A DNA stretch of 64,000 nt from Dehalococcoidia bacterium (GCA_040902195.1 JBBDXS010000002.1:100441-164440); one strand, 5' to 3'. Counted from the first letter of the stretch, positions 1 through 64,000 are shown. Program-made: numbers and translations. Notes: generated by a model from the sequence alone, not told the origin.

Positions 1-1014
1 GGCACCAAGTCCAACAGCAAGGTCGTATGTCTTGCGATCCACTTGCCGTTCGTACTCACGAGCAGCCTGACATCCCCCTGGGTTGTCCCCGGTAACTGGG
101 TCTACTAAGCCCCGACAATCGTCCGGTGGCGGGTTGTCCCCGATAGCGAAGTGGTTGTCGCCATCGGTCAAGAGAACGATCGTCTTTCGGGTCGTCTGAC
201 CGCTTGCTTCGAGAAGCTCATCAGCCTTTAGCAATGCACGGCAGATGTTTGTCCCGCCGCCGGGTGTGGTGGCAGCGATCACACTATGGAGCGCCGGAGC
301 GTTTGTGGTGAGTGGTGAGATCCAGGACGCCGGGATGCGGCCGGGCTGACCGAACAGGTAATAGTGGGCTTCGTAGGGAGCATAGCCGACCCGACTTGCG
401 GTGTTCAGTCCACCTAGCAATACGTCCACGAGGGTGTGAGCCGCGCTGCGCGCCTCGTCAATCGGGCAGCTACTCGTTCCAGCCTCCCCGTTGCAGCCAA
501 AATTCATGCTGCTAGATGCGTCAAGCAAGATGACCGTATCCGTGGGCACGGACTGGATCGTGAGGCCGGCGGCGGAGCTGGCTGAGATGTCGAAGGCGGG
601 GACGCCGAATATGCTGGAGAACAGCATTGTGGAAGGCTTAGTTATCGTGACGCGCAGGCTGTCGCAGTGGCTATCGGGCGGAGGCGTGGGACAGGGAGTG
701 GGTCCGGCGCCCGGGTTCGGGTTGTCGCAGATGGCCGTCGAGGACGAATCGTTGTAGCAGAGCAGATCAACGTCGACGCCACTTGCGGCGTAGCCGTTCT
801 TCGCCGCCCAGCCGTACGCAGCCGCGACGGCGTCGCTGTCGCTCACGAGCAGGTCTTGCGCGCCGGCGGCCGCGGCGAGATCGGCCGCGCGCTGGACGCT
901 GCGGCGCTCGGCGAGCCAGAGACCGACGTCGATGACGACGGCGGCCATGACGAAGATGACGGTGATCACGCCTACAAACAGCACGAGCGTTTGTCCTCGT
1001 TCCCCACGTTTCAT
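1..1014 (-). CDS. TadG-like pilus assembly protein with vWA domain (3' end runs off the window)
   Basis: Manual translation from ATG 1014: MKRGERGQTLVLFVGVITVIFVMAAVVIDVGLWLAERRSVQRAADLAAAAGA (prepilin G|Q site, Tad N-terminus), later DTVILLDAS, GGGTNI and IVLLTDG (vWA/MIDAS). ATG overlaps the stop of the TadE gene. Absent from the ORF track. Confidence 0.85.
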   Translation of the reverse strand, partial: MKRGERGQTLVLFVGVITVIFVMAAVVIDVGLWLAERRSVQRAADLAAAAGAQDLLVSDSDAVAAAYGWAAKNGYAASGVDVDLLCYNDSSSTAICDNPNPGAGPTPCPTPPPDSHCDSLRVTITKPSTMLFSSIFGVPAFDISASSAAGLTIQSVPTDTVILLDASSSMNFGCNGEAGTSSCPIDEARSAAHTLVDVLLGGLNTASRVGYAPYEAHYYLFGQPGRIPASWISPLTTNAPALHSVIAATTPGGGTNICRALLKADELLEASGQTTRKTIVLLTDGDNHFAIGDNPPPDDCRGLVDPVTGDNPGGCQAAREYERQVDRKTYDLAVGLGA

Positions 1015-1484
1015 CAGCAGCCCGTCGAATCCGGCGGGGTGTATTCGAGTCGCGCGTCTGCGCTGGCCAGCATAGGCAGACCCGGCAGGGAAACCCCCAC
1101 CAATGATCCCAATCCTGTCTGGAACTCGTATGTGTAATCGAGTTCAATCTCTACGTTGTCGCCTGTTTGGATCCCAGGGATCCCGTTCGCGTCTTCGTAA
1201 TTCACATCAACTGTGCCAGCCGCAAACATGCCCTTGGTCCCGTTGGCGGTTAGCTGTTGAATTTCTGAGCAGGTAACTGGCGCACCGCTAGAGAATGCAT
1301 TTCCCCCAACGGAGGCGTAGCGCGCACCTTCTCGCGCCGCGTGGTCAAGTATCAAGCGGCGGTTGACAGCCATGCCGAAATCGACAATCGCAAGCAAGAA
1401 GAGGATGATGAGCGGGGCCAGGAGCGCAAACTCCAAGAGTGCCTGGCCCCGCTCATCTCTTACTGGCTTCCGGTTGATCGGCAC
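1014..1484 (-). CDS. TadE family pseudopilin
   Basis: ERGQALLEFALLAPLIILFLLAIVDFG...AAREGARYAS; GTG start at 1484 after AGGA. Confidence 0.9.
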   Translation of the reverse strand: MPINRKPVRDERGQALLEFALLAPLIILFLLAIVDFGMAVNRRLILDHAAREGARYASVGGNAFSSGAPVTCSEIQQLTANGTKGMFAAGTVDVNYEDANGIPGIQTGDNVEIELDYTYEFQTGLGSLVGVSLPGLPMLASADARLEYTPPDSTGC

Positions 1485-1521
1485 GTCGCTTTTCCTAGTC
1501 GCGCTTATGAGCGTTCGCGAC

Positions 1522-1761
1522 CTACGGCGTGCACGGGGTCGACAGGTTGTCGAAGTCGATGCACTCGCCGATGCCGGCGGCCATTCCCTGCAACGGCCCT
1601 GTAAACGCAATCGCTCCAACGGCAACGAGCCCAGCCGCAATCAGGCCGCCGAGCAACGCGTACTCGAGCAGGTCCTGGCCGCGCTCTTCACGCAGGCGCG
1701 CGCCGAGGCCGCGGACGGCCAGGTAGCCGCGCATCAGCGCTTCGTTCAGTAGTGCAGTCAT
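1522..1761 (-). CDS. flp: Flp family type IVb pilin
   Basis: REERG|QDLLEYALL Flp motif followed by a hydrophobic helix; SD AAGGAGG. Confidence 0.9.
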   Translation of the reverse strand: MTALLNEALMRGYLAVRGLGARLREERGQDLLEYALLGGLIAAGLVAVGAIAFTGPLQGMAAGIGECIDFDNLSTPCTP

Positions 1762-1767
1762 CTCTCT

Positions 1768-1900
1768 CCTCCTTGTGTCCGGCCCGGGGCGGGACAGTGT
1801 CCACGCCCCGGACCAAAACGCGCTAGTAGTTGGTGTTCACGCTCGTCGTGTTCTTCGCCTCGCACCTCCTTGTGAACTGCCGGCGGCGGGGACTGCCGGC
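1768..1900 (-). promoter_or_regulatory. flp leader with two hairpin + CACAAGGAGG units (candidate CsrA-type sites)
   Basis: Exact 10-nt repeat at 1865-1874 and 1768-1777, each preceded by a GC-rich hairpin. Confidence 0.45.
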
Positions 1901-1907
1901 AACAAGC

Positions 1908-2789
1908 TCATGCCGATTCGCTCAGTTGCCCCTCCGGCGGGAGCGGCAGTGTCAAGCACAACGCCAGCGCGGACGGCCCCATCAGCTCCACCCAGAGCAG
2001 CCCACCCAGCAGGTGGACATCGCGGGAGACCGCGTTGAGCGCGTGCGTCTCATCGCCGAGGTGGTCGGCGAGGTGGACGAAAGCCCGCGCGCCCGCCCGT
2101 GCGGGCGTGGCCGCGATGCGCACCGTCCACTCGTCTTTGCCGGCCCGCGCCTCGACCGCGACGTGCGCGCTCCGCGGCGCCAGCGTCACGACCAGGCGCA
2201 GCAGGGCGACCAGCGCGCGCCGCAGACGCCCCGCGTCCGTGCGCATGTGCTGGCCGTCCGCGTCGACAAACGTCGAGAAGCGCTGGCGACGGCGTTTCGC
2301 CAGCGCGTACACCGCCGATGCGGCGGCCTCGATCGTCTCCTCCATGTCGACTTCCTCGATCGCCGAGCCGTTGCCGTTCTCGTGGGCGCTCTCGTCCCAG
2401 GTGCCCGAGCTCATGCTCACGTCGACGAGGCGGCTGACCTCCTCGGCGGGCAGCGGACGCGGCACGAAGCGCCAGATGCCTTCGGCGCGTGTGTTGAGCG
2501 TGAGCAGGCGTACGCCGGCGCCCCCGACGAGAATGCCGTGCGGCGGCAGGCGCACCTCGCCCAGCGCGTCCGCGATGTCGCGCGCGTCTTCGTCGTCGCG
2601 CACCTTGAGCGCGAGCACGTCGAAACGCTGCCGTTCGAGCAGCGCGAACACCTCGTCCGGGCTCGAGGCCTCCTGGTGCGAGTGGCCGGCCTGCTCCAGA
2701 CTGGCCGCCATCGCGCGACGCCAGCGCGGGTCGCGCGCGTACACGGCGACGTGCCCCAGCGCGGCCGGTTCGCCGTTCCTACGACCCAT
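1908..2789 (-). CDS. Degenerate receiver domain fused to a degenerate histidine-kinase ATPase-like domain (pseudokinase)
   Basis: FDVLALK in place of DLVLLD; DAGRLRRALVALLRLVVTLAP and LLGGLLWVE...LCLTLPL resemble HATPase_c without N/G boxes. Confidence 0.6.
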   Translation of the reverse strand: MGRRNGEPAALGHVAVYARDPRWRRAMAASLEQAGHSHQEASSPDEVFALLERQRFDVLALKVRDDEDARDIADALGEVRLPPHGILVGGAGVRLLTLNTRAEGIWRFVPRPLPAEEVSRLVDVSMSSGTWDESAHENGNGSAIEEVDMEETIEAAASAVYALAKRRRQRFSTFVDADGQHMRTDAGRLRRALVALLRLVVTLAPRSAHVAVEARAGKDEWTVRIAATPARAGARAFVHLADHLGDETHALNAVSRDVHLLGGLLWVELMGPSALALCLTLPLPPEGQLSESA

Positions 2790-3498
2790 GGCCGTTGTGC
2801 CCGTTCGTTGCGGCGGAGACCAATCGATAGCCGACGCCGCGTTCGTTCTGCAACAGGCGCGGCTCGTCTTCGTCGCGCAGCTTGCGACGGAGGTAGCGCA
2901 CGTAGAGACGCAGCTTTTCGTGTCCGTCGTCGCACGAAGCGCCCCACACTTCGGAGAGCAGCTCTTCGTGACTGGCCACATCGCCCTGGCGGCGCGCGAG
3001 CGCGAGCAGCAGGCGGAACTCCGTCGGCGTCAGCGCGACGGAGTAGCCGTTTTGCGAGACGGTATGGTTGCCCGGATCGACGAGCAGCTCGCCCACACGC
3101 TGCGGGGCGAACTGCGGGATGAGATCGAGCGCGCCCGAGCTGTACTGAGAGCGCAGCAGCGCCTGCAGCCGCGCCGCCAGCTCGCGCCGCGTTACGGGCC
3201 CGGACAGCACAGTATCCGCTCCGGCCTCGAGGCAGCGCACGACGAGGTCCGTGTCGCGCTCGACGCAGAGCGCGAGGAGCGGCACGCCATCGAGTGCCGC
3301 GAAACCCGGCTCGACGTCCAGCGCATGGTGGGCATCGAGGCGCACGAGCGCGGCCGCGACGTTCTCGCGCCGGGCCGTACGGGCCGCTTCGTCGAAATCG
3401 GGTGCCGTACGCAGCCCGAAGCCAGACAGCACGAGCTGTCCGGGCAGGGACGCGTCGACTGGATCGGCCAGGTCTAGAAGTAGGATAAGTTGAGCCAC
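2779..3498 (-). CDS. OmpR/PhoB-family response regulator with atypical receiver
   Basis: Intact winged helix (LTPTEFRLL...LRLYVRYLRRKL...ERGVGYRL); receiver lacks canonical Asp/Lys. Confidence 0.85.
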   Translation of the reverse strand: MAQLILLLDLADPVDASLPGQLVLSGFGLRTAPDFDEAARTARRENVAAALVRLDAHHALDVEPGFAALDGVPLLALCVERDTDLVVRCLEAGADTVLSGPVTRRELAARLQALLRSQYSSGALDLIPQFAPQRVGELLVDPGNHTVSQNGYSVALTPTEFRLLLALARRQGDVASHEELLSEVWGASCDDGHEKLRLYVRYLRRKLRDEDEPRLLQNERGVGYRLVSAATNGHNGHGS

Positions 3499-3617
3499 CC
3501 CGCGCCTCCTTGCTATTCGGCCCTGTGAAGCAAGTGTATTGGGGTATACCCGAAGATAGAAATAGAAAACCGGAATGAAAGTTGTAGGAGTTCGTTAACG
3601 CGGGTTGTTAGAGGCCG

Positions 3618-4376
3618 CTAACGAGGAGAGAGATCGGTCGCGCGCCGGCCGTTGTCGCCGCCGATTAGTTGCAAGCGGTAGCCGACGCCCCACTCGCTCA
3701 GGATTAGCTGTGGAGTGGCCGAATCGTCCTCAAGCTTTTCGCGCAGGTAGCGGATGTAGAGGCGCAGGTAGTGACGCGAATCGACGTATTCGGCGCCCCA
3801 GACGCGCGACATGAGCGTCTGGTGCGTCAGCACCTTCCCCGGCGACGACGCGAGGCACGCCAGCAGCCGGAATTCGATCGGCGAGAGGAAGACGCGCTTG
3901 CCCGCACGCTCGACGGAGTGGTCGGCGCTGCACAACGTCAGCTCGCCGACCTGACGCGTGTCCGTCAGCGTTGCCGGACGCAGCATGCGGCGCAGCAGCG
4001 CCTCAATGCGCGCCGTCAGCTCGCGGTCGCCCATCGGCAGCACGAGATACTCATCGATGCCCTCAGAGAGCGCGCGTGTGATCATCAGCTCGTCGGCGCG
4101 CTCCGAGAGCACGACGACAGGCGCCTCTGTGCGTTCGCGGACGGTTGTGCAGGCGGCGAGCAGCTCTTCGGGGTCGGGCGCGGGAACGAGCAGGACGAGC
4201 TCGGGTTGGAGCTCCTGCAGCCAGCCCTCCGAGGCGGCGGAGACGGGGCAGGAGACCACCTCGTACTGGTCCGGCGAGAGGCGCTGCGCCAGCGCGGCGC
4301 CGTCTTCGTGGCGGGCGTAGAGCAGCAGCAGCCTCGCATTGCGAGCTTCGCCGTTCGTGCTTCCCTGCGCTTGCAT
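3618..4376 (-). CDS. OmpR/KdpE-like response regulator with atypical receiver
   Basis: LSPIEFRLL...YLRLYIRYLREKLE...EWGVGYRL; PELVLLV and EYLVLP in place of PDLVLLD and DYLTKP; ATG 4376 after GGGAGGG. Confidence 0.85.
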   Translation of the reverse strand: MQAQGSTNGEARNARLLLLYARHEDGAALAQRLSPDQYEVVSCPVSAASEGWLQELQPELVLLVPAPDPEELLAACTTVRERTEAPVVVLSERADELMITRALSEGIDEYLVLPMGDRELTARIEALLRRMLRPATLTDTRQVGELTLCSADHSVERAGKRVFLSPIEFRLLACLASSPGKVLTHQTLMSRVWGAEYVDSRHYLRLYIRYLREKLEDDSATPQLILSEWGVGYRLQLIGGDNGRRATDLSPR

Positions 4377-4699
4377 CCACCCCTCCCCACGCCTGTCCTG
4401 CCGAGAGAACGACACCGCCGGCCCCGAGAGGCTAGCGGTGTCACAACGTCACGATACGCCAACGCATCGTTAGCGACGAGCGGGCCGAACGGCCCCGCGC
4501 GCATCGCGGAGTGCATAGTGCTTCGGGAAGGCGGATAGGGATTTCCCTTAGGGGAAGTAAGCAAAACTTCCTCACCCCCAGCGCCCCGACCACGTACTGG
4601 AGGGTGCGATCAGGGACACGACATCGCTTGCTGGCACGTTTAGTGTTCCTGCCGGCCATGGCGGTCGGAGTCATCGTTGCCGTCTCGTATAGTTTGACT

Positions 4700-5824
4700 A
4701 TGCCGGAGCGAGTAGACGTCGTCGTGATCGGCGCGGGCGTGATCGGGCTCGCGATCGCACAGGAGCTGTCGCGCGAGCGACAGGTTGTCGTGCTGGAACG
4801 GCACGGGAGCTACGGGCGCGAGAACAGCTCGCACAACAGCGGCATCATCCACGCGGGCATCTACTACCCGCGCGACTGGCTCAAGACCCAGCTCTGCATC
4901 GAGGGCAATCGATTGCTCTACCAGTGGGCGGAGGAGCACGGCGTCCGCGCGAAGCGCACCGGCAAGCTCATCATCGCGTCGGAGAGAGCCGAGCTGCCGG
5001 AGCTCGAGCTGCTGTACGAGTCGGCGCGCGCCGGCGGCGTGCCGGACATGTCGATGTGCTCCGCGGCACAGGTGCGCGAGCTGGAGCCTCACGTCGAGGC
5101 CGTCGCGGCCGTGTACTCCGGCTCGACGGGCGTCATCGACCAGATGGAGCTGATGGGATCGTACCGGGCGGCGGCGGAAGCGAACGGCGCGCTTATCGCG
5201 TTCAAACACACCGTGACGTCGCTCGCGCGCCGCGACGGCGGCTTCGCGATCGAGGCGCTCGATCCTGAGGGAGGGGGCTTCGCGATCGAGGCGTCGGTGC
5301 TGGTGAACAGCGCAGGGCTGGCCGCCGACCGCATCGCGTCGCTGCTCGGCTATCCGCTCGACGGCGACGGCTCGACGCCGCGGCTGCGCCAGCGCATCGT
5401 GAAGGGCCGTTACTCCGACATCGTCGCGCCGGAGAAGGCGCGGCTGGTGACGCGACCTGTCTATCCGCTACCGCAGGGCGACCGCGCCGGCCTCGGCACG
5501 CACGTTACGGTCGATATCGATGCGGGCGTGCACCTCGGGCCGGACACGGAGTGGCTCGATGAGCGAGCGACGCTCGAATTCCGCTCGGACGACACGCGAC
5601 GGAGCGAGTTCGTCGCGGCGGCGCGGCGTTACCTGCCGTGGCTGGAGGCGGACGACGTTGCGCCTGGGCAGGTGGGCTATCGGACGAAGCTACACGATCC
5701 GGGCGGCGGGCCGGCCGACTTCCTGATCTGGCACGACGCGGGCTACGTGCACATGGGCGGCATCGAATCGCCGGGCATGACGGCGAGCCTGGCGATCGCG
5801 AAGCGCGTGGCCAGGCTGTTCTAA
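4700..5824 (+). CDS. FAD-dependent oxidoreductase (L-2-hydroxyglutarate oxidase-like)
   Basis: GAGVIG, SSHNSGIIHAGIYY, GIESPGMTASLAIA; ATG 6 nt after TATAGT. Confidence 0.85.
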   Translation: MPERVDVVVIGAGVIGLAIAQELSRERQVVVLERHGSYGRENSSHNSGIIHAGIYYPRDWLKTQLCIEGNRLLYQWAEEHGVRAKRTGKLIIASERAELPELELLYESARAGGVPDMSMCSAAQVRELEPHVEAVAAVYSGSTGVIDQMELMGSYRAAAEANGALIAFKHTVTSLARRDGGFAIEALDPEGGGFAIEASVLVNSAGLAADRIASLLGYPLDGDGSTPRLRQRIVKGRYSDIVAPEKARLVTRPVYPLPQGDRAGLGTHVTVDIDAGVHLGPDTEWLDERATLEFRSDDTRRSEFVAAARRYLPWLEADDVAPGQVGYRTKLHDPGGGPADFLIWHDAGYVHMGGIESPGMTASLAIAKRVARLF

Positions 5825-5955
5825 GGCTGACGTGCCGGGGTGCGTGCAGCCGCCGGCGCCGCCACGCTAAAGCGTGGCCTTCGAGAATGAAGTGGCGTTA
5901 GGCCCCTCGGCCTCCCCGCCTCCGTTACCTACTCGCCTCGGGATGACATTTTTTG

Positions 5956-6768
5956 CTACCAGTACTCCTCGGTAATGACGTTCTCTACGCCACGTTCCTT
6001 CAGGAGCGCCGTCGAGTCGCGGATCATGTCGGGATTGCCGCAGAGGAACACACCGAGCTTGTCGTACGGCAGGCGCGAAAAGACGAGCTCCGCATCCGTA
6101 CCTCGCGGCAGCGCGGCGGCGCGAGCGGCGTCTTCCTGGAACAGCTCCGTGATGCGCCCGCGGCCGAGGTCCGGCGTCCAGTCCGGATCGTCGTCGGGCC
6201 GGCTAACGAGCGGCAGGTAGACGAAATTGAACGATGGGTCGCTCGCCAGCTCCCGCAGCTCGTCTCGATAGCCGAGGTCGTTGCTGTAGCGGACGCCATG
6301 CACGAGCGTGATCACGCGGCCATGCGGCTTGCCCGCGCACTGGTCGATGTGCATTGTGCGCAGCATGCTCACATACGGCGCAAGGCCCGTGCCCGTGGCG
6401 ATGAACAGCACGTGCTGGGCGTCGCTCTTCTTCAACGTGAAGATGCCCTTCGGGCCCATGTAGTAGATCTCATCGCCGGGCGTGAGGGCGAAGAGCGACG
6501 GCGTGAACTCCCCCTGATCGATGACGTTGATGTAGAGCTCCAGGTACTCGCGGGTGTAGGGCGAGCTCGCGATGGAATAGGCGCGCGCGACGAACTTGTC
6601 GCCGATGTCCAGCCCCAGCGTGGCGTACTGGCCGGGAGTGAACTCGAAGGCCGGGCCGTCCTTGGGCTGGAACTTGAAGATGACGACCTCGGGCCCCGTC
6701 ACCTCAATGCGCTCAATGAGGGTGGCGGGGCGCATCTTGTCCTTGAGCGACCTCCGCTCGCCGGCCAT
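5956..6768 (-). CDS. Ferredoxin/flavodoxin-NADP+ reductase family protein
   Basis: RAYSIASSP, ATGTGLAPY, LCGNPDMI, C-terminal EEYW. Confidence 0.9.
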   Translation of the reverse strand: MAGERRSLKDKMRPATLIERIEVTGPEVVIFKFQPKDGPAFEFTPGQYATLGLDIGDKFVARAYSIASSPYTREYLELYINVIDQGEFTPSLFALTPGDEIYYMGPKGIFTLKKSDAQHVLFIATGTGLAPYVSMLRTMHIDQCAGKPHGRVITLVHGVRYSNDLGYRDELRELASDPSFNFVYLPLVSRPDDDPDWTPDLGRGRITELFQEDAARAAALPRGTDAELVFSRLPYDKLGVFLCGNPDMIRDSTALLKERGVENVITEEYW

Positions 6769-6905
6769 GTGCACCTCACTCTGGATGACCAATGGTTGCC
6801 TCCTAAGAGTCGCGTGTTCCCGCCCAACGCGCAAACGAGGGGCCGCATCTGAATTCTCGGCCGAAGGGGCAATCCCGCGCAGGTTTGCTAAGCTAACTGA
6901 CCACC

Positions 6906-7415
6906 ATGGACATCCAAGAGCAAGCCGAGCTACTGGGCAAGATCCTTCTTGCAGCGCTTTGCGGCGCTGTGATCGGCTGGCAGCGCGACCGCCGCCGGTA
7001 CAGCGCGGGCCTCCGCACGATGGCCCTCGTCGCGATGGGCGCTGCGCTCTTCGCCGCCTCGAACGAGGCCATCGGCGTCGACCGCATCGCCTCGAATATC
7101 GTTACGGGCATCGGCTTCATCGGCGCCGGGATCATCTTCCGCGACGGCGCGGGCGTGCGCGGAATCACGACGGCGGCCACGGTCTGGACCGTCGCCGCGA
7201 TCGGCCTGGCGATCACGCTGGACCTTTACCTCATCGCGCTTGTCCTCACGCCAGTGGTGTTCCTTATTCTTGAGATGCGACCGGTGTCCGAGTACATCTC
7301 CGGCCGCCGCTCAGACTTGCCGCTGCCGCATGGTCTGCGTCCGCACGGCTCCGGCTCCGCTGACGACGAGGACGAAGCCCGCGGCCGGCGTCACGAGGAG
7401 GACGAGTTCTCTTGA
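6906..7415 (+). CDS. MgtC/SapB family membrane protein
   Basis: AGLRTMALV, RIASNIVTGIGFIGAG, GITTAATVW. Confidence 0.9.
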   Translation: MDIQEQAELLGKILLAALCGAVIGWQRDRRRYSAGLRTMALVAMGAALFAASNEAIGVDRIASNIVTGIGFIGAGIIFRDGAGVRGITTAATVWTVAAIGLAITLDLYLIALVLTPVVFLILEMRPVSEYISGRRSDLPLPHGLRPHGSGSADDEDEARGRRHEEDEFS

Positions 7416-7450
7416 CTCTCAATCGTGCCTCGGCGATCATGCGTGTGCCG

Positions 7451-8197
7451 ATGAGACGCAGCCATCTGTTCTTTCCGATCTGCGCGATCGCGCTCGCCTT
7501 CGCTCTAAGCGGCTGCGCCGGCAAAGCGATTGCGCCGCGTGCGACAGCGATACCGCCATCGAACGAGAGCCTGCGCGTCGGCATCGTCGTCGTCGAAGAC
7601 GAGATCGTCCTGAGCGGGCGGCTCTACGGCCCCGAGAACGAGCCGCTGGTGATCTTGACGCACATGCGCCCGAACGATCAGCGGGCGTGGTTTAGCTTCG
7701 CCGAGGAGCTGGCGGACGCGGGTTACGCCGCGCTCACGTTCGATTTCCGCGGCTACGGCGAATCCGGAGGACGCCAGGACTACTCTAAACTCGATGATGA
7801 CCTGCGCGCGGTCGTGAACTACGAGCGTGACCAGGGTCGAGAACAGATCTTCCTGATCGGCGCCAGCATGGGCGGAACGGCCACACTCGCCGTCGCCGCT
7901 GCCGAGGACGTGGACGGCGTCGTCGCCATCTCGCCGCCATCGGAGTTTGAAGGCCAGGATGCGCTCGCGGCGATTCCAAACATCAGGGCGCCCAAGCTGA
8001 TCATGGCAAGTGAAGAAGACACTGCGGCAAGGCTCTCGCTGGACGAACTCGTCCAGGCGGCCATGCCACCGGTCGACTCACAAACGTTCAGCGGCAACGC
8101 GCACGGTACGGACCTCTTCGATCCGTTGCGCAGCGAGCACAGCGCCGAGGCGAAAGAGCGCTTGATCGATTTCCTGAATAAGTACTCGGACCGCTAG
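7451..8197 (+). CDS. Alpha/beta hydrolase lipoprotein
   Basis: LSGC lipobox, FDFRGYGES, GASMG nucleophile elbow, AHGTDL; exact start uncertain (7412-7451). Confidence 0.8.
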   Translation: MRRSHLFFPICAIALAFALSGCAGKAIAPRATAIPPSNESLRVGIVVVEDEIVLSGRLYGPENEPLVILTHMRPNDQRAWFSFAEELADAGYAALTFDFRGYGESGGRQDYSKLDDDLRAVVNYERDQGREQIFLIGASMGGTATLAVAAAEDVDGVVAISPPSEFEGQDALAAIPNIRAPKLIMASEEDTAARLSLDELVQAAMPPVDSQTFSGNAHGTDLFDPLRSEHSAEAKERLIDFLNKYSDR

Positions 8198-8751
8198 AAG
8201 CTTCTGGAGTGCTCCTCGACTGGGAGCGGCGGCAGGTCTTCCGGCCGCTTCTCAAGCGTATCGATGCCGGCGCGCACACTCGCTTTGAACGCATCGAGTT
8301 GCTGTTCCAATTTACGCAGCATTTCGAGCGCGTAACGATCGGCTTCTTCCATCTGCTCGTTCGCGAGGCGCTCGCCTTCGGCGCGACGTTGCTCGGCCTG
8401 ATGCACACCTTCTTGGATGATGCGCTCGACCTCGACGCGCGCTTCCGCAACGATCTGATCGGCGCGCACGCCCGCCGCACGCACGACTTCCGATTCAGCG
8501 ACGCGACGCGTCACCTCCTCCTCCGCGCGCGACAGGCGCAGAGCGACATCCTGGTCTGCCTGGGCGAGGACTTCTTGCTTGTGGGTGAGGACTTCCTCCG
8601 CCTCACGCACCTCCGCGGGAACGGCTGCGCGAAGCTGGTCGACGAGATCGAGCAGCCGGCGGCGATCGATCACGCTGCCGGTGCCGATCGGTAGGCGGCG
8701 AGCCTCGCCGATCTCTTCTTCCAACCGTTCGATCAGGTGCAAGAGGTTAAT
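8194..8751 (-). CDS. Conserved coiled-coil protein downstream of coaD (DivIVA/SepIVA-like); probable ATT start
   Basis: LHLIERLEEEI...LPIG...IDRRRLLDLVDQLRAAVP; AGGAGG 8 nt before in-frame ATT 8751. Confidence 0.75.
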   Translation of the reverse strand: MNLLHLIERLEEEIGEARRLPIGTGSVIDRRRLLDLVDQLRAAVPAEVREAEEVLTHKQEVLAQADQDVALRLSRAEEEVTRRVAESEVVRAAGVRADQIVAEARVEVERIIQEGVHQAEQRRAEGERLANEQMEEADRYALEMLRKLEQQLDAFKASVRAGIDTLEKRPEDLPPLPVEEHSRSF

Positions 8752-8753
8752 AG

Positions 8754-9239
8754 CTAGTCCCTCCTGTGCGAGAACTTCGCACGCAGCGCCTCCGCTACGT
8801 GGTTAGGCACGAGGTCAGTTACATCATACCCGAGACTGGCGACCTCGCGGATACGGCTGCCGCTGATGAAGAGGTGCTCCAGACTGCTCATGAGATAGAC
8901 GGACTCGATCTCCTTTGCCATGCGCTTGTTCATGAGCGCCATGTCGAACTCCGCCTCGAAACCCGTAACGGCGCGGATGCCGCGCACCAGCACGGAGGCC
9001 GACTGCTCGACCGCGAAATTGACGACGAGGCCTCGGAATGGCTTGACCGTGACGTTCCCGCAGCGCTCGACGGCCTTCGTAAAGAACGCGATCCGCTCGT
9101 CTGTGCTGAAGAGCGTCCCCGTCGGCGTATCGAGAACGGCGACGACGAGATGGTCGAAGAGGCGCCCGGCGCGCACGGCGATATCGAGGTGGCCATTTGT
9201 AACCGGGTCAAACCGGCCGGGATAGACGGCGGTAGCCAA
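8754..9239 (-). CDS. coaD: Pantetheine-phosphate adenylyltransferase
   Basis: YPGRFDPVTNGHLDI, VRGIR, ISGSRIRE. Confidence 0.95.
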   Translation of the reverse strand: MATAVYPGRFDPVTNGHLDIAVRAGRLFDHLVVAVLDTPTGTLFSTDERIAFFTKAVERCGNVTVKPFRGLVVNFAVEQSASVLVRGIRAVTGFEAEFDMALMNKRMAKEIESVYLMSSLEHLFISGSRIREVASLGYDVTDLVPNHVAEALRAKFSHRRD

Positions 9240-9259
9240 GATCGTGCTCCTCCCCTGCG

Positions 9260-9802
9260 TTATGCGCGACGGTAGATCGCGACTTGCGTATCGCCGTGGC
9301 GCCGGCTCCAGACCAGCCGGAGCGGTCCCAGCGTCTCGGGCGCCTCGTTTCGGGAGCTCAACTCCAGCACCAGGGTTGCGTCCGGCGCGACCAGCGACGA
9401 GCCCGCTACGGCCCCTACGGCCGCCCGTGCGGCCTCATCATCATACGGCGGATCGGCCAATACCAGCGAGTAGGGCTCGTGAAGCCGCTCTGCCGCTCGC
9501 TCCACGGCCAGCTTGTGCACCTTCGCCTGGTCTTCCAAGCGCAGCAAGCGCAGGTTCTCAGCAATGACGGATGCGGCGGCCGCGTTTCGCTCGACGAAGT
9601 CGCAATGTCCGGCCCCCCTGCTCAATGCTTCGATGCCGAGCGCGCCGCTCCCGGCGTACAGGTCGAGCACGCGCGAGAGGTCCGCGTCTTGCGACGCCAG
9701 CGCGTCGAAAATGGCGCCGCGCACAAGATCGGAGGTCGCGCGCACCCCAGGCGGCGGGTTCTTCAGTCGACGGCCTCCGGCGGCGCCTGCGATCACGCGC
9801 AC
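9260..9802 (-). CDS. rsmD: 16S rRNA m2G966 methyltransferase
   Basis: MRVIAG, LDLYAGSGALGIEALSRGA, ADPPY; next to coaD. Confidence 0.93.
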   Translation of the reverse strand: MRVIAGAAGGRRLKNPPPGVRATSDLVRGAIFDALASQDADLSRVLDLYAGSGALGIEALSRGAGHCDFVERNAAAASVIAENLRLLRLEDQAKVHKLAVERAAERLHEPYSLVLADPPYDDEAARAAVGAVAGSSLVAPDATLVLELSSRNEAPETLGPLRLVWSRRHGDTQVAIYRRA

Positions 9803-9805
9803 AGC

Positions 9806-11428
9806 TTACGGCGCAACGACCGGCACCGAGAGCTCCTGGCCCACGCGCACGATGCCATCGCTCACGATGAGCGTAATCGTGTACGTACCGGGATCCGCGG
9901 GCGTCTGCCAGCTTACCTGCGCACCCTGCTCGCTCGAAAGCGTACCGGCAGACGCTGACCACGCGGGCTGCAGGAGCGTGCTGTTCGGCGTGACGAGTTG
10001 GACCTCGCCCGACTGCGCGTACTGCGCGACCACGGGCCAGATGTTCGATGCCTCCGTCGCAAGCGAGACGTCCTCAACGGCGACACCCCTCAGCTGATAG
10101 CGGCTCGCCAGATCGAGACGGAACGCCTCGCTAAACAAGTCCGCGAGCCAGACGGTGCGGTCACCGCCGCCGCCGGTGTACGTAAACGTGACCGCGCGCG
10201 CGGCCTCGTCCCAGTGTATGCCTGCCGCCGAGATGTTCTGCGCGACGAGCGGCACAGTCGCGTCCGGCGTGAGAGCGGCGCTATCGATCACCGGCTGCGC
10301 GGCAAGGCCCAACGCTTCGGTAAGCGGCATCGTGCGTACGCCATCAACGCTGCGCTCGCGGCTGAACGAACTGATCGTGAGCAGGACCTTGCTTGCGCCG
10401 ACCCGCGACGTGAGAAAGCCGAGCGCGGCGTCGAGGCGCTGGTAGTACGTGTCCTGGTCCGGATCGGCCGCGATCTTGAAGACGGTCACCAGTGGCGACA
10501 GCACCGCCAGATCGAAGCCTTGCGTGTCCCAGTCGCCGCCCTTCTGCGCCGGCGCCGGGATCGTCAGCGTCAGCGTCTTGCCGTCCTGCCCAAGCGCTGT
10601 CGATAGCTCCTGCGCGAACGTCGAAAACTCCGCCTGCAAACCAGGATCGAATCGATACGCCAGCTCGATGCCCGCGTAGTTGCCATCGCGCGCGAGCGCG
10701 GCGATCGCCTGTGTATGTGTGGTGCGCAAGTCCGGAGAGGTGAGAACCGAGTTGATGTTGGTGATCGCGTCCGGCGTCAGCGCGGCAATCACCGGAACGA
10801 CATCGATGGCGAGACCGGACGGAACTTGGAGCGGTCCGCCGGAGAGCTGCCCGTCGGCCGCCGGCGTCAGCCCGAGTGGGTTGAGCGTGCTGAGCAACCC
10901 CTGCGACCGCGGATCGATCTCGCCGCCCGGCTGAAGGTAGCCCGTCACCGTTCGTACCGTCGAGGCCTGACGGAAGGCCGCGACGTTCGTCGGAAAGAAG
11001 GACACCTCGCCCGAGGCGGCGGTGCCATTCGCGACGACTTCCGCATCGCCCAGGCGCTCCCACTCATCGCCCTGATAGGTAAAGAGCGAAAGCTCTTCGT
11101 CGGCCGCAACGGTAGACGATAGATTGACGGTGAGCTTCGCCTTCTGCGACACGGGCGCGGCGACCGAGAGATCGAAGAGCGAGCTGACCGCCTCGAACCC
11201 CGCGGGCGGCGCGGGCATGTCGTCTCGGATCGTCGTTGCAATGTTGTCCGGCAGCTTGGCGCCGCCGCCGCCGCTGTCGAGAATGGAGATGGGCGGCAGT
11301 ACGAGGATAAGTAGCAGGACGCCGAGCGCGATGCTCAGGCCGACGACGATGAGCGCAGTCCGATCGCGCGCGTACGGCGCTTCCGGCTGGAGGATCTCAT
11401 CGAACGGGCCGTGTTCTTCGTCTGCCAT
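9806..11428 (-). CDS. Membrane-anchored protein with GH18-like barrel (catalytic motif degenerate) and C-terminal Ig/PKD-like domain
   Basis: N-terminal TM; NYAGIELAYR at the DxxDxDxE position; GFDLAVL, RTVWLAD, YQLRGVAV; PGTYTITLIVSDG. Confidence 0.6.
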   Translation of the reverse strand: MADEEHGPFDEILQPEAPYARDRTALIVVGLSIALGVLLLILVLPPISILDSGGGGAKLPDNIATTIRDDMPAPPAGFEAVSSLFDLSVAAPVSQKAKLTVNLSSTVAADEELSLFTYQGDEWERLGDAEVVANGTAASGEVSFFPTNVAAFRQASTVRTVTGYLQPGGEIDPRSQGLLSTLNPLGLTPAADGQLSGGPLQVPSGLAIDVVPVIAALTPDAITNINSVLTSPDLRTTHTQAIAALARDGNYAGIELAYRFDPGLQAEFSTFAQELSTALGQDGKTLTLTIPAPAQKGGDWDTQGFDLAVLSPLVTVFKIAADPDQDTYYQRLDAALGFLTSRVGASKVLLTISSFSRERSVDGVRTMPLTEALGLAAQPVIDSAALTPDATVPLVAQNISAAGIHWDEAARAVTFTYTGGGGDRTVWLADLFSEAFRLDLASRYQLRGVAVEDVSLATEASNIWPVVAQYAQSGEVQLVTPNSTLLQPAWSASAGTLSSEQGAQVSWQTPADPGTYTITLIVSDGIVRVGQELSVPVVAP

Positions 11429-11651
11429 GGGGCGGATCGGTGGGTCCTTTAGGTGGCAGCGCCGCCGTGAGAGGCCTGGCGCCGCTCGCCCGCTTGAATT
11501 TGGAGTACTCGTAGGGCGCGGTTATTGTAGCACCGCCCCTCACGAGCGCAAGCGGACGGCGCGACGAACACGAGTCTGCGGGAACGACAGCAATCACCCC
11601 GAGATGCAGGTTGCTTCCCGGGGTGAAGATCGCGGGGCTGAGGCGTTGCCG

Positions 11652-12674
11652 CTAGTTGCAGGTGGTTCCGAACTGGAAGGCTACGCCGAAGATGTCCGTG
11701 AACAGGTCGATCTGGCCGTCCGGTGGCCCAAGCTGCCAGGCGGGCGCGCCCGGCGGCGCCGGCGAACGGTCGAACGCGGGATGGTAGCCGGTCAGGGGCT
11801 GCGGCGAAAGCGGATCCGTGTTGCGGTTGATCGCCGCACGGCCCCCGTCGTCGGTCGCGCTCCAGTGAATCATAACGCCAAAGATGTCATCGTTCAGTGA
11901 GATCGTGCCGTCGTAGCTGTTCGAGTCGTTGGGCACGTCGAAAAAGTCCCAGTAGTTGTTCGGGTCGAGCTGGCCGCCCTGCGTGAGGTCCGAGCCGCGC
12001 TCACGCGCGTCGGAGCAGCCGTCGCCGTCGTTGTCGGGTGTCGTGCCCGGCATGCGGACTCCAGGCGCACCGACATCGCCCGGCGGCGGAGCCGGCGTGG
12101 GCGTAGCCGTCGCGCCAACCGGAGGCGTGTAACCGTCGTCGTAGCCGCCGAACTCTGTCGTCCAGTACCAGTCGTACGGAGCGCTCGCGTTGTACGCCCG
12201 GCCGATGCCGATGACGGTGTAGTGCCCATTCAGCATGTTCGCATTGTGGCCGGGGCTGTTGAGCCACTGCTGGTAGGTGTCCGGAGCGGTCTCATTCCCG
12301 GCAGCGATGTTCTCTCCGATCCAGGTATTGAACGTGTAGTTGCAGTCCCGGAAGCGCTGGACCCACGTGCGGTTGATCGGCGTGTCATCGTGCGCGAAGT
12401 ACGACTGGTCCGCCATGTGCTTCGATTTCCAAGCCGCCGTCTTGTTCAGCGTCGACGAGAACGAAAGCGCTGGCTGTCCGTTCTCCGTGCGGTGCTGGTT
12501 GATGAGCCCGAGCATCTCCTGCTCTGCGCCATCGACCGCCGCATCCGCTGGCGCCACTGTGCAATTCGGGCCGGCCAGCGCGGGGCTAGCCGCGCCCGCG
12601 TACAGGCCGGCCGCTCCAAGGGCGACGAGCGCGGCTAGCGCCGCGAGGCGTACGAAGAGTCTGCGATATCTCAT
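11652..12674 (-). CDS. Secreted CAP/SCP-domain protein with C-terminal flexitail/dockerin-like domain
   Basis: Signal peptide; GENIAAG, WLNSPGHNANML; Pro/Thr linker; DNDGDGCSD..E...GG..DPNNYWDFFDV. Confidence 0.8.
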   Translation of the reverse strand: MRYRRLFVRLAALAALVALGAAGLYAGAASPALAGPNCTVAPADAAVDGAEQEMLGLINQHRTENGQPALSFSSTLNKTAAWKSKHMADQSYFAHDDTPINRTWVQRFRDCNYTFNTWIGENIAAGNETAPDTYQQWLNSPGHNANMLNGHYTVIGIGRAYNASAPYDWYWTTEFGGYDDGYTPPVGATATPTPAPPPGDVGAPGVRMPGTTPDNDGDGCSDARERGSDLTQGGQLDPNNYWDFFDVPNDSNSYDGTISLNDDIFGVMIHWSATDDGGRAAINRNTDPLSPQPLTGYHPAFDRSPAPPGAPAWQLGPPDGQIDLFTDIFGVAFQFGTTCN

Positions 12675-12895
12675 TGGCTCCCTCTAGGGGCCGCGCGTAC
12701 ACGGCTCCTCCCAATGAAGCATCGGCCCCTGAGAGGGTGATCTGTTGCGCCTTTCGTCACAATGGGCGGGGGCATCGGGCTCTCGAGGAGCGAGGCGGAG
12801 GAAGCGGAGCGGGCCGGAGGGCCGGAAGTGAGGCGTGTCGCGGCAGTCGCGATTGCTGAATGGCGGCTGGCTCCTTCCAGCTTTGGGTCCAAAAC

Positions 12896-13120
12896 TCAGC
12901 GTGCCGGAGGGCGGCGGCTGAGCTTCCTGGCATATTTGTACACCATCCGGCGCATATGGAACACGTCTGTGCCGGCGCCGTTGATGCCTCCGACCGTGAC
13001 GGCGCAGCCGTAGCCTGCCTTTCGTACCGCCTCCACGGCTACCTCCGAGACGTGCTTCTCCTTGCCGAACGGGTACGCAAACGCGATTTCGGGAGGATGC
13101 TGTCGAGCTGCTCCCGGCCG
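12896..13120 (-). pseudogene. 3' remnant of a polysaccharide deacetylase (NodB-like) gene
   Basis: Manual translation: IAFAYPFGKEKHVSEVAVEAVRKAGYGCAVTVGGINGAGTDVFHMRR; no N-terminal part or start. Confidence 0.65.
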
Positions 13121-13180
13121 TCCGGCCGGCTTCAGTTTACGCCAGCCTGATTGCAGGGAGACCCGCCGTAGACGTAAGGA

Positions 13181-13206
13181 CAGGGGCGCACAGCTGTGCG
13201 CCCCTG
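13181..13206. repeat. REP-like palindrome
   Basis: CAGGGGCGCACAGCTGTGCGCCCCTG, same core as 15392-15419. Confidence 0.8.
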
Positions 13207-13229
13207 TGATGTCGCCGCTGCGTTGGCGT

Positions 13230-13835
13230 TCAGACGAGCCCTTCGCGGATCGCGCGCACCGTTGCGTCTGTGCGCGAGTTCGCGCCCATCTTCAGCAAAA
13301 TGTGCCGCACGTGGTTGTGCACCGTGTACGGACTTCGCCCGAGCGACTTTGCGATCTCCTTGTCCGTCTTTCCGCCAGCGACGTGACGGAGCACGGTCAG
13401 CTCGCGGTCGGTGAGACGGTACCGGCCATGACGCCGGCCCGCCTCATTCTCTTCTTGCTGCTCCGGGGCGTCGGTCTGCGCGTGGACGTCCTCCAGCGCC
13501 TGGACCGATGCCGCGTAATACACGACAGTCCCATCCTTGTCGCGGACCGCGAGGACCTCCGCGCGCGCCGGAAAGCCGGAGCCGTCCTTGCGAACGTGCA
13601 TCAGCTCGACGGTGCGGTGGCCGGTCTGGTTGAGCGCCTCGATGATGCCGGGGAGCTGCCCGCGATGCTCCGGCGCGAGCAGCGTTTCGAGGCGCTTGCC
13701 GACGAGCTCCTCGCGCTGGTAGCCGTGCATCTCCGCGTAGCGGGAATCGACGTTTGAAAGCGTGACGTCGGACGCATTGGCGACGACCAGGCCGCATTGC
13801 TGGCTGGTCTCTTCGTTTTGTTTGGTAGCGTTCAT
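13230..13835 (-). CDS. PAS-domain LuxR-family transcriptional regulator
   Basis: GYQREELVG...RKDGSGFP (PAS); LTDRELTVL...GKTDKEIA..LGRSPYTVHNHVRHIL (LuxR HTH). Confidence 0.92.
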   Translation of the reverse strand: MNATKQNEETSQQCGLVVANASDVTLSNVDSRYAEMHGYQREELVGKRLETLLAPEHRGQLPGIIEALNQTGHRTVELMHVRKDGSGFPARAEVLAVRDKDGTVVYYAASVQALEDVHAQTDAPEQQEENEAGRRHGRYRLTDRELTVLRHVAGGKTDKEIAKSLGRSPYTVHNHVRHILLKMGANSRTDATVRAIREGLV

Positions 13836-13995
13836 CGCGCTGCCTCCCTTGCGGGTTGGCCGGACAATCCGACAGCCCTTGCGACGCCTTTCGGACGCCG
13901 CGTCCCCCGAGATGGTGGTTCCCGCCAGGCCGCGTTTCGCTCCTGACGTGCGTGCGGGCCGGCGCTACTGCTGATGCGCGGTAGAAACCCGAGTA

Positions 13996-14072
13996 TGGTG
14001 GGCGATGCAGGACTTGAACCTGCGACCTTCTGTGTGTAAAACAGACGCTCTAGCCAACTGAGCTAATCGCCC
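13996..14072 (-). tRNA. tRNA-Val(TAC)
   Basis: GGGCGAT acceptor stem, anticodon arm TCTGT-TT TAC AC-ACAGA, GGTTCAAGTCC, encoded CCA. Confidence 0.97.
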
Positions 14073-14170
14073 GCGTGCGTTATGGTATCACGTAGCGAAT
14101 GGTGCGTGCCACGAATAGGCTGCACCGGACGTATACACTTCGTTGCAATATGCCGGTGAATGAACGCCAT

Positions 14171-15349
14171 TCATCCGCGCGCAAGTCGCATGAGCGTGCG
14201 TCCGACGCGCGCAAGGCTTTCGAGATTGTGCACCGGCAACAGCTCATCGACTGACGGCAGCGCGGCCGCCATGCCTTGCGCAACGGGCTGATAGCGATCG
14301 TCACCGACGAGCGGATTGAGCCAGAGCACGCGAAACGCGCGCCGGCTCAGCACACGCATCTCGCGCCGGAGTTGCTCAACGTCGCCGCGGTCCCAACCGT
14401 CGCTGATGATCACAACGACCGTGCGCGGGCCGAGGCGTTGCTTGGCGTAGCGCAGGTTGAAGTCCGCGATACAGCCGCCGATGCGCGTGCCGCCGGACCA
14501 GCCCTCGACATGGCGGCTGACGCGCGCGAGCGCCTCGTCGAAGTTGCGCGAATGGAGGAGCGGCGTCACCTCGAACAGCTTGGTGCTGAATACGAACGTG
14601 CTCACGCCACGCAGCTCGTTCTGAAGGCCGTAGACGAACTGCGCCAAGAAGCGGGAGTAGACGTCCATCGAGCCGCTCACGTCGCAGAGGAGAACGACGT
14701 TCAGCCGCTTGACACGACGGCGGCGGCGCACGAGGCGCTCGACCTCGCCGCCGCGGCGGGCGGCGATGCGCAGGCTGCGCCGCAGGTCGATCTCGCTGCC
14801 GGTGCGCGACGCGCGACGCCGGCGCGTCGTCGTGGTCGCGAGCTTAGGGGCGAGGCGGCGCAGGTAACGTCGGGCCTCGCGCACATCGTCGTCGCGGTAC
14901 GTGGCGAAGTCCTTGTGCACGAGGACGTCCTCGCCGCTATAGCTGCGCGGCGGCGTTTCGGCGTTCGACGCGGACGCCGCGTTGTCGCGCGCGTACGCGA
15001 GGTTCATCTGTTCGACCATACCGAGCCGCGCCTCTCCGCGTTCGAAACGCGGGGGCTTTGGTTGTTCTTGCTGCGCTTCCTCACGCGCCAGACGCCAGAA
15101 GCGATCGAACAGCACGTCGAAGACGGGGCGGTCGTCGACGGTGGTGAGCAGGGTCGCGGAGAGCGCGGCGCGGAAGTCATCGCGGCGGGTGACATCGATC
15201 TCGCGCAGGCAGTGCGCGGCGGCGAGGACCTGGGTGGTGGTGACCTCGAGTTCGCCGGCTTTGAGGACGGCGGCGAAACGCACCAGGTTGCCGGCCAGGT
15301 CGCCGTGGCGCCCGGCAAGGGCATCGAGGACGGGTTGGAGCTGGTTCAT
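14171..15349 (-). CDS. CoxE-like vWA-domain protein
   Basis: LCDVSGSMDVYSR, FVFSTKL, WSGGTRIG, IISDGWDRG, WLNPL. Confidence 0.9.
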   Translation of the reverse strand: MNQLQPVLDALAGRHGDLAGNLVRFAAVLKAGELEVTTTQVLAAAHCLREIDVTRRDDFRAALSATLLTTVDDRPVFDVLFDRFWRLAREEAQQEQPKPPRFERGEARLGMVEQMNLAYARDNAASASNAETPPRSYSGEDVLVHKDFATYRDDDVREARRYLRRLAPKLATTTTRRRRASRTGSEIDLRRSLRIAARRGGEVERLVRRRRRVKRLNVVLLCDVSGSMDVYSRFLAQFVYGLQNELRGVSTFVFSTKLFEVTPLLHSRNFDEALARVSRHVEGWSGGTRIGGCIADFNLRYAKQRLGPRTVVVIISDGWDRGDVEQLRREMRVLSRRAFRVLWLNPLVGDDRYQPVAQGMAAALPSVDELLPVHNLESLARVGRTLMRLARG

Positions 15350-15391
15350 GATTCGTTTGGCAGGGTAACGGATCGGGGCGAGCCGGAAATG

Positions 15392-15419
15392 GTAGGGGCG
15401 CACAGCTGTGCGCCCCTAC
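15392..15419. repeat. GTAG-type REP-like perfect palindrome
   Basis: GTAGGGGCGCACAGCTGTGCGCCCCTAC. Confidence 0.85.
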
Positions 15420-15449
15420 GATGTGCAGCAGATGAAAACCCTAGCTCAG

Positions 15450-16118
15450 CTAGCGGACGATGCCTCGGAGGTCGCCGGCGAGGGGGTAGGCGTCGCCCCA
15501 ACGTTTGCGCTGTTCGGCGATGCGCTCGATGAGGAGCTGGCGGTAGGCGTTCGAGCGCAGCTCGGGTGTGGTCATGAGGACGGCGTCCTCCTGCGTGTCG
15601 CTGTAGTACTTCGCGCGGATGCCGACCTGGCGGAAGCCGTACTTCTCGTAGAGGGCGCGCGCGGCGGCGCTCGAGATGCGGTACTCGAGCGTGACCTCGT
15701 CTTGATGTTCGCGGATCGCCGTCTCGATCGCAGCGACGAGGAGCACTTCGCCGATGCCCTGGCGCCGGCACTCCGGGCGGACGGCGATGGTGACGATGTG
15801 CGCGTCGCCGACCATGAGCCAGAGGCCGACGACGCCGAGGATGCGGTCAGACGTGCCGGGCGTGTCGGGCAGACCTCCGATGAAGCGCTTGACAAAGCGG
15901 CGCATACCGGGCGTGTCCGCCGGCGGCGACGCGAGGCTGGCGTGTTCCGCGGACGGCTCGTACGCGACAAGGTAGCGCGCCATCTTGTTCTTCATCTCGC
16001 GTTGGTAGACGGTCTGGGGCCACATGGTGGGGAACGACTGGCGCTCGATGTCGAGGATCTGGGGTATGTCGGCGGCCTGCATCGGCCTGATACGACAGTG
16101 GACAGCAGCGACGCGCAT
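15450..16118 (-). CDS. rimI: Ribosomal-protein-alanine N-acetyltransferase
   Basis: IERQSFPTMW, AHIVTIAVRP..RRQGIG, LYEKYGF..VGIRAKYYSDTQEDA; SD GAGGAG. Confidence 0.88.
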   Translation of the reverse strand: MRVAAVHCRIRPMQAADIPQILDIERQSFPTMWPQTVYQREMKNKMARYLVAYEPSAEHASLASPPADTPGMRRFVKRFIGGLPDTPGTSDRILGVVGLWLMVGDAHIVTIAVRPECRRQGIGEVLLVAAIETAIREHQDEVTLEYRISSAAARALYEKYGFRQVGIRAKYYSDTQEDAVLMTTPELRSNAYRQLLIERIAEQRKRWGDAYPLAGDLRGIVR

Positions 16119-16161
16119 GATCGCTCCTCGAACGTCTGGGGGACGGGAGCAGTGTAGCGCG

Positions 16162-16555
16162 AGGAACCAGGAACAGGGAACAAGGACAGGGATCGTGGGA
16201 GGTTGGGTCGCCGGTGGCTCGCCGCTAGTCGTCGGGCGGCTGTCAACGGATAGAGGTACGGATAAACGGATCAGCGCGGTGAGAGATGGGGTGTGGGGGC
16301 GGCTCGCGAGACGCCCCACACCGTCGTGGGAGGCGATCGGCGATGATCTTGCGCGCGGGCCTGTCTCCTGCGGCGACTCTTCGAGGGGCGCCGTGGCGAC
16401 CTGAAGGTCGCCGCTACGGATGGTGCGCGTGGAGGTCCGGAGGCTGTGAGGTTGCGCGCACACTAACAGAGGGTTTGGGCGCTGGCGCGAGGAACCTCAG
16501 GTCCTTCGGGCTCCCCGCCCCCGTGCGCTCTACCCCGCTCCCCTCAGGATGACAG
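16162..16555. repeat. Intergenic cluster of heptamer tandem repeats and REP-like hairpins
   Basis: AGGAACC/AGGAACA/GGGAACA run 16162-16189; palindromes 16291-16321 and 16393-16417; CTCAGGATGACA end resembling 5937-5948. Confidence 0.6.
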
Positions 16556-16632
16556 CGAGCGTCGCTACGTTGACGTTAGCGTAAAGATTAGGTAGACTGC
16601 CGCGAAGCTAGCTCGCGGGTCCTTAGATACAC

Positions 16633-18462
16633 ATGCGCGATCGCTCGAAACCTGTTGTTCTCCGCCTGATCTCGTTCGCCCTGCCCTATTGGAGGCAGGT
16701 CTTGTTCGCGCTCGCCTGCGTGGGCGCCTCCACAGCCTTTGTCGTAATGATGCCACTGCTCCTGGAGTGGGCGATCGATACGGGGCTGGACATCAACACG
16801 GTCAACGGCGTTCGCATCGCCGAGGGAAGCAAGCGCACGCTGGTGCTGCTGGCGTTCGCGATCATCGGTGCGGCGGCGGGCCGCGGACTGTTCGCATACG
16901 GGCAGCAGTACCTGGCGGAGTGGATCGCGCAGCGGGTCGCGTACGACATCCGCAACAACATCTATAACCACCTGCAGCGCCTCAGTTTTGCCTATCACGA
17001 CAGGGCGCAGACCGGACAGATCATGTCGCGCGCGACGCAGGACGTAGAGGGCGTGCGCCTCTTCATCTCGATGGGGGTCGTGCGGCTCGTGTACGTGATG
17101 GGCCTGCTGGTAGCGACGCTGCTGCTGATGATCACGCGGAACTGGGTGCTGGCGCTCGTCTCGTGGGCGTTCGTTCCACTCACGGCGTACCTCTCGATCC
17201 GCGTGACGATGAAGCTGCGGCCGCTCTGGACGAACGTGCAGAACCTGCAGGGGACGATGGGCACCGTGCTGCAGGAGAGCCTTTCCGGCCAACGCGTCGT
17301 GAAGGCGTTTGCCGGCGAGCAACGCGAGAACGTCAAGTTCGCGAAGGAGGCGAAGGAGCTGTTCGAGAACGCGTACGCGACGAACAAGATCCAGGCCTTC
17401 AACACGCCGTTCATCTCGAGCATCTGGATGCTCTCACTCGTAACCGTCGCGTGGGTCGGTGCGCTGCAGATCCGCGCGGGCAACCTGACGGCGGGCGAGC
17501 TGAGCGCGTTCGTCGTGCTGCTGACGATGCTGCAGTTGCCGGTGCGGAGTCTGGGGTGGATCGTGATGCTGTTTGCACGGGCGCAGTCGTCCGGCGAGCG
17601 CATCTACGAGATCCTGGACGCCGAGTCGGCGGTGAAGGAGAAACCCGGCGCGATCGAGCTGACCGGCGCGCGGGGCCACGTCGCGTTCGAGAGCGTCTCG
17701 TTCGCGTACGACGTGGTGAGCCCTGTGCTCCGCGACGTGAACATCGATGCGCAGCCGGGACAGGTGATCGCGCTGCTGGGCCCGACCGGCTCCGGCAAGA
17801 CGACCGTTGTGAACCTGCTGCCACGTTTCTACGACCCGACCAGCGGGCGGATCACGATCGACGGCATCGACATCCGCGACGTGACGCTGGCGTCGCTGCG
17901 GCGCAGCATCGGCACCGTGCAGCAGGACGTGTTCCTGTTCTCGGCGACGATCCGCGAGAACATCGCCTACGGCGCCGTAGACGCGACGCAGCAGGAGATC
18001 GAACGCGTCGCGAAGGCTGCGCGCATCCACGACTTCATCGAAGCGATGCCCGGCGGCTACGACACCTGGGTGGGCGAGCGCGGCGTGACACTCTCGGGCG
18101 GCCAGCGCCAGCGCGTGTCGATCGCGCGGACGCTGCTGATGGACCCGCGCATACTGATCTTCGACGACTCGACGTCGAGCGTGGACATGGAGACGGAGTA
18201 CCTGATCCAGCAGGCGCTCAGTGAGTTGATGAAGGGCCGCACGACGTTCGTCATCGCGCAGCGGCTACGCACGGTGAAAGAAGCGGACCAGATCCTGGTG
18301 CTGCAGCACGGCGAGATCGCCGAGCGGGGCACCCACGCGGACCTGATCGAGCAGGACGGTCTCTACCGCCAGATTTACGATCTTGAGCTGCGCGACCAGG
18401 AGGAAGCGTTCGAGCGGGAGCGCGCAGTCGCGGAGCCGGCGCCCGCAGGGGGGGGCGGCTAG
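16633..18462 (+). CDS. ABC exporter, fused permease/ATPase (heterodimer subunit 1)
   Basis: TM domain; GPTGSGKT, LSGGQRQR, ILIFDD. Confidence 0.95.
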   Translation: MRDRSKPVVLRLISFALPYWRQVLFALACVGASTAFVVMMPLLLEWAIDTGLDINTVNGVRIAEGSKRTLVLLAFAIIGAAAGRGLFAYGQQYLAEWIAQRVAYDIRNNIYNHLQRLSFAYHDRAQTGQIMSRATQDVEGVRLFISMGVVRLVYVMGLLVATLLLMITRNWVLALVSWAFVPLTAYLSIRVTMKLRPLWTNVQNLQGTMGTVLQESLSGQRVVKAFAGEQRENVKFAKEAKELFENAYATNKIQAFNTPFISSIWMLSLVTVAWVGALQIRAGNLTAGELSAFVVLLTMLQLPVRSLGWIVMLFARAQSSGERIYEILDAESAVKEKPGAIELTGARGHVAFESVSFAYDVVSPVLRDVNIDAQPGQVIALLGPTGSGKTTVVNLLPRFYDPTSGRITIDGIDIRDVTLASLRRSIGTVQQDVFLFSATIRENIAYGAVDATQQEIERVAKAARIHDFIEAMPGGYDTWVGERGVTLSGGQRQRVSIARTLLMDPRILIFDDSTSSVDMETEYLIQQALSELMKGRTTFVIAQRLRTVKEADQILVLQHGEIAERGTHADLIEQDGLYRQIYDLELRDQEEAFERERAVAEPAPAGGGG

Positions 18463-18464
18463 CG

Positions 18465-20369
18465 ATGGCGTACTGGGGCGGAGGCGGCGCGGGAGGTTGG
18501 GGCGGCGGACACTGGGGTCCGGGACGCCAGCAGATGCTCCGCCGCAGCAACGACGGCTGGGACGATGACGACGAGTACGGCTCGGTCTACAGCCACCGCG
18601 TCGTCTCGAGGCTGCTCCCCTACCTGAGGCCGTTCAGGGGGCGGGCGGTTCTCGCGCTGTTGGGGACGATCATCTACATCGTTACGAGCACGATCCAGCC
18701 GATCTTCATCGGCAACCTGATCGACTACGCGAGCAAGGGAGACCTGTACGGCGTGAACAAGACAGGCTTCACCTTCCTTGCCCTCGTGCTCGTGTCGTGG
18801 GTGGCGTACTATACGCAGCTCGCGAACATGGGCTGGGTGGGGCATCGACTGCTGTTCACGCTGCGCACACAGATGTTCAGTCATCTGCAGAAGCTCTCGC
18901 TGCGCTTCTACGACAACAACGAGGTGGGCAAGGTGATGTCGCGCATTACCAGTGACGTCACGACGTTACAAGACCTGCTGACAAGCGGCTCGCTGACGAT
19001 TCTGGCGAACTTCCTGGGGCTGTTCCTCGTCGTCGGCCTCATGCTGTATTACGATATCGCGCTGGCGCTGGTGACGCTGGCGGTCGTGCCGTTCCTCGTC
19101 GTTGGTATGGCGCTCTGGCAGGCGTACGCGCGGCGCGCGTTCGTTCGCGTGCGGCAGGCGATCGCAATCGTGAACTCGAACTTGCAAGAGAACGTCTCGG
19201 GCGTGCGCGTGATCCAGAGCCTCTCGCGCGAGGGCGAGAACAGCCGCCGTTTCGCCGACGTGAACCGCAACAACTTCAGCGCGAACGTCAACGCGGGGCG
19301 CGTAACGGCGGCAGTGATGCCGATGGTGGAGCTGAGCGTCGCGATCGCGACGGCGCTCGTGATCATTTACGGAGGGTTCAAAGTACTCAACGGCGACCTG
19401 TCCGTCGGCACGCTCGCTATGTTCGCGCTGTTCGTGCAGCGCTTCTTCGACCCGGTGCGCGACCTGGTGTTGCAGTACACGCAGCTCCAGCGCGCGATGG
19501 CCGGCGGCGAGCGCATCTTCGAGGTATTGGACACGGTGCCGGAGATCCGGGACGCGGAGGACGCCATCGCGCTGGAGGACCTGCGCGGCGAGGTGGAGTT
19601 CGACCACGTGGGCTTCCAGTACGTGGAGGACGTGCCGATCCTGCAGGACTTCAGCCTGCACGTGAAGCCGGGCGAAACGGTCGCGTTCGTCGGGCCGACG
19701 GGCGCGGGCAAGACGACCCTTACGTCGCTCATCGCGCGGTTCTACGACGTCACGGAGGGCCGCCTGCTTATCGACGGACACGACATCCGCACGATCAAGC
19801 GCCAGACGCTGACGCGGCGGATGGGTCTGGTGCTGCAGGAGCCATTCTTGTTCTCGGGCACCGTCGAGGAGAACATCCGCTACGGACGCCCCGAGGCGAC
19901 GGACGACGAGGTCGAGCGGGCGGCGCGAGCCGTCGGCGCGCACGAGTTCATCGAGCGGCTGGAGCAGGGCTACAACACCGTGCTGCACGAACGCGGGCAG
20001 AACCTTTCGGTGGGCCAGCGACAGCTGATCAGCTTCGCGCGCGCGATCCTCGCCGAGCCGCGCATCCTGATCCTGGATGAGGCGACTGCGAACGTCGACA
20101 CGCGCACGGAGGCCGTGATCCAGCGCGCGCTGTCGGAGCTGCTGCGCGACCGCACATCGTTCGTCATCGCGCACCGGCTTTCGACGATCCGTAACGCCGA
20201 CCGCGTGATCGTGCTGGAGGACGGGCGGATCAAGGAGCAGGGCACGCACGACGAGCTGCTCGCGCTCGACGGGCTGTACGCGCGCCTGTACCGGATGGCG
20301 TACGAGCACAAAAACGGCGGCCGCGAGCCGGCGGCGGGCCCCGCTATACCTCACCCAGCCGCGACGTAG
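18465..20369 (+). CDS. ABC exporter, fused permease/ATPase (heterodimer subunit 2)
   Basis: GPTGAGKT, LSVGQRQ, ILILDEAT, IAHRLST. Confidence 0.95.
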   Translation: MAYWGGGGAGGWGGGHWGPGRQQMLRRSNDGWDDDDEYGSVYSHRVVSRLLPYLRPFRGRAVLALLGTIIYIVTSTIQPIFIGNLIDYASKGDLYGVNKTGFTFLALVLVSWVAYYTQLANMGWVGHRLLFTLRTQMFSHLQKLSLRFYDNNEVGKVMSRITSDVTTLQDLLTSGSLTILANFLGLFLVVGLMLYYDIALALVTLAVVPFLVVGMALWQAYARRAFVRVRQAIAIVNSNLQENVSGVRVIQSLSREGENSRRFADVNRNNFSANVNAGRVTAAVMPMVELSVAIATALVIIYGGFKVLNGDLSVGTLAMFALFVQRFFDPVRDLVLQYTQLQRAMAGGERIFEVLDTVPEIRDAEDAIALEDLRGEVEFDHVGFQYVEDVPILQDFSLHVKPGETVAFVGPTGAGKTTLTSLIARFYDVTEGRLLIDGHDIRTIKRQTLTRRMGLVLQEPFLFSGTVEENIRYGRPEATDDEVERAARAVGAHEFIERLEQGYNTVLHERGQNLSVGQRQLISFARAILAEPRILILDEATANVDTRTEAVIQRALSELLRDRTSFVIAHRLSTIRNADRVIVLEDGRIKEQGTHDELLALDGLYARLYRMAYEHKNGGREPAAGPAIPHPAAT

Positions 20370-20447
20370 CCGAACCGCCTCGCGTTCGATCCACACGACG
20401 CGAGGCCTCGTGCTACAATCCGCGCGTTCTGTCGAAAGGAGCGCGCC

Positions 20448-22082
20448 ATGCCCGATGCCTTCTCCCAACTCAGCGAGGACTACATCGGCGCCACGCTCGC
20501 GCAGCGACCTGAAGCGGCGACGGGCCTCGGCTTTCACGAGCACGACAGCGAGATCACCGACCGCAGCCGCGAGAACGTTGAGCGGCGCGCCCAGCAGCTC
20601 CGCGGGTTCCTGTCGCGCATCGATGGCCTTCGCGCTGACGAGCTGACTCCGGAAGACAAGACCGACGTAGAGTTGCTGCGCAACCACGTCTCGTGGGAGC
20701 TCGTCACGATCGAGGAGATCGCGGCGTTCCGGCACAACCCGGGCGGCTATCTCGCGGCGATCGGCGGCGGCTGCAACGGGCTGATCATCCGCGACTTCGC
20801 GCCGCTGGCGGAGCGGTCGAAGAGCCTCGTCGCGCGGCTGCGACAAACGCCGCGGCTGCTCGAACAGGCGAGGACGAATCTCGAAGACTGCTCGCGCATC
20901 CACGTCGAGACCGCGCTCGAGCAGGGCGCAGGGCTGCGCGTGTTGCTCCAGCGCGACCTGCCCGGCGCGCTCGCGTCGCTCGATGACGCAGCGTTACTCG
21001 CGGAGTTCGGCGAGGCGCAGCAGACGGCAAGCGACGCCATCGATGGGTTCCTAACGTGGATGAAGGACGATCTCCTGCCGCGCGCGAACGCGGACTTCGC
21101 GTACGGGCCGGAGCGCTACACCAAGATGCTCTCCTACCTGGACGCCGTTGAGCGGCCGCTCGATGAGCTGGAGCGGCGCGGCCGCGACGACCTGCGCGCG
21201 TGCCAGGAGCGGCTGCGCGAGCTGGCGGCGCAGGTGGACGCATCGAAGACGCCGGCGGAGGTCGTCGATCTTGTCGCGCAGGAGCATCCTGCGCCGGACC
21301 GGCTGCTGCCGGACACCGACGCGTTGCTCGAGGAGCTGCGCCAGTTCTCGATCGATCACAAGCTGGTGACGATGCCGACGGAGGTGCGCATTCGCGTCGC
21401 GGATACGCCGTCGTTTGCACGCGCGACGACGCAGGCGGCGTGCAGCACGCCGGGCGCGTTCGAGAAGAAGGCGACGGAGGCGTACTACTACGTGACGCCG
21501 CCGGACGCGTCGTGGCCTGCGGAACGCACGGAGGCGTACCTGAAGTTCTTCAATCGCTACAGCCTGCCCGGCATCACCGCGCACGAGGCGTACCCCGGCC
21601 ACTACGTCCACCTGATGTGGCTGCACAAGTCGGAGCGCAAGCTGCCGCATTTCCTGCCGACGATCACGACGATCGAGGGCTGGGCGCACTACGTGGAGCT
21701 CGTGATGATCGAGACGGGCTACGGCGGCGGCGACCCGCGCTACGGCATCATGCAACAGCGCGAGGCGTTGCTGCGGCTCTGCCGCTACCTCGCGTCGCTG
21801 GGGCTGCACACGCAGGGCTGGACGTTCGACGAGTCGGTCGAGTTCTTCCAGCGCGAGGGCTACGCGACGCGGCCCATCGCGGAGCGCGAGTCGCGCCGCG
21901 GGGTGATCGGCCCGCAGTACTACTCCTATACCCTGGGCAAGCACGAGATCCTGGACCTGCGGGCCAAGCTCGAGAAGCAGCAGGGCGCCCGCTTCGACCT
22001 GCTCGCCTTCCACGACGCCTTCATGAAGCTGCCCTACCCGGTACCGGTGATCGAGCGGCTGCTTCTGGCTAATGAGACGTAG
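20448..22082 (+). CDS. DUF885 family protein
   Basis: HEAYPGHY, IEGWAHYVE, YTLGK..I. Confidence 0.9.
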   Translation: MPDAFSQLSEDYIGATLAQRPEAATGLGFHEHDSEITDRSRENVERRAQQLRGFLSRIDGLRADELTPEDKTDVELLRNHVSWELVTIEEIAAFRHNPGGYLAAIGGGCNGLIIRDFAPLAERSKSLVARLRQTPRLLEQARTNLEDCSRIHVETALEQGAGLRVLLQRDLPGALASLDDAALLAEFGEAQQTASDAIDGFLTWMKDDLLPRANADFAYGPERYTKMLSYLDAVERPLDELERRGRDDLRACQERLRELAAQVDASKTPAEVVDLVAQEHPAPDRLLPDTDALLEELRQFSIDHKLVTMPTEVRIRVADTPSFARATTQAACSTPGAFEKKATEAYYYVTPPDASWPAERTEAYLKFFNRYSLPGITAHEAYPGHYVHLMWLHKSERKLPHFLPTITTIEGWAHYVELVMIETGYGGGDPRYGIMQQREALLRLCRYLASLGLHTQGWTFDESVEFFQREGYATRPIAERESRRGVIGPQYYSYTLGKHEILDLRAKLEKQQGARFDLLAFHDAFMKLPYPVPVIERLLLANET

Positions 22083-22174
22083 ATCACACAACAGTATCGG
22101 GCGGGCGGCCGAAGCTATGGTATGATACGTCCGCCCGCGCGACGGGGGACCGGCGTAGCGGCCTTTATTTACTC

Positions 22175-23701
22175 ATGGACAACTGGGACCTTGTCGTCAT
22201 CGGCGCCGGCTCCGCCGGGGCCGTGATCGCGGCTCGGGTCACGGAAGACCCGGCGCAGCGCGTACTTCTGATCGAGGCCGGGCCGGACTATCCTGACGCG
22301 CAATCGCTCCCGGAAGACCTGACGGACGGCCACAAGAACTCGCTCGTGAAGCACGACTGGGGGTTCGTCTACCAACCGACGCCGGTTGTGCGCAGCGACG
22401 TGCCGCTGCCGCGCGGTAAGGTCACCGGTGGATCATCCGCAGTAAACACGTCGATTGCGCTGCGCGGCCAGCGTGAGGACTACGACGAGTGGGCGGCGAT
22501 CGCGGGGCCGGAGTGGTCGTGGGAGAAGTGCCTGCCCGCGTTCAAACGCCTCGAGACCGACCGCGACATCACGAACGCCCTGCACGGCTGCGATGGGCCG
22601 ATCCCGCTGCGCCGCTATCCGCGCGACGAGCTGGTGCCGTTCCAGCGCGCGTTCCTCGATGCGTGCAGGGCGATGGGCTACCCGGAGTGTCCCGACCACA
22701 ACGATCCGGACACGACGGGCTACGGCCCGCATCCGATGAACAAGCAGGGTCGCCTGCGCGTCAGCACCAACCTCGCCTACCTCAACCCCGCTCGCTCTCG
22801 CCCCAACCTGACCATCCGGCCCAAGACGAACGTCCGACGCGTCATCGTGCGCGATGGCAGGGCGACGGGCGTCGAGGTCGAGACGGACGGGGTCGTGGAG
22901 ACGATCGACGCGGCGCGCATCGTGCTGTGCGGCGGCGCGATCCAGTCGCCGAACATCCTCGTGCGCTCAGGCATCGGACCGAAGGAGACGCTCGAGCGGC
23001 TGGGCGTGCCGGTCGTGAAGGACGCGCACGGCGTGGGCGCGCGGCTGTGGGACCACCCGGGCTCGATGGTCGTGATGGTGCCGATGCCGGGCATCGCGGC
23101 GTACGACCAGCCAATGATCCAGACGACGCTGCGTTACACGGCGAAGGGCTCGGACGAGCTCAACGACATGCAGCTCGAGCCGATCTCGTTCATCCAGCGC
23201 CTCGACGACGACGGGCCGCTGCTCTGCGGGCTGGCCGCCGTGATCGAGAAGCCGCGCGGCCACGGACGCCTTCGGTTCGAGAGCGCCGACCCGAACGCGC
23301 AGCCCGCGATCGAGTCCGAGTTCCTGAAGGACGACTGGGACGTCGAGCGCATGGTCGAAGGCATCGAGATCGGGCTGCGGATGGCGGAGACGGTCGAGAT
23401 GCGTGAAGTCTGCCAGCTCGTCGTGCGGCCGCAGCACGAGGTCGCGATCGATCGCGAGAAGCTCGCGACGTGGGTGAAGCGGCGCTGCGGGTCGGGCTAC
23501 CACCCGTCGGGGACGGCGCCGATGGGCGCGGCGGACGACGAGGACGCGGTCCTCGATCAGTACGGACACGTGTACGGCATCGAGGGGCTGTTCGTCGCGG
23601 ACGCGAGCATCATGCCGACGATCCCGCGGGCAAACACGAACATCCCGACGATCATGATCGGCGAGCGCTTCGGCGAGTGGTTCCGCGAGGGCGTCTGTTA
23701 G
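22175..23701 (+). CDS. GMC-family flavoprotein oxidoreductase (choline dehydrogenase/MftG-like)
   Basis: GAGSAG, RGKVTGGSSAVN, YHPSGTAPMG, VADASIMP, NTNIPTIMIGER. Confidence 0.92.
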   Translation: MDNWDLVVIGAGSAGAVIAARVTEDPAQRVLLIEAGPDYPDAQSLPEDLTDGHKNSLVKHDWGFVYQPTPVVRSDVPLPRGKVTGGSSAVNTSIALRGQREDYDEWAAIAGPEWSWEKCLPAFKRLETDRDITNALHGCDGPIPLRRYPRDELVPFQRAFLDACRAMGYPECPDHNDPDTTGYGPHPMNKQGRLRVSTNLAYLNPARSRPNLTIRPKTNVRRVIVRDGRATGVEVETDGVVETIDAARIVLCGGAIQSPNILVRSGIGPKETLERLGVPVVKDAHGVGARLWDHPGSMVVMVPMPGIAAYDQPMIQTTLRYTAKGSDELNDMQLEPISFIQRLDDDGPLLCGLAAVIEKPRGHGRLRFESADPNAQPAIESEFLKDDWDVERMVEGIEIGLRMAETVEMREVCQLVVRPQHEVAIDREKLATWVKRRCGSGYHPSGTAPMGAADDEDAVLDQYGHVYGIEGLFVADASIMPTIPRANTNIPTIMIGERFGEWFREGVC

Positions 23702-24802
23702 ATGAAGGTGCGCGACATCCCCACGCCGGCACTGGTCGTTGATGTCGCCGCGATGGAACGCAACATACGGACGATGGCGGACTTCTTCGCGACCGGTAAC
23801 ACGAAGCTCCGCCCTCACTTCAAAGCGCACAAGACGCCCGCGATCGCGCGGCGGCAGCTCGCCGCCGGGTCGTGCACGGGACTGACCGTCGCGACAGTGG
23901 GCGAGGCGGAGCTGTGCGCGGACGAAGCGATCTGCGACGACATCTTGATCGCGAACCAGGTGCTCGGGCCGGGCAAGGCGGAGCGCGTCGCGAGGCTGGC
24001 GCAGCGCATCACTATCAAGGTCGCTATCGATTCCGATGCGACGCTTGACGACATCGCGCGCGCGGCGCAGGCCGAGGGCGGTGAGGTCGGCGTCGTCGTC
24101 GACATTAACGTTGGCATGCCGCGCTGCGGCATCGAGCACGGCGAGCCCGCGCTACGGCTGGCGAAGCGCGCGGCGGACATGTCGGGCGTGCGGTTCGCCG
24201 GGCTGATGGGCTACGAGGGCCACGTCGTCGGCCTGCCGGAGCGCAGCGAGCGCGAGCCGCGCGCGCGCAAAGCGATGGAACGCCTGACCGAGACGCTGGC
24301 GCTTGTGCGCAGCGCCGGGCTGCCGTGCGACCTCGTGAGCGCGGGCGGCACCGGCACGTACGACATCACGGGACGCATCGAGGGCATCACCGAGATCCAG
24401 GCCGGCTCCTACGTCCTGATGGACACCGCATACGCGAAGCTCGGCCTGCCGTTCGAGCAGGCGCTCAGCCTGCACACGACGGTCCTCTCGCGCCCGCGCG
24501 CGGAGCAGTGCGCGACGGACGGCGGGCTCAAGGCGTCGAGCGTCGACCACGGCAACCCCGACGTAAAGGGCATCGAGGGCGCGTCCGTGCTCTTCCTGAG
24601 CGACGAACACGCGACGATCACGCTGCCGGCGGACAGCGCGGTCGCGCCGGGCGACCGCCTCGAGCTGTGGCCGTCACATGTCGATCCGACGATCAACCAG
24701 CACGACGTCCTGTTCGCCGTGGAAGGCGACGACGTGGTCGATATCTGGCCGGTCACGGCGCGGGGCTATCGCGAGCACCGCATGCTGCTGGAGGGGCGGT
24801 AG
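23702..24802 (+). CDS. DSD1/D-threonine aldolase-like PLP-dependent enzyme
   Basis: TPALVVD, LRPHFKAHK, GLMGYEGH, SAGGTGT, LSDEH, PSHVDPT. Confidence 0.9.
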   Translation: MKVRDIPTPALVVDVAAMERNIRTMADFFATGNTKLRPHFKAHKTPAIARRQLAAGSCTGLTVATVGEAELCADEAICDDILIANQVLGPGKAERVARLAQRITIKVAIDSDATLDDIARAAQAEGGEVGVVVDINVGMPRCGIEHGEPALRLAKRAADMSGVRFAGLMGYEGHVVGLPERSEREPRARKAMERLTETLALVRSAGLPCDLVSAGGTGTYDITGRIEGITEIQAGSYVLMDTAYAKLGLPFEQALSLHTTVLSRPRAEQCATDGGLKASSVDHGNPDVKGIEGASVLFLSDEHATITLPADSAVAPGDRLELWPSHVDPTINQHDVLFAVEGDDVVDIWPVTARGYREHRMLLEGR

Positions 24803-24803
24803 C

Positions 24804-25187
24804 GTGGAAGTCGAGCTGATCTTGATGCGGCAGCTCGCGAGCTACCTGACGCTGCCGATCTTCCTCGTCGACGCGGGCGGCAAGCTGCTCTTCTACAACG
24901 AGGCCGCGGAGCCGCACCTGGGGCGTCGCTTCGAGGAGGCGGGCGAGATGCAGCTAGGCGATCTCTCGAAGATCTTCGAGATCACGCGCGAAGACGGCTC
25001 GCCGTTCCCGGACGACGAGTTCCCACTCGCCGTCGCACTGCACAAGCGCCGGCCCACGCACGACATGATCCGCTTCCGCGCGCTCGATGGCCTGCTGCAC
25101 AACGTGGATGTGACGGCGTTCCCGCTCGAAGGCCAGGGCGGCAGACACCTGGGGGCTGTGGCGATCTTCTGGGAGAAGCCTGCATGA
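24804..25187 (+). CDS. Stand-alone PAS-domain protein
   Basis: ILMRQLASYL..PIFLVD..G.LLFYNEAAE..LG; TAFPL...GAVAIFW; stop overlaps the next ATG. Confidence 0.75.
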   Translation: MEVELILMRQLASYLTLPIFLVDAGGKLLFYNEAAEPHLGRRFEEAGEMQLGDLSKIFEITREDGSPFPDDEFPLAVALHKRRPTHDMIRFRALDGLLHNVDVTAFPLEGQGGRHLGAVAIFWEKPA

Positions 25188-26023
25188 AGGTCACGCTTTG
25201 GGGCACGCGCGGCTCGTCGCCCAGCGCCGGGCCGGAGAATATACGCTACGGCGGCAACACCGCCTGCGTGGAGGTGCGCGCCGGGGACGGCACGCTCGTG
25301 ATCCTCGACGCGGGCACGGGCATTCGGCGTCTCGGAGCGGCGATCAGCGAGGACATCAAGCGCGTCGACGTGCTGCTGACGCACCTGCACCTGGACCACA
25401 TCCAGGGCCTCGGCTTCTTCGCGCCGCTCTACCGCGACGGCCTGGAGGTACACATCTGGGGCCCGCCGACGGCAGGACTCACGCTGGAGGGGCGGCTGAC
25501 GCGCTACCTCTCGCCGCCGCTCTTCCCCGTCCGCCTGCGTGAGCTGCCCTGCGATCTGACGTTGCACGACCTGCCAATGGAACCGTTCCAGATCGGCGGC
25601 CTGAGCATTCGCGGCGACTTCGTCTGCCACCCCGGGCCGACGCTGGGCTATCGCATCGCGGAGAACGGCACATCGCTCGCGTACCTACCGGACCACGAAC
25701 CGGCGCTCGGGTTCGGTGAGGTGCCACGGGACGCGGACTGGATCTCCGGCTTCGAGATCGCTGCGCAGGCCGACCTGCTGATCCACGACTCGCAGTACTC
25801 AGATGAGGAGTACCCGGCGCACATCGGCTGGGGACACAGCGCGATCAGCCACACGATCGCGTTCGCGACGGCGGCGAAGGCGAAGCGGCTCGTCGTGTTC
25901 CATCACGATCCGGCGCACAACGACGCGACGCTCGACCGCCTCGTCGATACGGCGCGCAAGGTCTGCAAGCCGCCCTTCGAAATCCTGGCGGGCACCGAAG
26001 GCGCGATGTTCAAGCTCGGATAG
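25184..26023 (+). CDS. MBL-fold metallohydrolase (RNase Z/phosphodiesterase-like)
   Basis: WGTRGS, YGGNTACVE, THLHLDHIQG, WGHS, FHHDP. Confidence 0.9.
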   Translation: MKVTLWGTRGSSPSAGPENIRYGGNTACVEVRAGDGTLVILDAGTGIRRLGAAISEDIKRVDVLLTHLHLDHIQGLGFFAPLYRDGLEVHIWGPPTAGLTLEGRLTRYLSPPLFPVRLRELPCDLTLHDLPMEPFQIGGLSIRGDFVCHPGPTLGYRIAENGTSLAYLPDHEPALGFGEVPRDADWISGFEIAAQADLLIHDSQYSDEEYPAHIGWGHSAISHTIAFATAAKAKRLVVFHHDPAHNDATLDRLVDTARKVCKPPFEILAGTEGAMFKLG

Positions 26024-26037
26024 AGGGGAGCTCCCAG

Positions 26038-26466
26038 ATGCCTCCACCACGCTTCGTGGTGCGCACCGTGATGGCCAGCCACGAGTTCTGGTACCGCGTG
26101 TCGGGCGGCGCGCTGGGCGGAAAGATCGGGGGCGTGCCGTGCCTGCTGCTCACAACGACGGGGCGGAAATCGGGACGCAAGCGAACGACGCCGCTGTTGT
26201 ACCTGCGCGACGGCCAGGATGTCGTCATCGTGGCGTCGTACGGCGGCAGTCCGAAACATCCGACCTGGTACGGCAACCTCGTCGCGAACCCCGAGGCTGA
26301 GGTGCTGATCGGGCGCGAGCAGAAGCGCGTCGTGGCGCGCACGGCGAACGATGATGAGCGCGCGCGTCTGTGGCCGCGGCTGGTCGAGATGTACAAGAGC
26401 TACGCGGAGTACCAGACGAAGACGGAGCGGACGATCCCGGTCGTGATCCTGGCGCCGAAGCAGTAG
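26038..26466 (+). CDS. Deazaflavin (F420)-dependent nitroreductase/quinone reductase family
   Basis: LLLTTTGRKSG..RTTPL, VASYGG..HPTWY.NL.ANP, RTIPVVIL. Confidence 0.93.
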   Translation: MPPPRFVVRTVMASHEFWYRVSGGALGGKIGGVPCLLLTTTGRKSGRKRTTPLLYLRDGQDVVIVASYGGSPKHPTWYGNLVANPEAEVLIGREQKRVVARTANDDERARLWPRLVEMYKSYAEYQTKTERTIPVVILAPKQ

Positions 26467-26641
26467 CACGCTGCGTTTGCCCAACCTCTCGAGATCGAAG
26501 AGTTGATCTACCCGCCCACCCACCCCGGCAAGGTCTTCCTGCGAGGTAGCGAGCCCCCCTCGCGCTCCCGCGTTTGGCAATCCGCGTTCGCGGCATGAAG
26601 TGCTGCAGCGTCGTGAGGGCGAGAGGTCTGATGAGGGGACC

Positions 26642-26770
26642 GGACAGACCATAAAGGTTTGTCCCTTCGACCCCGCCCCGCCCCGCGATCGGTGCGGGCG
26701 GCTCGCGAGCCGCCCCTACACCGTCGAGCGATAGTGCAAGGCCGCGGGAGGCCTCAAAGGCCTCCCCTAC
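26642..26770. repeat. Cluster of three REP-like hairpins
   Basis: GGACAGACC-ATAAA-GGTTTGTCC; GGGCGGCTCGCGAGCCGCCCCTAC; GGGAGGCCTCAAAGGCCTCCCCTAC. Confidence 0.75.
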
Positions 26771-26871
26771 GGCATCCGCCTGCGGCGGACAGGGCGACCG
26801 CGACCTCTCGCCGTCCGGGCGCAGGTCGATTGTTATAAGATGGGGATCGTTCCATTCCCAGGAGGACGGCC

Positions 26872-28638
26872 ATGACGACGACAGCTTCTCGCACGCAGGC
26901 CGGCGCCGGCCCCATCGATTACGCATCGTTCGAGTCGGCGATCGGGCTGAACTGGTACCTGACTGACCCGAACCTGCGCTTCATCGCCGACCGGCACATC
27001 GCGGCGTCCGACAGGGCGTGGGCGGAGGAGTACCTGGTGCGCTGGGGGGCGCTGGTCGGCGGCGAGATCGCGCCGCGCTCGGAGGTGGTCGACCGCAACC
27101 CGCCGCGGCTGGAGCGCTACGACGAGTGGGGCAACGACGTCTCGCGGGTGGTGCACCACCCGGACAACATCGCGAACAAGAAGGCGATCTGGGAAAAAGG
27201 GCCGAAGAGCATCCACACGGCGGGCAAGGTGGTGCCGACGGTGCTCGGCTCGACCTTCACGTACCTGCTCAGCCAGTGCGACACGGGCATGGTGTGCGCG
27301 ACGGGCATGACGGGCGGCGTCGAGTCGCTCGTCGAGCGGTACGCGCCGCCGGGCGTACGCGAGCGCGTGCTGCCGCACCTGGCGCAACCGCAATTCGACG
27401 GCTCGTGGGACGGGGCGATGTTCATGACGGAGATCCGCGGCGGCTCCGACCTCGCGCGGAGCGAGACGACAGCGCGCCAGGAGAGCGGCACATGGCTGCT
27501 GAGCGGCTCGAAGTGGTTCTGTTCGAACGCGGACGCGCGCGCGATCGTGACGCTGGCGCGTCCGGAGGGCGCGCCGGACGGGCTGCGCGGCCTGGCGCTG
27601 TTCCTGATTCCGGCGGAGCGGTCGGACGGCTCTCGCAATGGCATTCGCATCAAGCGCGTGAAGGACAAGCTCGGCACGCGATCGGTGCCGACGGCGGAGA
27701 TCGACCTCGAAGACGCGGAGGCGTTCCTGCTCGGCGGGACGGCCAACACCGAGGGGCAGCCGGACACGCGCGGGCTGAACCGCATGATGAGCATGGTGAA
27801 CGGATCGCGACTTGGCGTGTCGTTCATGGGGCTGGGCATTATGCGCCGCTCGTTCCTCGAAGCGTCGATCTACGCGGCGCACCGCGAGGCGTTCGGCCAG
27901 CGGCTCGATAGCCTGCCGCTGATGCAGGAGACGCTCGTGAAGATGTGCGTCGACGTGGAGGCGACGGCGACGATGTGCTTCGAGACGTCATCGCTCGCGG
28001 GCGCGCACGGCGACGAGCGAGCGCGACAGCTCTACCGGATCATGGTACCGCTCTCGAAGTTCCGCGGAGCGCGCGGCGGCCTCGAGCTGGCAAGCCAGGC
28101 CGTCGAGGTGATGGGTGGCAACGGCTACATCGAGAACTGGCCGGCGGCGCGGCAGCTCCGCGACGCGCAGTGCCACACGATCTGGGAGGGCACGGAGAAC
28201 ATCATCTGCCTCGACGTGCTGCGCGCGATGCGCAAGGAGCAGGCGCACCACGCGTTGTTCGACCGCATCGATGGCGCGCTGGCGGCGGCGGACCACCCGG
28301 CGCTTGCGGCGACGAAGGACGTCGTCGCGCAGGCGCGCCGCGACGTGCAGGGTGCCGTCGAGTTCGTCACCAACTCCGCGGACGACCTGCGGCAGCTCCA
28401 CTCGCGGCGGCTGACGGGCTGGCTCTCGGACGTGGCGCAGGCGGCGCTGCTGCTGGAGCACGCCGCCATCGAGCTGCGGGAGAACAACTCGGCGCGCAAG
28501 GCGGCGGTAGCGAAGCTGTTCGTGCAGGAGCGGCTCGCGTCGCGGGCGATGCGCGGCATCAGCGAGGACCGGTCGGTGCTGGACCTCTTCGCGCCGGTCA
28601 CGCGGTTCGAGTCGCTGGAGCCGGCACTGCTGAATTAG
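26872..28638 (+). CDS. Acyl-CoA dehydrogenase (AidB-like subfamily)
   Basis: MFMTE..GGSDL, GSKWFCS, KDKLGTRSVPT, MGGNGYIE, TIWEGTEN. Confidence 0.93.
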   Translation: MTTTASRTQAGAGPIDYASFESAIGLNWYLTDPNLRFIADRHIAASDRAWAEEYLVRWGALVGGEIAPRSEVVDRNPPRLERYDEWGNDVSRVVHHPDNIANKKAIWEKGPKSIHTAGKVVPTVLGSTFTYLLSQCDTGMVCATGMTGGVESLVERYAPPGVRERVLPHLAQPQFDGSWDGAMFMTEIRGGSDLARSETTARQESGTWLLSGSKWFCSNADARAIVTLARPEGAPDGLRGLALFLIPAERSDGSRNGIRIKRVKDKLGTRSVPTAEIDLEDAEAFLLGGTANTEGQPDTRGLNRMMSMVNGSRLGVSFMGLGIMRRSFLEASIYAAHREAFGQRLDSLPLMQETLVKMCVDVEATATMCFETSSLAGAHGDERARQLYRIMVPLSKFRGARGGLELASQAVEVMGGNGYIENWPAARQLRDAQCHTIWEGTENIICLDVLRAMRKEQAHHALFDRIDGALAAADHPALAATKDVVAQARRDVQGAVEFVTNSADDLRQLHSRRLTGWLSDVAQAALLLEHAAIELRENNSARKAAVAKLFVQERLASRAMRGISEDRSVLDLFAPVTRFESLEPALLN

Positions 28639-28661
28639 GCGAGGTCATTCGTGATACCGAT

Positions 28662-28690
28662 GTAGGGGCGGGTTTGAAACCCGCCCCTAC
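28662..28690. repeat. GTAG-type REP-like palindrome
   Basis: GTAGGGGCGGGTTTGAAACCCGCCCCTAC. Confidence 0.85.
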
Positions 28691-28723
28691 GGTTGTTCTA
28701 CGTCGCGCTATACTACGCGCGCT

Positions 28724-29986
28724 ATGACACAAGAATCGCAGCCGACGTTCCAGAACCAGACCGGCAGGGACCCGCGCGATGCGGCGTTCTACTTTCGCGG
28801 CGCGGGGCAGCAGGTCGCGCCGGGGGTGTACTTCTTCGGCGCGCTGGGCAACGTCTCGGCGTTCGAGACGGACGAGCGCGTGCTTATCGTCGATACCGCG
28901 ACGGGCGTGTTCGCGCCGCGTGTGATCGAGGACCTGCGCGCGAACTTCACGCAGGCGCCCGTCGAAGCGATCGTCTACACGCACGGGCATATCGATCACA
29001 CGACCGGCGCGGACGCGTGGATCGCGGACACGATATCGCGCGGGCACGGACGGCCGCGCATCGTCGCGCACGAGGACCTGCCGCGGCGGTTCGACCGCTA
29101 CCGGCTGCTCGGCAAGCAGAACGACCACATCAACCGTATCCAGTTCAACCTGCCGCCCGACGCCGCACCGTTTTCGAACGCGCCGTGGACGTACCCCGAC
29201 CAGACGTACGACGGCGCGACGACGATCTCGGCCGGCGGCGAGCGGTTCGAGCTGTATCACGCGCGCGGCGAGACGGACGACGAGACGTACGTGTGGTGCC
29301 CATCGCGTCGCGTGCTGTGCACAGGCGATACGTTCGTCTGGTGCAGCCCGAACGCGGGCAATCCGTACAAGGTGCAGCGCTACGCCAAGGACTGGGCGGA
29401 CGCGCTCGAGCACATGGCGGGCTTGCGTCCCGCGCTGCTGCTCCCCGGCCACGGCCCGCCGATCGCGGACGAGGGGACGATCCAGGACGCGCTGCTCTCG
29501 ACGGCGGCGTTCCTGCGTTCGATCCACGACCAGGTCGTGACGAAGATGAACGAGGGCAAGTGGCTGGAGGACATCATCCGCGAGATCGACTGGCCGGCGA
29601 CGGACAAGCCGTGGCTGCGCCCGATCTACGACCACCCGGAGTTCATCGCGCGGAACGTCTACCGCCTGTACGGCGGCTGGTACGACGGCGACCCGGCGCA
29701 CATGCTGCCGGCGCACTCGGAGGACGTGGCGCGCGAGCTGCTCGCGGCGACGGGGAGCGGCTCGATCCTGGCGCGGGCGCGGCAGCGCCGCGACGACGGC
29801 GACCTGCAGATGGCGTGCCACCTGGTCGATTTCGTGCGCAAGGGGGAGCCGGAGAACAAGGAGGCGTGGCAGCTCTGGCGTGACCTCTTCGCCGCGCGCG
29901 CGGAGGCGGAGAAATCGCTCATGGCGAGGGGCGCCTTCCACGCAGCGGTGCGTGAGGCGGACGCGCGGCTGGGGGAGTTGGGATAA
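28724..29986 (+). CDS. Alkyl-sulfatase-like MBL-fold hydrolase
   Basis: YTHGHIDH, GETDD, PNAGNP.KVQRY, LPGHGP, YGGWYDGDP. Confidence 0.88.
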   Translation: MTQESQPTFQNQTGRDPRDAAFYFRGAGQQVAPGVYFFGALGNVSAFETDERVLIVDTATGVFAPRVIEDLRANFTQAPVEAIVYTHGHIDHTTGADAWIADTISRGHGRPRIVAHEDLPRRFDRYRLLGKQNDHINRIQFNLPPDAAPFSNAPWTYPDQTYDGATTISAGGERFELYHARGETDDETYVWCPSRRVLCTGDTFVWCSPNAGNPYKVQRYAKDWADALEHMAGLRPALLLPGHGPPIADEGTIQDALLSTAAFLRSIHDQVVTKMNEGKWLEDIIREIDWPATDKPWLRPIYDHPEFIARNVYRLYGGWYDGDPAHMLPAHSEDVARELLAATGSGSILARARQRRDDGDLQMACHLVDFVRKGEPENKEAWQLWRDLFAARAEAEKSLMARGAFHAAVREADARLGELG

Positions 29987-30276
29987 GCGGGCAGGCCGTT
30001 CTCATTGGGCTGGCGCCGAGTCGTGTCACAGGTTTCGTCGCCCTCGCGCTACAACGGCAAGGAACAGCCGCTGATATCCTTCGCCAAGAACGCCAGGCCA
30101 CTTTGGCCGCCCGGCCCCTTCATCAGATCACTAAGGAATTGTTGAGCAAGATATCTTTCGACGATTGCGAGAAATTAGGTCAGCAGCTTGATCGTTGAAG
30201 CAAAGTGGCGCATCGCAAAGTCGATAGTTTCATGCGCCGCTAGATTGATTCAACTCTCTGCTACACTCCTAGCGCT

Positions 30277-30711
30277 ATGCCGTACGCCGTTGGCATCGAT
30301 ATGCTTGCGATCCCCCGCTTCCGGAGGGTGCTGGAGCGCCACAACGGGCGCTTTCTGCGGCGCGTGTACACGCCGGTGGAGGTCGCGTACTGCCGCGGGC
30401 GCGTGAACGAGCTGGCGGCGCGCTTCGCGGCGAAGGAGGCGGTGATGAAGGCGCTCGGTACCGGCATCCGCGGCGTCGGCTGGCGCGACATCGAGGTGCT
30501 GCCGGACCGGCGCGGCAAGCCGCTCGTCTACCTCTACGGACGCGCCCTCGAGCGCGCCGAGAAGATCGGCCTGAGCGCGCTCGACGTGTCGCTGACGCAC
30601 GAGCAGGAGTTCGCGGTAGCGGCCGTCGTGGGCGTGCGGGAGCACGCGGACGATCCTCAGGAGTCGCGAGAACGGCTCATCAAACGCCTGCTAGAACGGG
30701 GACTTTTGTAA
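30277..30711 (+). CDS. acpS: Holo-ACP synthase
   Basis: VGIDM, LAARFAAKEAVMKALGTG, SLTHE. Confidence 0.95.
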   Translation: MPYAVGIDMLAIPRFRRVLERHNGRFLRRVYTPVEVAYCRGRVNELAARFAAKEAVMKALGTGIRGVGWRDIEVLPDRRGKPLVYLYGRALERAEKIGLSALDVSLTHEQEFAVAAVVGVREHADDPQESRERLIKRLLERGLL

Positions 30712-30787
30712 TCGTCATGCGTTTGGTAGCAAGAGTTCCGCTGGCACCCGCGAGGGATCGGCGGCGAGTCAGACCCGAGGCCTCAGA

Positions 30788-32338
30788 ATGAAGCTCTGCG
30801 GCGCGGAGGAGATGCGCGCGCTGGAAGAAGCCGCCGTCGCGTCGGGGACGACGCTCGACGCGCTGATGGAGGCCGCGGGGCTGGCCGTGGCGCAGGAGGT
30901 GTGGATCAGCCTGGGCGCGGCGCCGGAGCGCAAGGCTGTCGTGCTCGTGGGGCCCGGGAACAACGGCGGCGACGGGCTCGTGGCGGCGCGCCATCTGCAC
31001 GATTTTGGCACGAACGTCGTCGTGCTGCTGCTCGCGCCCCGCGGCGAGGACGACGCGAACCTGAGGCTGCTGATCGAACGCGACGTAGAGGTGCGCGTGC
31101 TCAGCGACGATCTCGCGCCGTTGGAGGACGCGCTGGCCGGCGCAGACGTCGTGATCGACGCCGTGCTGGGCACCGGGCGCGCTCGGCCGCTCGAGGGGTT
31201 GATCGCGCGCGTGATGGACCGCGTCGACCGCGCGCGCCACGAGCCGCTCCCGCCGCAGGTCTTCGCGGTCGATCTGCCCACGGGCGTCGATGCGGACACG
31301 GGCCACGCCGACCCGCACGCGCTGGTCGCCGACGTAACGATAGCGCTGGGCTGCTCGAAAGCCGGTTTGCACACGCTGCCGGGCGCGGACTACGCAGGGC
31401 GCGTCGAAGTCATCGACATCGGCCTGCCGCACGAGGCGGTCGACGAGCTGCCCGTCGAGCTGCTCAACGCGCGCTGGGTGCGCGAGCGGCTGCCGCCGCG
31501 GCCCTCCGGCGCCAACAAGGGGACGTTCGGACGGGTGTTGATCGTTGCGGGATCGAAGCTGTACATCGGCGCGGCGCGGCTGGCGGCGCTCGGGTCGCTG
31601 CGGAGCGGCGCGGGGCTCGTGACGCTGGCCTGTCCAGAGAGCGTGCAGCCGCTCATTGCGGCGGGGATGAGCGAGGCGACCTACCTGCCGCTGCGGGAGC
31701 ACAACGGCTTCGTCGCGCCGGAGGCCGCGATGGATGTCGCGCGCGTGATCGACACGTATGACGTGCTCGTCGTTGGGCCGGGGCTCGGCCAGGGCGGGCG
31801 ACAGGAAGCGTTCTTGCGACAGCTCCTGCCCTCGCTCGAGGAAGCGAACGCGCGCGTGGTCATCGACGCGGACGGGCTGAACAACCTGGCGAAGCAGCCG
31901 CGTTGGTGGGAGCGGGTGCGCGCGCCCTGCGTGCTCACGCCGCACCCGGGCGAGCACGCGAGGCTCACACGCCGCTCGATCGAAGAGATCCAGTCGAACC
32001 GCCTCGCCTCCGCGCGCGACGCGGCGCACATGCTGGGCCACACCATCGTGCTGAAGGGAGCGTACACCGTGATCGCGTCGCCGGGCGGGCGCGCGGCCGT
32101 GAATCCCTACGCGAGCCCCGCGCTCGCCTCCGCCGGCACGGGCGACGTCCTCGCGGGCGTGATCTCGGGCCTGCTGGCGCAAGGGCTGGCGCCGTTCGAG
32201 GCGGCCTGCTGCGGCGCGTACGTGCACGCGGCTACGGCGGAAGGGCTGCGCGCCGATCTGGGCGACGCGGGCATGCTCGCGGGCGACCTGCTGCCGGAGC
32301 TGCCGAGGACGCTGCGGGAGCTGCGGGCGTTTGCTTAG
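30788..32338 (+). CDS. nnr: Bifunctional NAD(P)H-hydrate epimerase/dehydratase
   Basis: GPGNNGGDG, DAVLGTG, KGTFG, GPGLG, TPHPGE, AGTGDVLAG. Confidence 0.95.
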   Translation: MKLCGAEEMRALEEAAVASGTTLDALMEAAGLAVAQEVWISLGAAPERKAVVLVGPGNNGGDGLVAARHLHDFGTNVVVLLLAPRGEDDANLRLLIERDVEVRVLSDDLAPLEDALAGADVVIDAVLGTGRARPLEGLIARVMDRVDRARHEPLPPQVFAVDLPTGVDADTGHADPHALVADVTIALGCSKAGLHTLPGADYAGRVEVIDIGLPHEAVDELPVELLNARWVRERLPPRPSGANKGTFGRVLIVAGSKLYIGAARLAALGSLRSGAGLVTLACPESVQPLIAAGMSEATYLPLREHNGFVAPEAAMDVARVIDTYDVLVVGPGLGQGGRQEAFLRQLLPSLEEANARVVIDADGLNNLAKQPRWWERVRAPCVLTPHPGEHARLTRRSIEEIQSNRLASARDAAHMLGHTIVLKGAYTVIASPGGRAAVNPYASPALASAGTGDVLAGVISGLLAQGLAPFEAACCGAYVHAATAEGLRADLGDAGMLAGDLLPELPRTLRELRAFA

Positions 32339-32365
32339 AGCGCCGGATCGACCAAGGAGGCACGC

Positions 32366-32695
32366 ATGGTCAAGCTGATCTACTGCATCAATCGACTGCC
32401 AGGGATGTCCGTCGCGGACTTCCAGCGCTACTGGCGCGAGACCCACGCCCCCATCGCGGCCGCGATACCGGGCGTGCGACGCTACGTGCAGTGCCACGTG
32501 CTGCCCGAGCTGTACGACCGCGACACTGGACCGCCCTACGACGGCGCGGCTGAGCTGTGGTTCGACGACCTGGATGCGATGCGGGCGGCGATGCGATCGC
32601 CGGAGGTCGCGGCGGCGCGCGAGGATGAGAAGAACTTCATCGATCACTCACGCGTCGCGATGTTCGTCACGGAAGAGAAGCCGGTGGTGGAGTAG
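32366..32695 (+). CDS. EthD family protein
   Basis: PGMS..DF..YW...HAP, YDGAAELWFDD, DE.NFID. Confidence 0.9.
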   Translation: MVKLIYCINRLPGMSVADFQRYWRETHAPIAAAIPGVRRYVQCHVLPELYDRDTGPPYDGAAELWFDDLDAMRAAMRSPEVAAAREDEKNFIDHSRVAMFVTEEKPVVE

Positions 32696-32701
32696 CGGCG
32701 G

Positions 32702-33463
32702 CTACTGCGCGCGACGGCGCGCGAGCATCGTTCCGGCGAGGACGATCGTACCCAGGAGGACAACGGCCACCACGATCAGCGGGCCGACGGCCCATGCTGA
32801 GGTGTCTTCAAGCCTGGGCCGAGTGCAAAATTCTAGCTCCTCCCTTGTGAAGAAGTCGCCGCTACAATCAATCTCGCGCGAGGCTGGCGGCTCGGGCGTG
32901 TCGAAGACGTGCGGAGCTCCAAAACGGAGTGCGGCATCGAGCTGGGCTGGTGCAGACCCGGCGAGTTGCGCAACGCGCCGGATGGCTTGTTCGGCCGGGA
33001 ACTGCGCGGGCTCCGCGTACGTGCTGCGCACGTTGCCGTCGCCGATGACGTACTTGCCCCCATCGTAGCCGGCTATTTGAAGCGCGCCTGCCGGGGGCGT
33101 CGTGCCGAGTGGCGCAGGGCCTCGATAGTGATACAAGAACAGGAGGACGCGCTCGCCATCCCTTAGCCGCGGACTACCGCTACAGTCTGCGCCCAGCCAG
33201 CCCGTCGGCGCGATCGTGATCTCGCTGCCAGCCGAGCCCTTGAGCACGGCTGCGACCTCGATTGTGGATTCGTACGACTCGTACGCGTCGTGGAGCTCTC
33301 GCTCGGAGACAACTTCTCCCACGACGATGAGCTCCGCGTATTGTGTGTTCTCTTCGAGGTTCGCTCGCGCGATCCTGCACGCTGCCGCTCGTTCCGGCGG
33401 GACGAAGCCGAACATGCCGAGGCCTATCGCGAGGAGAACGGCTGCCGCCAGGAGCCAGCGCAT
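32702..33463 (-). CDS. Hypothetical exported protein with C-terminal TM anchor (TIMP/NTR-like N-terminus)
   Basis: Signal peptide ending AAA|C, IVVGEVV, 4 Cys, C-terminal hydrophobic helix + RRR. Confidence 0.6.
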   Translation of the reverse strand: MRWLLAAAVLLAIGLGMFGFVPPERAAACRIARANLEENTQYAELIVVGEVVSERELHDAYESYESTIEVAAVLKGSAGSEITIAPTGWLGADCSGSPRLRDGERVLLFLYHYRGPAPLGTTPPAGALQIAGYDGGKYVIGDGNVRSTYAEPAQFPAEQAIRRVAQLAGSAPAQLDAALRFGAPHVFDTPEPPASREIDCSGDFFTREELEFCTRPRLEDTSAWAVGPLIVVAVVLLGTIVLAGTMLARRRAQ

Positions 33464-33526
33464 GACATGAGTGTAGACGAAACGAGAGGGCGCGTGGTCC
33501 GCTTGAGAGGTGCGGTAGGCGAAACA

Positions 33527-33587
33527 CCCTCACCCCTGCCCCTCTCCCCCTGAAGAGGGAGAGGGGTGGCCGCAGGCCGGGGAGAGG
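33527..33587. repeat. CCCT-type REP-like element
   Basis: CCCTCACCCCTGCCCCTCTCCCCCTGAAGAGGGAGAGGGG, similar to 61941-61980. Confidence 0.7.
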
Positions 33588-33622
33588 CTGTCATCATATG
33601 CATGGCGGAGGCCCGCAGTTCA

Positions 33623-34528
33623 CTACACGCCCTCGTGCGGCTCCATGTGAACGGTGACGATGACGCCGGGGAGCCGCTCGCGGATCGCCGCCTCTAGCTC
33701 TTCCGAGATGTCGTGCGCCTCAGCGACGGTCTTATGCGCATCGATCTGCACGTGCACGTCGACGTAGCGCTCGCGGCCGGCCTTGCGCGTGCGCAGGCCG
33801 TGGTAGCCGCGCACAGCGCGACCTGTGCGTTCGCTCAAGCAGTGCTCGATGAGCTCGCGCTCGTCCACGGGCAGGCGCACATCCATCATCTCTGTCATGC
33901 CGGACATGAAGATGCCGGCGGCAGTCCAGAGGAGATAGACGGCGAGCCCGAGTGCGACGATCGGGTCGAAGACCGAGTTGCCCGTAACGGCGACGAGCGC
34001 GAGCGCGGCGATGACGGCCGCGGCCTGGAAAACGTTCGTCCAGAGATGGCGTGTGTCCGCCTTCAGCGCGACGGAGCCCGTCGTGCGCGCGGCATAGCCG
34101 ACATACATCACGACGAGGACGTTCACGAGCGCCGTCGCGGCCAGTGCGATCATCCCGGGGCCGGTATCGATCTCTACGTCGCGATCGATGAGGCGGCTGA
34201 CGGCTCGCACCATAATGTACGTTGCGCCGCCGCCGATGAGCAGCGACTGGCCCATCGCGGCGATCGCCTCGGCCTTGCCGTGGCCGTAGGGATGCTCTTC
34301 GTCCGCAGGCTGGTTGGCGAGGCGAATGCTGACGAACGCGAACGTCGACGCGATGGCGTCCTGCGCGCTATCGATGCCGTCGGAGAGCACGGCGACGCTG
34401 CCGGTGAGCACGCCGACCGTGATCTTGAGCACCATCAGCGTGACGTTCGAGACAAACGAGAGCGCGGCGGCGCGCGACGCGAGGTCGAGCCGCAAGCCGA
34501 GGAAGCCGTCGTGCGCTGGAGCGGCCAT
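33623..34528 (-). CDS. Cation diffusion facilitator transporter
   Basis: TGSVAVLSD, PADEEHPYGHGKAE, LRTRKAG, VHMEP. Confidence 0.93.
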   Translation of the reverse strand: MAAPAHDGFLGLRLDLASRAAALSFVSNVTLMVLKITVGVLTGSVAVLSDGIDSAQDAIASTFAFVSIRLANQPADEEHPYGHGKAEAIAAMGQSLLIGGGATYIMVRAVSRLIDRDVEIDTGPGMIALAATALVNVLVVMYVGYAARTTGSVALKADTRHLWTNVFQAAAVIAALALVAVTGNSVFDPIVALGLAVYLLWTAAGIFMSGMTEMMDVRLPVDERELIEHCLSERTGRAVRGYHGLRTRKAGRERYVDVHVQIDAHKTVAEAHDISEELEAAIRERLPGVIVTVHMEPHEGV

Positions 34529-34531
34529 ACG

Positions 34532-35548
34532 TCAGGTCCTCGCTTCGAGCTCGGCGGCGGGCGCGAGCGCGGGCTCGGGCGGCGAGGAGGCGGGCGTGTG
34601 CGGCAAGCGGCGCGTGACGATGAAGAACGCGATCAGCCCGACGATGACGCCGAACCAGAGCGTGCCGAAGCGAATGATCAGCGCCGCCACGGCGGCCGAG
34701 CTCTTGCTCATGTGCAGGAGCTGCTGCGAGAGCGCCGTGATACTCCCCTCGGCCACGCCGAGGCCGCCCGGCGTAAGCAGGACCGCGCTCGCAAGCGTGG
34801 CGATGGGCAGGATAAACGCCGAGTGCAGGAGCAGGTCGCCGTTGCCGGTGAGGCCGAGACCGGCGAGCGTGACGTAGAACGCGAGCACCTCGAAGAACCA
34901 GGAAAACGTGCTGAGGAGGCTCATCGAGATGACGGCGGCCGGCGACATGAGCACGTACGTCGATTCGTAGAAGGCCTCGAGCTGCGGGATAAAGCGCTTC
35001 ACGAACGGCAGGCGCTTGCCCAGACCGAGCAGGGCGAACGCCGCCGGCCGGTGCCGGGAGAGGGCGACGATGAGGACCGCGCCGAGCGAGACGAGGACGA
35101 ACACCTGCCACAAGTTCCCGAACACGAGCACGCCCGCCCCCGCGATGATCAGCAGTGCGATGCTGTCTGTGAGGCGCTCCGCGATGGGGATAGGCGCCGA
35201 GCGCGCGAGCGACGTGCCTTTCATCTCGCGCAGGAGGTAGCACTTGAGCCACTCGCCGACTTTGCCCGGCGTGACGACCATGCCGAGGCCGGCGAAAAAG
35301 ATAAGGAAGCTATCCCACTTCGAGAGGCCCTCGACGCCGATGATGCGCAGGTAGTACTCCCACTTCACCCAGCGCAGGACGTAGTTCACGCTGGTCAGCG
35401 CGAGCACGAGCGGCAAGAGCGCCCAGTTGAAGTCGCCCAGGCTCTTGAGGACGTCGTTGAGGTCCGCGTAGAACGAAAGCCCGGCATAGACGAGGATGCC
35501 GAACACGAGCGAGATGAGCAGTCGATTGCGGAGATTGCGTACGTTCAC
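34532..35548 (-). CDS. Lysylphosphatidylglycerol-synthase TM/flippase-like membrane protein
   Basis: TPGKVGE, AERLTD, TPGGLGVAEG, multiple TM helices. Confidence 0.88.
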   Translation of the reverse strand: MNVRNLRNRLLISLVFGILVYAGLSFYADLNDVLKSLGDFNWALLPLVLALTSVNYVLRWVKWEYYLRIIGVEGLSKWDSFLIFFAGLGMVVTPGKVGEWLKCYLLREMKGTSLARSAPIPIAERLTDSIALLIIAGAGVLVFGNLWQVFVLVSLGAVLIVALSRHRPAAFALLGLGKRLPFVKRFIPQLEAFYESTYVLMSPAAVISMSLLSTFSWFFEVLAFYVTLAGLGLTGNGDLLLHSAFILPIATLASAVLLTPGGLGVAEGSITALSQQLLHMSKSSAAVAALIIRFGTLWFGVIVGLIAFFIVTRRLPHTPASSPPEPALAPAAELEART

Positions 35549-35612
35549 GTCGCCATTATGATATCCGGCGGTTGATTGTGGGGCGACGGAGGGGGCGCGC
35601 GAAGGCCGGAAC

Positions 35613-35670
35613 GTAGCTGCAGGCCTTCACGCCTGCCCCCACCCCGGCAGGGCTAAAGCCGTGTAGCTAC
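35613..35670. repeat. Inverted REP pair (REPIN-like)
   Basis: GTAGCTGCAGGCCTTCACGCCTGC...GGCAGGGCTAAAGCCGTGTAGCTAC. Confidence 0.65.
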
Positions 35671-35685
35671 GGGGCCGTGCCGGCG

Positions 35686-36864
35686 TTAGGCGCCGGCGGC
35701 GGCGGCGCCGGCGGGCGCGGTCGAGGGCGCTTGGGGACCTTCGGCGGCGTATTTCGCGAAGAGCTGTCCCCAGGGCGAGGACGTCAGCCACTGTTCGTAG
35801 ACCTTCTTCTCCTTCAGCGGCCAGTGGTAGTAGTCGTGGAAGATTTCGCTGAAGAGGATCGGGCCGGCGACGAACGGCGGGCGCGTGACGATCTTCTGGA
35901 GGAACTTCGTCGGGCCGTACCAGGTCATCCAACCGAGGAAGCTGTGCAGGTGTGAGCCGACCTTGAAGTTCCACGACTCGTTCGAAACGTCGTCGCCGAC
36001 GAGCTCGATCTCGCGCGGGTCGCCCACGCCGAGCCCTTCCTCGTGCGCGAGCGCGATGTACTGGATCGACATCGGGTCGAAGCCCATCATCCTGGCCGCG
36101 ACGGCGTCGATGGCCACCTGGTCGCCGGAGGCGAGGATGACGTTCTTCTGCACGGGCTCCATGATGCGCGGGCCGGGGCCGTTGCCGGCCGTCGTGCCGT
36201 CCATCGTGGCGAAGATGCCGGTGTGGATCTCCTTCTGGATCGCGAGCAGGTCGACCAGCGTCTCGTGGATGTGCGTGTGCGTGTAGTGGCGGTGCGTGTT
36301 GAGCAGGCCGCCGAACGCGTTCTTCATCGCGCCGGTGGTCGTCGTGTAGATGTGGCACTTTGTCGTTGGCAGGTGGACGATGTTCTTGCCTGCAAAGTAG
36401 TTCGGGATCTGGATGCCGCCCGGAAAGATCTTATCGAGGACGAGCATGCGGTGCTTCGGCTTGAAGACCTCCCACTGCATGTCTTCTTTCCGGAAGTTGA
36501 ACTTCACATCGATGTCGTGGTGGCGGAAGATCGGGACGTAATGGTTCAGGTCCTCGCCTTTGAACGCGTTCGTGACGACGGTCTTGTTCTGCACGCAGGC
36601 GAGGTCGTTGTAGCCCGCCTTGCGCAGCGCCGTGATCGCGCCCTCGAGCTGCCACGGCGTGGTGTTGGCGGATGGGAACGGGAAGTGCCAGGAGATGTTG
36701 TCTTTGAGGATCGTCGGCGCGGACGGGTCGAGGTGCTGGCGAAAATCTGCCAGCTCCATCAGGCGCTCGTAGTCCTGGAGCACCGTCTCCGGTTTGGTGA
36801 ACAGCACGGCCACCTTCGCCTTCGGGGCGTTGCGCGGGCCGTTACCGCTGTGGCTCTCGGTCAT
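35686..36864 (-). CDS. DUF362-domain protein
   Basis: ILKDNISW, NTTPWQLEG, LPTTKCH..T.TTGAMKNAFG, DQVAIDAVAA.MMG. Confidence 0.85.
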   Translation of the reverse strand: MTESHSGNGPRNAPKAKVAVLFTKPETVLQDYERLMELADFRQHLDPSAPTILKDNISWHFPFPSANTTPWQLEGAITALRKAGYNDLACVQNKTVVTNAFKGEDLNHYVPIFRHHDIDVKFNFRKEDMQWEVFKPKHRMLVLDKIFPGGIQIPNYFAGKNIVHLPTTKCHIYTTTTGAMKNAFGGLLNTHRHYTHTHIHETLVDLLAIQKEIHTGIFATMDGTTAGNGPGPRIMEPVQKNVILASGDQVAIDAVAARMMGFDPMSIQYIALAHEEGLGVGDPREIELVGDDVSNESWNFKVGSHLHSFLGWMTWYGPTKFLQKIVTRPPFVAGPILFSEIFHDYYHWPLKEKKVYEQWLTSSPWGQLFAKYAAEGPQAPSTAPAGAAAAGA

Positions 36865-37832
36865 CGAATCCTCCCATCGCTCCCCTTGCGCGCGATCACG
36901 GCCTTTGCTTCACGGACGATGGTTTCCGCGTTCAGGCCGTACTTTTCCATCAACTCATCCCATTTGCCCGACTCGGCGTAGCGGTCCTTCATGCCGACCG
37001 CGCCCATCGGGACGGGATACTTCGATCCTACCAACTGCGAGACGAGGGCGGCCACACCCATGTGGACCTGATGCTCCTCCGCCGTCACGATCGCGCCGGT
37101 CTCGCGCGCGGCGCGAACAATCGATTCCTCATCGAGCGGACGAAGCGTGGCGAGATTGAGCACGCGCGCCTCGATGCCCTCCTGGGCGAGCGTCGCGGCG
37201 GCATCGAGCGCGGGCTTGACCAAGATGCCGGTGGCGATGATCGACACGTCGTTGCCGGCGCGCAGCTCGTGCGCCTTGCCCAGCTCGAACGTGTAGCTAT
37301 CGTCGTAGATCACGGGGACTTTCGGGCGGCCGGTGCGGATGTAGAACGGGCCGGGCGTGCGCGCGGCGACCTCGATCGCCTGACGCGCCTCGACGACGTC
37401 GGCGGGCACGATGACGTTCACGCCCGCGAGCGAGCACATGAGCGCGAGGTCCTCGATGGCCATCGCGGAGATGCCATCTTCGCCGACGCTGATGCCGCCG
37501 TGGCTCGAGACCATCTTCACGTTGAGGCCCGTCTGCGCGACGCTGACGCGGATCTGGTCGAAGCAGCGTCCCGGCATGAAGACGCCAAACGTGCTGCAAA
37601 ACGCGACCTTGCCCGCGGCCGCCAGCCCGGCCGACACGCCGATCATGTTCTGCTCAGCGATGCCGACTGTGAAGAAGCGATCCGGGAACACTTTCTCGAA
37701 CTCGCGCGAGGTCGTCGACTTGCCAAGGTCCGCGTCGACGACAACGATATCGACGCCGTCCTGCGCGAGCTTCACGAGCGTGGGGCCGAGCGCCTCGCGG
37801 GTGGCGGCAGGCGGCGCTGCTCCGACCGTCAT
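36861..37832 (-). CDS. Transketolase, C-terminal subunit
   Basis: GIAEQNMIG, CFDQIR, SHGG, YIRTGR, TAEEH. Confidence 0.93.
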   Translation of the reverse strand: MTVGAAPPAATREALGPTLVKLAQDGVDIVVVDADLGKSTTSREFEKVFPDRFFTVGIAEQNMIGVSAGLAAAGKVAFCSTFGVFMPGRCFDQIRVSVAQTGLNVKMVSSHGGISVGEDGISAMAIEDLALMCSLAGVNVIVPADVVEARQAIEVAARTPGPFYIRTGRPKVPVIYDDSYTFELGKAHELRAGNDVSIIATGILVKPALDAAATLAQEGIEARVLNLATLRPLDEESIVRAARETGAIVTAEEHQVHMGVAALVSQLVGSKYPVPMGAVGMKDRYAESGKWDELMEKYGLNAETIVREAKAVIARKGSDGRIR

Positions 37833-38659
37833 TCGCCGATCTCCGCCAGCGCCTGCGCGAGCTGCTCCTTGTTCGGGCCTTTGCCGTGCCAGTCCGGGTT
37901 GTTCTCCATGAAGCTTACGCCTTTGCCCTTCACCGTCTTCGCGATGATCGCTGAGGGCCTGTCGGTGACGCCCTTCGCCGCTTCGAAGGCATCGATGAGC
38001 TGCTGAACGTCGTGGCCGTCGACGGTCTGGACGTGCCAGCCGAAGGCCTCGAACTTCGCGTCGAGCGGGTCGATCTCCATCGTGTCCTTCACGAACCAGT
38101 CGTTCTGGACGCCGTTGCGGTCGATGATGGCGGTGAGCCGGTCGAGCTTGTAGTAGCCGGCGCACATGAGCGCCTCCCAGACCTGGCCTTCCTGGCACTC
38201 GCCGTCGCCCATGAGGCAGTAGACGCGGTAGTCGCGCCCGTCCAGCCGCGCCGCGAGAAGCTGGCCGATCGAGTAGGACAGCCCCTGGCCAAGCGAGCCC
38301 GCCGACATCTCGATGCCGGGGACGGTGTTGATCTTGCTGTGGCCCTGGAGGCGGCTGTTCAGCTTACGAAACGTGAGCAGCTCATCGACGGGGAAGTAGC
38401 CGGCCTCAGCGAGCGCGGCGTAGTAGACGGGCGTGCAGTGGCCCTTGCTGAGGACGAAGCGATCGCGGTCAGGCCAGTCGGGGAGCTTGGGGTCGTGGCG
38501 AAGGACGCCTCCGAAGTAGAGGGCGCAGAGAATCTCGACGGAGGAAAGCGATCCGCCGGGGTGGCCGCTCTGCGCTTCCGACGTCATCTCAACGATGTGC
38601 CGCCGGATGCGCCGCGCAACGGCCAAGAGCTGTTGGGTGTCAGTAGCTACCAAGGGCAA
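37829..38659 (-). CDS. Transketolase, N-terminal subunit
   Basis: SGHPGGSLS, DRFVLSKGH, LQGH, MGDGECQEG, WHGK. Confidence 0.95.
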   Translation of the reverse strand: MPLVATDTQQLLAVARRIRRHIVEMTSEAQSGHPGGSLSSVEILCALYFGGVLRHDPKLPDWPDRDRFVLSKGHCTPVYYAALAEAGYFPVDELLTFRKLNSRLQGHSKINTVPGIEMSAGSLGQGLSYSIGQLLAARLDGRDYRVYCLMGDGECQEGQVWEALMCAGYYKLDRLTAIIDRNGVQNDWFVKDTMEIDPLDAKFEAFGWHVQTVDGHDVQQLIDAFEAAKGVTDRPSAIIAKTVKGKGVSFMENNPDWHGKGPNKEQLAQALAEIGE

Positions 38660-38975
38660 TCTTTATGGACGTCTCGTAGGGCCATTATAGGAAGGCCGTT
38701 CGCGGTGTGTCCACCGGCGGCGCGGGAAGGGCAGGCCCGCCGCCAGAGGCGACTCTTCGAAAAGGTCTGCAGCTACGGGCGGCCAGCCGCGGGAACATCC
38801 CGGCGGCGGCATGCGTCATCGAGGTGTGTGGCCGCACTCCGGACGCGAGCGGCGCATAAGCTCGCAGGAAAATGGCCTGCGGGCGGTAGCGCCGGCGCGC
38901 TATACTAAATACAGCAGTCCCCCTTTTGCAGGCCGGGTGGAGCAATCTCACAGGCACGAGGGGACGAGGAGAGAC

Positions 38976-39140
38976 ATGCTAGTCCTTACCCGCAAGGCCC
39001 GTCAGGGCGTTTGGATCGGCGACAACGTGCACATCACCGTGCTAGAGATCGCGCATGGACGGGTAAAACTCGGTATCGAAGCCCCGACGGACGTGGAAAT
39101 CGACCGGGACGAGATTCGCGCGGTCCACCAGGAAGCCTAG
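38976..39140 (+). CDS. csrA: Carbon storage regulator CsrA/RsmA-family RNA-binding protein (54 aa)
   Basis: MLVLTRK...IGDNVHITVL...VKLGIEAP.DVEI.R.EI with Arg44 kept; SD GAGGAG. Confidence 0.88.
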   Translation: MLVLTRKARQGVWIGDNVHITVLEIAHGRVKLGIEAPTDVEIDRDEIRAVHQEA

Positions 39141-39164
39141 CGCCCCCTCACGTCCCCCAGGCCA

Positions 39165-40274
39165 CTACGGCGTCAGCCGGTAAAAGCGCAGAAACGGGTG
39201 ATCGATGCTCTCGATCACCTGCACGTCCTTGAAGCCGGCCTCTGCCGCAAAGCGGCGCATCGTGCCGGCGCGCATGACGGTGCCCGTCGCGGCCGACGGC
39301 TGTTCGGCCATGCCGGCGGGCAGGCAGATAAAGATGCTGGCGCCGTAGAAGAACCGCTCCGCCGGATCGCCGGGGACGGTGAACTCGTCGGCCACGCGTT
39401 CGTCGGCGATGATCGCGGTGCCGCCGGGCGCGAGCATCTTCCGGACCGCCGCGATGGCCTCGACCGGACGCGAGAGGTCATGGACCGCCTCGATCACCAC
39501 GGCCAGATCGTATGCGCCCTCGTTTGCGGGATCGCCCGCGTCGCGCACCTGGAACGAAACGCGATCGGCGAGGCCCGCGTCCTCGGCGTGCCGGTTTGCG
39601 AGCGCGATCGATGACGCATCCAGATCGAACCCGTCGACGCGCACGTTAGGATAGGCGCGCGCCACTGCGATGCCGGCCCAACCGACACCGCAGGCGACGT
39701 CGGCAACGCGCGCGGGCGGATCGGCCTGGAGCCGGGCATGGACATCGGGTACGGCTGGCAGGTACTCGGCGCCGAACTGGTGGATGAGCCACGGACGGTT
39801 GAAGTCGCCCTGCGCCTCAATGCCGTCGGCACCGTAGTCGGCCCAGGCGACGCCGCCGCCGGTGCGATACGCGTCCATCACCTTCGGCAGCACGACGCCA
39901 ATCGAAGCGAAGGCGCGCGCGAGCGGCGCGATCGAGAACGGGCTGTCCGGATCGACGAGCGCCTCGGCGTGCGCGGCGGGGAGGGCGTAGCGGCGTTCGT
40001 CCTCCGGCTTCGCCGGATCGTCCACTTCGACCACCTCGGTCACCGCCTGCTGCTCCAGCCACTCGCGGGCGTAGCGAGGATGGATGCCGGCGCGCTTCGC
40101 GAGCTCCGGCGGCGTCGCCGGGCCGTCATTCACGAGCGCCTGGTACAAGCCGAGGCGGTCGCCGAGATAGACGGCGTAGACCTCGATAATGCCGAGCGTC
40201 GCGCTGAAGAGCCGGTCGACGAACGCTTCGGTCCTGCTGGTATCGACTTCTCTACTTATGGTGTCCTCCGACAC
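39165..40274 (-). CDS. Class I SAM-dependent methyltransferase with N-terminal winged helix
   Basis: GDRLGLY, RYAREWL, VADVACGVG, EAVHDL. Confidence 0.9.
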   Translation of the reverse strand: MSEDTISREVDTSRTEAFVDRLFSATLGIIEVYAVYLGDRLGLYQALVNDGPATPPELAKRAGIHPRYAREWLEQQAVTEVVEVDDPAKPEDERRYALPAAHAEALVDPDSPFSIAPLARAFASIGVVLPKVMDAYRTGGGVAWADYGADGIEAQGDFNRPWLIHQFGAEYLPAVPDVHARLQADPPARVADVACGVGWAGIAVARAYPNVRVDGFDLDASSIALANRHAEDAGLADRVSFQVRDAGDPANEGAYDLAVVIEAVHDLSRPVEAIAAVRKMLAPGGTAIIADERVADEFTVPGDPAERFFYGASIFICLPAGMAEQPSAATGTVMRAGTMRRFAAEAGFKDVQVIESIDHPFLRFYRLTP

Positions 40275-40375
40275 ATCTGCTTGTGCGCAGCCAGTATAAG
40301 AAGGGTGGCGCTGCCTGACAACGGGCCGGTAGGCTGCGCGCTATAATTCAGCGCACCATCTGAAGGAGGCGCCCG

Positions 40376-41140
40376 ATAGACCAAGAGAAGCTGCGCCATC
40401 TGCTCGAAGGCGTCGCCGGCGGTACGACCAGCATCGAGGCCGCGGTCGAGGAGCTGCGGCTCCTGCCGTACGAGGACATCGGCTTCGCGAAAGTCGATCA
40501 CCACCGCGGGCTGCGCGACGCGCTACCTGAGGCCGTCCTGGCCGAGGGCAAGACGCCCGAGCAGACCGCACAGATCGCCGCTACGCTAGCCGGTCGCGCG
40601 GACCGGGTGCTGGTGACGCGCGCTACGCCGGCCCACTACGCGGCGGTGCGCGCCGAGATAGAGGACGCCGTCTACCACGAGACTGCGCGCGCGATCGTTG
40701 TCGACCGGCGCAACGAGCCGGGGCAGGACGGGGTGAGCATCCTCTGCGCCGGAACGGCCGACCTGCCCGTCGCGGAGGAGGCCGCCGTTACCGCCGAGCT
40801 GATGGGCAGCAATGTCCAGCGCGTCTACGACGTCGGCGTGGCGGGTATCCACCGGCTGCTCGACCACCTGCCCGCGCTGCGCGACGCGCGCGCGATCGTC
40901 GTCGTTGCGGGGATGGAGGGCGCGCTGCCGAGCGTTGTTGGCGGGCTCGTGTCGGTGCCCGTGATCGCGGTCCCAACGTCGGTCGGCTACGGCGCGAGCT
41001 TTGGCGGCATCGCGCCGCTCCTCACCATGCTGAACTCCTGCGCCGCGGGCGTCGCGGTGGTGAACATCGACAACGGCTTCGGAGCGGGGTACCTCGCCGC
41101 CGTGATCAACCGTCTCGCGCTGAGTGAGCGGCCCGACTGA
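40376..41140 (+). CDS. larB: Nickel-pincer cofactor biosynthesis protein LarB (apparent ATA start)
   Basis: Manual translation from ATA 40376: DQEKLRHLL...PYEDIGFAKVDHHR.LR..LPEAV..EGKT, then AGTADLPVAEEA, AGMEGAL, PTSVGYG, VNIDNGFGA. Confidence 0.92.
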   Translation: MDQEKLRHLLEGVAGGTTSIEAAVEELRLLPYEDIGFAKVDHHRGLRDALPEAVLAEGKTPEQTAQIAATLAGRADRVLVTRATPAHYAAVRAEIEDAVYHETARAIVVDRRNEPGQDGVSILCAGTADLPVAEEAAVTAELMGSNVQRVYDVGVAGIHRLLDHLPALRDARAIVVVAGMEGALPSVVGGLVSVPVIAVPTSVGYGASFGGIAPLLTMLNSCAAGVAVVNIDNGFGAGYLAAVINRLALSERPD

Positions 41141-41144
41141 TGCC

Positions 41145-41681
41145 ATGCGTCCCCAGACGATGGCACTCGTCGTCGCCGTGCCGGGCACGGTGGGCCGGCT
41201 TCTAGGCCGCCTCCAGGGCGGGCTCGACCCCGGCGTTGGGCTCGCTCTACCGCCTCATATCCCGCTCATCGAGCCGTTCGTCGCAGAGCCGCCGTTTCTG
41301 CCGCTCGAGCAGTTCTGCTGGCGAACCGGGCACGAGCAGCCCTCGTTCTGGATCGAGCTCGGCGAGTTGGTGCTCGACGAGGACGCCCAACTCGCGCGGC
41401 TGGCCGTCGTTTCGGGCAGCGAGCATCTCGTCGCCCTACGCGACGCGCTGCTCGAGAGGAGATTCACGGGCGAGCAGCCGGAAACGTTCGAGCCGGCCGC
41501 GATCGCATCGCGCATTGTGTTTCGAGATGAGCTGGCGATCGCAGCGTACCGCGAGCGGAGCGACGGGCCCGGCGACACGAGATGCTTCGTCGAGCGCTTC
41601 CAGCTCATGTCGCGATACCCCGACGGCTCCTGGTACGAACGAGACTTCTACACGCTCGACCGGGCGGTGGCTCCGGCATGA
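41145..41681 (+). CDS. 2H-phosphoesterase (2'-5' RNA ligase)-like protein with degenerate motifs
   Basis: LPPHIPLIEPF and TFEPAAIASR at the two HxT positions. Confidence 0.55.
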   Translation: MRPQTMALVVAVPGTVGRLLGRLQGGLDPGVGLALPPHIPLIEPFVAEPPFLPLEQFCWRTGHEQPSFWIELGELVLDEDAQLARLAVVSGSEHLVALRDALLERRFTGEQPETFEPAAIASRIVFRDELAIAAYRERSDGPGDTRCFVERFQLMSRYPDGSWYERDFYTLDRAVAPA

Positions 41682-42856
41682 CGCGCGTCGCGTACCTCGA
41701 TTGCTTCTCGGGCATCAGCGGCGACATGCTGCTCGGCGCACTCTTGGACGCCGGGCTGCCGCTCGACGCGCTGCGCGGCGAGCTGGCGAAGGTGCCCGTC
41801 GCGGGCTACCGGCTGGAGGGCGCGAAGGTGCAGCGCGCGCGCATCGCCGCGACGAAGGTCGAGGTCGCGCTCGAAGAGGCGGCGCAGCCGCACCGAAGGT
41901 TGCCCGAGATCCTTTCGCTCATCGACACGAGCGCGCTGCCAGATGAGGATAAGCGGAGCGGCGCAAGGGTCTTCCGCCTCCTCGCGGACGCCGAGGCGCA
42001 GGTGCACGGCATCGAGCCGGACGCTGTCGATTTCCACGAGGTCGGCGCCGTCGACGCGATTATCGACGTGCTCGGCACGGTCGCGGGGATCCGCCTGCTG
42101 GGCATCGAGACGCTGTACTGCTCGCCGCTGCCGGCCGGCGGTGGTTCGGTGAGGGCACAGCACGGCGTACTGCCGGTCCCCGCCCCTGCCACGCTGGCGC
42201 TGCTCACGAACGCGGGCGCTCCGATCGCGGCGGGGCCCGACCCCGACGTCGAGCTCGTTACGCCGACCGGCGCCGCGATCGTCTGCGCCCTCGCCCGCTT
42301 CGAGCGGCCCGCGATGACGATCGAGGCAGTTGGCTACGGCGCGGGTGGGCGCGACCCCGACGAGCGTCCGAACGTGCTGCGCCTGTGGCTGGGCGAGGCG
42401 CTGGGGCACACAGGAACGATGCTGCTGATCGAGACGAACATCGATGACATGTCGCCGGAGCTATTCGGCTACGCGCAGGAGCGCCTGTTCGAAGCGGGCG
42501 CGGCGGATGTCTGGCTGACGGCGGTACAGATGAAGAAGAACCGCCCCGGCGTGCTCGTCTCCGTGCTCTGCGCCCGCGACCGGGAGGACGCCGTTGTGCG
42601 GACGCTGCTGCGCGAGACATCGACGCTTGGTGTGCGCGTACGCGAGGTCGCGCGACACGAAGCGCAGCGTGAGATCGTGGAGTTCGAGTCGAGCCTGGGG
42701 CCGGCGCAGGTGAAGGTGAAGTGCCTACCGGGAGAGCCGCCAGCCGTCTCGCCGGAGTACGAGGTCTGCGCGCGGCTCGCCCGCCAGCACGACCTGCCGC
42801 TCCAAGAGGTCTACCGCATTATCGAGAACGAGGCGCTCCGCCATCTGAGCGCCTAA
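41678..42856 (+). CDS. larC: Nickel insertase LarC
   Basis: YLDCFSGISGDMLLGAL, FHEVGAVDAI, LPVPAPAT, ELVTPTGAAI, ETNIDD, MKKNRPG, PEYE. Confidence 0.95.
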   Translation: MTRVAYLDCFSGISGDMLLGALLDAGLPLDALRGELAKVPVAGYRLEGAKVQRARIAATKVEVALEEAAQPHRRLPEILSLIDTSALPDEDKRSGARVFRLLADAEAQVHGIEPDAVDFHEVGAVDAIIDVLGTVAGIRLLGIETLYCSPLPAGGGSVRAQHGVLPVPAPATLALLTNAGAPIAAGPDPDVELVTPTGAAIVCALARFERPAMTIEAVGYGAGGRDPDERPNVLRLWLGEALGHTGTMLLIETNIDDMSPELFGYAQERLFEAGAADVWLTAVQMKKNRPGVLVSVLCARDREDAVVRTLLRETSTLGVRVREVARHEAQREIVEFESSLGPAQVKVKCLPGEPPAVSPEYEVCARLARQHDLPLQEVYRIIENEALRHLSA

Positions 42857-43344
42857 CGCCGCTTACGCCTCTCCCGCTTCTTCCGGTGGCTCGTGGGCGA
42901 CGCGCGCAGCATGCCGGCGCTCAGCCCGGCATCGATGTCAACGACGTCACTCAGGCTGACGCCCGCGAGGGAATCGCGGAGCGCGTTCGTCGCGGCCTCC
43001 CAGGCCGGATGGACCGCGCACATATCGTCCCAATGGCAGGGCCCGCCGCGCAGAGTGCACTGGTCGCCCCGAAGCGGCCCCTCCGCCGCCTCGACCACCT
43101 CAAGGAGCGAAATCTGGCGCGGCGCCCGGCTTAGCCGGTAGCCGCCTTCCCGCCCGGCGCGCGCCTCCGCCAGACCGGCCTTAGAGAGCAGCCGGAGGAT
43201 CTGGGGCGTGTATTGCAGCGGCAGTTCCATTTCGCCCGCCACCTCGCGGATCTTCCGGAAGCCGCCGTTGTTCTCGAAGGCCCTCCCCAGCGAAAGCGCT
43301 GCCCGGACCGCGTAATCGCCCCGCTTGCTCAGAGTCAGGTTCAT
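42853..43344 (-). CDS. Rrf2-family Fe-S transcriptional regulator
   Basis: DYAVRA, GREGGYRL, ISLLEVVEAAEG, three Cys in CTLRGGPCHWDDMC. Confidence 0.92.
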   Translation of the reverse strand: MNLTLSKRGDYAVRAALSLGRAFENNGGFRKIREVAGEMELPLQYTPQILRLLSKAGLAEARAGREGGYRLSRAPRQISLLEVVEAAEGPLRGDQCTLRGGPCHWDDMCAVHPAWEAATNALRDSLAGVSLSDVVDIDAGLSAGMLRASPTSHRKKRERRKRR

Positions 43345-43355
43345 CAGTGGCTAGT

Positions 43356-43410
43356 ATAGCTTGACACTCTTCGTGTAGTCAACTACTATATGTGTAGTTC
43401 ATCACTATAG
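43356..43410. promoter_or_regulatory. Divergent promoter with palindromic candidate Rrf2 operator
   Basis: TTGAC-N12-GTCAA overlapped by AACTAC-N7-GTAGTT; GTGTAGT repeated; AT-rich. Confidence 0.6.
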
Positions 43411-43420
43411 GAGGCAGCTC

Positions 43421-43696
43421 ATGGTTAGAGCGCTCATCTGTAGGGGCCCCAATCTGAAAGTCCTGGATGTCTGCTGGGGACCCGCCACCGACGGTGGGTG
43501 TTCGCAGGTCGTCGCCGGCGAGCCCGTCCGCTGCGCCGGCCTTCGCCTCGTGATCGAAGGGGACGGGAAGGAACCATTCATCTTCACTGTCGAACCGGAC
43601 GCGACGGCCTGTCCCGTCGCCGCGCTCGGCCTACTGCCGGCCCTCAAGCGACCCGCAGGTGCACCTCGAAAGGAGAACGGACATGGCCACCACTGA
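43421..43696 (+). CDS. Small Cys-rich hypothetical protein
   Basis: SD AGGAGG + ATG; 5 Cys, C-terminal HGHH; overlaps the nirK start. Confidence 0.65.
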   Translation: MVRALICRGPNLKVLDVCWGPATDGGCSQVVAGEPVRCAGLRLVIEGDGKEPFIFTVEPDATACPVAALGLLPALKRPAGAPRKENGHGHH

Positions 43697-44696
43697 ACAT
43701 CTCCGGACACAAAAGCTCGACCGCCGTCGTTTCCTCACGGGCGCCGCAATCAGCGCAACGGGGCTCGGGTTAGCCGCGTGCGGCGGCGGCGGCGATGACA
43801 GCCCCGCGCAACAGCCCACTGTCGCCGTTCCGCCTCCGCCGAGCGGCACGGTCTCGACGCCGCGCGACGCCGTTTTGCCCGCAGTCTCGGACCAGCGAAC
43901 AATCGACCTCACGCTGGAGGCGGTTGATGCCGCGTACGAGGTTGCAGCCGGGGTTCCATACAAGGCCTGGACGTTCGGCGGCACCGTGCCCGCGCCGGTG
44001 ATCCACCTCCGCCAGGGCGACACGATGAACTTCAAGCTCGTCAACAACGGCACGCTCGGTCACTCGATTGACTTCCACGCAGCGGAGCTCGACTGGAAGG
44101 TGAACTACCGCACGATCGAGGCCGGCGAGTCGCTCGAGTTTTCGTGGACGGCCAACATCCCGGGCGACTTCATGTATCACTGCGGGACGCCGCCCGTGCT
44201 CCATCACATCGGCAACGGGATGTACGGCGCGATCATCGTCGAGCCGGAAGGCGGCTATCCGGAGCCGGCCGACCGAGAGTTCTGGCTGGTGCAGAGCGAG
44301 TTCTATCTGCAGCCCACGGACGACGGCAAGTGGACCGGTGATATGGCGAAGATGAAGGCCGTGCGACCCGACTTCCTCGCCTGGAATGGCACCGCGTTCC
44401 AGTACCGGGACAACCCGCTGCAGGCTAAGGTCGGCGAGCGGGTCCGGCTGCACGTCGTGAACTGCGGGCCAACGCTCTGGTCGGCGTTCCACGTCATCGG
44501 CGCCATGCTCGACGTCGCGTACGTGGGCGGCCATCCGCAGAACCCGCTTCGCGGGGTGCAAACACACACCATCGCCCCCGGAGACGGCGCGGCCTGCGAT
44601 CTGGTCATCAGGCAGCCGGGCAGCTATCCAATCGTGAGCCACAGCTTCGCGTACACGGAGCTTGGCATCATCGGACTGCTGGAGGTTACCGAGTGA
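43683..44696 (+). CDS. nirK: Copper-containing nitrite reductase, Tat lipoprotein
   Basis: DRRRFL + LAAC; HSIDFH, YHC...HIGNGM, SAFHVIG, IVSHS cover the T1/T2 ligands and catalytic Asp/His. Confidence 0.85.
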   Translation: MATTEHLRTQKLDRRRFLTGAAISATGLGLAACGGGGDDSPAQQPTVAVPPPPSGTVSTPRDAVLPAVSDQRTIDLTLEAVDAAYEVAAGVPYKAWTFGGTVPAPVIHLRQGDTMNFKLVNNGTLGHSIDFHAAELDWKVNYRTIEAGESLEFSWTANIPGDFMYHCGTPPVLHHIGNGMYGAIIVEPEGGYPEPADREFWLVQSEFYLQPTDDGKWTGDMAKMKAVRPDFLAWNGTAFQYRDNPLQAKVGERVRLHVVNCGPTLWSAFHVIGAMLDVAYVGGHPQNPLRGVQTHTIAPGDGAACDLVIRQPGSYPIVSHSFAYTELGIIGLLEVTE

Positions 44697-46144
44697 GTAT
44701 CGAACAGCCTGACGCCAAGAAGCGCTTCGGCGAGGAGACGTTCGTTGCATTGGGCGGGCTTCTTGTCGGCGCCGTAGTGGCGGCCGTGATCGCCCTGACG
44801 CTCGCGTTTGCTGGCAGTAGCGAGAGCGTGGCGAAGGGAACCGTTGAGTACAACCTCGAGATCGTTGGGACGGACATCGACTACGGCAGCGGCAACGTCT
44901 GGCACGCGTGGACGTTCAAGGAAGCCGGCCAACCGCAGGGCGCCGTGCCGGGTCCCACGCTCCACGTGACCGCTGGCCAGACGCTTCGCGTACACGTGAA
45001 GAACACGCTCGACCTCACGCATAGCTTCCATACGCACCTGACTGGCTACGACCAGGAGGACGACGGGAGCCAGACGAACATCATCTCGGGGGTAGGCAGC
45101 GGCGCGATGATCCCGCCGGGCGGCGAGTGGACGTACGAGTTTTCGGCGACCGAACCGGGGATCTACTACTACCACTGTCACTCCGCGGACGGCGGCTTCC
45201 ACATCACCGAGCACATCCACCAGGGCCTCTACGGCGCGATCGTGGTCCACGACCCGCACGAGGAGAAGCTGCGGGACGAAGTCATCTTCATGGGAGAGAT
45301 CGGCCACGACACGGAAGGCGACAACGTCCCGAACTTCATCATGAATGGCAAGGGGCTTCCGGGAGGCGAACACGCGCTGGAGCAGGCATTCGAGGAAGGC
45401 GGCTTCGATGCTGTGGCGTCGCAGCTCAACGTCACCGTGCCCGCCATCGAGGCCAGCGTAGGCGAGAAGCTGCGCGTACACGTCCTCAACCTTGGTGACC
45501 AGATCCACACGTTCCATGCGCACAACGTCTCCCACATTTCGGAGGAGGCCCTGAATGGGGAGCAATGGCCGGCGAACGTCGTGCCGCTCCTGCCGGGCGT
45601 CGCCGATACGATCACGCTCGAGTTCTCGAAACCCGGGCTGTGGCTCTTCCATTGCCACGTGGTGAACCACGCCGACGCGGGCATGATCGGCCTCTTCATC
45701 ATCACGGACCCGGACGCGCCGCCGAGTACGCCCGGCCCAACGTCGCCGCCGCGCACACCGAGTGCGCAGCAGCCGGCCGCGACGGCCGCAGGCCCGCCGG
45801 ACGGCGAGGTCCACATCTCGCTGACGGACTTCAAGGTGCAGGGCCTGGACGGCGCGGTTCCAGGGGCATCCGCCGGCGACGTCACGTTCCAGGTCCACAA
45901 CGAGGGCACCAGCCCGCATGAGCTGGTCGTGATCAAAACGGATCTGGACCCTGCGGACCTGCCGGTCAGCGATACGAAGGTAGACGAGGCTGCGGCAGGC
46001 GAGCTGATCGGGAGGACGGAACCGATCACGGGCGGGGGCAGGGACACGCTGCAACTCGAGCTCGATGCTGGCAACTACGTCCTGCTCTGCAACGTCCCGA
46101 CGCACTACGAGCTAGGCATGCACACCAAGTTTGTCGTGCAGTAG
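44693..46144 (+). CDS. Membrane-anchored two-domain multicopper oxidase fused to a C-terminal blue-copper cupredoxin
   Basis: HSFHTH/YHCH...HIHQGL; HTFHAH/FHCHVVNHADAGM; Pro-rich linker; HELVV...CNVPTHYELGM. Confidence 0.85.
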   Translation: MSIEQPDAKKRFGEETFVALGGLLVGAVVAAVIALTLAFAGSSESVAKGTVEYNLEIVGTDIDYGSGNVWHAWTFKEAGQPQGAVPGPTLHVTAGQTLRVHVKNTLDLTHSFHTHLTGYDQEDDGSQTNIISGVGSGAMIPPGGEWTYEFSATEPGIYYYHCHSADGGFHITEHIHQGLYGAIVVHDPHEEKLRDEVIFMGEIGHDTEGDNVPNFIMNGKGLPGGEHALEQAFEEGGFDAVASQLNVTVPAIEASVGEKLRVHVLNLGDQIHTFHAHNVSHISEEALNGEQWPANVVPLLPGVADTITLEFSKPGLWLFHCHVVNHADAGMIGLFIITDPDAPPSTPGPTSPPRTPSAQQPAATAAGPPDGEVHISLTDFKVQGLDGAVPGASAGDVTFQVHNEGTSPHELVVIKTDLDPADLPVSDTKVDEAAAGELIGRTEPITGGGRDTLQLELDAGNYVLLCNVPTHYELGMHTKFVVQ

Positions 46145-46167
46145 CGACGCACAAGACTCCTCACCCG

Positions 46168-46202
46168 GGAGCCGGCCCTCCGAAGATGGGCCGGCTCCTG
46201 TC
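46168..46202 (+). terminator. Putative terminator hairpin after the nirK operon
   Basis: GGAGCCGGCCC-loop-GGGCCGGCTCC; weak U tract. Confidence 0.5.
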
Positions 46203-46266
46203 GTTCCTGCTATACTCCCCTCCGTTCCACCAAGGATCCAAACGCCAAGACCGAAGGAGGCTCTCA

Positions 46267-46575
46267 GTGGTCACCGTGATCTTTCGCGCCAAGATGAAGG
46301 CCGGCAAGGAAGACGAAGCCGTCGAAGCGATGCGCAAGATGGCCGAGGCAGTGGAGAAGGAAGAGGCGAACGCGCTCGTCTACGCCGTGTGCCGGAACCA
46401 GGAAGACCCGTCGGAGCTGATCGTGCTCGAATCGTATATGGACGACGATACGTTCAAGGCGCACATGGGCACGTCGCACATGGGCGACATGCGCGCCGCA
46501 TTCGGCGAGCTGTTCGATGGCACGCAGATGAAGCTCGAGCGGCTGGACCGCGTCGCCGGATTCGCACGAGGTTAA
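46267..46575 (+). CDS. Antibiotic-biosynthesis-monooxygenase (putative quinol monooxygenase) family protein
   Basis: SD AAGGAGG + GTG; EEANALVYAV, LESY.D...FKAHMGTSH. Confidence 0.85.
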   Translation: MVTVIFRAKMKAGKEDEAVEAMRKMAEAVEKEEANALVYAVCRNQEDPSELIVLESYMDDDTFKAHMGTSHMGDMRAAFGELFDGTQMKLERLDRVAGFARG

Positions 46576-47375
46576 TCCAGCAGGACGAACTTGCGGATCG
46601 CCCAGGCGACGCCGCCGTCCGCGTTCGACGGAGCGACGGTGTCCGCCTGCGCCTTCACATCGTCCGGGGCGTTGCCCATCGCGACGCCTATCGACGCGAC
46701 GCGGAACATATCGACGTCCGGCTGTGCATCGCCGACCGCCATCGCCTCTTCCAGCGGGATGTTCAGGTGTTTGCAGACGAGGCGCAGGCCTCGGCCTTTG
46801 TCGGAGCCCGCGCCCGTGATCGTCACGTAGGTCTGCATCGAGCTGCCGGAGCCGATCGGGAAGGCCAGCTCACCCTTATACCGTTCCGCGAAGTTATCGA
46901 TGAGCCCGCGGACGGCCTCATCGCCGAAGGCAACGAATCCAGTCACGGGGCCGGTAATGTGCTCCGTGTGCGTCTTCGCGAGGCGCATGTCTTTGGGCAG
47001 GCGCTCGGGGTCGATCTGCGCCTCCAGCGGCGTGCGCATGTATGTGACGCCATCGATGGTCGTGTACGTCTCGCAGCCGAGGTTGTCGCAGAACGAGGCG
47101 ATCGCGCGCGCGGGCTCCTCGGGGACGCGCAGGTGGAGGATCTCGACCGCGCTGTCGGACTCGCGGATATGGGCGCCGCTATGGCAGATGAGGGGCGCTG
47201 TGATGCCGAGCCGGCTGGCCGTGCGGAGGGCGATGCCGTACCAGCGCGCGGTACAGAGCACGATGTGGACGCCGCGCTCAGCGGCCGCGCGCACAGCCGA
47301 GGCGTCCTCGTCGCTCACTTTGGAGCTGGGGTTGAGCAGCGTCCCGTCGAGGTCGAGCGCCACCAGCCGGATCAT
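46572..47375 (-). CDS. Cof-type HAD hydrolase
   Basis: [29 protein letters not shown]. Confidence 0.92.
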
Positions 47376-48082
47376 TGAAATGCCACCTTCTGCTCCTTCA
47401 TGCTCACGTATTTGCCCTGCGCGATGACGATGTGGTCCAGCACGTCCACGTCCAGCAGATCGCCCGCTTCGATCGCTTCCTTCGTCATCGCAACGTCCTC
47501 ATGCGAGGGCGTGGGGTCGCCGGACGGATGGTTGTGCACCAGGACCAGCGCCGGGGCGTTGATACGGAGCGCCTCGCGGAACAGCTCTCCGATACGGACG
47601 ACGGCACTATGCACGCTCCCGCGATACACGTCGGACGTGCCGAGCACCTGGTTGCGCGTGTTCAGCAGCACGACGCAGAGATGTTCTTGCTCCAGCGGGC
47701 CCATCGCGCCCTGCAGGAGGTTCGCGATGTCGGCAGGCGACCGGACGGTTGCGCGCTCCTCGGGCTGCGTCGCGACGAGGCGCTTGCCCAGCTCGAGGGC
47801 GGCCTGCACCTGCGCCGCCTTGGCCTCGCCGAGACCGCGCTCCGCGCACAGCTCCGGAAAGCTCGCACGCGCAAGGCCGGCGAGGCCTTCGCGTTGCGCC
47901 AGGAGTCGCGACGCCAGCGCGAGCGCGCTTTCCTTCGCCCCGCCGGTGCGTAGCAAGATCGCGAGGAGCTCCTGGTTGGAGAGCGCAGCGGCGCCGTAAT
48001 CGCGCAGACGCTCGCGCGGCCTGTCTCCGGACGGCAGATCGCGGATGCGCGCCTGGTACACGACGGAGCCGTCGTCACTCAT
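47372..48082 (-). CDS. radC: RadC/UPF0758 JAB-domain protein
   Basis: [36 protein letters not shown]. Confidence 0.95.
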
Positions 48083-48518
48083 TGTCCCGCGCCCCCACGC
48101 GCTGCACGACCTCGAGCGCTTCGACGGTCGCTGTGTGCGGATGGTAGCGAACGCGCACGCGATCGCCCAGGTCGACATGGATCTCCTGCTCCGGCGACAG
48201 GCGAAACACGTTGCGTTCGACGAACACGTAGGTATTGCGGAAGACCATGAACTCGTGTCGGCTCCAGCGACGCTCTACCAGCCCTTCCCGTTCGACGGGC
48301 TGCGTGAGCAGGTCGCGCAGCGACTGCACGACCTGGTAGCCGAGCAGCAGTGCGACGAGCCCCATCAGGACGGAGCCGACGATTGAACCGGTGCCCTGAC
48401 CGCTGAGCGCATCCGATAGCAAGGCTGCGAATCCGGCGAGGGCGATCGCCAGGAAGGGCGAGAAGAGCACTATGCTGCGAACGAGGGCCGTTCGGGCGGT
48501 CGGATGGCTCGCGATCAA
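48075..48518 (-). CDS. Hypothetical membrane protein (2 TM + small beta domain)
   Basis: Two hydrophobic helices, operon position, [10 protein letters not shown]. Confidence 0.65.
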
Positions 48519-48527
48519 CGCGCACTC

Positions 48528-49061
48528 CTAGGGCAGGACCAGCGTCTGACCGGGGCTGATCGGCGTATCGACCGAGGGCAGGCCGCTCGCCGCGGCGATC
48601 TGCTGGGCGTAGGTCACGCTATCGACGCCCGGAGGTACGTTCGCCTCTGCGATGCTGTACAGGTTGTCGCCGTCCTGAACGACGTAGGTGCGCGGGCCGG
48701 CCGTGGCGGTGGGCTCCGCGCCCGGGGTGCCTGGCGTCGTCTCTGCCAGCGGCGTCGAGGTCGCGCCGGGTGTCACGGTACCCGGCGTATTGGTCGCGCG
48801 GGTCACCGGCGTCGACGTGGCGTCCGTGATGATGACGGCCTCGCCACCGCCCGAGCCGGGCGGGCGCACGAGCAGCCACAGCGCGACAGCCGTGGCGATG
48901 AGCAGCGCCAGCAGCGAGCCGCGGTACAGGTTGAACGATGGGAGGGTACTCGCAGGGCTAAGACATTCGGCGCAGAGATCGCCGCCGTGCAACTCGCAGT
49001 AGACGCGTGCGCAGCGGCGACACTGGCGCGTCGCCTCATTCGTGCAGGCGTAACATTCCAT
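48528..49061 (-). CDS. Zn-finger + TM + LysM protein
   Basis: CxxC...CxxC...C.LH...CxxC N-terminus; TM; YVVQDGDNLYSIA...ISPGQTLVLP. Confidence 0.85.
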   Translation of the reverse strand: MECYACTNEATRQCRRCARVYCELHGGDLCAECLSPASTLPSFNLYRGSLLALLIATAVALWLLVRPPGSGGGEAVIITDATSTPVTRATNTPGTVTPGATSTPLAETTPGTPGAEPTATAGPRTYVVQDGDNLYSIAEANVPPGVDSVTYAQQIAAASGLPSVDTPISPGQTLVLP

Positions 49062-49185
49062 GGGCCTCGACTATAGCAGCTTGGCCAGCCGCAGGCCACC
49101 GCAGCGCTCGTAGGGGCACGGCAAAGAAGGCTTCGCGCGCTCGCCGGCACGACACCGGCGAAGAGCGCACGGCCGCGACACGCAG

Positions 49186-49216
49186 CAGCCCCTCGCCCAT
49201 AGTGCGAGGGGCTGAA
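49186..49216 (-). terminator. Hairpin downstream of rplL
   Basis: CAGCCCCTCGC-loop-GCGAGGGGCTG. Confidence 0.55.
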
Positions 49217-49232
49217 GACGGGAACCGAGGTG

Positions 49233-49622
49233 TTAGGACAGCTCGGCCGTCGCGCCGGCTTCCTCGAGCTTTTTCTTGACGTTCGCGGCTTCTTCCTTGT
49301 TGACGTCTTCCTTCACGGCGACAGGCGCGGACTCGACGAGGTCCTTCGCTTCCTTGAGGCCGAGTGTCGTCACCTCACGCACCGCCTTGATGACGTTGAT
49401 CTTGTTCGCGCCGATATCCTTGAGCGTGACCGTGAACTCGGTCTTTTCTTCAACCGCCTCGGCCGGAGCGGCGGGACCGCCTGCCGCCGGCGCCATGGCC
49501 ATCGCCATCGGCGCAGCCGCCGTCACGCCGAACTCCTCCTCGATCATCTTGTTGAGATCGCGGAGCTCGATCACCGTCATGTCCTTGATCAGGTCGAAGA
49601 CCTGGTCTACTTTAGCTGCCAT
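49233..49622 (-). CDS. rplL: 50S ribosomal protein L7/L12
   Basis: [37 protein letters not shown]. Confidence 0.98.
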
Positions 49623-49670
49623 ATCGTGTTTCCTCCTCTGCCTTGATGACGTTTCGTTGGCGGCGGCTCG

Positions 49671-50231
49671 TTACGCCGCCTCGACTTGCTTCGCGCGCGC
49701 CTCGAGCAGGCCCGCGAACGTGTACATCGTGTCGTTCAGCAGACGGCCCGGCGGGACCGTCAGAATGCTGCGCACCAGCCCCGCAAAGTTCGCGATGGGC
49801 GACTGCAGCCCGCCTGCGATTTTCGCCAGCAGCTCCGGCTTCGAGGGCAGCGTGGCGAGCGATTGCAGGTCGGCGAGACTGAGGAGCTGGCCGTCCATGA
49901 CGCCATTCCGCACCGCGAACGTGTTGCGGGCGGTGCGCATGTACTCCGTGACGATCTTCGCGGGCGCGATGATGTCGTCGAAGCCGAAGATGATCGCTGT
50001 CGGCCCCTTGAGCAGGTCAGCCATCTCGGGCTTGCCCGCGGCGGTGGCGGCACGTAAGAAGAGCCGGTTCTTGACGACGCGCAGCTCGACGCCGGCGTCG
50101 CGGACGGCGCGCCGGAGCTGGAGCATCGCCGAGACGGAGAGCCCGGCGTAATCGGCTGCGATCGCGATGGTGCTGCGCTCGATGCGCTCACGCAGCTCCT
50201 CGACCGTCTCGATCTTGCGTTGTGTTGCCAT
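49671..50231 (-). CDS. rplJ: 50S ribosomal protein L10
   Basis: ADYAGLSV, VVKNRL, LKGPTAI, LATLPS; SD GGAGG. Confidence 0.97.
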   Translation of the reverse strand: MATQRKIETVEELRERIERSTIAIAADYAGLSVSAMLQLRRAVRDAGVELRVVKNRLFLRAATAAGKPEMADLLKGPTAIIFGFDDIIAPAKIVTEYMRTARNTFAVRNGVMDGQLLSLADLQSLATLPSKPELLAKIAGGLQSPIANFAGLVRSILTVPPGRLLNDTMYTFAGLLEARAKQVEAA

Positions 50232-50244
50232 GTGTTCCTCCGCT

Positions 50245-50400
50245 GGAACGCAAAACGCGCCCTGCTTCCAAAGACAGGGCGCGAGCATTACGAAACGAAG
50301 CGGCGGCACCCGGCCGCGTAGCTCTGCTTGCTCTACACCTCGGCGGGCGCTTGCGCCTTAATCACCTCTCGGAGGCGAACCCGCTATCTTCGGCGACTTC
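50245..50400 (-). promoter_or_regulatory. L10 leader autoregulatory RNA with attenuator-like hairpin
   Basis: CCGAAGATAGCGGGT...TTAA...CCCGCCGAGG, then GCGCCCTG...CAGGGCGC-GTTTT upstream of rplJ. Confidence 0.8.
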
Positions 50401-50464
50401 CGCATGATAGAAGACGTTGCAGCGGGGCGCAAGCGCGCCTTCGCTGCGGGGCTGAGTGTTAGCT

Positions 50465-51175
50465 TTATGCGGCCTGCAGCGCTAGGGTGGGCGCCAGGTC
50501 GAGCCGGATACCGGGGCCCATCGTCGTGGCCAGCGTGATGCTGCGAATGAACTGTCCCTTCGCGCCGGAGGGCTTCGCCTTCACGATCTCCGAGACAAGC
50601 ATGGACAGGTTTTCGAGCAGCTTATCCTCGTCGAAGCTTGCTTTGCCGATGGGGCAATGGATGATCGACGTGCGGTCGAGCCGGAACTCGACGCGTCCCT
50701 GCATGGCGTCTCGCACGGCCTTCGCGATATCGGCGCCTTCGACAACGGTGCCTGCGCGCGGATTCGGCATGAGTCCGCGCGGACCGAGTACGCGGCCAAG
50801 CCGGCCGACTTTGCCCATCAGCTCGCGCTGAGCGAGCGCGACATCGAAGTCGAACCAGCCGTCCTCGACGCGCTTGATCAGCTCGTCAGCGCCGACGACG
50901 TCAGCGCCGGCCTCCTGGGCGGCGCGCGCCGCGTCACCTTCCGCGAAGACAACCACACGCAGCGACTTGCCGAGGCCGTTCGGGAGTAGCGCTGTGCCAC
51001 GGAGCTGCTGCTCCGCGTGGCGCGGGTCGAGCGTGGTCCGAATGTGCAACTCGACGGTCTCGTCGAACTTCGCGTAGGAGGTCTCCTTGGCGAGCTTGAC
51101 CGCCTCTTCCGGTGTGTAGACGCGCGCGTCATCAACCAGCGCCGCCTTCTCGAGATACTTCTTCCCACGCTTCAT
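50465..51175 (-). CDS. rplA: 50S ribosomal protein L1
   Basis: [28 protein letters not shown]. Confidence 0.98.
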
Positions 51176-51543
51176 TGTGACAACCTCCCCACGCGAAGTC
51201 CCGTCACCGGAACCAGACGCTGATGCACCGGATCGGGCGCCAGGAGAAACTGTTCGAGCGTGACGGCGCCGAGCGCCGGCTGCTCTCCGCTGTCGGCAAA
51301 AACGCAGACGGTCGTGAACACCTCGCTACCAATCCGCACTGGGGCCTCTCCCACATCGCGTTCTACTACCCGGCCATCTCCGATCTCGAAGGCCTTCCTC
51401 GTGGTGGGGAAATGTCCGAGCTCCTGAAGCAACGACCGTGGCAGCCAAGAAAACGTTGCGCCGGTGTCGACGAGGAGCTGCACTTCGCGAAACTGGGTGC
51501 GGTCTGGAGAACCAACCTCAACCGTGACCGACAACCTCCCCAC
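51172..51543 (-). CDS. Clan AA (retropepsin-like) aspartic protease
   Basis: [10 protein letters not shown] catalytic motif, IGDGR flap, [14 protein letters not shown]. Confidence 0.85.
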
Positions 51544-51544
51544 G

Positions 51545-51967
51545 TTAGACCACCTCCAGGCCCATGCTGCGCGCCGTCCCTTCGATCTGCTTCATCGCCG
51601 CTTCGAGATCGTGTGCGTTGAGATCGCGCATTTTTACCTCGGCGATCTGGCGGACCTGGTCGCGCGTGACCTGGCCGACCTTCTCCCGGAGCTGCGCGGG
51701 GCTGCCCTTCGGCACGCCGGCAGCTCGCTTCAGCATGTCCGACGCCGGAGGGGTCTTGAGCACGAACGTAAACGAGCGGTCTTCGAAGACCGTGATCTCG
51801 ACCGGCACAATCGTCCCGGCCTGGTTCGCCGTCTTCTCGTTGTATTCTTTGCAGAACGCCATGATGTTGACGCCGTGCTGGCCGAGCGCCGGGCCTACGG
51901 GCGGCGCCGGGTTCGCCTTGCCGGCATCGATCTGCAGCTTGATAATCGCGCGGACTTTCTTGGCCAT
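51545..51967 (-). CDS. rplK: 50S ribosomal protein L11
   Basis: [36 protein letters not shown]. Confidence 0.98.
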
Positions 51968-52618
51968 CTAGAGTTTCCCCACCTGCAGGAAGTCGAGCTC
52001 GACGGGCGTCTCACGGCCGAAGAAGGAGACGAGTACCTTGACCTTCCCCTTTTCGAGGTTGATGTCATCGACCTGACCGACGAAGTCCTGGAAGGGACCG
52101 TCGACGATACGGACGCTTTGACCGATAATGAAGCCGACCTTGATCTTGGGCTGCTCGACGCGCATCTGGCGCAGGATGCGGCGCACCTCTCCCTCCTCAA
52201 GGGGGATCGGGCGCGTGCCGGAGCCGACGAAGCCGGTGACGCCGGGCGTGTTGCGCACGACGAACCAGGCCTGGTTGGACTTCGGGTCGTCCTCTTTGAG
52301 CTCGACCATCTGCACGAGAATGTAGCCGGGGAAGATTTTCTTCGAGACCGTCCGGCGCTGGCCTTCGCGGATCTCGATCTCGTCCTCCGTCGGCACGACG
52401 ACGCGAAAGATCAGGTCCTTCGCGTCCATCGAAGCGATGCGGTGCTCGAGGTTCGTCTGCACCTTGTTCTCGTGGCCCGAGTACGTGTGGATGATGTACC
52501 AGACCTTCCCCTCTTCGAAAGCTTCTTCTTCGGTGGGGATGTGACGCTTCGGATCAACGGCCTCTTCCGAGGCCGCCTCGTCTGCGGCGGTCAGGACTTT
52601 CTTCTGTTTCACAGCCAT
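51968..52618 (-). CDS. nusG: Transcription termination/antitermination factor NusG
   Basis: WYIIHTYSGHE, FPGYILV, VRNTPGVTGFVG, GPF, FGRETPVEL. Confidence 0.97.
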   Translation of the reverse strand: MAVKQKKVLTAADEAASEEAVDPKRHIPTEEEAFEEGKVWYIIHTYSGHENKVQTNLEHRIASMDAKDLIFRVVVPTEDEIEIREGQRRTVSKKIFPGYILVQMVELKEDDPKSNQAWFVVRNTPGVTGFVGSGTRPIPLEEGEVRRILRQMRVEQPKIKVGFIIGQSVRIVDGPFQDFVGQVDDINLEKGKVKVLVSFFGRETPVELDFLQVGKL

Positions 52619-52624
52619 GATGAA

Positions 52625-52933
52625 TTACGGAATGATGACGCGGTCGATAGCCCAGTTGAAGAACATATCGACGCCGCCCAGGAAGATTCCTATCGTGATG
52701 GACACGATCAGTACGACCACGGTGAGGTATTGTGTGTCTTCCCGGCTCGGCCACGTCACTTTGCGGAGCTCGGCGATGATGTCCATCGCCCACGTGGGCC
52801 GCAGCAAGCTGGAGAGGCCGCGAGCCTCGTGTCCGGACCGCGGGCGGGGCGTGCCGGGCCGGATCTGCGGCGGCCTGGCAGGCTTGCCGGGCTTGGCGCT
52901 GCTAACTGGATGCCGTCTGAGCGCTCGACTCAT
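52625..52933 (-). CDS. secE: Preprotein translocase subunit SecE
   Basis: ELRKVTWPSR + single TM; position before nusG. Confidence 0.92.
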   Translation of the reverse strand: MSRALRRHPVSSAKPGKPARPPQIRPGTPRPRSGHEARGLSSLLRPTWAMDIIAELRKVTWPSREDTQYLTVVVLIVSITIGIFLGGVDMFFNWAIDRVIIP

Positions 52934-52951
52934 CGCTGCTCCCGTTCCGCC

Positions 52952-53116
52952 CTACCGCACTTCTCGGTGCACGCGATGTTCGCGGCAGCGCGGGCAGTAC
53001 TTGTTGAGCTCCAGGCGGTCTGGATCGTTGCGGCGGTTCTTCGTCGTCGTGTAGCTGCGCTCCCGGCAGTCCGGGCACGCAAGCGTGATCACGAGACGGT
53101 CTTCTTTCTTCGCCAC
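52952..53116 (-). CDS. rpmG: 50S ribosomal protein L33 (Zn-ribbon form)
   Basis: Manual translation from GTG: [53 protein letters not shown]. Confidence 0.96.
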
Positions 53117-53131
53117 GGTTCCTCCGCCTGG

Positions 53132-54334
<1,203 letters not shown>

Positions 54335-54415
54335 GGCCGTGTTCCTCCTCGTTTGTTCTGTTGCCGCGGCATCGGGCCGCGAGTGGTGTACTTCGCCTGA
54401 AGCTCGTTTGCCAAC

Positions 54416-54491
54416 TGGAGCCCACAATCGGATTCGAACCGATGACCTCGCCCTTACCAAGGGCGTGCTCTGCCAACTGAGCTATGTGGGC
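54416..54491 (-). tRNA. tRNA-Thr(GGT)
   Basis: Cloverleaf with anticodon arm CGCCC-TT GGT AA-GGGCG; CCA end. Confidence 0.97.
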
Positions 54492-54563
54492 TTGCTGCCT
54501 GCTCGTGGCTGGCAGCTTCCTTACCAATTCTGGGCCGTTCCAGCTCCCGGCGTCAACTCTCGC

Positions 54564-54651
54564 TGGTGGAGGGGGCAGGATTCGAACCTGCGTAACCCGT
54601 CAGGGTACCGATTTTACAGACCGGTCGTTTTAGCCACTCACGCACCCCTCC
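54564..54651 (-). tRNA. tRNA-Tyr(GTA)
   Basis: Anticodon arm CCGGT-CT GTA AA-ATCGG, long variable arm, CCA end. Confidence 0.96.
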
Positions 54652-54661
54652 AAAGGCGCGG

Positions 54662-54737
54662 TGGAGCCCGCGAGGGGATTCGAACCCACTAACCTACCGA
54701 TTACAAATCGGTTGCGCTACCGTTGCGCCACGCGGGC
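54662..54737 (-). tRNA. tRNA-Thr(TGT)
   Basis: Anticodon arm ACCGA-TT TGT AA-TCGGT; CCA end. Confidence 0.96.
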
Positions 54738-54792
54738 CCGCGTGCCTAGGGCCTAACAAAATTACGCCCCCGACACGTCGGGGTTGTACCTC

Positions 54793-54822
54793 AGTATATG
54801 AGGCGATAATCGAGCAAGTCAA
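54793..54822 (-). promoter_or_regulatory. Sigma70-type promoter of the tRNA-tuf operon
   Basis: TTGACT-N18-TATACT. Confidence 0.7.
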
Positions 54823-54828
54823 GAAGGG

Positions 54829-54856
54829 GTAGGGGCGTTCAATTGAACGCCCCTAC
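54829..54856. repeat. GTAG-type REP-like perfect palindrome
   Basis: GTAGGGGCGTTCAATTGAACGCCCCTAC. Confidence 0.85.
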
Positions 54857-54878
54857 CGTATGCCCGCGCCGCTATCCG

Positions 54879-55607
54879 CTACTGCAGTCCGTAGACGACC
54901 TGGACGCTGACCTGCACCTCGAGCTGGCCCGTCTCGATTGGCGTGCTGGTGTCTGCGGCCTGGAATGCCGCCTCGGCCCCGAACGAGACCGGCACCGGGC
55001 CGCCCGTCTCGGAGATCGAGATGGGCTCTCCCAATTCGACGCCGCCGGCGTCCGCAAGCGTCTCGGCCTTCGCACGCGCCTCGGCCATCGCGTCGCGACG
55101 CGCCTGCTCCTCGAGCGTGGATGGATCATCGATCGTGAACGAGAGGCTCTCGACACGCGCCAGGTTTCCGCCCGCGGTGACCGCGGCGTCGAGCAGGTCG
55201 CCCGTGTCATCGATGGCGCGGACCTTCGCGGTCACGATGTTGCTCACGGTAAAGCCGATCAGCTCCTGCTTGTTGCCGCTGTAATCGTATTGCGGCTGGA
55301 CGGAGACGCGCTGCGTCTGGATATCGTTTTCGGCGACGCCTCCATCCTTGAGCGCGTTGAGCATCGCGTCCATCGAGGCAGCGGCCTGCTCTCGAGCGTC
55401 GCCCACGCTTTGGGCGCTGGCATCGACGCCGAGCGTGATAAGTGCGACGTCTGGTTCGCCGAACACGGAGCCCGAGCCGCTCACGGTGACGCCCGGCGCC
55501 TCGCTATTCGACGGCAGAACCGTCGTCGAATCGTCTGTACAGCCAATACCCAGGAACGCCAGCGCGACGGCGATGGCCGCTCCCAACAGGACGTGTCGCT
55601 TTTTCAT
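54879..55607 (-). CDS. SIMPL (DUF541) domain lipoprotein
   Basis: LGIGC lipobox, VTVSGSG.V...PDVA, DIQT, A..KAETLA, VQVVY; SD AAGGAGG. Confidence 0.92.
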   Translation of the reverse strand: MKKRHVLLGAAIAVALAFLGIGCTDDSTTVLPSNSEAPGVTVSGSGSVFGEPDVALITLGVDASAQSVGDAREQAAASMDAMLNALKDGGVAENDIQTQRVSVQPQYDYSGNKQELIGFTVSNIVTAKVRAIDDTGDLLDAAVTAGGNLARVESLSFTIDDPSTLEEQARRDAMAEARAKAETLADAGGVELGEPISISETGGPVPVSFGAEAAFQAADTSTPIETGQLEVQVSVQVVYGLQ

Positions 55608-55682
55608 GCTGTCCTCCTTACGGGCCCGCTTTGCATAAGCCGAAACGGGCCCTATGCTATATAGTGAAAAGACGCGCAGACC

Positions 55683-56846
55683 ATGTCCGAAGTTCCCCCC
55701 ACTCCATTTAACCCGAACGATCCGGCCGCCAAGGGCGAGCCGCAGAGCGACGCTCCCGAGAGCGCGCCGCCGCCGCCCGACGTACCGCCGGTACCACCGC
55801 CGGCACCCTTCGGGACGCGCCGCGTGCCGCTGACGCGGGGTTCCGACATCCCGCCCTTCGAGCCGCCGGTACGGAGCAGCCCCCCACGCCCGCTCGATCC
55901 GCCAACGAGCACTGACGCGCCCAGCGTTGAACCCGTCGCGCCGCAAGCGCAGCCGCCCGCCGCGCCCAGCTTCAGCTCGGGCGCTGACGCAGTCGCGTCT
56001 CGCTTCGAGCCTGTCGAAGTGCAGGCGGAGGCGTTCGCCCCACCCCCAAAGCCGGTGGCGGTGAGCACGACAGGCGTGCCACACTACGGGCCGCCCGCGG
56101 CGCCGCCGTTTTCGTACGGCCCCGGTATCTCTACAGGCGAAACGGCGATCTCGCCGCCGCGCCGTCCTCGATCGCTGGTCCGCCCCGTCGTGCGCGGCGT
56201 GCGCGAGCTGGCGGAGACGATCATACTCGCACTGCTGATCTTCTTGCTTGTACGGGCAGTTGTGCAGAACTTCCAGGTCGAAGGCAGCAGCATGGACCCG
56301 ACGTTCAAGGACGGCTGGTACCTGCTCGTGAACAAGGCGATCTACTGGGAGGTCAACCTCGAAACGATCCACAAGTTCGTGCCGTTTGTTGAGCCGGGCG
56401 ATGATCCGACGCGCTTCATTTTCCGCGGGCCTCGACGCGGCGACATCATCGTCTTCCACCCGCCGACGGAGTCCGGCGAACCGTCCGAACGCGACTTCAT
56501 CAAGCGCGTGATCGGTTTGCCTAACGAAACGGTGGAAGTACACGACTGCACGGTCTTCATCAACGGCGAGCCGCTGGAGGAGCCCTACCTGACACAGCCG
56601 ATCGCCGGTACATTCGAACCGTTTACCGTGCCGCCGGACCAGTACTTCGTCATGGGGGACAACCGCAACAACAGCTCCGACTCCCGGTCATTCCACGGCG
56701 TTCCTAAGGAGAACATCATCGGCATGGCGTGGCTGACCTACTGGCCGATGGACATCTTCGACTTAGTCGATAACCACGCGGCGAAGCCCGGTGACGTCTT
56801 GGATCCGCCCAAGACGCCCGTTGTCTGTCCAGATTCGACGCCCTGA
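55683..56846 (+). CDS. lepB: Signal peptidase I with long Pro-rich N-terminal extension
   Basis: VEGSSMDPT, RGDIIVF, FIKRVIGLP, YFVMGDNRNNSSDSR. Confidence 0.93.
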   Translation: MSEVPPTPFNPNDPAAKGEPQSDAPESAPPPPDVPPVPPPAPFGTRRVPLTRGSDIPPFEPPVRSSPPRPLDPPTSTDAPSVEPVAPQAQPPAAPSFSSGADAVASRFEPVEVQAEAFAPPPKPVAVSTTGVPHYGPPAAPPFSYGPGISTGETAISPPRRPRSLVRPVVRGVRELAETIILALLIFLLVRAVVQNFQVEGSSMDPTFKDGWYLLVNKAIYWEVNLETIHKFVPFVEPGDDPTRFIFRGPRRGDIIVFHPPTESGEPSERDFIKRVIGLPNETVEVHDCTVFINGEPLEEPYLTQPIAGTFEPFTVPPDQYFVMGDNRNNSSDSRSFHGVPKENIIGMAWLTYWPMDIFDLVDNHAAKPGDVLDPPKTPVVCPDSTP

Positions 56847-56859
56847 GGCGGGACAGACC

Positions 56860-57393
56860 ATGACCGCGATACTCGTCACCGGCCGTCCCGGCTCCGGCAA
56901 GACCACGCTCGTGCGCGCGGTCATCAAAGCTCTCGAGGCGCCGGCGGGCGGGTTCTTTACGCGCGAGCTGCGCGACGTCAGCGGTTCGCGCACAGGCTTC
57001 GAGATCGTCACGCTGGACGGCGCGACTGCCACACTCGCATCGATCGACATCGACGGGCCGCGCGTGGGGCGCTACGGCGTCGACATCGCCGCGCTCGATC
57101 GCGTCGGCGTGCCAGCGATCGCGACCGCGATCGAACACGGGCGTATTGTTGTAATCGATGAGATCGGCAAGATGGAGCTGCTCTCGACGACGTTTCAGCG
57201 CGCGGTGATCGAGGCCGTCCGCCTCCATCGCGTCATCTTCGGCAGCATCATACAGGCCGCGCACCCGTTCGCGGACGAGCTGAAGGCGCAGCCGGACGTG
57301 TTCGTACACGAACTGAACGCCGGAAACCGCGAGCAGCTCCGCGGCCTGCTTGAGGCGCAGCTACTGGGTGCGCTCGGGCGCTTTTCCGTGTAG
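56860..57393 (+). CDS. THEP1-family nucleoside triphosphatase
   Basis: TGRPGSGKTT, GGFFT.E, VGRYGVD, VIDEIGKMEL. Confidence 0.92.
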   Translation: MTAILVTGRPGSGKTTLVRAVIKALEAPAGGFFTRELRDVSGSRTGFEIVTLDGATATLASIDIDGPRVGRYGVDIAALDRVGVPAIATAIEHGRIVVIDEIGKMELLSTTFQRAVIEAVRLHRVIFGSIIQAAHPFADELKAQPDVFVHELNAGNREQLRGLLEAQLLGALGRFSV

Positions 57394-57435
57394 TCACAAG
57401 GCGGAAGCCTGGCCCTCGGAACCGGCCGCCGACGT

Positions 57436-58119
57436 CTAGCTTTCCTCGATTGTGACGGAGTCGATCGTGTCGCCGATGGCGATCTGGTTGACGACGTCCA
57501 TGCCCGACGTGACCTTTCCGAACGCGGCGTACTGGCCGTCGAGATAGTTTGCGGCCGTCTTCACGATGAAGAACTGGCTGCCTGCGGAGTTGGGATCGCT
57601 GGTACGCGCCATGCCGATGACGCCCTCGTCGAAGACGGCGCCTTCGAATTCGCCCTGGATCGTGTAGCCGGGGCCGCCCGAGCCGGTGCCGGTGGGATCG
57701 CCGCCCTGGATCACCCAGTCCTCGACGCGATGGAACGTGAGCCCGTCGTAGTAGCCTTTGCAGGCGAGGAAGACGAGATTGTTTGTCGTGACAACCGGGT
57801 CCGTTTCGAGCTCGGCGACGATGTCGCCCTTGCTTGTCTTTATCGTCGCGATGTAGGACTTCGACGTGTCGATGATCTGTGGCGGCGCGGCCGCGAACTG
57901 CTTCTCATCGCTCTTCTGACACTCTTCCGAAAACGATCCCACAGGCGTTATTCCTCCAGTCGTGGCTTGCGGCGTCTCGCCGCCGGGTTCCGTAGCGCTC
58001 GGTGTGTTGTCTCCATACTGGTCCGAAGAGCTGCCGTCCTTTTTATCGTCGGTGCAGGCGCCAAGCACAAGTGCGAAGGCGAGCAGCAGTGCGGCTAGGG
58101 AAGCGAATCGTGTGAACAA
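57436..58119 (-). CDS. Cyclophilin-type peptidyl-prolyl isomerase lipoprotein
   Basis: LGAC lipobox, FHRV..VIQGGDP.GTGSGGPGY, GSQFFI, FGKV. Confidence 0.93.
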   Translation of the reverse strand: MFTRFASLAALLLAFALVLGACTDDKKDGSSSDQYGDNTPSATEPGGETPQATTGGITPVGSFSEECQKSDEKQFAAAPPQIIDTSKSYIATIKTSKGDIVAELETDPVVTTNNLVFLACKGYYDGLTFHRVEDWVIQGGDPTGTGSGGPGYTIQGEFEGAVFDEGVIGMARTSDPNSAGSQFFIVKTAANYLDGQYAAFGKVTSGMDVVNQIAIGDTIDSVTIEES

Positions 58120-58129
58120 TGGTTGACTC

Positions 58130-59035
58130 CTATTCGAAGATCGCGCTGGTGACTTCTTCGATGCTGCGTTGCATATCGACGTCGTCCGTCAGCGCCCAGA
58201 CGACGGCGACCTGGCAGGCGCGCCTGGCCTCGATGCCTTGCGCGACGAGACGGCCGGCGTAGATGAGCAATCGCGTGCTGACGCCCTCGCTCAGGCCGTG
58301 CTCCTTGAGGTTGCGGACCTTCTCACCCAGCTTGGCGAGATCGTCGGCGACGCGTTCGTCAACACCGGCCTCGTGCTGGATGATGCGCGCCTCGACCTCG
58401 CGCGGCGGGTGGCCGAACTCGATCGAGATGAAGCGCTGGCGCGTGCTGTGCTTGAGGTCCTTGAGGGCGCTCTGGTAGCCCGGGTTGTACGAGATGACGA
58501 GCAGGAAGTTGTCGGCCGCCTCGAGAACCTGGCCGCGCTTCTCGATCGGCAGCAGGCGGCGGTGGTCCGTAAGCGGGTGGATGAGCACCGTCGTGTCTTT
58601 GCGCGCCTCGACGACCTCGTCCAGGTAGCAGATGGCGCCGGCCTTTACCGCGCGCGTGAGGGGGCCATCGATCCAGCGCGTGGACTCGCCTTCGAGGAGG
58701 TAGCGGCCGACGAGGTCGGACGCGGTGAGGTCTTCGTGGCAGGCGACGGTGACGAGCGGCAGCGCGTGATCGTCTTCGTCGCTCTCGCCTTGCTTGCCGG
58801 TGGCGTCCTTGATGATCGTGAGCGGGCGGCCGAGCTTCCAGGCCATGAACTCGACGAAGCGGGTCTTGCCGCAGCCTGTCGGGCCCTTGAGGAGCACCGG
58901 GATCTTTTGGGCGAAGGCCGCCTCGAAGAGCTCCACCTCGTCCGCGATCGGGACGTAGTACGGCTCGCGGACCGGGTGGTACTCCTCGATCGCGTACTGG
59001 CGGAACGTGTCGTCGGCCTGCTTCGCGACGGTCAT
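58130..59035 (-). CDS. CbbQ/NirQ/NorQ-family AAA+ ATPase
   Basis: [47 protein letters not shown]. Confidence 0.93.
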
Positions 59036-59631
59036 ACGCGCGTCTCGATCTTGGACCAGGCGTCATCGAGGGCTCGTTGGAGGTCCTCGAGCGAACCGTT
59101 GTTCTCGATCACGAGCGTCGCGTAGGGGCGACGCTTTTCGTTCGTGAGCTGCGATTGGATGCGCGCCTGCGCCTGCTCCACGGAGAGGCCGTTGCGCTCG
59201 ATCAGCCGCTTGCGGGCAACGTCGGGCGAGACCTCCACGATCCACACCTCGTCGACGAGGTCGAGCCACTCCGCCTCGATCAGGACCGCGGCCTCGAGCA
59301 CAACGACCGCGGCGCCCTCCTGGTGGAGCTTCTCGATGCGCTCCGCGCCGAGGCGGCGGATGGCGGGCCAGACGATCTGCTCCAGCTTGTGCCGGGCCTC
59401 GGGGTCGCCGAAGACCTTCGAGCCGAGCACCTTGCGGTCGATCTCGCCGTCGGGCCCGACGATGTCCTCGCCGAAGGCCTCGATCAGGGCGCGATACGTC
59501 TCGGTGCCCTTGCGGTACGACTCGTGGCCGAGCTTGTCGGCGTCGATCACGACGGCGCCCCGCTCAGCGAGCTGCCGGGAGACGAGCGACTTGCCGCTAG
59601 CGATGCCTCCGGTGAGTCCAATGACGCGCAT
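59032..59631 (-). CDS. coaE: Dephospho-CoA kinase
   Basis: [33 protein letters not shown]. Confidence 0.95.
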
Positions 59632-59686
59632 GGCGGTTCATTCTAGCGGAGCAGGCAGCTTTCAGCTATCAGCGGTCAGCCTTGAG

Positions 59687-60034
59687 CTACGAGTCTCGAA
59701 AGCGATCTCGATCGGAGCCGTTCGTTTCTCCAGGACCGTCATCCTTAGGGCGGCGTCGAGACGAGAAGATGCCACCGAGTACTCCTCGGCGGAGGAAGAA
59801 CGGGACGATGAAGAGCGGGAGGAAGATGAACCCCGGCAGGAAGCGCGAGAGGAAGAACGCGGCGACGAGAGGCAGCAGAAACAACACCCACGGGCTCGGA
59901 TAGAAGCGCCAGCTTCCGAAGGCCGCGCCTGCTCCCTGCCCGCCGGCGGCGCGTCGCGCGAGGAGCGCGCCTCCCGCGATCAGCGCGAGCATGGCGAGCC
60001 CGGCGGCGATCGATATCGTGAGCGCGATGAGCAT
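59687..60034 (-). CDS. Hypothetical membrane protein
   Basis: Hydrophobic helices; ATG 6 nt after TATCCT. Confidence 0.55.
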   Translation of the reverse strand: MLIALTISIAAGLAMLALIAGGALLARRAAGGQGAGAAFGSWRFYPSPWVLFLLPLVAAFFLSRFLPGFIFLPLFIVPFFLRRGVLGGIFSSRRRPKDDGPGETNGSDRDRFRDS

Positions 60035-60163
60035 GGCTACAGGATAGCACTGCGATGCAAAGGGCTTGATGTTCGAAGTTTGAAGCTCGAAGTTCGATGT
60101 CGACGCGGGCGAGGCGTGTAAAATGGGCACGACGCGGGGGAGCTAGCGGAAGGAGTCCTTTCG

Positions 60164-60808
60164 ATGACGAGAACGCTACAGGCTGCTCTGGCTCTGGCAC
60201 TCGTGATCGCGTTTGCGCTTGAGTCCGGGCGCGCCGCGGCGGCGCCGGACACGATCTACATCGCGCCGACCGTCGGGTTCGTCGGCGCGAACGCGACTGC
60301 GCAACTGCAGGTCAGCGAGATCTCCGACGCGGGCCTGGGAGCGTGGACGGTGGATGTCACGCACAACCCGGAGGTCGTGGAGCTCGCGTCCTGTACCGGG
60401 CAGAGCGGCTCGTTGTGCGGCAAGGAGTTCGGGCCGGAGACGACGCGCATCACCGGCGCGAGCGAGGACGGCATCTCCCTTGGCGCGGACCTGGCGACGC
60501 TGACGTATCGCTGCCTGCAGCAGGGCTCGAGTCCGCTGACGATCGATGTCGTCGTCTTCGCGACGGCGGACGGCGGCAAGGTCGAGCCGCTGGAGGTGCT
60601 GAACGGCAGCATTTACTGCACAAACGGCGATCCGCCGCCGGATGGCACTGCGCCGCCAGCGCCCACAGCTACCACGCCGCCATCGCTCCCGCCCACGGGC
60701 GCCGGCCCAACCGATGACTGGGGCTTACTGCAATGGGCGCTGGCGGCGCTGACCGCGACGGGCGCGTCGTTGGTGGCGCTGGCGGTGCTACGAAAGGACC
60801 GCGTGTGA
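60164..60808 (+). CDS. Cohesin-like domain protein with LPXTG sorting signal
   Basis: Signal peptide; LGAWTVDVTHNPEVVE..SC, LATLTYRC..G.SPLTI; Pro/Thr linker; LPPTG + TM + RKDR. Confidence 0.7.
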   Translation: MTRTLQAALALALVIAFALESGRAAAAPDTIYIAPTVGFVGANATAQLQVSEISDAGLGAWTVDVTHNPEVVELASCTGQSGSLCGKEFGPETTRITGASEDGISLGADLATLTYRCLQQGSSPLTIDVVVFATADGGKVEPLEVLNGSIYCTNGDPPPDGTAPPAPTATTPPSLPPTGAGPTDDWGLLQWALAALTATGASLVALAVLRKDRV

Positions 60809-61593
60809 CGCAGAGCATCAGCTTCGACCGGGCCGCGGACTATTACGATGACACGCGCGCCCTGCCGGACAACATCGCGCAGAAGCAGGCCGATACGCTC
60901 GTAGCCGAGATCGAACGCGCGGGCGCGGCGCGCGTGCTGGAAGTTGGCATCGGCACCGGGCGCATCGCGCGGCCGCTGGCGGCGCGCGGCGTGCGCGTGT
61001 CGGGCATCGACATCTCGACACGGATGATGGCGCGGCTACGCGAGCAGGTCGAGCCGCCGTTTGCGCCAATCGACCTCCTGCTGGGAGACGCCACGCGGTT
61101 GCCGGTCACAACGGCGTCCGTTCGCGCGGTACTCGTCGTGCACGTATTGCACCTCGTGTCGTCCTGGCAGGATAGCGTCGCCGAGATCGCGCGCGTGCTC
61201 GAGCCGGGCGGCATCCTGCTGCGAGCGCGAGAGGAGTACCCCGACCCGAACCCCTGGCGCGAGACCTACGCAAAGTGGATCGAGCTGGAGCGCGCGCGGG
61301 GGTTCCAGCGCAGGCCGCGCCCGAGCGACGAAGGGATCGCGGAACGGCTGCGCGCGCTTGGCGCGTCGTTGCGAACGGAGGTCTATGCGCAGGACGAAGC
61401 GCGCTGGACGCCGGCCGAGAACATCGAGAGCACACGCAAGCGCATCGATTCCTGGACGTGGCAGTTCCCGGACGACCTCTTCGCGGAGCTGCTGGCCGAG
61501 TTCGAACCGTGGGTGAAGGAGCGCTTCAGCGACATGGACAAGGAGTACGTGCAACCGAGATCGTTCGAGATCGACGTCTGGACGTTTCCGTGA
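60805..61593 (+). CDS. Class I SAM-dependent methyltransferase
   Basis: FDRAADYYD, VLEVGIGTGRI, GDATRLP, RVLEPGG. Confidence 0.9.
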   Translation: MTQSISFDRAADYYDDTRALPDNIAQKQADTLVAEIERAGAARVLEVGIGTGRIARPLAARGVRVSGIDISTRMMARLREQVEPPFAPIDLLLGDATRLPVTTASVRAVLVVHVLHLVSSWQDSVAEIARVLEPGGILLRAREEYPDPNPWRETYAKWIELERARGFQRRPRPSDEGIAERLRALGASLRTEVYAQDEARWTPAENIESTRKRIDSWTWQFPDDLFAELLAEFEPWVKERFSDMDKEYVQPRSFEIDVWTFP

Positions 61594-61985
61594 GCGCGCT
61601 CGAAGACGCCGCGGGCGAATCGTTCTGCTACGTGACGACGGAAGGGCGCGTGACGGACAAGCCGCACACGGTCGAGATCTGGTTCGCGCTTGCGGGGCGT
61701 ACGCTGTACATCCTCTCGGGTGGGCGCGAGCGGTCGGACTGGGTGAAGAACGGTATGAAGCAGCCCGGCGTCTCGGTGCGGCTGGCGGACGTGCAGTACA
61801 AGGGGCGGATGCGCATCGTCGAGGCGGAGGAGGAGGACGCGCTGGCGCGACGGCTGCTGCTGGAGAAGTACGCGCCGGGCGACAGCGGCAGCCTGTCGGA
61901 CTGGGGGAAGACGGCGCTGCCCGTCGCAATCGATATCGAGCCCTCGCCCCCGGCCCCTCTCCCGCACGCGGGAGAGGGGAGCTAG
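61590..61985 (+). CDS. Deazaflavin-dependent nitroreductase-family protein
   Basis: YVTTEGRVT..PHTVEIWF, SDWVKN; C-terminus encoded by a REP-like element. Confidence 0.82.
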   Translation: MSALEDAAGESFCYVTTEGRVTDKPHTVEIWFALAGRTLYILSGGRERSDWVKNGMKQPGVSVRLADVQYKGRMRIVEAEEEDALARRLLLEKYAPGDSGSLSDWGKTALPVAIDIEPSPPAPLPHAGEGS

Positions 61986-62048
61986 CGATGAAGCCATGAT
62001 GAGAGCCGGCCACCCGTTGAGGAAAGGCGGCCGCTGCCGCGCGGGCAA

Positions 62049-63248
62049 ATGAACGACATTGATCGTGTGCAGAGCTGGTTCGAGAGCGGGACGCTGCTGC
62101 GCGCGGACGCCGGCGTTGCGAACACGGTCGATCTGGCGCGCGCGCTGGCGTCGATCGCGGGCGGGGACGTCGAGCTGGCGGCGGGCGCAACGAACGTGCG
62201 GGACGCGATCGGCGAGACGGAGCATCTCGTCTTCGTGCTCATCGACGGCCTCGGGATGAACCTCATCGAGTCGCTGCCGGCGGGCTCGTTCCTGCGCGAC
62301 CACGTCGCCATCGAGTTGCGCGCGGTGTTTCCGGCGACGACGGCGGCGGCGCTGACGTCGCTCGCGACGGGACTGTGGCCCGCGCAACACGCTGTGCCCG
62401 CGTGGTGGACGTACCTGCCGCAGTACAAGCTCACGACGACGATTCTGCCGTTCAACGAGCGCTTCAGCGAACGGCCGCTCGCGGAGTTTGGCGTGCGCAG
62501 CGAAGACGTCTTTTGCACGCCTGCGATGATGGCGTCGTTCCGGCGTGACACGTTGTCGTTCATGCCGCGGCAGCTCGCAGGCAGCGTGTACACGCGCTAC
62601 GTCTCCGGTGGGACGCCGATCTCGGGCTACACTGCGCTTCGCGACGCTATCGACGGCGCGATCGCGCGCGTCGAACGCGCGGCGAGCGCCACGTATACGT
62701 ACATCTATTATCCGGCCGTCGATACGCTGGAGCACATCCACGGCCCGGCGTCGGACCACGTCCGCAACGAACTGGACCGCGTCGAATCGGAGCTGGCGCG
62801 GCTCGCGCGAGCGATCGCGGGACGGGGACGCGTCGCCGTGAGCGCCGACCACGGTGTGCTCGCGGTGGCACAGAAGCACAAGTACGTCATCGAAGCGGAC
62901 GACCCGTTGCTTGAGCCGCTCGTGGCGCCGCCGTACGGCGAGCCGCGCGTGCCGTTCTTTCGCGTGCGCGACGGCGCGAGCGATGCGTTCACGTCGCGCT
63001 TCCGCGAACGGTACGGCGAGGAGTTCGCGCTGCTGTCGATCGACGAGGCGGACGAGCTACGGCTGTTCGGGCCGGAACCGCTGTCGACGGCGACGCGCGG
63101 CCGGATTGGCGATTACATCGCGGTGCCGGAAGCGGCTCGAGTGCTGGTACACAGTTCGGTGCGGGACAAGCACGGGCCGGGGCTGATGCGTGGCTTTCAC
63201 GGAGGGATGCTGCGCGAGGAGATGCGGATACCTCTCGTGGTGGCGTGA
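62049..63248 (+). CDS. Alkaline phosphatase/nucleotide pyrophosphatase-family protein
   Basis: LIDGLG, FPATTAAALTS, DTLEH..G, SADHG, GFHGG. Confidence 0.88.
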   Translation: MNDIDRVQSWFESGTLLRADAGVANTVDLARALASIAGGDVELAAGATNVRDAIGETEHLVFVLIDGLGMNLIESLPAGSFLRDHVAIELRAVFPATTAAALTSLATGLWPAQHAVPAWWTYLPQYKLTTTILPFNERFSERPLAEFGVRSEDVFCTPAMMASFRRDTLSFMPRQLAGSVYTRYVSGGTPISGYTALRDAIDGAIARVERAASATYTYIYYPAVDTLEHIHGPASDHVRNELDRVESELARLARAIAGRGRVAVSADHGVLAVAQKHKYVIEADDPLLEPLVAPPYGEPRVPFFRVRDGASDAFTSRFRERYGEEFALLSIDEADELRLFGPEPLSTATRGRIGDYIAVPEAARVLVHSSVRDKHGPGLMRGFHGGMLREEMRIPLVVA

Positions 63249-63256
63249 GACGAAGT

Positions 63257-63319
63257 AGCTCGAAGCTCGAACCTCGACGACAAGAGAAACGAAGCGGGAG
63301 GCCTAAAGGCCTCCCCTAC
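63257..63319. repeat. Heptamer run plus REP-like hairpin between convergent genes
   Basis: AGCTCGA AGCTCGA ACCTCGA; GGGAGGCCTAAAGGCCTCCCCTAC. Confidence 0.65.
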
Positions 63320-63342
63320 ACGTCATCGACATCTGGCTACTG

Positions 63343-64000
63343 CTACGCCCGCATGTCCTCGGGATCGATGCCGTTGGCGGCGCACCACTCGCGGTACGCG
63401 ACGGGCGAGACTTCGGAGGGCTTGATCTCGCTCCGGCCGCCCCAGAAAACATTCGTATAGCTCACGGGGATGTCGATAGACGCTAGGTGTGCGTCGATCG
63501 CGGCCTTGTGGTCGAGCAGGAGCTGCTTGTCGGTGCCGTGCGCGACGCCCATGACGTTGACGTTGTTGAACTCCGCACCGGCCTCACGCCAGTAGCAATG
63601 CGTGAGGATGTGGTGGCGTCCCACCTCGCGGCCGGCTTCGATCTCGCGGCCGGCGGGGACGGCCCAGTGGAAGAGCGCGTTGTAGCGCGTCACGCTCTGC
63701 CCGCCGGCGACGGGCTTCACGTGCTCCAGGAACGTCGAGAAACGGCCGATGATCCGCCGCTCCTCGAACGACGCGGCGGTCTCCAGGAACTCATCGAGCG
63801 GGACGCCGGCCTCGGCCGCGCGCGCGCTCCAGATGTCCTCGACGATCTCGTCCGGCGCGAACTCGCGTTTGAGCGCGGTAAGCACGCGCCATTCCTCGTC
63901 CGAGAGCTCGACGACGTTGACGTCCGTCACGTCAGCGAGCTCGTCTGACTTGCTGCCCGGCTCCATGCCGCGACGCCGCACATGGCCGACGCCGAGCGCG
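63343..64000 (-). CDS. Lrp/AsnC-fold siroheme-decarboxylase-like protein (AhbA/B, NirDL type), 5' end outside the window
   Basis: IIGRFSTFLEH, NALFHWAVP, LTHCYWR, VAHG, EIK. Confidence 0.7.
   Translation of the reverse strand, partial: ALGVGHVRRRGMEPGSKSDELADVTDVNVVELSDEEWRVLTALKREFAPDEIVEDIWSARAAEAGVPLDEFLETAASFEERRIIGRFSTFLEHVKPVAGGQSVTRYNALFHWAVPAGREIEAGREVGRHHILTHCYWREAGAEFNNVNVMGVAHGTDKQLLLDHKAAIDAHLASIDIPVSYTNVFWGGRSEIKPSEVSPVAYREWCAANGIDPEDMRA

Follow-up and report, generated by a model that had tools for sequence, protein, structure and literature searches.

Can proteins built from two-component parts control a pilus operon when the residues for phosphotransfer have been lost? The question is raised by a locus in the genome of an uncultured Dehalococcoidia-related (Chloroflexota) lineage, in which two OmpR-type regulators, RR1 and RR2, and a third gene, G3, stand directly before the genes of a Flp/Tad pilus. 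The whole stretch of DNA that we analysed, here called the window, is 64,000 nucleotides long (GCA_040902195.1 JBBDXS010000002.1:100441-164440). As set out below, the trio probably forms a conserved, phosphorylation-independent regulatory module made from two-component parts that heads the Flp/Tad pilus operon. It is a new variation on the known 'atypical' regulators.

Locus layout and Flp/Tad genes

RR1, RR2 and G3 all lie on the minus strand, and the genes run in the order RR1, RR2, G3, flp-tadE-tadG and cpaB-cpaE-cpaF-tadB-tadC (Table 1). The original prediction described a co-oriented trio leading into flp, and its limits (1908-4376) coincide exactly with the stop codon of G3 and the start codon of RR1. 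RR1 starts with an ATG preceded by GGGAGGGG, RR2 with a GTG preceded by AAGGAGG, and the ATG of G3 overlaps the RR2 stop by 11 nt.

Table 1 Features of the trio, the adjoining pilus genes and the DNA between them.
Feature	Coordinates	Strand	Description	Evidence or remark
tadG-like	1..1014	-	protein with von Willebrand A domain	runs off the window
tadE-like	1014..1484	-	minor pilin	TadE 8.5e-16; start taken as the GTG at 1484, after AGGAAAAG
flp	1522..1761	-	Flp-type prepilin, 79 aa	motif G/QDLLEY (G/xxxxEY) read directly; weak Flp_Fap match, 13.3 bits
G3-flp intergenic leader	1762..1907	-	conserved	centroid fold with two hairpins, z -1.84
G3	1908..2789	-	soluble 293-aa protein: pseudo-receiver (~14-126) and degenerate histidine-kinase CA fold (~145-287/293)	profiles, model
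RR2	2779..3498	-	OmpR-type regulator, 239 aa, pseudo-receiver	Pfam, PrrA/MtrA alignments, AlphaFold model, family columns
RR1-RR2 intergenic	3499..3617	-	AT-richer than surroundings	strongly conserved blocks CTCTAAC, TTCCTAC, TTTCATTCCGGTTT, TACACT
RR1	3618..4376	-	OmpR/KdpE-like regulator, 252 aa, aspartate-less pseudo-receiver	Pfam, KdpE alignment, family columns
Blocks upstream of RR1	4441..4530	-	conserved non-coding blocks	four-locus alignment, 32 invariant columns

The cpaB, cpaE, cpaF, tadB and tadC genes lie on the same contig beyond the window (locus L004), and the contig also carries an A24 prepilin peptidase gene ~19 kb from the window start. Besides TadE, the locus gave Pfam matches to Tad/Tad_C/VWA, RcpC (1.3e-25), T2SSE (1.8e-64) and, twice, T2SSF, and its CpaE/TadZ matched ParA-type and receiver families. 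It thus holds the parts by which a Tad/Flp (type IVc) pilus is recognized: a prepilin, TadE/TadG, RcpC/CpaB, CpaE/TadZ, the CpaF/TadA ATPase, TadB and TadC. The flp gene is kept in related loci. Read from its translation, the CpaE receiver is itself degenerate, with Asp-Gln at the acidic pair, a Cys at the phospho-site and a Thr at the Lys position. No canonical kinase gene adjoins the trio, and at least five other OmpR-type genes of the genome lie within ~2 kb of a HATPase_c match, as found by a six-frame scan of the genome.

Receiver and kinase-like domains of the trio

Lack of any one of five residues is described as making a receiver a pseudo-receiver (PMC12632262). By this definition all three proteins have pseudo-receivers: RR1 is without the acidic pair (DD), the phospho-acceptor D and the K; RR2 without the second D of the pair, the T/S and the K; and G3 without the DD, D, T/S and K. 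Their Response_reg matches all fell below the Pfam cut-off of 30.2 bits, at 24.2 bits for RR1, 15.6 bits for RR2 and 12.4 bits for G3, for which this was the sole Pfam match. The Trans_reg_C matches of RR1 (8.4e-23) and RR2 (1.7e-21) passed the cut-off of 26.2 bits, in agreement with the intact winged-helix domains that had been predicted for both regulators. HATPase_c gave no match to G3 in either the direct Pfam search or the six-frame genome scan, and HisKA gave no Pfam match in G3.

The best solved relative of RR1 is KdpE (5.5e-34), and the full-length alignment with KdpE suggests that RR1 has a receiver fold. In this alignment the phospho-Asp is replaced by Val64 or a gap and the Lys by Leu113 (EYLVLP versus DYLSKP), as had been read from the motifs PELVLLV and EYLVLP. 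The acidic pair is Tyr20-Ala21; Ser91 and Tyr110 are retained. Among 121 relatives, the receiver Lys is present in none, the first acidic residue is Tyr in 101, and the phospho-site column is mixed (L27/A25/D22/V17/S11 and others), with Asp thus in 22. The Ser91 column holds Ser in 110 of these relatives and the Tyr110 column Tyr in 117. Two cysteines are conserved as well, C43 in 44/49 and C76 in 49/49. RR1-like matches in the genomes G010 and G017 were considered as orthologues and rejected: their receivers are canonical (DD present) and group with canonical regulators, and the neighbouring DNA retrieved for them contained no tad genes.

The AlphaFold model of RR2 (pLDDT 88.8) shows a full receiver and a winged helix. 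Aligned with PrrA and MtrA, RR2 has Gly100 at the Lys (TVLSGP), Cys78 at the Thr/Ser, and a gap or Leu at the Asp; its acidic pair is Asp-Leu, with the first residue, Asp9, alone retained, and the loop from strand 3 to helix 3 is shortened. The phospho-site is a gap, Leu or Arg according to the aligners and a non-conserved Asp55 according to the model, in which strand 3 comprises residues 49-54 and Asp55 (LVRLD) lies at its C-terminal tip, so that a positional acceptor is possible in the window's RR2. Across 41 family members both the Lys and the second acidic residue are absent throughout (0/41 each), while Asp9 is retained in 33; the Thr/Ser position holds Thr or Ser in 6 and Cys (C78) in 29. 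Position 55 is Asp in 6 and Gly in 15, and 19 members have an Asp at 55 or 56. Of the two replacements originally predicted for RR2, that of the Lys therefore stands and that of the Asp is open to Asp55. The same prediction had named a shifted Asp, for example in LVRLD, at the phospho-site, together with phosphorylation in vitro, as what would tell against it; the model does place this residue at the strand tip, but it is not conserved.

The G3 model (pLDDT 77.5, pTM 0.78) consists of a receiver (14-126), an 18-residue low-confidence linker and a CA-type domain from residue 145, with no DHp helical hairpin or H-box; neither Pfam nor the model contains a DNA-binding domain. In a profile alignment with FixJ/NtrC receivers, Ala-Arg occupies the acidic pair and Lys62 (FDVLALK) the phospho-Asp. 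The receiver Lys position is Arg109, with Gly as the family consensus, and the phospho-site column of the family reads K19/R6/S1/Y1/Q1, without Asp in any of 28 members. A corresponding alignment with the FixL CA domain has the N-box Asn replaced by Ala, the G1 box (DxGxG) by Ala/Ser/Ala with further changes, and the G2 box (GxGxG) within a 4-residue deletion. The fold itself, an alpha/beta sandwich, is well matched: model residues 140-287 aligned by VIA-align with kinase CA domains at Z 18.5 (GacS), 18.4 (VanS-A CA) and 18.1 (the catalytic domain of DivL, among the top matches), ShkA was also matched (Z 16.7), and Foldseek gave 1.8e-10 to the ThkA CA domain. Profile alignment and model thus agree with the initial reading of G3 as a receiver bearing FDVLALK and a HATPase-like C-terminus without N-box, GxG boxes or H-box. 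G3 does not fit the type of DivL pseudokinases or ChpT phosphotransferases, in which a DHp domain with Tyr or His at the site precedes a degenerate CA domain, because it has no DHp domain at all.

Some database matches call for comment. One G3 homologue carries a precomputed PF10090 (HPTransfase) label, which reflects the degenerate CA domain only. P0279, a 543-aa protein with a G3-like C-terminal half, was considered as an RR2-G3 fusion and rejected, as its N-terminal 260 residues match no Pfam family and are unlike RR2; it therefore provides no Rosetta-stone evidence. Matches in a protein atlas, to receiver-containing and receiver-plus-HATPase clusters with scores of 0.89-0.94, were taken as leads and not as relatives.

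Spread and conservation of the module

The G3 family is small, with 10 clusters among 1.84 billion representatives and 38 intact homologues at 46-97% identity. Among 401 genomes sampled from the class, 2 contained full-length G3, so the module in its G3 form is confined to a narrow lineage. In all three loci from the genome collection, a gene of the RR1 type is upstream of G3 and flp-tadE-tadG downstream. Sixteen G3 loci came from metagenomes, 12 of them with enough DNA after G3 to judge: the next gene is flp in 11 and cpaE in one (L034), and thus tad-linked in all 12. These counts, together with substitutions that recur family-wide, speak for the expected synteny with flp/tad and against orthologues that are canonical or unlinked to tad.

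On the other side of G3, 11 loci have at least 200 nt of upstream DNA, and an OmpR-type gene directly precedes G3 in 9 of them. In L046, RR1 and G3 are 2 kb apart, with other DNA between them; in L039, the 446 nt before G3 showed no regulator. L005 and L038 lack RR2, and the claim of a trio therefore holds for part of the lineage only.

A related arrangement occurs farther afield. In the distant loci G286 and G016, flp/tad is preceded by a ~305-aa kinase-like protein and this in turn by two OmpR regulators with Glu in place of the Asp. By hhalign, the kinase-like family and G3 are homologous (probability 99.6%, E 1.4e-24); it is the sister of the G3 family, in the same position in more distant Dehalococcoidia. 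Its members have mostly lost the ATP motifs, and 10 of 14 have a His in an H-box-like helix. By its place in a tree, the second regulator of these loci is no orthologue of RR2.

Do such degenerate proteins simply record the decay of a former two-component system that has no present function? That RR1, RR2 and G3 all lie below the Pfam receiver cut-off would fit this explanation, as would apparent breaks in RR1 and G3 in L007, though that locus contains runs of N. Against it, reading frames are intact in the 38 G3, more than 120 RR1 and more than 40 RR2 homologues, the degenerate domains contain invariant residues, and gene order is conserved. Mean pairwise identity of the receiver halves is 0.57 for RR1, 0.42 for RR2 and 0.58 for G3, and the DNA-binding domains of RR1 and RR2 are highly conserved (0.77 and 0.59). 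The dN/dS values lie within 0.21-0.48 (0.21-0.43 against a genome of the same family) and are rough because dS (0.76-1.26) is near saturation. The substitutions recur throughout each protein family and are therefore not chance features. Decay is strongly disfavoured and, in our judgement, very improbable, as had been argued from the open and overlapping frames.

Conservation extends to the DNA around the genes. The blocks upstream of RR1 include TTxCCGAAGC at ~4520-4529 and a TTATCGTAAAGT-like block at ~4446-4456, which may be a -10 element, with a TTGACA-like -35 lying 17 nt upstream in L007 and L019. Between RR1 and RR2, an alignment of three genomes has 58 invariant columns, although the proteins on either side share only 44-66% identity; this region is a candidate internal promoter and operator for RR2-G3. 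The G3-flp leader has a GC hairpin right after the G3 stop, followed by AGGAGGT and AC-rich sequence; a second hairpin then abuts the true ribosome-binding site of flp. AGGAGGT (1864-1870) is invariant and has no start codon at Shine-Dalgarno distance. A consensus scan of 1400-4800 for sigma-70 promoters and terminators returned 0 sites of either kind, and the only Rfam match in the same interval, to Chloroflexi-1 (24.8 bits, gathering score 80, E 0.054) inside RR1 coding sequence, was taken as chance. The window contains two copies of TCTAACA, with 1.34 expected, which gives no evidence of a wider regulon. The sequencing runs containing the stretch are of DNA, one of them probably from the source sample, with no RNA run among those listed.

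Possible modes of action and known systems

The phosphotransfer residues have been lost and yet the trio is kept intact before the pilus genes, so its role is most likely pilus control without phosphorylation. Gene order and the two strongly conserved intergenic regions suggest that it could act as a switch for pilus expression. The DNA sites bound, the direction in which the pilus genes are regulated, G3's partner and the signal received are inferred only. RR1 and RR2 would be OmpR-family DNA-binding proteins whose pseudo-receivers serve as dimerisation or sensing modules and not as phospho-acceptors. Their targets would most likely be the conserved repeats, between RR1 and RR2 and close to the flp leader, and by binding there they would set how far RR2-G3 and flp/tad are transcribed. 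G3, a cytoplasmic pseudo-receiver joined to what appears to be a nucleotide-blind kinase catalytic fold, would descend from, or be sister to, the small soluble kinase-like protein found at the same position in the distant relatives. It most likely works as a sensor or adaptor without enzymatic activity, influencing the regulators (or the pilus machine) by binding a partner or small ligand. A predicted complex of RR1, RR2 and G3, with G3 as partner, scored 0.00 in two runs, which carries no weight for or against binding.

The target of G3 might instead be the pilus machine and not transcription, with or without the regulators, but we consider this unlikely. For example, its pseudo-receiver or CA-like domain could, at a similarly low probability, dock on the CpaE/TadZ pseudo-receiver or the CpaF ATPase, and docking of this kind, hardly more probable in itself, would control assembly, retraction or localisation of the pilus. 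G3 has no DNA-binding domain, cpaE directly follows it in L034, and the CpaE of the locus shares a degenerate receiver, all of which would suit such a role. It is, however, translationally coupled to RR2 through the 11-nt overlap, and in nearly all loci it is found upstream of flp in the company of regulators. It is quite unlikely, in turn, that the module is still driven by phosphorylation in some unorthodox way, although the Asp55 of the RR2 model and the Asp of 22 RR1 relatives make residual phosphorylation, through other residues or small phospho-donors, conceivable. Either of these aspartates would, on a quite improbable version, take phosphate from an orphan kinase or small donor; on another, of equally low standing, conserved Ser, Cys or His residues would be modified. 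What lends itself to this account is the position of Asp55 at the tip of strand 3, the Asp in the canonical column of some RR1 relatives, the widely retained Asp9 of RR2, the conserved Ser91 and Tyr110 of RR1, the conserved cysteines of RR1 (C43, C76) and RR2 (C78), and the His of the H-box-like helix in the sister family. Yet none of the RR1 and RR2 relatives examined has the Lys, no RR2 relative has the second, metal-binding residue of the acidic pair, Asp55 itself is more often Gly, and G3 lacks a DHp domain and every ATP-binding motif.

Returning to a module that works without phosphorylation, we can outline one specific form of it, itself rather unlikely: a phosphate-free two-component pathway in which G3 senses a small molecule and passes its state by contact to two aspartate-less OmpR regulators that switch flp/tad. 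The input might, rather speculatively, be a second messenger such as c-di-GMP acting on the Arg/Trp-rich remodelled pocket; alternatively, and as tentatively, the invariant His13-His36-Asp57-His84, at the strand starts, might respond to a metal or to redox state. The sister family, with its His helix kept and its ATP motifs mostly lost, could perhaps mark an intermediate stage, and conversion of kinase to adaptor before tad loci might, as a further conjecture, be recurrent in monoderm soil and sediment bacteria.

According to a 2025 review, little is known of how pseudo-receivers are turned on and off (PMC12632262). The locus offers a compact natural case, with both regulators and a kinase-like partner devoid of phosphotransfer chemistry, under selection, and beside a defined target operon. 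Since RR1, RR2 and G3 are soluble and small, in vitro tests of their partners, ligands and DNA sites are feasible without a culture of the organism. The analysis also defines a new small protein family without a DHp domain, in which a receiver fold leads straight into an apparently nucleotide-blind kinase catalytic fold, and which together with the sister family and its His helix offers a possible series for a kinase turning into an adaptor. For the Chloroflexota, it points to possible control of adhesion or pilus genes in widespread sediment and soil relatives of Dehalococcoidia.

Regulators beside Flp/Tad genes have precedents in Proteobacteria. In Pseudomonas aeruginosa, the PprA-PprB two-component system lies beside the flp/tad genes and controls them. 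A two-component system is also reported next to the flp/tad cluster of Pectobacterium (PMC3767616). Each is described as a functional pair of kinase and regulator from another family, whereas no component of the trio retains the phosphotransfer residues. In a literature search that covered few of the subscription journals, no atypical regulator or pseudokinase linked to Flp/Tad was found in Chloroflexota.

Taken singly, RR1 and RR2 are like HP1043/HsrA of Helicobacter pylori, ChxR of Chlamydia, GlnR of actinomycetes and RitR of streptococci, which are described as atypical OmpR-family regulators with phosphorylation-independent activity. These too combine a winged-helix OmpR output with a receiver without phosphotransfer residues and have no partner kinase, and structures of HP1043, GlnR and RitR are among the fold matches of the RR2 model. 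In sequence, however, RR1 and RR2 are closest to KdpE, MtrA and PrrA, and they differ further in forming a tandem pair that, with a third degenerate component, heads a tad pilus operon. For G3, the comparison is with two Caulobacter proteins: DivL, described as a kinase scaffold reused as a response-regulator sensor and not as a catalyst (PMC4211667), and ShkA, in which a pseudo-receiver next to the CA domain is reported to bind c-di-GMP (PMC7010744). Both have DHp domains, and ShkA is an active kinase, whereas G3, at only 293 aa, has neither DHp domain, His helix nor ATP-binding motifs.

As a whole, the trio resembles, in its described make-up, CmrRST of Clostridioides difficile, where one operon encodes two OmpR-family regulators and a kinase-type protein (PMC12548384). 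According to the same account, CmrRST controls surface behaviour (motility, chaining and biofilm), CmrR has a typical receiver and CmrS is a typical kinase, CmrT has a pseudo-receiver in which Glu replaces the Asp, and CmrR and CmrT can form homo- and heterodimers (PMC12548384). In the present locus, by contrast, all three proteins are degenerate, the order is regulator, regulator, G3, and the neighbours are the tad genes.

Layout of the trio and its recurrence beside flp/tad

The source contig, C2, is from a metagenome-assembled genome (2.6 Mb, 82.5% complete) whose closest named relatives are Dehalococcoidia/Chloroflexota MAGs. Every gene between positions 1 and 4376 lies on the minus strand, where two OmpR-type regulator genes (RR1 and RR2) and a third gene (G3) head the Flp/Tad pilus genes. 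Beyond the window, C2 continues in the same orientation with RcpC/CpaB, CpaE/TadZ, CpaF/TadA, TadB, TadC and two family-less proteins, and a gene for an A24 prepilin peptidase is found ~19 kb away from the start of the window. An unrelated oxidoreductase-like ORF occupies the opposite strand upstream of RR1, and no kinase gene adjoins the trio on either flank. The CpaE/TadZ homologue, outside the window (L004:14118-15353, minus strand, same contig), has a fourth degenerate receiver in this operon: it passes the Pfam cut-off at 53.8 bits, and by direct reading its acidic pair is Asp-Gln, its phospho-site Cys and its Lys position Thr.

Features of the trio locus and domains modelled in the G3 protein
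Feature	Position or extent	Strand	Remarks
RR1	3618-4376	-	ATG behind GGGAGGGG
RR1-RR2 spacer	119 nt		between RR1 and RR2
RR2	2779-3498	-	GTG behind AAGGAGG
G3	1908-2789	-	ATG overlaps RR2 stop by 11 nt
G3-flp spacer (flp leader)	1762-1907, 146 nt	-	
flp	1522-1761	-	motif G/QDLLEY
tadE	1014-1484	-	
tadG-like vWA gene	continues past window edge	-	
G3 receiver fold, five-stranded	residues 14-126		model
G3 linker	residues 129-140		model, low confidence
G3 alpha/beta sandwich	residues 145-293		model

The linkage to flp/tad in the original prediction recurs in relatives. All three G3 loci in the genome collection have an RR1-type gene upstream and flp-tadE-tadG downstream; RR2 was found at two of them, the RR1-G3 gap at L005 is only about 400 nt, and L007 contains runs of N. 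The metagenome collection yielded 16 G3 loci. Twelve extend far enough past G3, and the next gene is flp in 11 and cpaE in one (L034); the remaining four stop within about 215 nt of G3. An OmpR-type gene lies directly upstream in 9 of the 11 metagenome loci with at least 200 nt there. At L046, RR1 is 2 kb from G3 with unrelated ORFs between, and at L039 the 446 nt upstream of G3 hold no regulator gene. Both regulator types are recognisable at L034, L035, L043 and L045, and L042 carries the end of RR1 together with a short stretch resembling RR2. Since its identity values equal those of L007, L037 probably comes from the same organism. The ~2 kb insert of L046 (1500-3470) contains an ORF for a small secreted protein, plus repeated fragments of ORFs; L034 (1653-2899) is a rearranged form in which flp-tadE-tadG-cpaB does not stand between G3 and cpaE.

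Full-length G3 occurs in 2 of 401 sampled genomes of the class, this one and another of the same family. Three genomes of other families retain the theme of regulators followed by tad. In G286 and G016, two OmpR regulators carry Glu at the phospho-site and Met/Arg in place of the Lys, and are followed by a 305-aa kinase-like protein, a vWA protein whose C-terminal part is similar to that of U1, a family-less 265-aa protein of the window's locus (L004:10129-10926), and flp-tadE and onward. In the third (G105), two regulators that keep the Asp and have lost the standard Lys precede the same vWA type and flp through tadC, and its tad locus has no G3-like gene. Large secreted or membrane vWA proteins stand between regulators and flp in distant relatives (L020:5287-7032, L031:7819-9324); their C-terminal part, to which Pfam assigns no FHA or other family, resembles the C-terminus of U1. 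In a maximum-likelihood tree of 21 regulator rows, RR1 orthologues cluster (support 100/100), and this cluster is joined weakly (83/79) by the first regulators of G286 and G105, the combined group having RR2 as its sister (91/97). A separate clade (100/100) unites the second regulators of the distant loci, so the second regulator is not one gene throughout.

The RR1-RR2 spacer is unusually conserved, with 58 invariant columns in three genomes and the blocks CTCTAAC, TTCCTAC, TTTCATTCCGGTTT and TACACT. Two blocks are common to the sequences upstream of RR1; one can be read as a -10 element, which two loci pair with a TTGACA-like -35. Along the flp leader come, in order, a hairpin past the G3 stop, AGGAGGT, and another hairpin that precedes the actual ribosome-binding site. 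This AGGAGGT (1864-1870, minus strand, some 100 nt upstream of the flp ATG) is invariant in four of four close loci, is replaced by GGGGGTGAGG in two distant ones, and has no start codon at Shine-Dalgarno distance. Possible roles are stabilising the mRNA in the Shine-Dalgarno-like manner known from Bacillus cryIIIA, or marking the abundant pilin transcript for processing. A scan for consensus promoters and terminators gave no sites; the conserved blocks would be the best candidates for regulator binding. Within the RR1 coding sequence, a match to the Rfam Chloroflexi-1 RNA (3952-4040, minus strand; 24.8 bits against a gathering threshold of 80, E 0.054) is probably due to chance.

Receivers of the two regulators

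Both regulators had been predicted to combine intact winged helices with receivers in which the phospho-Asp and Lys are replaced. The winged helices are indeed intact, with strong Pfam Trans_reg_C matches in RR1 (8.4e-23) and RR2 (1.7e-21); Response_reg falls below its 30.2-bit cut-off in both (24.2 and 15.6 bits). Among solved structures, RR1 matches KdpE best (5.5e-34) and RR2 matches PrrA/MtrA best (about 8e-24). Aligned with KdpE, RR1 has Val or a gap for the phospho-Asp and Leu for the Lys; aligned with PrrA and MtrA, RR2 has Gly for the Lys, Cys for the Thr/Ser, and either Leu or a gap where the Asp should be.

We then compared families in a joint alignment of the window proteins with 120 RR1-type homologues (52-92% identity), 41 RR2-type homologues (41-92%) and 8 canonical relatives; RR2 counts use 41 of its 42 rows, the truncated P0040 being omitted. 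Among the 121 RR1 rows the Lys column contains no Lys (L78, M14, E10 and others), Tyr occupies the first acidic position in 101, and the phospho-site varies (L27/A25/D22/V17/S11/T7/E4 and others), while the Ser/Thr (S110+T3) and the aromatic switch residue (Y117+F3) are retained. The RR2 family likewise has no Lys (0/41; A21, E8, G6 and others); its acidic pair keeps the first Asp in 33/41 and a second acidic residue in none, and the Thr/Ser (6/41) is mostly Cys (29/41). Conserved cysteines in RR1 (C43, 44/49; C76, 49/49; C174, 47/49) and RR2 (C78, the Thr/Ser position, 29/41; C89, 25/41) offer a possible redox or metal input.

The replacement of both residues thus holds for RR1 and for the Lys of RR2, but the Asp of RR2 is equivocal. 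Its AlphaFold model (41-row alignment, pLDDT 88.8) contains a whole receiver and winged helix; strand 3 spans residues 49-54 and helix 3 begins at 56, so the usual loop would be shortened and Asp55 would sit at the acceptor place. A shifted Asp of this kind, combined with in vitro phosphorylation, had been named beforehand as counting against the prediction, and the model does seat one there; in the family, however, that column is Asp in only 6/41 (G15/A9/D6/E6), the next is D14/A6/E4, and 19/41 have Asp at one or the other. Given this pattern and the universal loss of the Lys and the second metal-binding acidic residue, we read RR2 as a probable pseudo-receiver.

The G3 protein and its relatives

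Among 5.8 billion clustered proteins searched, 38 G3 homologues of similar length (46-97% identity) were recovered; 27 were aligned with the window protein and 11 omitted as near-identical, truncated or not sampled. The model from these 28 rows (pLDDT 77.5, pTM 0.78) has two domains. The sandwich resembles kinase catalytic (CA) domains: structural comparison scores Z 18.5 with GacS, 18.4 with the CA domain of VanS-A and 18.1 with DivL, and Foldseek matches the CA domain of ThkA (1.8e-10). The family profile matches the CA domain of FixL (9.7e-06) and, at about 1e-03, the receivers of FixJ and NtrC. As predicted, the receiver is degenerate: in the FixJ/NtrC alignments Ala-Arg stands at the acidic pair and Lys62 replaces the phospho-Asp, in a column without Asp (K19/R6/S1/Y1/Q1). 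The predicted loss of the kinase motifs also agrees with the FixL alignment, where Ala replaces the N-box Asn, the G1 box reads Ala/Ser/Ala and others, and the G2 box falls in a deletion. Neither a DHp hairpin, which bears the phospho-accepting His, in the model nor a HisKA match in the Pfam scan was found, and HATPase_c misses G3 both directly and in a six-frame genome scan that detects 12 other HATPase_c domains.

The conserved positions are not random. From receiver topology we infer that R19, D20, R22, W23, R64, D65, G89 and P110, each in at least 90% of rows, ring the former active-site end of the strands, and that H13, H36, D57 and H84, equally conserved, lie at the opposite strand starts. 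This invariant His/His/Asp/His set is a possible redox or metal input.

When 1.84 billion representatives were searched with the family profile, only 10 proteins, some full-length and some fragments, scored E<=1e-30; 35 reached <=1e-10 and 1172 reached <=1e-3, and ordinary kinases aligned to the CA half make up the long tail. A second tier of relatives (roughly 290-317 residues; HATPase_c match in 11/13 tested) has the same N-terminal half-receiver, AGH motif included, a helical middle with an H-box-like His in 10/14 rows, and a CA domain that in most members has likewise lost the N-box Asn and G1. Because hhalign aligns the two families (probability 99.6%, E 1.4e-24, 264 columns) confidently over the N-terminal 40 residues and the entire CA domain, though not the middle, G3 is sister to this small soluble kinase-like family or derived from it. 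In G3 the second half of the receiver fold stands in place of the His helix region.

A candidate regulatory module and its precedents

The most economical reading of the trio is a phosphorylation-independent transcription module. The two pseudo-receiver OmpR proteins, so called by the definition in PMC12632262, would form dimers, perhaps heterodimers, whose activity is constitutive or under the control of a ligand or partner and which act on the conserved spacers; G3 would be a non-catalytic sensor or adaptor. It is unlikely that G3 acts instead on the pilus machine, an idea favoured by the degenerate receiver in CpaE of the same locus and by the position of cpaE directly after G3 at L034. Residual or unorthodox phosphorylation, through Asp55 of RR2 or a conserved Ser, Cys or His, strikes us as distinctly improbable.

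Decay of the three genes, already disfavoured in the original prediction, is very unlikely: the conservation data count against it. Mean pairwise identities are 0.57 (receiver) and 0.77 (DNA-binding domain) for RR1, 0.42 and 0.59 for RR2, and 0.58 (receiver) and 0.57 (CA domain) for G3. Nei-Gojobori dN/dS is 0.21, 0.43 and 0.32 for RR1, RR2 and G3 against the same-family genome, and 0.33 and 0.48 for RR1 and G3 against L005, values that are rough because dS is 0.76-1.26.

Kinase-regulator pairs next to flp/tad are known in Proteobacteria, PprAB of Pseudomonas aeruginosa among them. A two-component system beside the Pectobacterium flp/tad cluster is reported in PMC3767616. Pseudo-receivers and aspartate-less receivers are already well described: PMC12548384 cites about 4% of receivers as lacking the Asp, and PMC4395418 gives about 2% of OmpR-type architectures, with Chloroflexi among the enriched groups. 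DivL (PMC4211667) and ShkA (PMC7010744) illustrate the reuse of kinase and receiver folds for sensing. In the literature searched we did not find a description of the trio, or of a tad-locus protein that joins a receiver to a CA domain with no DHp between them. By layout, the closest described operon is CmrRST, which, as presented in PMC12548384, has two OmpR regulators, one of them a pseudo-receiver, and a kinase.
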